Below are positions 1 through 64,000 of a stretch of DNA of 64,000 nt, piece by piece (the stretch's first letter is position 1; the number at the start of each line of letters is the position of its first letter). Under the pieces are notes generated by a model. It did not search any database and was not told where the DNA came from. It saw only the letters and a list, made by a program, of their open reading frames with translations. The DNA lies in NCBI RefSeq assembly GCF_006345805.1, contig NC_043014.1, positions 10,602,001 through 10,666,000 of the forward strand, in the 5' to 3' direction. The stretch is from Octopus sinensis. Lineage: Eukaryota. The position numbers and the translations under genes are program-made.

Positions 1-14260: not shown

Positions 14261-14663
14261 TATTTCTTTACTACCCACAAGGGGCTAAACATAGAGGGGA
14301 CAAACAAGGACATACAAAGAGATCAAGTCGATTACATCGACTCCAGTGCGTAACTGGTACTTAATTTATCAACCCCGAAAGGATGAAAGGCAAAGTCGAC
14401 CTCAGTGGAATTTGAACCCAGAATGTAACGGCAGACGAAATACCTATTTCTTTACTACCCACAAGGGGGTAAACATAGAGGGGACATACAAGGAGATACA
14501 AAGAGATCAAGTCGATTACATCGACCCTAGTGCGTAACTGGTACTTAATTTATCGACCCCGAAAGGATGAAAGGCAAAGTGGACCTCGGCGGAATTTTAA
14601 CCCAGAACGTAACGGCAGACGAAATGCGGCCCGGAGTGCTAACGTTTCTGCCAGCTCGCCGCC
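14261..14663 (-). mobile_element. SINE family B, tandem dimer
   Basis: tRNA-like head AGGCGGCGAGCTGGCAGAAACGTTAG, central GCCTTTCATCCTTTCGGGGTCGATAAATTAAGTACCAG (resembles the Meta-SINE domain); 184-nt period. Confidence 0.85.
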
Positions 14664-15654
14664 TATCCGTTATTTCCAACAAACCCTAATCTGTTGCCCA
14701 CAGATACTCTATGTATTCTGCCTTTATAACGACGACCTCTGCTCCTTAAAGCTGATAGGTCTCCATTTTAGGTGCACCTCACTCACACGTCTTTTCTTTG
14801 TTTGCTAGCCATAAGGTAACCAGTAATACAACACCGCACACTGACTTCTAAAGCCAGCTCGCCCTCTCCGGAATATTTGAACTTCGGAGGTTCCTCTCCC
14901 ATCGCGTTGTCCATCGACTGTACCAAACTCAAAGGACATTGAATAAGTCATTTTCATTTGCAATAATTAAAATGTAAATAAGCTGGATACTAATGAGTTG
15001 TTTACGTCGGTTAATTCGGTATTCATAATTAAACAGCGATCTTTATTAACGTCTGTTTTCATCACAAAGTTATATATACCCGCACAGACATACACCACAT
15101 ACACACGTACACACAAACACAGATACATGCACACATGCACACATACTCATAGATACACAGACACTCACACACGTACACACATATACCTACAGATACGTAA
15201 ACACGCACACATATTCACAAATACGTGCACATATACACATACACACATACACACACATATACTTACAAATATGCACACACATACACACAGAGAGATACGT
15301 AAATACGCACACATACTCACAAATACGCGCGCGCACGCACTCACACACATACGCATATGCACACACACAGATACGTAAACACACACACTCGCAAATGTGC
15401 ACACACACGCATTCACACACATACACACATACACATCCACAGATACGTGAACACGCACACATACAAATACGTGCACACACGCAGTCATACATATACACAT
15501 ACACACACACAGATACATAAACACGTACACATACTCACAAATACGCTCACACACATACACACATGCACACACACTGATACGTAAAGACACACACACTCAC
15601 TCATTCATACACATACAGATATCCAAACACACAAACTCGCAACACGCACACGCA

Positions 15655-16163
15655 TGAATTATCACACACACACACATCCACACACACACACACACACATC
15701 CAACACACACACACACACACACAATCCACACACAACACACACACACAACACCTCCACACACACACACACACATCCACACACACACACAACCACATCCACA
15801 CACACACACACACACATCCACACACCCACACCACACACATCCACACACCCACACACACACACACACACATCACACACCACACACACACACACATCCACAC
15901 ACACACACACACACACATCCACACCACACACACACATCCACACACACACACACCACACACACACACACCACACACCAACACACACACACACACACACATC
16001 CACAACACACACACACCACATACACACACACACACATCCACACACACACACACACCACATCCACACACACACACACACATCCACACACACACACACACCA
16101 TCCACACACACACACACACATCCACACACACACACACCACATCCACACACACACACACCACAT

Positions 16164-16196
<33 letters not shown>

Positions 16197-17100
16197 ACAT
16201 CTACACACACACACACACACATCCACACACACACACACCACCACTCCACACACACACACACACACATCCACACACACACACACACACACATCCACACACA
16301 CACACACACACACATCCACACACACACCACACACACACACATCCACACACACACACACACACCACACACACACACACACACACATCACACACACACACAC
16401 ACACACATCCACACACACACACACATCCACACACACACACACACATCCACCACACACACACACATCCACCACACACACACACCACATCCACACACACACA
16501 CACACACACATCACACACACACCACACATCCACACACACACACACACCTCCACACACACACACACATCCACCACACACACATCCACACACACACACACAC
16601 ACATCCACACACACACACACACACACATCCACACACACACACACACACACATCCACACCACACACACACCAGACATCCACCACACACACACACAATCCAC
16701 ACACACAACCACACACACACACATCCACACACACACACACACATCCAACCACACACACACACACACATCCACACACACCACACACACATCCACACACACA
16801 CATCCACACACACACACACCATCCACACACACACACACACATCCACACATACACACACATCCACACACACACACACAATCCACACACACACACACATCCA
16901 CACACAACACACACACACATCCACCACACACACACACACACATCCACACCACACACAACACACACCTCCACACACACACACACACATCCACCACACACAC
17001 AGCATCCACACACCCACACACACACATCCACACACACACACATCCACACACACCACATCCACACCACACACCACACACACCACATCCACACACACGCACT
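15655..17100. repeat. Long (CA)n-CATC cryptic satellite
   Basis: CA runs punctuated by CATC/CCAC; source of the long His/Thr and Cys/Val ORFs. Confidence 0.95.
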
Positions 17101-17532
17101 CACATGCACACACTTGCGCAAATATGCGCACATACGCATCCTCACAGATATATAGATATTCAATATCCATGTGAGTTACCAAATTTTAAAAAGAACAACA
17201 AAAACATTGAAAACGACCCAACACAATCTAAATAAGATTGTGTAGGAAAGGAAAAGATAGGTAGACGTTTCGGACAGCAACCCTTCGTCAAAAACAAAAG
17301 CAAAATAGACGAGAGGGAGAAGAAAAGTCGTAGGAAGAACAAACATGTTGTATCAGAGACATGCTTCTGTGTGTTTTCGGTGCTGTGCGAGTGCATCCTT
17401 TATCAGAGTATTTCCGGTCCATATTGTCTTCGTGCCTGTGAGTGCCCTCTATGTATGTGTGTGTATGTCATTGTATGTTTCATCTACTTCTGTGTGTGTG
17501 TGACGTGTTATTCATTAAGTGTATGTGATATA

Positions 17533-17696
17533 GGTGCGGGCGTGGTTGTTTGGTAAGAAGCTCGCTTCCCAACCGCATGGTTCCGTGTTCAGTCCCACTG
17601 CGTGGCACTTTTGGCAAGTGTCTTCTTCTATAGTCTCGGGCAGACCAAAGCCTTGTGAGTGTATTTGACAAACAGAAATTGAAAGAAACCCGTCCT

Positions 17697-17697
<1 letters not shown>
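17533..17697 (+). mobile_element. SINE family A head
   Basis: Homology to other copies. Confidence 0.8.
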
Positions 17698-17742
<45 letters not shown>

Positions 17743-17810
17743 ATATATATATAATATATCTATATATATATATACATATATATATATACTTATATTATAT
17801 ACATATATAC

Positions 17811-17938
17811 TTTATTTAAAAGCAGCAGAAATATATTTGTTATATATTTCTGCTGCTTTTAAATAAAGCATATTACTCTAACTCTCTGGTATTTGAGTAC
17901 TCTTTTTCCACCTTGTTTCACATTTATGTGCTTACTCT

Positions 17939-17940
<2 letters not shown>
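17811..17940 (+). mobile_element. PLE pseudo-LTR tail fragment with fold-back
   Basis: Hairpin TTTATTTAAAAGCAGCAGAAATATAT/ATATATTTCTGCTGCTTTTAAATAAA. Same tail in reverse at 55905-55976; GCTTTTAATAAA start shared with the tails after the HHRs at 45755 and 56888. Confidence 0.55.
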
Positions 17941-17980
<40 letters not shown>

Positions 17981-18338
17981 ATATATATTACTATATATAT
18001 TATATATATATAATATATTATGTTGTATATATATATAATGTATATTTAAAAAAGGAGATGTGGAACACGAGTTGTGATATATAAAAAAAAGGAAATGAAG
18101 AAAATGCTGACAAAATAGAAAAAAATCTATCAGAAAGGAACTCTATCTCTCTTAAAAAAATATCTTTTGATAAGCATAACAAATGCGCAACCGGTTAAAA
18201 GAACTTTCACCTAATTAAATACACTCTCCCTTACTTAAATTATTTTGTCAGCATTTTCTTCATTTCCTTTTTTTTATATATGTATATACATACATACATA
18301 CATACATACATACATACATACATGCATGCATACATAAA

Positions 18339-18735
18339 GGCATAGGCGTGGCTGTGTTGTAAGGAGCTCGCTTCCTAACCACAAGGTTCCGGGTTCAGTC
18401 CCACAGCAAGGCACCTTGGGGAAAGTGTCTTCTACTATAGCCTCGGGACGACCAAATCTTTATGAGTGGATTTGGCAGACGGAAACTAAAAGAAGCCCGT
18501 CGTATCTATATATGTAAGTCTACCTATGTGTATGTGTGTCTTTGTGTCTGTGTTTGCTCCCCCCATCACCGCTTGACAACCGGTATTGGTGTGTTTACGT
18601 CCTCCATAACTTTGTAAGCACTTAAGCACTAAGCTTACAAAGAAGAAATCCTGGGGTCAAGCCCTTCGACTAAAAATCCCATTAAGCTGGTGCTCCAGCA
18701 TGGCCGCAGTCAAATGATTGAAACAAGTAAAATAT
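18339..18735 (+). mobile_element. SINE family A, full length
   Basis: Head plus tail homology. Confidence 0.85.
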
Positions 18736-18750
18736 TAAAATAATGAAAAG

Positions 18751-18959
<209 letters not shown>

Positions 18960-20045
18960 TCTGTACGTCCCAGTATTTCATTTTTGTGTGTGTCTGTTTG
19001 TTGTACACAAGCGTAACATCTTTATTCTCTTTCTTTCGTGAATAGACAGCAATTATTTTCCCGTGTTGATAAAATTAGGAATGCAATTTCCTCAGCTCTG
19101 CAGGTTCCACGGCTTAGAAAAATCTACTGGAATATACTTGAAGGAAAAAAAAGCACGTATATAAAATTTCTTCGGTCAAAACATTTTATCGACACAATGT
19201 GGAGGTTTCTTTTAAATCCAAGCAAATACAAACTAACAAAATTTGAATTTTAGTAGGATACAAAGTTCCAAATACATCTTTCTTTATTCATTTCAATGTC
19301 TTTATTCTCAATTGCAATGCACAATACATTTCAGAATATTGTTTAGTTCCTATTTATTGAGATATTTTGTTCAATTTAATGAACATATATTCTCTATTGA
19401 TAATTTTATTTCAAATGATTTATTATTTTTCTATTCTATTCATTTTCGAAAAATAAATTTCAATAGTTATTTTATTGTTTTTTTTTATCATTGTCTTTCG
19501 TTTCTGGAAATCTTTCGCATAACTTTCTTCTTCGAACAAAAGGGATTGCGTTGAACTTTGTCAGAGATTTCTGTTTTCCCTTTTGACAATATACTTTTCG
19601 TAACTTTCTTGTTTCGAATGGATCTTTTGTTCATTCTTATGACGTCGGTCACTTATCAGTAAGCTATACTGCTGCGATTTATCTAGAAAGCGCCAAAAAC
19701 CATTGGTATTCAAATATCTCTTCTTTTCTTGTTTCCACAGTTTTTTTTTTTTGTTTTTTTTGTTTTGGTTTTTTTGTTATATTATTATCTTAAAATTGTA
19801 AATGTTCGAAATTAGAATATTTTCACATTCATCGATTTCTTTGCTAAAATTCTATTTTGCAAAAAAATACAGCCGATTCTATTTAACAGCAGATATTCTA
19901 TCATCATTACCATTAACATAATTATCGTTATCATCATCATTATTATCATCAATATCATCTTCTACCGCCCCTCTCCTCTTCAGCATCATCATCACTATTA
20001 TTATTATTATTATTATATTATTATTATTATTATATTATTATTATT

Positions 20046-20603
20046 GAGTGAGAGAGCAGTGCATGCCAATCAAAGTGACACTGGGGTAAAATATACGAAG
20101 CCCAGTATACCCATCATGAATACCAGTCTGATAAGAGAACACTAGGCACATGCATCACAACCATATGTGCGCGACATGGTGATCTCATATCAAGATGAAC
20201 AGCGCAAGACCTTGCAGGTGGGGCCCAGTTAGATTTTTCTTCTGGTCGAGTAACCCATCCCGCTCAAAAGGTCCCTGAATAAGGGCTGTTCAAGGATGTT
20301 GAATGAAACACCGATGTTTCCAGAGGGGAATAATTCAAACCCCAAAGAATCCCTCTCAACACAGGACTATGATGCTCCCCAACTACTTCTGCTCGTGGTC
20401 AGAGATGCACATATCGTCAGCCACTAAAGGACATGCTCAACTGGTTAAGGTCAAACAACTGACAAGCAAATCTGTGGTATTGAGCAGAATATTTGCTGTA
20501 GCCCATCTTTTAGTACCAAGACAAAACAATGTACATGATAACACTTCCAATCAGTTAAGATCAGAAACCACGAGATCCACTGCCTGGTACTGCATCAGGG
20601 CAT
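20046..20603 (-). mobile_element. Non-coding element flanked by (TAA)n, copy 2
   Basis: Homologous to 13250-13696. Confidence 0.75.
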
Positions 20604-20651
20604 ATTATTATTATTATTATTACTATTACTATTATTATTATTATTATTATT

Positions 20652-20684
<33 letters not shown>

Positions 20685-20689
20685 ATTAT

Positions 20690-21368
20690 TCAGTAGTTTT
20701 ATTTTTATATCGTGCTTTCACTTCACTACCGAGCGCAGCTCTGGTCTGTCTTGGGTACGTGCTGTGGTTTGTTGTGATGCTCTTATAGTTACTGTATTGA
20801 AAGTGTTTTGCGTAGGATGTGTGCAGTTGCCCAGTAGTGCAATTTTCTGCATGCTATATATATTTGTAAGTCCTGGTGTTTTTGTTATGCATTTGTCTGA
20901 ATATTTTTTTATCGTACCCAATGCGCCTACTATGATAGGAATTGTTTCTGTTTTTAGATTCCACATTCGAGTTACCTCTATTTCCAGGTCTTTGTATTTT
21001 GAAAGTTTCTCCATTTCTTTTAGAGAAACGTTGTCATCTGCTGGTATTGATACATCAAATAGAAAGCCTTTTTTTCTTCATGATCTCTGACAACTATATC
21101 TGGTCTGTTGGCCTTAATTTCTCTAACTGTGTGTATAGGCATATCCCAAAGTATGCTTGCTTTCTCGTTTTCCGTGACCTTTTCTGGTGTGTGCCTATAC
21201 CATCTTTTTTCTGTTGTTATTCCATAGTGTTGGTATAGCTTCCAGTGAATGTAGGTCCCAACTCTGTTGTGTCTGTGAATATATTCCTTCTTAGCCAGGA
21301 CTGGGCAGCCAGAGATAATATGATTTATTGTTTCTTGTCCATCCCCACATATTCTGCAGTTACTTTTT
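20690..21368 (-). mobile_element. R4/Dong-like RLE LINE 3' fragment (CCHC finger plus PD-D endonuclease), frameshifted
   Basis: CRICGDGQETINHIISGCP..EYIHRHN..NRPDIVVRD..DVSIP..EKLSKYKDLEIEVTRMW..PIIVGALG; 3' end runs into (AAC)/(AAT)n. Confidence 0.88.
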
Positions 21369-21370
21369 AT

Positions 21371-21906
21371 TATAAGGGGGAGCTTCGTTTATAATGGACC
21401 AAGCCAGTATATGTTGTATATTTTGTGATTTAAGATCATATATGTGTGTGGCTAATGATGTCAAGAATTTGTATTTTGTCTTATTGAAAAATTTAAGTGA
21501 GTCCTATATCGCCGTTTAAAATCTATGGCGCTACTTATGTAGGTCCTTGGTTGGTAATTCTACAAGACATTTATAAACTACATTTTTACGCAGACAGAAG
21601 TCCCCAAACGGGCATGTATGAGGTATACGACAATTACAGGTTTTCTGTATTATTCCACCATATATTTTAGTTGAGCTATTTTGGGGGCTAATATGGGGTG
21701 TTGTGCAAGGGTTCTAGTGTGTATTAGTCTAAAGATGAATTTTATATCTATTAATATAGTCTATTATATTTCCTAGATTTAGTGTGGTGGAGTAAGATAA
21801 CGAGTTATTAAACATACAGTGGTATCTATGATGCAACGGAAAGTTTGATTTCAGAATTTTTTTAAATAATTTAGGCAAAGATTTAACCTGTAGAGAAAAG
21901 GGTATT
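21371..21906 (-). pseudogene. Penelope-like element fragment: post-RT linker plus GIY-YIG endonuclease
   Basis: Hand translation with frameshifts: IPFSLQVKSLPKLFKKILKSNFPLHHRYHCMFN..LSYSTTLNLGNII..CNCRIPHTCPFGDFCLRKNVVYKC..FKRRYRTH..TSLATHIYDLK..WSIINEAPPY. Confidence 0.75.
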
Positions 21907-22606
21907 AACAGTGAAAAAGATAATACCTACGCTGAACTATTAAGAAATCTGCAGTTACGCTATCTAGATTACAAGTTCAGGTTTATACCTGTAATTATTG
22001 GGTACCTGAGATATGTAACACAGTGCCTAAATACCAGCCTTGAGAAATTAGGCTTCTCCAAACCACAAAGGATAAAGCTAACTCGAAGACTACTGATCTA
22101 ATCCATCACTGGAACTGTAAAACTCTGTAAAGCTTTCCAGAAGTTTATCATTTAAATATACATATGGACATGTCTAGATATGCAACTATATGCATGAGAA
22201 TACATACATAAAACAAAATATACAAATCTGCACATATATATTTCTTTATTGCCCACAAGGGGCTAAACATAGAGAGGACAAACAAGGACAGACAAACGGG
22301 TTAAGTCGATTACATCGACCCCAGTGCGAAACTGGTACTTTATTTACCGACCCCGAAAGGATGAAAGGCAAAGTCGACCTCGGCGGAATTTGAACTCAGA
22401 ACGTAGCGGCAGACGAAATACCGCTAAGCATTTCGTCCGGCGCGCTAACGTGTCTGCCAGCTCGCCGCCTTAAATCTGCACATATACATACATACAAAAA
22501 TACCTTGGTGTTTACGTTGAAATTCCAATGAAGGAGCCTTGGATCTAGTTTAGAAACCGGTCCTTTCTCTATTGGCAAGAAATATTGAAATAAAACTAAA
22601 TAATGA
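21904..22606 (+). mobile_element. RLE-type LINE 3' end (second family), interrupted by a SINE
   Basis: EKDNTYAELLRNLQ..FIPVIIG..LEKLGF..*SITGTVKLCKAF; 3' UTR ends in (CATA)n. Confidence 0.65.
22239..22471 (-). mobile_element. SINE family B with ~15-bp TSD
   Basis: AAATCTGCACATATA on both sides. Confidence 0.9.
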
Positions 22607-22650
22607 CATACATACATACATACATACATACATACATACATACATACATA

Positions 22651-22817
22651 GGCGCAGGAGTGGCTGTATGGTAAGTAGCTTGTTTACCAACCACATGGTT
22701 CCGGGTTCAGTCCCACTGCGTGGCACCTTGGGCAAGTGTCTTCTACTATAGCCCCGGGCCGACCAAAGCCTTGTGAGTGGATTTGGTAGACGGAAACTGA
22801 AAAAGAAGCCCGTCGTA

Positions 22818-22873
<56 letters not shown>

Positions 22874-23090
22874 TGTGTGTGTTGTGTGTCTGTGTTTGTC
22901 CCCCTAGCATTGCTTGACAACCGATGCTGGTGTGTTTATGTCCCCGTTACTTAGCAGTTCGGTAAAAGAGACCGATAGAATAAGTATTGGGCTTACAAAA
23001 GAATAAGTCCCGGGGTCGATTTGCTCGACTAAAGGCGGTGCTCCTGCATGGCCGCAGTCAAATGACTGAAACAAGTAAAAGAGTAAAAGA
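22651..23090 (+). mobile_element. SINE family A, full length
   Basis: Head plus (TA)n plus tail. Confidence 0.88.
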
Positions 23091-23170
23091 GAGAGAGAGA
23101 GATGCATACGTACATACATACATACATACATACATACATACATACATACATACATACATACATACATACA

Positions 23171-23203
<33 letters not shown>

Positions 23204-24639
23204 GTCTCTGTAGACATGTTTCAAGAAAATTGTCGGAGTGGAAATGGCTGACACTAGTTGCCACTGGGAATTAATATACGACTGTTCAATTTACATTTGA
23301 TAATGAAACGCAGATCTTAAACCTACTTCAATTTTGACGCGCGCAACGCCAAAAGGCACTAAATCTTTTTTTATGCTGTTATTAAATTCTAATAAGCAGC
23401 CTACTTGATGCTGAAAGTGTAAGAATAAAGTGATGATTGTGGTATATCTTTCACTCTCAGCTTATCTATTTATCTTTTGCTTTATCTTCATCTTTCTTTT
23501 TTTTATTTCTCTTATTTATTTTTCTTTCTATCTTAAAGTGATTGTGTACGGTTTTATACGAAATAAATTCAAGAACTGGTAATATTAGCATTCTTTGTGA
23601 CAGGGCCCTTTGTTGCTTGAATTATTTTCTTTTCACGGTACACTGAATTATTGTTTAAAACATTTTATTGATTGGCTTGTCTTTTCCTAATTAGTCTCTT
23701 TGAATTCAAATGTTTAATATTGTTTTCTCTCATTTGCTCCAACCTGACCTTAAGATACTCTCCAAGGCTTTCTTTCGACAGCTACAACAACCATTTTTCC
23801 CAGAGAGGAATTCTGCTCAAACTGTTAAATGTCTCCCATGTTCTCGAAAATACCAAATGTTTCTATTTCTTTTGCTTTATTCATTTGAGGCGTTTTTATT
23901 TGTTTTGTTTTGTTTTTTCGTTTTCTTTCTTCTTTTTTTTTTTTTCTTTTCGAAACCATGTTTGTGTTAGTTGATCTTCGGAGATAAATCTTTGTTTGTA
24001 GAATATCTTCTGATCTCTGTATGAATGTTTATCTTGACAGTTCTTTCATGATATTTGTTGGAGATTGATATGGAAATAATGAAAATAGGAGGATTCACAA
24101 ACCAAACGCAATGAAGAGGAAACAAAAAACATTTGGTAAAGAATTGATATGATGCTCTCGCCTAGTACGTTATGAAAGAAAGTCAAATGGGGTGGAATAT
24201 CTATCGAGGCATCAAGTAGTAAGTTACTTCCATCTACATATTCCTAGATACGCTATACATAAAAGAATAGGAAACTGTATTAGAAATAGTCTGAAAAAAT
24301 AAGATAAAATCTAGATTTCAAATCTTATTTACATTTGTGTTATGGAAAGTGTTAAAAACGGCTTGAGAATATGTAGTGAATAAATACTGCGCGTAGTATT
24401 ATATAGAAAATAAAAGATTCTAAGTTATACAAAATGGATATGTACGAATATATTATGAATGCTGTATTTACCAGAGTATAAATTTATCGATAAAAGATAA
24501 AAATACTGGCTTGATTGTGAAGGAGAGAAAAGCGGACTTCGTGTTATGAGATTGAATAGCACCATAAAAGAACAGGAAAATATGAAAAAGATTGATCCCC
24601 GTTTCACTATTTACATTGAAATATATTTCATAGTTTGTT

Positions 24640-25025
24640 AGTTCTGCTTAGTGGGGTAGAAAGGACTCCTTAGCCGTAGTGAAGGCAATCTATCTAGGGA
24701 GATAACCTTACAATAAATCACTCGGTCCGTAGCTTAGAAATACTGGGTTGACGTCCAGCGGGAACAGCTTTGTTTCATGGAGGAGGAAAGATCTTCTTTA
24801 GTACTTGGTTGTACAATGCTTTCCAATGTGTGTAGTAGTGGCGCGCGCACACATTATTAGCCATTTGAAAAGACTATGGAATTTACAATTAACTGCACCA
24901 GGGTTCCTCTTCCCCAGGGAACCAGACCTAATGGCATACCTGCGGATATGATGGACCGTGAAGTCTGGCGTAGCATGGTAAATTTCATTGTCTCGACCAC
25001 GGTCGAACAATGATGATGATGATGA
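24640..25025 (+). mobile_element. RTE-like non-autonomous element (5' part fused to ORF 3' end)
   Basis: Ends MMDREVWRSMVNFIVSTTVEQ* then (TGA)n; DRxxWR is typical of RTE C-termini. Confidence 0.55.
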
Positions 25026-25382
25026 GTTCTGCTTTGACCCCTTGACTTCGTCAGGCCAGTCACCTGGTTTCCTTTGTGTATAAGTCACCGAGTTCACATC
25101 CTTCCCTTTGAACGACACGCCGGGCCGCCGCAGGGTTGCTCATTTACGGCTGAATAGACTGGTGCAGTATAAAATGAATTATTTTGCTCAGGAACACAAC
25201 GTAGCGCCCGGTCCGAGAATTGAAGGCATATTCTAATGATCTCTCTTCTCTCGTCTTGAGACAGCATTCACCCGGGGTGGGTTGAGCTGGCTTCATTCAT
25301 CCTCAACGCTGCATCTCTCACAAACGTCGACCAGGCCTGGTGATTTGAGGCTAACGACCGCGTGATCTCCAACCACTCCCTA

Positions 25383-25685
25383 TGTGGAGGCACATGGCCT
25401 AGTGGTTAGAGCAGCGGACTCGCGGTCGAGGGATCGCAGCTTTGAATCTCAGACCGAGTGATGTATGTGTTTATGAGCGAAACACCTAAGCTCCTCGCGG
25501 CTCCAGCAGAAGGTAATGGTGAACTTCTGCTGACTCTTTCGCCACAACTTTCTCTCACTCTTTCCTACTGCATCTTGCAGCTCACCTGCGACGGACCGGC
25601 GTCCCGTTCAGGTGGGGAACCTATACGCCAAGGAAACCGGGAAACCGGCCCTAATGAGCCAGGCGTGGCTCGAGAAGGAAGAAGG
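25383..25685 (+). mobile_element. SINE family C with TSD, nested in an older minus-strand SINE
   Basis: AACCACTCCCTA on both sides. Confidence 0.8.
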
Positions 25686-26119
25686 AACCACTCCCTAATG
25701 ATCGTGAGTACAATACATTAACCTCTAGTCCACACGCCTTCATACATATACACATGCAGCGCCATTGATTATAATTATATTTTTATAATCATATATTTTT
25801 AAATTAATTTTATTGATATGGTCGTTTTCTATACGCTAGCCGCTGATATAATCATTTTAATTATATCCTCAATTAATAAGTATAAATAATTTTGAGTCCT
25901 CTAGTCATTATATCATGCTGCATTACTATATTTACCCCGTATGATTTCTGACATTAACAACATGGCCGAGATGGGCGATTAGATGTAATGTATATGCGGA
26001 AACAACATGTATATACAGGGTCAATAAATTAACTACCAGTTGCATAGTGGGGTCGATCTAATCGACTGGCCCCCCTCCCTCAAAATTTCAGGCTTTGTGT
26101 CTAGAGTAGAAAAGAATAT

Positions 26120-26704
26120 TACAACTCAGGTCCAGTAATGATATTTCCCAAACAGCTTCTGATTCCACTAGATTCCTTGCCAAAAAGGATTCCAAACATC
26201 TTTAAGGAATCCACCTTTTCTCTTCTCCCCCACCATCATGATCGGTATCTCTCACTCTCTAAAGGACTATACCTGATGTTTGCAAGCATATTTCAAGGTA
26301 TCCTTTGCTCGTTCCCGGGAAAAAGTAATCTGTCCGATCCAAGCAGCTATCACCCGATCACTCTCAATTCTAACATCGCCAAGGTAGAGCTGGCAGAGAC
26401 GTTAGCACGCCGGGCGAAATGATTAGCAGTACTTCGTCTGCCGTTACGTTCTGAGTTCAAATTCCGTCGAGCACGCCGGGTGAAATGCATAGCAATATTT
26501 CGTCTGCCGCTACGTTCTGAGTTCAAATTCCGCCGAGGTCAACTTTGCCTTTCATCCTTTCAGGGTCGATTAAATAAGTACCAGGTACGCACTGGAGTCG
26601 ATATAATCGACTGAATCCGTTTGTCTGTCCTTGTTTGTCCCTTCTGTGTTTAGCTTCTTGTGGATAGTAAAGAAATAGGACTTGTTCACCAAAACCTTGT
26701 ATTC

Positions 26705-26747
<43 letters not shown>

Positions 26748-26990
26748 CTTCTCCAGTGACCAATAACAAGGCTTTCATAGAGCCAGATCCACAAGGGAGC
26801 TACACACTTGTCATTCACCAATGGGATCTCGCTTTTGAAAAGCTCAGTGAAAGCAATGTTGTTGCGAAAGACATCATCGAAGCACTCGATCGTGACTTCC
26901 CGACTGATGCAAAACAGTTGGAAACTACAGTTTTACCTCTCGAATCAGTAGCTTTAATCAGATCGCACCATTGACGCATATTTTTACACA
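26120..26990 (+). pseudogene. Degenerate CR1/jockey-group reverse transcriptase fragment split by SINE B (26381-26677)
   Basis: SDPSSYHPITLNSNIAKV (YRPISL motif) and ESNVVAKDIIEALDR (DISKAFD motif). Confidence 0.6.
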
Positions 26991-27077
26991 GCTCATTTTC
27001 TCCCATTCTCAATCGTTACTTACTCTCTTTCATATATATATGAAGGGATCTGACTTCTCATCGACAACCATGATTGT

Positions 27078-27122
27078 CACACGCTGATGAAAGGTAAACA
27101 CCTTGAAACTCGGGTACGTGTG
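27078..27122 (+). ncRNA. Type I hammerhead ribozyme (family 3)
   Basis: CACACG-CUGAUGA-AAGGU(AAAC)ACCUU-GAAA-CUCGGG-UA-CGUGUG; intact core, perfect helices I and II. Confidence 0.85.
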
Positions 27123-27636
27123 TATCATGTGTTGAAGACGGGGAGGATGACTCCCCTTCACAAATACTGACAGGACACAGATAGTGTGTCTATAGCCAGC
27201 TGGAGGAGATATCTTCCTGGGGCTACAAACTACAGTAGCATCCACCCTTATGGGTTAGCCATATTCAAATGGCAAATATGCAACACGATGTGTTACCGCT
27301 ACTGTTTATAACTCGCTCTGAGATTTATCATTATATATATATATATATAACTCCAAGAAAGTTAGGGGTTGTGAGTCCAACTCACTAAGGGATAATATCT
27401 ATCCAATATACTGTTGGTAGAATACTCAATTATTAATACACAAGTGTTTTTTTATTGCAATACAATAACATTACCTAGTGTATTAAATGGGTGAAGGTAA
27501 AGAGATATTTTACCATTAATTTATAGAGCAATAAGAAAATGGAGGAGAACAATAGTTGATTCATCAACTTTAGGACATTAAAAATGTTAACTTATTTATT
27601 TATTATATATATATGCGCTGGAGTGGCTGTGTGCAT

Positions 27637-28055
27637 AGGCGCAGGAGTAGATGTGTGGTAAGTAGCTTGCTTACCAACCACATGGTTACGGATTTAGTCC
27701 CATTGCGTGGCACCTTGGGCCAGTGTCTTCTACTATAGCCTCGGCGCGACCAAAGCTTTGTGAGTGGATTTGGTAGACGGAAACTGAAAGAAGCCCATCG
27801 TATATATGTATTTATATATATATGTATGTGTGTATATGTTTGTGTGTCTGTGTTTGTCCACCCCCCCCCCAACATCGCTTGACAACCGATGCTGGTATGT
27901 TTACGTCCCCGTGACTTAGTGGTTGGGCAAAAGAAACCGATAGAATAAGTACTAGGCTTACAAAGGTTAAATCTTGGATTCGATTTGCTCAACTAAAAGG
28001 CGGTGCTCCAGCATGGCCACAGTCAAATGACTGAAACTAATAAAAGAATAAAAGA
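27637..28055 (+). mobile_element. SINE family A, full length
   Basis: Homology. Confidence 0.85.
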
Positions 28056-56959: not shown

Positions 56960-57665
56960 ATATTGTATGGAGGGCATTATTACACATAAATGCCACACGC
57001 TAAGTCATTACATAAGTCATTACTACCAAATTGAACGAATCATACCGAATGCAGCTCTCGAAGCAAGACATTTAAAAAACTTTTCGGATTTTTTTCTCTT
57101 ATGAGGTTTTTCACGCTAACTACCTGATAATTTCTTGTTAAGATTCCTTATTAAGATTTTATCCTTAATTGTTAAATTTATTCCGAAGAAAAACCTTTTC
57201 CTACCGACATGCAGTTCGAAAAAGCCCGCCATTTACCGAATATATGATGAATAAACATTTCCATGTGCTTCGCTGAGGGAAGCAGATGTCTGTTTGGCTT
57301 CGCTAGGTATGTTGGTTATGTTTATTTATGATGTGTTCAGAATCTGTTCTACTGATGAATAAAAGACGTATTTAATACGTTAATTGCGAAATCACAGGTG
57401 ATATAGAACTAAATTCAGTTTTTTAAATGTCTTGCTTCGAGAGCTGCATTAGGTATGATTAGTTAAATTTTGGTAGTAATGACTTATGTCCCTCTTAGCG
57501 TGAGGCATTTATGTGTAATAATGCCCTCTATACAATATAAATAAATATTTTCAAGTGAAAAAATTATTTTCGGATTTTTTCTCTTATGAGGTTTTTCACG
57601 CTAACTACCTGATAATTTCTTGTTAAGATTCCTTATTAAGATTTTATCCTTAATTGTTAAATTTA
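56960..57665 (+). mobile_element. PLE-like non-coding element with inverted and direct repeats around a hammerhead
   Basis: 56960-57078 inverted to 57419-57537; 57081-57180 direct to 57567-57665. Confidence 0.7.
57346..57409 (+). ncRNA. Type I hammerhead ribozyme (family 5)
   Basis: GUUCUA-CUGAUGA-..ACGUAU/AUACGU..-GAAA-UCAC(AG)GUGA-UA-UAGAAC; base of helix II unpaired in this copy. Confidence 0.7.
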
Positions 57666-58435
57666 TATATATATATATATGGATGGAAGCACTCCGTCGG
57701 TTACGACGACGAGGGTTTCGGTTGATCTGATCAACGGAACAGCCTGCTCGTGAAATTAACGAACTGTACATCTTCATCATCATAATTGCATTTTTATTTT
57801 TTATAATCTATTTTAAGTATAATTGAACAAAATGAAAGCAGTTTATACTAGGTGGTTATTAATTTTTTCCCCCAGATATATATCAGCCCCCCACACACAC
57901 ACACACACAAACATGATCATATCAGAATCACATTCAGGTTAGCCTACCATCAGTTGCAGCACAAATTGCCTCAGTCCAGGTCAGATGATCAGTAATTTCA
58001 TTTTCTAAATTGTAGACATTGTTTCTATGATTAGATGTCATTCCTAACAACGATTTTAATTAGCACAGGGGGTGCATTTTATTGTGGCACGTAAATTGGA
58101 GAAGCCATCACGTACACAGGACAAAAGTAATGCTCTGCTTTCCTATATATATATATATATACATATGTGTATGTGGAGACGCAATGGCCCAGTGGTTAGG
58201 GCAGCGGACTCGCGGTCGTAGGATCGCGGTTTCGAGTTAGCTGAAAATACGCAAAGTAAAAAGAGTACTGTATATATTATTTTATTATTTATATAATTTG
58301 CATATATTTATTTTATTGTAAATGCAAAGCAACACCAAAGAGGAATCGACGAAGCTTAAATAATAAAATACGATAGGTGAACCGCGATATGCGAGGAATT
58401 ACTGTACACACAAACACACACACATACACACACAC

Positions 58436-58471
<36 letters not shown>

Positions 58472-58483
58472 ATTATATATATA

Positions 58484-58522
<39 letters not shown>

Positions 58523-58805
58523 TATATATGTATATATATGTATGTATATAAAATATATATATATATTATATATAAATAATACATTATATATATTTCGCAA
58601 CACTTCCCCCTGCCGGAGCCACGTGGAGCTTTTAGGTGTTTTCGCTCAATAAACACTCACATCGCTAGGTCTGGGAATCGAAAATGCGAGCTTACGATCG
58701 CAAGTCCGCTGCCCTAACCATTGGGCAAGTGTTTCCTGCTACAGCCTCGGGCCGACCAAAGCCTTGTGAGCCGATTTGGTCGATGGAAACTGATTGAAGC
58801 TCGTC

Positions 58806-58843
<38 letters not shown>

Positions 58844-58859
58844 GAGAGAGAAGAGAGAG

Positions 58860-58944
<85 letters not shown>

Positions 58945-59669
58945 TAAAGATAGTAGGGAGATAGAATGAGAGATGCGTGTGTATTTAGCCTTTACGTTTA
59001 TTTCACGAATCAGTTCTTACACAACAGTAATTCTGCAATTCTGCTTCACAGAGTTACATACATCTAATATTGTGCAAGTAGCGAAGTCCCGAAGAGAGTT
59101 TTGCTTTTTCTTTTTTTTTTCAATGTAGAAAGCTGTAATAATTATGTTATCCACAATTCTCTAAGAATAAATGCGATACACGCTCATCCGATTAAGGGCG
59201 ATGTTTAGTTTGAAATTATAGCTGCCAAGTATCTTTATAAATAGAAGCTGTGCTCTATATTTATCATCCACCTCGACACAGCAGGAAAGCTGGCGATGGA
59301 AGTAAGCTATGAAATTGACGTTGACGAAAATAGCATATCCTTGTCTATAAATAAAACAAAAAGGCGGGTATAGTTGTGGTTTGGTGCGTGGGGAATAAGG
59401 TACTCACCTTTATTTATAGGGGGGAGACTGGCTAATTGAAGAACTGTGTTGCGGTAGCGGTGTAAGGAATGTATTTATGTATATGTAATAATGTCAATGA
59501 TATCTCTGTATTACAATGTGCTTTACCACTGCAAATGTATATATTCTGCTGAGGTGATTATTAGGTATGTGTACGTATGTGTTGCTTTGTATTTGCTTGT
59601 GTTTGTTTGCTTAGCTATGAAGCTGAACGGGTTGGGGTTGATGCCCCAGAGTCTATAAACGCAAACATA

Positions 59670-60109
59670 GGATCTTTTCGGTTTGAACGGCAGTTTTTTA
59701 AAATAATTTCCACGTAACTAAACACTTTTAAACTTCGTATATTGGTAGAATGTGTTTATAAAACGTCTTTTTCTCTTGGTTTTATTGAAAAAATTCTATA
59801 GTTTGTAAGATATTTGTTGCTTTTTTCTTCAATTTCTGCAATTTCAACCAATCAATGACGTCTATTGAGGTAAAAAAAAAAAAACATTCGGTGCCGTATG
59901 AATATGTCCCTCGTTTAAGAAACAGATTGGGTTTATTTACATTTCTGAAGAAAAAAAGACACCCTTCCCCCCACCCCTAACCCTAACCCTAACTAACTCT
60001 AACCCTAAAACAGACTGAAATGGAATAGATCGATACTAGGGTCATAATTATGGGTGACAATTTCATATGATACCGCTAGAAAAAACTGCCGTTCAAACCG
60101 AAAAGATCC
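59670..60109. mobile_element. Merlin-type MITE with (CCCTAA)n, copy 3
   Basis: Perfect TIRs; TSD CAAACAT(A/G). Confidence 0.8.
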
Positions 60110-60276
60110 CAAACATGGTTTACGGCCTGGTTTAGAAGCTTGGTTTGCAACCATGTGGCATCGGGTTCCGGCCTTCTGCACAGCATTTTGTGTCACTCTC
60201 CCACTATAGATGCGGGCCAACCATTACTTTGTGAGCGGATTTGGTAGAAAGAAAAGTGCATGGAATCCATCATAAA

Positions 60277-60331
<55 letters not shown>

Positions 60332-60692
60332 TTGTGTGTGTGTGTGCGTGTGTGTGTGTGTGCGTGTGTGTGTCTGTCTGTGTCTGTGTCTGTGTGAATG
60401 GGTCGAATAAATGCTGATTTGTTTGGCTGAAAGAGCGCAGATTCTGTTCAGATCTAAGATCCCTAACTTTCTATTGAGCCCCAGCTCAGAAATTTTCCTG
60501 TGTTTGAACCCCCGCCAACATCGCTTACAAACCGATGCTGGTGTGTTTACGTCCCCGTAACTTAGCGTTTCGACAAAAGAGAACCGATTGAATAAGTACT
60601 AGGCTTTCAAGGAATAAGTGCTGGGGTCTATTTGCTCGACTAAAGGCAGTGTTCCAGCATGGCCGCAGCCAAATGACTGAAACAAGTAAAAG

Positions 60693-60723
<31 letters not shown>

Positions 60724-61465
60724 ATATACACACACACAAGTGAGAGGACAAACGAAAGGAGGAGGTTCAACACATTTATTGGGAGTCACATGTATAGGTC
60801 AAAACAGTTTTATTCAAATTCGTTGGTACTCTGAGTTTCAAGCGTGATGCTAATCATTAGCCATTGCGTGAGTGCGTGTATGTTGCTTGCATGCGTACGA
60901 TGGGCTTCCGAACTGTTTTCGTTTACCAAATTCACAAGGTATTAGACAACCCGGGCATACATTAGAGAACATTTATCCAAAATGCCGCGCTTTTGTACTG
61001 AACTCGGAAACACGAGTTTACAAAGAGAGCTTCTTAACCACTCAGTCACGAAGCTATGTATGCACCTACTGGTTTCTGCGCAAGAGTTTGTTGGCTTTTC
61101 TTTGAATTTCACCTTTGAACAAGTACAACACCTGTTACGTACTAAGTTATTGGTATTTGTACTGGAAGAGATTTTTTCTGTTTACAAATTTCATCATTCA
61201 TCCGGTGTTCTAGCTATGACCGACTTGTTTTGTTTTCTGTACCTGATATGTTTGTTCAACATATTTATCTATTTTCCAGACGGTGGACATGACTCTAGCT
61301 CATGGGGTGTGGTGGGGTGACGGGTGATGGTACACTCCGTGAGGCGCTTTTATGGGAGCGGCACTATTGGGTCTGCTTTATAGGTCTCTGTAGGAGACAG
61401 GGACAGGAGATTCAAGGATGTCTCTGTACTCGAGTGAGATTTAGTTCGGTAATTAATCGAAGAGG

Positions 61466-61975
61466 TGGAGGCGCGTGGTTTAGTGGTTAGGGTGTCAGCA
61501 TCATGACCGTAAGATTGTGGTTTCGATTCCTGGACCGAGCGACGCGTTGTGTTCTTGAGCAAAACACTTCATTTCACGTTGCTCCAGACCACTCAGCTGG
61601 CAAAAATTAGTAACGCTGCGTTGGACTGGCATCCCGTCCAGCTGGGGAACATATATGCCATAGAAACCGGGAAACCGGGCCCACGAGCCTGGCTACGCTT
61701 TAAAAGGGCGCATTTATTTATTTGTGGAGGCGCGTGGCTTAGTGGTTAGGGTGTCAGCATCATGATCGTAAGATTGTGGTTTCGATTCCTGGACCGTGCG
61801 ACGCGTTGTGCTCTTGAGCAAAACACTTCATTTCATGTTGCTGCAGTCCACTCAGCTGGCAAAAATGAGTGACGCTGCGATGGACCGACGTCCCGTCCAG
61901 CTGGGGAACACATACGCCATTGAAACCAGGAAACCGGGCCCATGAGCCTGGCTTTAAAAAGGTGCATTTATTTAT
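61466..61975 (+). mobile_element. Tandem dimer of tRNA-derived SINE
   Basis: GTGGAGGCGCGTGG.TTAGTGGTTAGGG heads at ~61465 and ~61723, each ending in (ATTT)n. Confidence 0.85.
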
Positions 61976-62565
61976 TTTTATTTTTATTTAATCGAAGAGA
62001 GGCCGCACCGGGAATCCAATGTGTTCGTCATTGGCGTGTCTGACATAACAGCATTCAAGCAACTCTTTTTTGTTTGCATGTTTTTAGCGTGTTTACCAGC
62101 CACATGCCCTCAGTAATTACTGAGGGCGGGCAGTTGGTGACCTTTATGTCATAAAACACACACGCACACACACACACACACGTACTGAAAGAACTCAGAA
62201 ACAGATCAGAGTGTTCAGCTATGCGCCGAGAAAAGCAGTTCTCATGGTTTAGTGGTTGCGTAAAATAGACACCGTCAAATGACACAAATCAGTTTCGAAT
62301 CCAGCAATATATGTGTGTGTGTGTTGTGTGTGTGTGTGTGTGTATGTATGCGTGTGCGTGTGTGTGTGTAAAGAGAGAGAGAGAGAAAAAAAAAGAGAGA
62401 GAGAGAGAAAGACAGACAGACAGACAGAGAAAATTATAATTAAGGGTACCGAAGAGATACCACCTTGCCAGAAATAGCAGTCAAAACCTGACTCTAAAAC
62501 CACATCAAGTATTTATTTACATTATTTACATTCGACGGATATTTGTCCTCATCTTGTTTGTTGTC

Positions 62566-62611
62566 AACACAACGTTTCGGTTGATATACCCTCCAGCCTT
62601 CTTCAGGTATC
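62566..62611 (-). ncRNA. Minimal type I hammerhead (family 1)
   Basis: GAUAC-CUGAAGA-AGGCUG..CAACC-GAAACGUU-GUGUU. Confidence 0.7.
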
Positions 62612-62922
62612 TTGATGTAATGGATCCTCTCACGGACGATGGCATGTCCTGTCCTTTCGTTTATTCTTTTAGTTTTATGTAAATCGACTAGTGTCATTAT
62701 ATTCAAGCTAGGCGGTATTAGCTTTGAGTCTCTACATCTACATAAGAAAGTCAGATGGTTTGAAAGACGAGCTCGTTTTTGAAGAAGTTTCTCTATATGT
62801 CTCCATTGAAGTCTCATGTCGACTCCGTACCGATTAGATAATACAGTTCTATATTTAAGAGATGAGGAATTATTTACATTATTTACATTCGACGGATATT
62901 TGTCCTCATCTTGTTTGTTGTT

Positions 62923-62968
62923 AACACAACGTTTCGGCTGGTATACCCTCCAGCTTTCTTCAGGTGTC
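62923..62968 (-). ncRNA. Minimal type I hammerhead (family 1)
   Basis: GACAC-CUGAAGA-AAGCUG..CAGCC-GAAACGUU-GUGUU. Confidence 0.7.
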
Positions 62969-63197
62969 GAATATAAATGATGTAAATAATGTACATAATT
63001 CCTCATCTCTTAAATATAGAAAAGTATTTATTTGTTCTTTTATCTTTTCACCTGTGGTTTTAGAGTCAGGCTTTGACTGCTATTTCTAGCATGGTGTTAT
63101 CTCTTAATCATAATTTTAATAATAATTATTATATAAGGTTTATTTTTCCATACTGGCCACTTGATATGATCGCTATTTTAAATTATGGTCCTATCGT

Positions 63198-63338
63198 CTT
63201 AGGAATGAAAACCCAGGTTCGAAATTTCCCCAAGACACCTGATGAGGGCAGGTGGGTATATCAGCCGAAACATTGTGTTGACAACAAACACGATGAAGAC
63301 AAATATCCGTCGAATCTAAATAATGTAAATAATGTAAA
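63198..63338 (+). mobile_element. PLE family-1 pseudo-LTR with degenerate hammerhead (63234-63279)
   Basis: GACAC-CUGAUGA..CAGCC-GAAACAUU-GUGUU. Confidence 0.7.
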
Positions 63339-63690
63339 CATTGTGTACTGGCTAATGGTTTCGGCTCTCATTTGAAAGATTCTTTTTCTTCTCAGAATTT
63401 TTGTTTTATGAGTTATTAGGTGGACCAAACAGAAAGTAGCTGAATATAGTCCTCTGCACCAAGTGTTATTGTTTAAAATCAAGATTGAAATAATGTTTGT
63501 TGAAAATATCGTACTTTACAAGTAATTATATCTCAGGTCAGAAAGGAGGTTTAAATTCTTTCGTGGAAAGTGAAATAAACAATTTAGGCTGACGGTTCAG
63601 GTAAAAACGGATGTTCCATACACTCACATATATGCATGTATGCCTGTGTTATATATATGTATATATATGTATATATATATATGTATATAT

Positions 63691-63737
<47 letters not shown>

Positions 63738-63740
63738 TAT

Positions 63741-63792
<52 letters not shown>

Positions 63793-64000
63793 TTATATGT
63801 GTGTGTGTGTTGGTGTCGGAGTCTGTGCATGCGAAAGTGTGGTGTAGTAGTAATATATACATATGTATAAACAGAACGGTGCAGTGGCGAAGGACAATTG
63901 CTGGTAAGTGTAGATAAAATGAACAAACTGCTGTACAAGAGCGAGGAAAGTAATTACGCCCTAAAACAAGCAGACGTCGAGAATATAAACTTAGGTAGAA

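What the first reader, a model, noticed from the sequence alone, without database searches (positions are those of the whole stretch)
62507..63033. TSD-flanked mini-Penelope with two tandem hammerheads 357 nt apart (retrozyme-like)
Seen: inverted pLTR stub, HHR-pLTR, ~235 nt of PLE ORF start and a second HHR-pLTR, all inside a 12-bp TSD; both cores are CUGAAGA with palindromic AACGUU. Known: tandem minimal HHRs pair through this palindrome and cleave as dimers, and animal non-LTR retrozymes release monomers of a few hundred nt that circularise. Inference: a 357-nt monomer, exactly 119 codons, whose tracked frame (62494-63006) is stop-free across the whole unit, so a circle would be an endless ORF. 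This may capture a retrozyme arising from a PLE. Each helix II has one mismatch and the site is GUU, so this copy may be weak.
Basis: partly seen in the sequence, partly recalled or inferred. Interest (0 to 1): 0.8.

Follow-up and report, generated by a model that had tools for sequence, protein, structure and literature searches.

The report
One-off deleted Penelope copy, two hammerheads
This is a single, internally deleted copy of an old, very abundant jumping gene (a Penelope-like retrotransposon) whose two self-cutting RNA motifs likely came to lie 357 bases apart by a copying accident, so the locus is ordinary, while the parent family's tRNA-like start, likely a promoter, is the part worth testing.

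Summary
The anatomy is real: on the minus strand an inverted stub, two minimal hammerheads with cleavage sites 357 nt apart, a 12-bp target duplication and an open frame. The retrozyme reading is not supported. The junction occurs once in the 2.72-Gb genome, against over 3,000 exact hammerhead matches. Other two-hammerhead loci have different junctions and spacings of 154-1,829 nt. Inverted stubs and 9-15-bp duplications are normal for this family and in print for Penelope elements. The 'endless ORF' is inherited: the family's ORF runs through the hammerhead, also in a distant relative, and another locus gives a stop-free 294-nt unit. Both hammerheads here carry helix II mismatches, and the copy lacks the family's likely promoter. 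Side result outside the window: the family's terminal repeat begins with a tRNA-like A/B-box segment 25 nt after the ORF stop, and 70 of 90 sampled copies have their 5' end there. This suggests a Pol III promoter in a coding Penelope element; it is untested.

The parts
63022..63033 (.). Target-site duplication, copy at the element's 5' side (12 bp)
   Evidence: 9-15-bp duplications in 22 of 34 comparable family insertions vs 7 of 300 mismatched controls
62966..63021 (+). Inverted pLTR stub; ends at the family's second preferred 3' end ('tail')
   Evidence: other-run contigs also break at 63021 (table 7)
62923..62968 (-). Minimal type I hammerhead 1: core 62963-62957, helix II 62955-62936 with an A.C closing mismatch, GAAACGUU 62935-62928, predicted cut after 62928
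62616..62927 (-). pLTR tail and 5' part of the PLE ORF; the 245 nt next to the junction are 78-90% identical to 28 family copies
62615..62616 (-). Unique junction: ORF position +311 joined to the pLTR 44 nt upstream of the second cleavage site
62566..62611 (-). Minimal type I hammerhead 2: core 62606-62600, helix II 62598-62579 with a C.A mismatch, GAAACGUU 62578-62571, predicted cut after 62571
62513..62570 (-). 3' tail ending at +57, the family's commonest 3' end (mode +59)
62507..62518 (.). Target-site duplication, copy at the element's 3' side; overlaps the tail by 6 letters
62571..62927 (-). Hypothetical 357-nt cleavage monomer (119 codons, 37% GC, circular fold no better than shuffles)
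62494..63006 (-). 170-aa open frame: PLE N-terminus read through both hammerheads; its ATG lies in the inverted stub
62452..62504 (.). Left arm of the host palindrome (another abundant repeat) into which the element inserted
63053..63105 (.). Right arm of the host palindrome (92% complementary to the left arm)
63198..63336 (+). Separate truncated pLTR fragment of the same family, opposite strand, palindrome broken

Best explanation
This is a single-copy, internally deleted insertion of a Penelope-like retrotransposon, and it likely arose in one faulty reverse-transcription event rather than from a circular RNA. Inferred steps: the element's endonuclease made a staggered cut in an AT-rich target (12-bp duplication); reverse transcription began in the pLTR tail at 62513, ran through hammerhead 2, then jumped to a point 311 nt into the ORF of the same or another RNA (or that stretch was deleted later), and ran on through hammerhead 1; the other target end primed a short copy from the second tail site, giving the inverted stub. 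Shown: the anatomy, the uniqueness of the junction, the family's preferred 3' ends, and the frame running through the hammerhead. The copy lacks the family's tRNA-like head, so it would be transcribed only by read-through, and would likely self-cleave poorly or not at all.
For: Junction seen once genome-wide (a sister copy 10% diverged would be seen with probability 0.59, five copies missed with probability 0.011; one search agrees). Family: 3,177 and 4,310 exact matches to two motifs; RT domain PF00078; longest open frame 551 aa among 150 RT hits. In 90 position-ordered tail copies: 49 end by +70 and 40 at +71..+100; 36 have an inverted upstream copy; 1 has a direct second copy within 700 nt. 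22 direct hammerhead pairs in 213 loci span 154-1,829 nt with different junctions. Duplications of 9-15 bp in 22 of 34. The same layout, including an internally deleted derivative with inverted pLTRs and a 10-bp TSD, is described in PMC3846280 (passages). Two internal RT start sites and uncut RNA as the main template: PMC11167929 (parts 1-2). Only 4 of 90 copies start within +3..-2 of the cleavage site. The dimer fold costs 26.8 kcal/mol against 14.8 and 16.3 for two pairs with intact helices.
Against: 11 of 22 direct pairs have lengths divisible by three (7.3 expected, P = 0.079), though five pairs come from one locus and two share a junction. The two hammerhead copies differ at 5 of 99 positions, which fits either age or two templates. 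Template jump and later deletion cannot be told apart; no clear microhomology at the junction. Self-cleavage was not assayed; all core nucleotides and helix I are intact. The 213 loci were fetched partly by likeness to this unit, so pair counts are not genome rates.
Confidence: 0.85

Rival explanations
1. A nascent retrozyme: read-through RNA folds the two hammerheads as a dimer, releases a 357-nt monomer that is circularised, but the element has not (yet) spread.
For: Both cores, both helix I pairings and the ACGU palindrome are compatible with a nested dimer. The size matches animal retrozymes of about 170-400 nt, including mussel units of 350-390 bp (PMC7229834 passages). Retrozymes are proposed to derive from pLTRs (bioRxiv 10.64898/2026.07.22.740005, parts 1-3).
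Against: Single copy; only 104 of 357 nt are repeated and TRF calls no such array. HHR1 has lost the G10.1-C11.1 pair that PMC4209133 calls highly conserved; minimal PLE hammerheads cleave poorly even as dimers; 8 of 9 Xenopus dimers did not cleave. No promoter of its own.
Confidence: 0.1
2. The circle is a selected endless ORF translated by rolling circle.
For: 357 = 119 codons; one frame is stop-free with two in-frame ATGs. Mild excess of 3n spacings (11 of 22).
Against: The frame is the parent's own N-terminal ORF, open across the hammerhead in most family copies shown and 43% identical over 123 aa to a full-length 847-aa relative, including the hammerhead-coded residues. A different junction (L251, 294 nt) is also 3n and stop-free. 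Single copy, so no selection can be read.
Confidence: 0.03
3. The 12-bp repeat is not a target duplication but a coincidence of AT-rich microhomologies, and the pieces are separate insertions.
For: Six letters are shared with the tail and most of the rest with the host arms; only 4-5 letters need duplication.
Against: Stub-plus-tail insertions of this family carry 9-15-bp duplications in 22 of 34 cases vs 7 of 300 controls; both ends fall on the family's two preferred 3' ends.
Confidence: 0.1

Closest known systems
Endonuclease-containing Penelope-like elements with two direct pLTRs plus an inverted pLTR and tail (Arkhipova et al. 2013, PMC3846280, passages; Craig et al. 2021, PMC8557442, passages)
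   Same: Direct pLTRs, inverted 5' pLTR, optional tail, short TSD, pLTR overlapping the ORF start, internally deleted derivatives.
   Different: Nearly the whole ORF and 3' UTR are missing, so the pLTR hammerheads are 357 nt apart; the parent's pLTR starts with a tRNA-like segment.
Minimal hammerheads of metazoan PLEs (Cervera and De la Pena 2014, PMC4209133, parts 1-2 of 4)
   Same: Type I, no real helix III, palindromic ACGU, unpaired nucleotide between 9 and 10.1, long helix II.
   Different: This copy has mismatches in both helices II; the site is GUU.
Poseidon of Anolis, PAc (Frangieh et al. 2024, PMC11167929, parts 1-2 of 4)
   Same: Hammerhead overlaps the ORF start; two internal RT start sites match the two 3'-end clusters; AT-rich targets; few ends at the cleavage site.
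   Different: Here the open frame begins upstream of the hammerhead and reads through it; the family looks old, with no intact ORF among 150 RT hits.
Animal non-LTR retrozymes (Cervera and de la Pena 2020, PMC7229834, passages; Li et al. 2026 preprint, parts 1-3 of 5)
   Same: Two type I hammerheads in tandem at a few hundred nt, low GC, long TSD, PLE kinship.
   Different: One copy, 1.3 units, ORF-derived sequence, minimal rather than canonical hammerheads, no RNA evidence.
Schistosome Sm-alpha / Sj-alpha SINE-like elements (review PMC6765202, passages) and TRIMp3 elements Cassandra, Helenus, Ajax (PMC10886601, passages)
   Same: For the parent family only: a small-RNA-derived likely Pol III promoter ahead of a hammerhead, or inside a terminal repeat.
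   Different: Those elements are non-coding; here the module is part of the pLTR of an RT-coding PLE. The window copy itself lacks it.

Membership tests
Penelope-like element (EN+) | Family ORF with PLE-type reverse transcriptase | tested here: met
   PF00078 at E 1.3e-9 in L030, which starts with the same hammerhead and ORF 5' part; relatives are single-ORF RT proteins up to about 850-930 aa
Penelope-like element (EN+) | C-terminal GIY-YIG endonuclease | tested here: inconclusive
   3 of 120 listed relatives carry PF01541; the family was not among the 30 PF01541 loci clustered; its C-terminus was not scanned directly
Penelope-like element (EN+) | pLTRs with minimal hammerhead, direct and inverted, with tail | tested here: met
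Penelope-like element (EN+) | Short target-site duplication | tested here: met
   12 bp here; 22 of 34 family insertions
Penelope/Poseidon clade | RT phylogeny places it in the clade | not tested
   No tree built; the label is recalled from N-terminal motif likeness
Non-LTR retrozyme | Tandem repeat of at least two full hammerhead-bearing units | tested here: not met
   Two hammerheads, but only 104 of 357 nt repeated; no TRF array
Non-LTR retrozyme | Multi-copy family sharing one monomer | tested here: not met
   Junction unique; other pairs differ
Non-LTR retrozyme | Non-coding sequence | tested here: not met
   The unit is the PLE ORF's 5' end
Non-LTR retrozyme | Self-cleavage and circular RNA in tissue | not testable with these tools
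   Only contigs were available
Pol III-driven (SINE-type) head in the parent pLTR | tRNA-like segment with A and B boxes at the 5' end of copies | tested here: met
   Alignment scores 53-59 to 37 genomic tRNAs vs shuffle maxima 41-43.5; 70 of 90 5' ends at or inside the segment's start. ARAGORN (9 loci) and Rfam (1 locus) do not call it a tRNA
Pol III-driven (SINE-type) head in the parent pLTR | Transcription by RNA polymerase III | not testable with these tools
   Only indirect: T-run scarcity, weakened by controls

The most novel reading that the evidence does not exclude
The parent is a protein-coding Penelope-like element that has captured a tRNA-derived Pol III promoter as the start of its pseudo-LTR: most templates for its reverse transcriptase begin there, its thousands of solo ends act as PLE-dependent, hammerhead-bearing SINEs (like schistosome Sm-alpha), and short two-hammerhead units such as this 357-nt one are repeated, mostly failed, births of retrozymes.
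Probability: 0.3. Interest if true: 0.7.

Novelty: new member of a known kind. Interest (0 to 1): 0.27.

Why it matters
The locus itself is ordinary and shows how easily a two-hammerhead, 3n, stop-free unit arises from a PLE whose ORF runs through its ribozyme: such units should not be called retrozymes without copy-number or RNA evidence. The family is more useful. It offers many natural two-hammerhead spacings for testing how far apart PLE hammerheads can act as dimers. If its tRNA-like head is a working Pol III promoter, it would be a coding retrotransposon with a SINE-type promoter and a concrete link between PLEs and Sm-alpha-like hammerhead SINEs. I did not find this described (paper searches; Repbase, Dfam and subscription journals were not searchable).

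Tried and rejected
Rfam at gathering score: nothing in the window; E-value scan of L049: no tRNA or hammerhead. ARAGORN: no tRNA gene in 9 loci. Pfam on the 170-aa frame: nothing significant. RNA: no RNA holder listed; 4 of 24 runs laid, all contigs (X2, X4, X10, X15); no listed piece bridges the junction and the tables were cut, so this is no evidence on expression. One X2 contig matches 62999-63106 without differences but has only 23 letters on the stub side, under the tool's 31-letter rule, so it does not prove the insertion is shared; no empty site was seen. Fossil signal of cleavage: 4 of 90 5' ends at +3..-2, hazard 0.0067/nt at +2..-2 against 0.002-0.006 elsewhere, not convincing (the 3'-end column of that call was faulty and was redone). 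T-run scarcity as proof of Pol III: 6 runs of four or more T in 21,746 nt of 20 non-independent segments vs 25 and 45 expected, and 9 in 2,097 and 6 in 1,791 nt in another PLE family of like composition, but 12 of 80 metagenome relatives also have none and lack A/B boxes: weak. An intron over the 9-nt repeats was considered by eye and dropped, as the frame is open without it. The MFE of the transcript does not form the dimer; such folding omits tertiary contacts. Lunse et al. 2017 is not held; it is cited only through PMC6765202. PMC2377424: abstract only. Earlier-findings look-ups by sequence, by place and one by words were empty. No supplements were read.

Full report
Observation. The described parts are present on the minus strand. 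Two minimal type I hammerheads have cores at 62963 and 62606, an extra A, a 20-nt helix II and GAAACGUU; the predicted cuts after 62928 and 62571 are 357 nt apart. Each helix II has one mismatch. A 56-nt inverted stub (62966-63021) precedes them, a 12-mer occurs at 62507 and 63022, and the frame 63006-62494 is open for 170 aa. The insertion sits at the centre of a palindrome of another abundant repeat. The genome G000 has 2.72 Gb in 13,516 contigs; that it is an octopus is my guess from memory, and no call names it.

The family. The unit belongs to a large, old PLE family: 3,177 exact matches to a 28-letter hammerhead motif, 4,310 to a tail motif, RT domain PF00078, and no open frame above 551 aa among 150 RT hits. 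The window's ORF piece is 78-90% identical to 28 other copies. Most of the 30 loci fetched for the 541-nt query continue into the ORF where the window copy breaks off. In 90 tail copies taken in order along contig 1, 49 end by +70 after the cleavage site (mode +59), 40 at +71 to +100 and 1 beyond; 36 have an inverted copy upstream and 1 has a direct second copy within 700 nt. The window's 3' end (+57) and stub end match these two clusters, as expected from the two internal RT start sites reported for Anolis Poseidon (PMC11167929, parts 1-2). Stub-plus-tail insertions carry 9-15-bp duplications in 22 of 34 cases against 7 of 300 controls. The layout is the typical Penelope structure of PMC3846280 (passages).

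Retrozyme test. The junction (62616|62615) was found once with up to two mismatches, and only the window spans a junction-centred query among 40 of 59 candidates scored (the four next-best hits are ordinary pLTRs). At 10% divergence five sister copies would all be missed with probability 0.011. Among 213 loci, partly selected for likeness to this unit, 22 direct hammerhead pairs span 154-1,829 nt with different breakpoints, apart from local duplicates. Short two-hammerhead units are thus recurrent accidents, and I found none amplified. Only 4 of 90 copies begin near the cleavage site, so uncut RNA was likely the usual template. HHR1 has lost the conserved G10.1-C11.1 pair, and forcing the dimer costs 26.8 kcal/mol against 14.8 and 16.3 for two pairs with intact helices. 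Minimal PLE hammerheads cleave poorly even as dimers (PMC4209133, parts 1-2), and 8 of 9 Xenopus dimers did not cleave (bioRxiv 2026.07.22.740005, part 3). Expression could not be judged from contigs.

Endless ORF. The family's frame is open from an ATG upstream of the hammerhead into the conserved N-terminus in most of the 16 copies translated. A full-length 847-aa relative aligns at 43% over 123 aa, including the hammerhead-coded residues. Any in-frame junction therefore gives a stop-free circle until mutations close it; L251 (294 nt) is a second case. Against my reading, 11 of 22 spacings are multiples of three (P = 0.079), but five come from one locus.

Mechanism. Shown: anatomy, uniqueness, family end preferences. 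Inferred: staggered endonuclease cut, priming at the first tail site, a template jump (or later deletion) from 44 nt upstream of the cleavage site to ORF position +311, truncation just upstream of hammerhead 1, and a short second-end product forming the inverted stub. The copy has no promoter of its own.

Side result, outside the window. In 13 of 20 RT-bearing loci the ORF end is followed by a tRNA-like segment, and in 12 of these by the hammerhead after an (AAT)n tract; the segment starts about 25 nt after the stop codon. A 22-letter motif in it has 2,790 exact matches. It aligns to 37 genomic tRNAs at 53-59 against shuffle maxima of 41-43.5, without a clear single parent; ARAGORN and Rfam do not call it. 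Of 90 sampled copies (87 distinct), 70 have their 5' end 12-50 nt upstream of that motif, peaking at the tRNA-like 5' end: 0.060 ends per nt there against 0.004 further upstream. 21 of 87 have an inverted head joined at that point, and 72 of 90 show PLE sequence downstream by pattern. Among tail copies, 46 of 90 have the head and only 11 of these continue into the ORF end. This fits an RNA start at an internal Pol III promoter; a reverse-transcriptase stop or fold-back at a small hairpin there is the rival. T-runs are scarce on the sense strand compared with another PLE family in the genome, but 12 of 80 distant relatives share that trait without A/B boxes, and 0 of 34 with a 3' flank show an A/B pair. 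The nearest published cases are the non-coding Sm-alpha elements (PMC6765202, passages) and TRIMp3 elements (PMC10886601, passages); Drosophila Penelope has a LINE-like internal promoter (PMC2377424, abstract). Two papers on octopus repeats (PMC13282606, PMC8967140; passages) did not mention such a structure in the passages seen; their supplements and repeat libraries, which I did not see, may.

Earlier scan notes (unchecked) reached the same verdict for hammerhead pairs in other genomes and report tRNA-bearing PLE-type repeats elsewhere; they are leads, not support.

Verdict. Observation confirmed; retrozyme and endless-ORF readings not supported; a new member of a known kind, interest 0.27. 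The tRNA-like pLTR start of the parent family is the most novel reading left open (probability 0.3, interest 0.7 if true).

Noticed in passing
L079:2580-2816, L088 (reverse strand), L053, L063; not in the window: The parent PLE's pLTR starts with a tRNA-like A/B-box segment about 25 nt after the ORF stop, followed by (AAT)n and the hammerhead; 70 of 90 sampled copies begin at this segment. Likely an internal Pol III promoter.
   Followed up: yes
L227, L233, L241, L250, L166, L024: Several internal junctions join the ORF's 5' part to the start of the tRNA-like head (five loci) or to the cleavage site (L024), as end-to-end template jumps from an RNA 5' end would; L166 has extra A letters at the joint.
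   Followed up: partly
L251:972-3317: A cluster with several hammerhead copies in direct and inverted order; one 294-nt unit is 3n and stop-free, its 285-nt mirror copy is not.
   Followed up: partly
window 62452-62504 and 63053-63105; L032-L042: The host repeat forms palindromes with variable centres at many loci, and L036 shows a CTGATGA motif further in: probably the end of a second PLE family. L035 holds a stub of the finding's family in the same host repeat.
   Followed up: partly
window 30917-31072, 32943-33010, 33493-33741, 63198-63336: Further truncated pLTR fragments of the same family, one as an inverted pair.
   Followed up: partly
L258, L259 and hits: A different, younger GIY-YIG PLE family with several open frames of about 780 aa; used only as a control.
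   Followed up: partly
P0002-P0037: Unnamed proteins 61-76% identical to this family's RT on public contigs of 1-620 kb, much closer than named insect or echinoderm relatives (44-51%); related hosts or horizontal transfer, not examined.
   Followed up: no
window 61465-61694 and 61724-61953: Two tandem copies (92%) of a 230-nt repeat with a tRNA-like head, probably a SINE.
   Followed up: no
window 47399, 47840, 48281: CTGACGA recurs at 441-nt spacing on the minus strand, probably a tandem repeat; a roughly 530-nt tandem repeat also lies at about 41100-42900.
   Followed up: no
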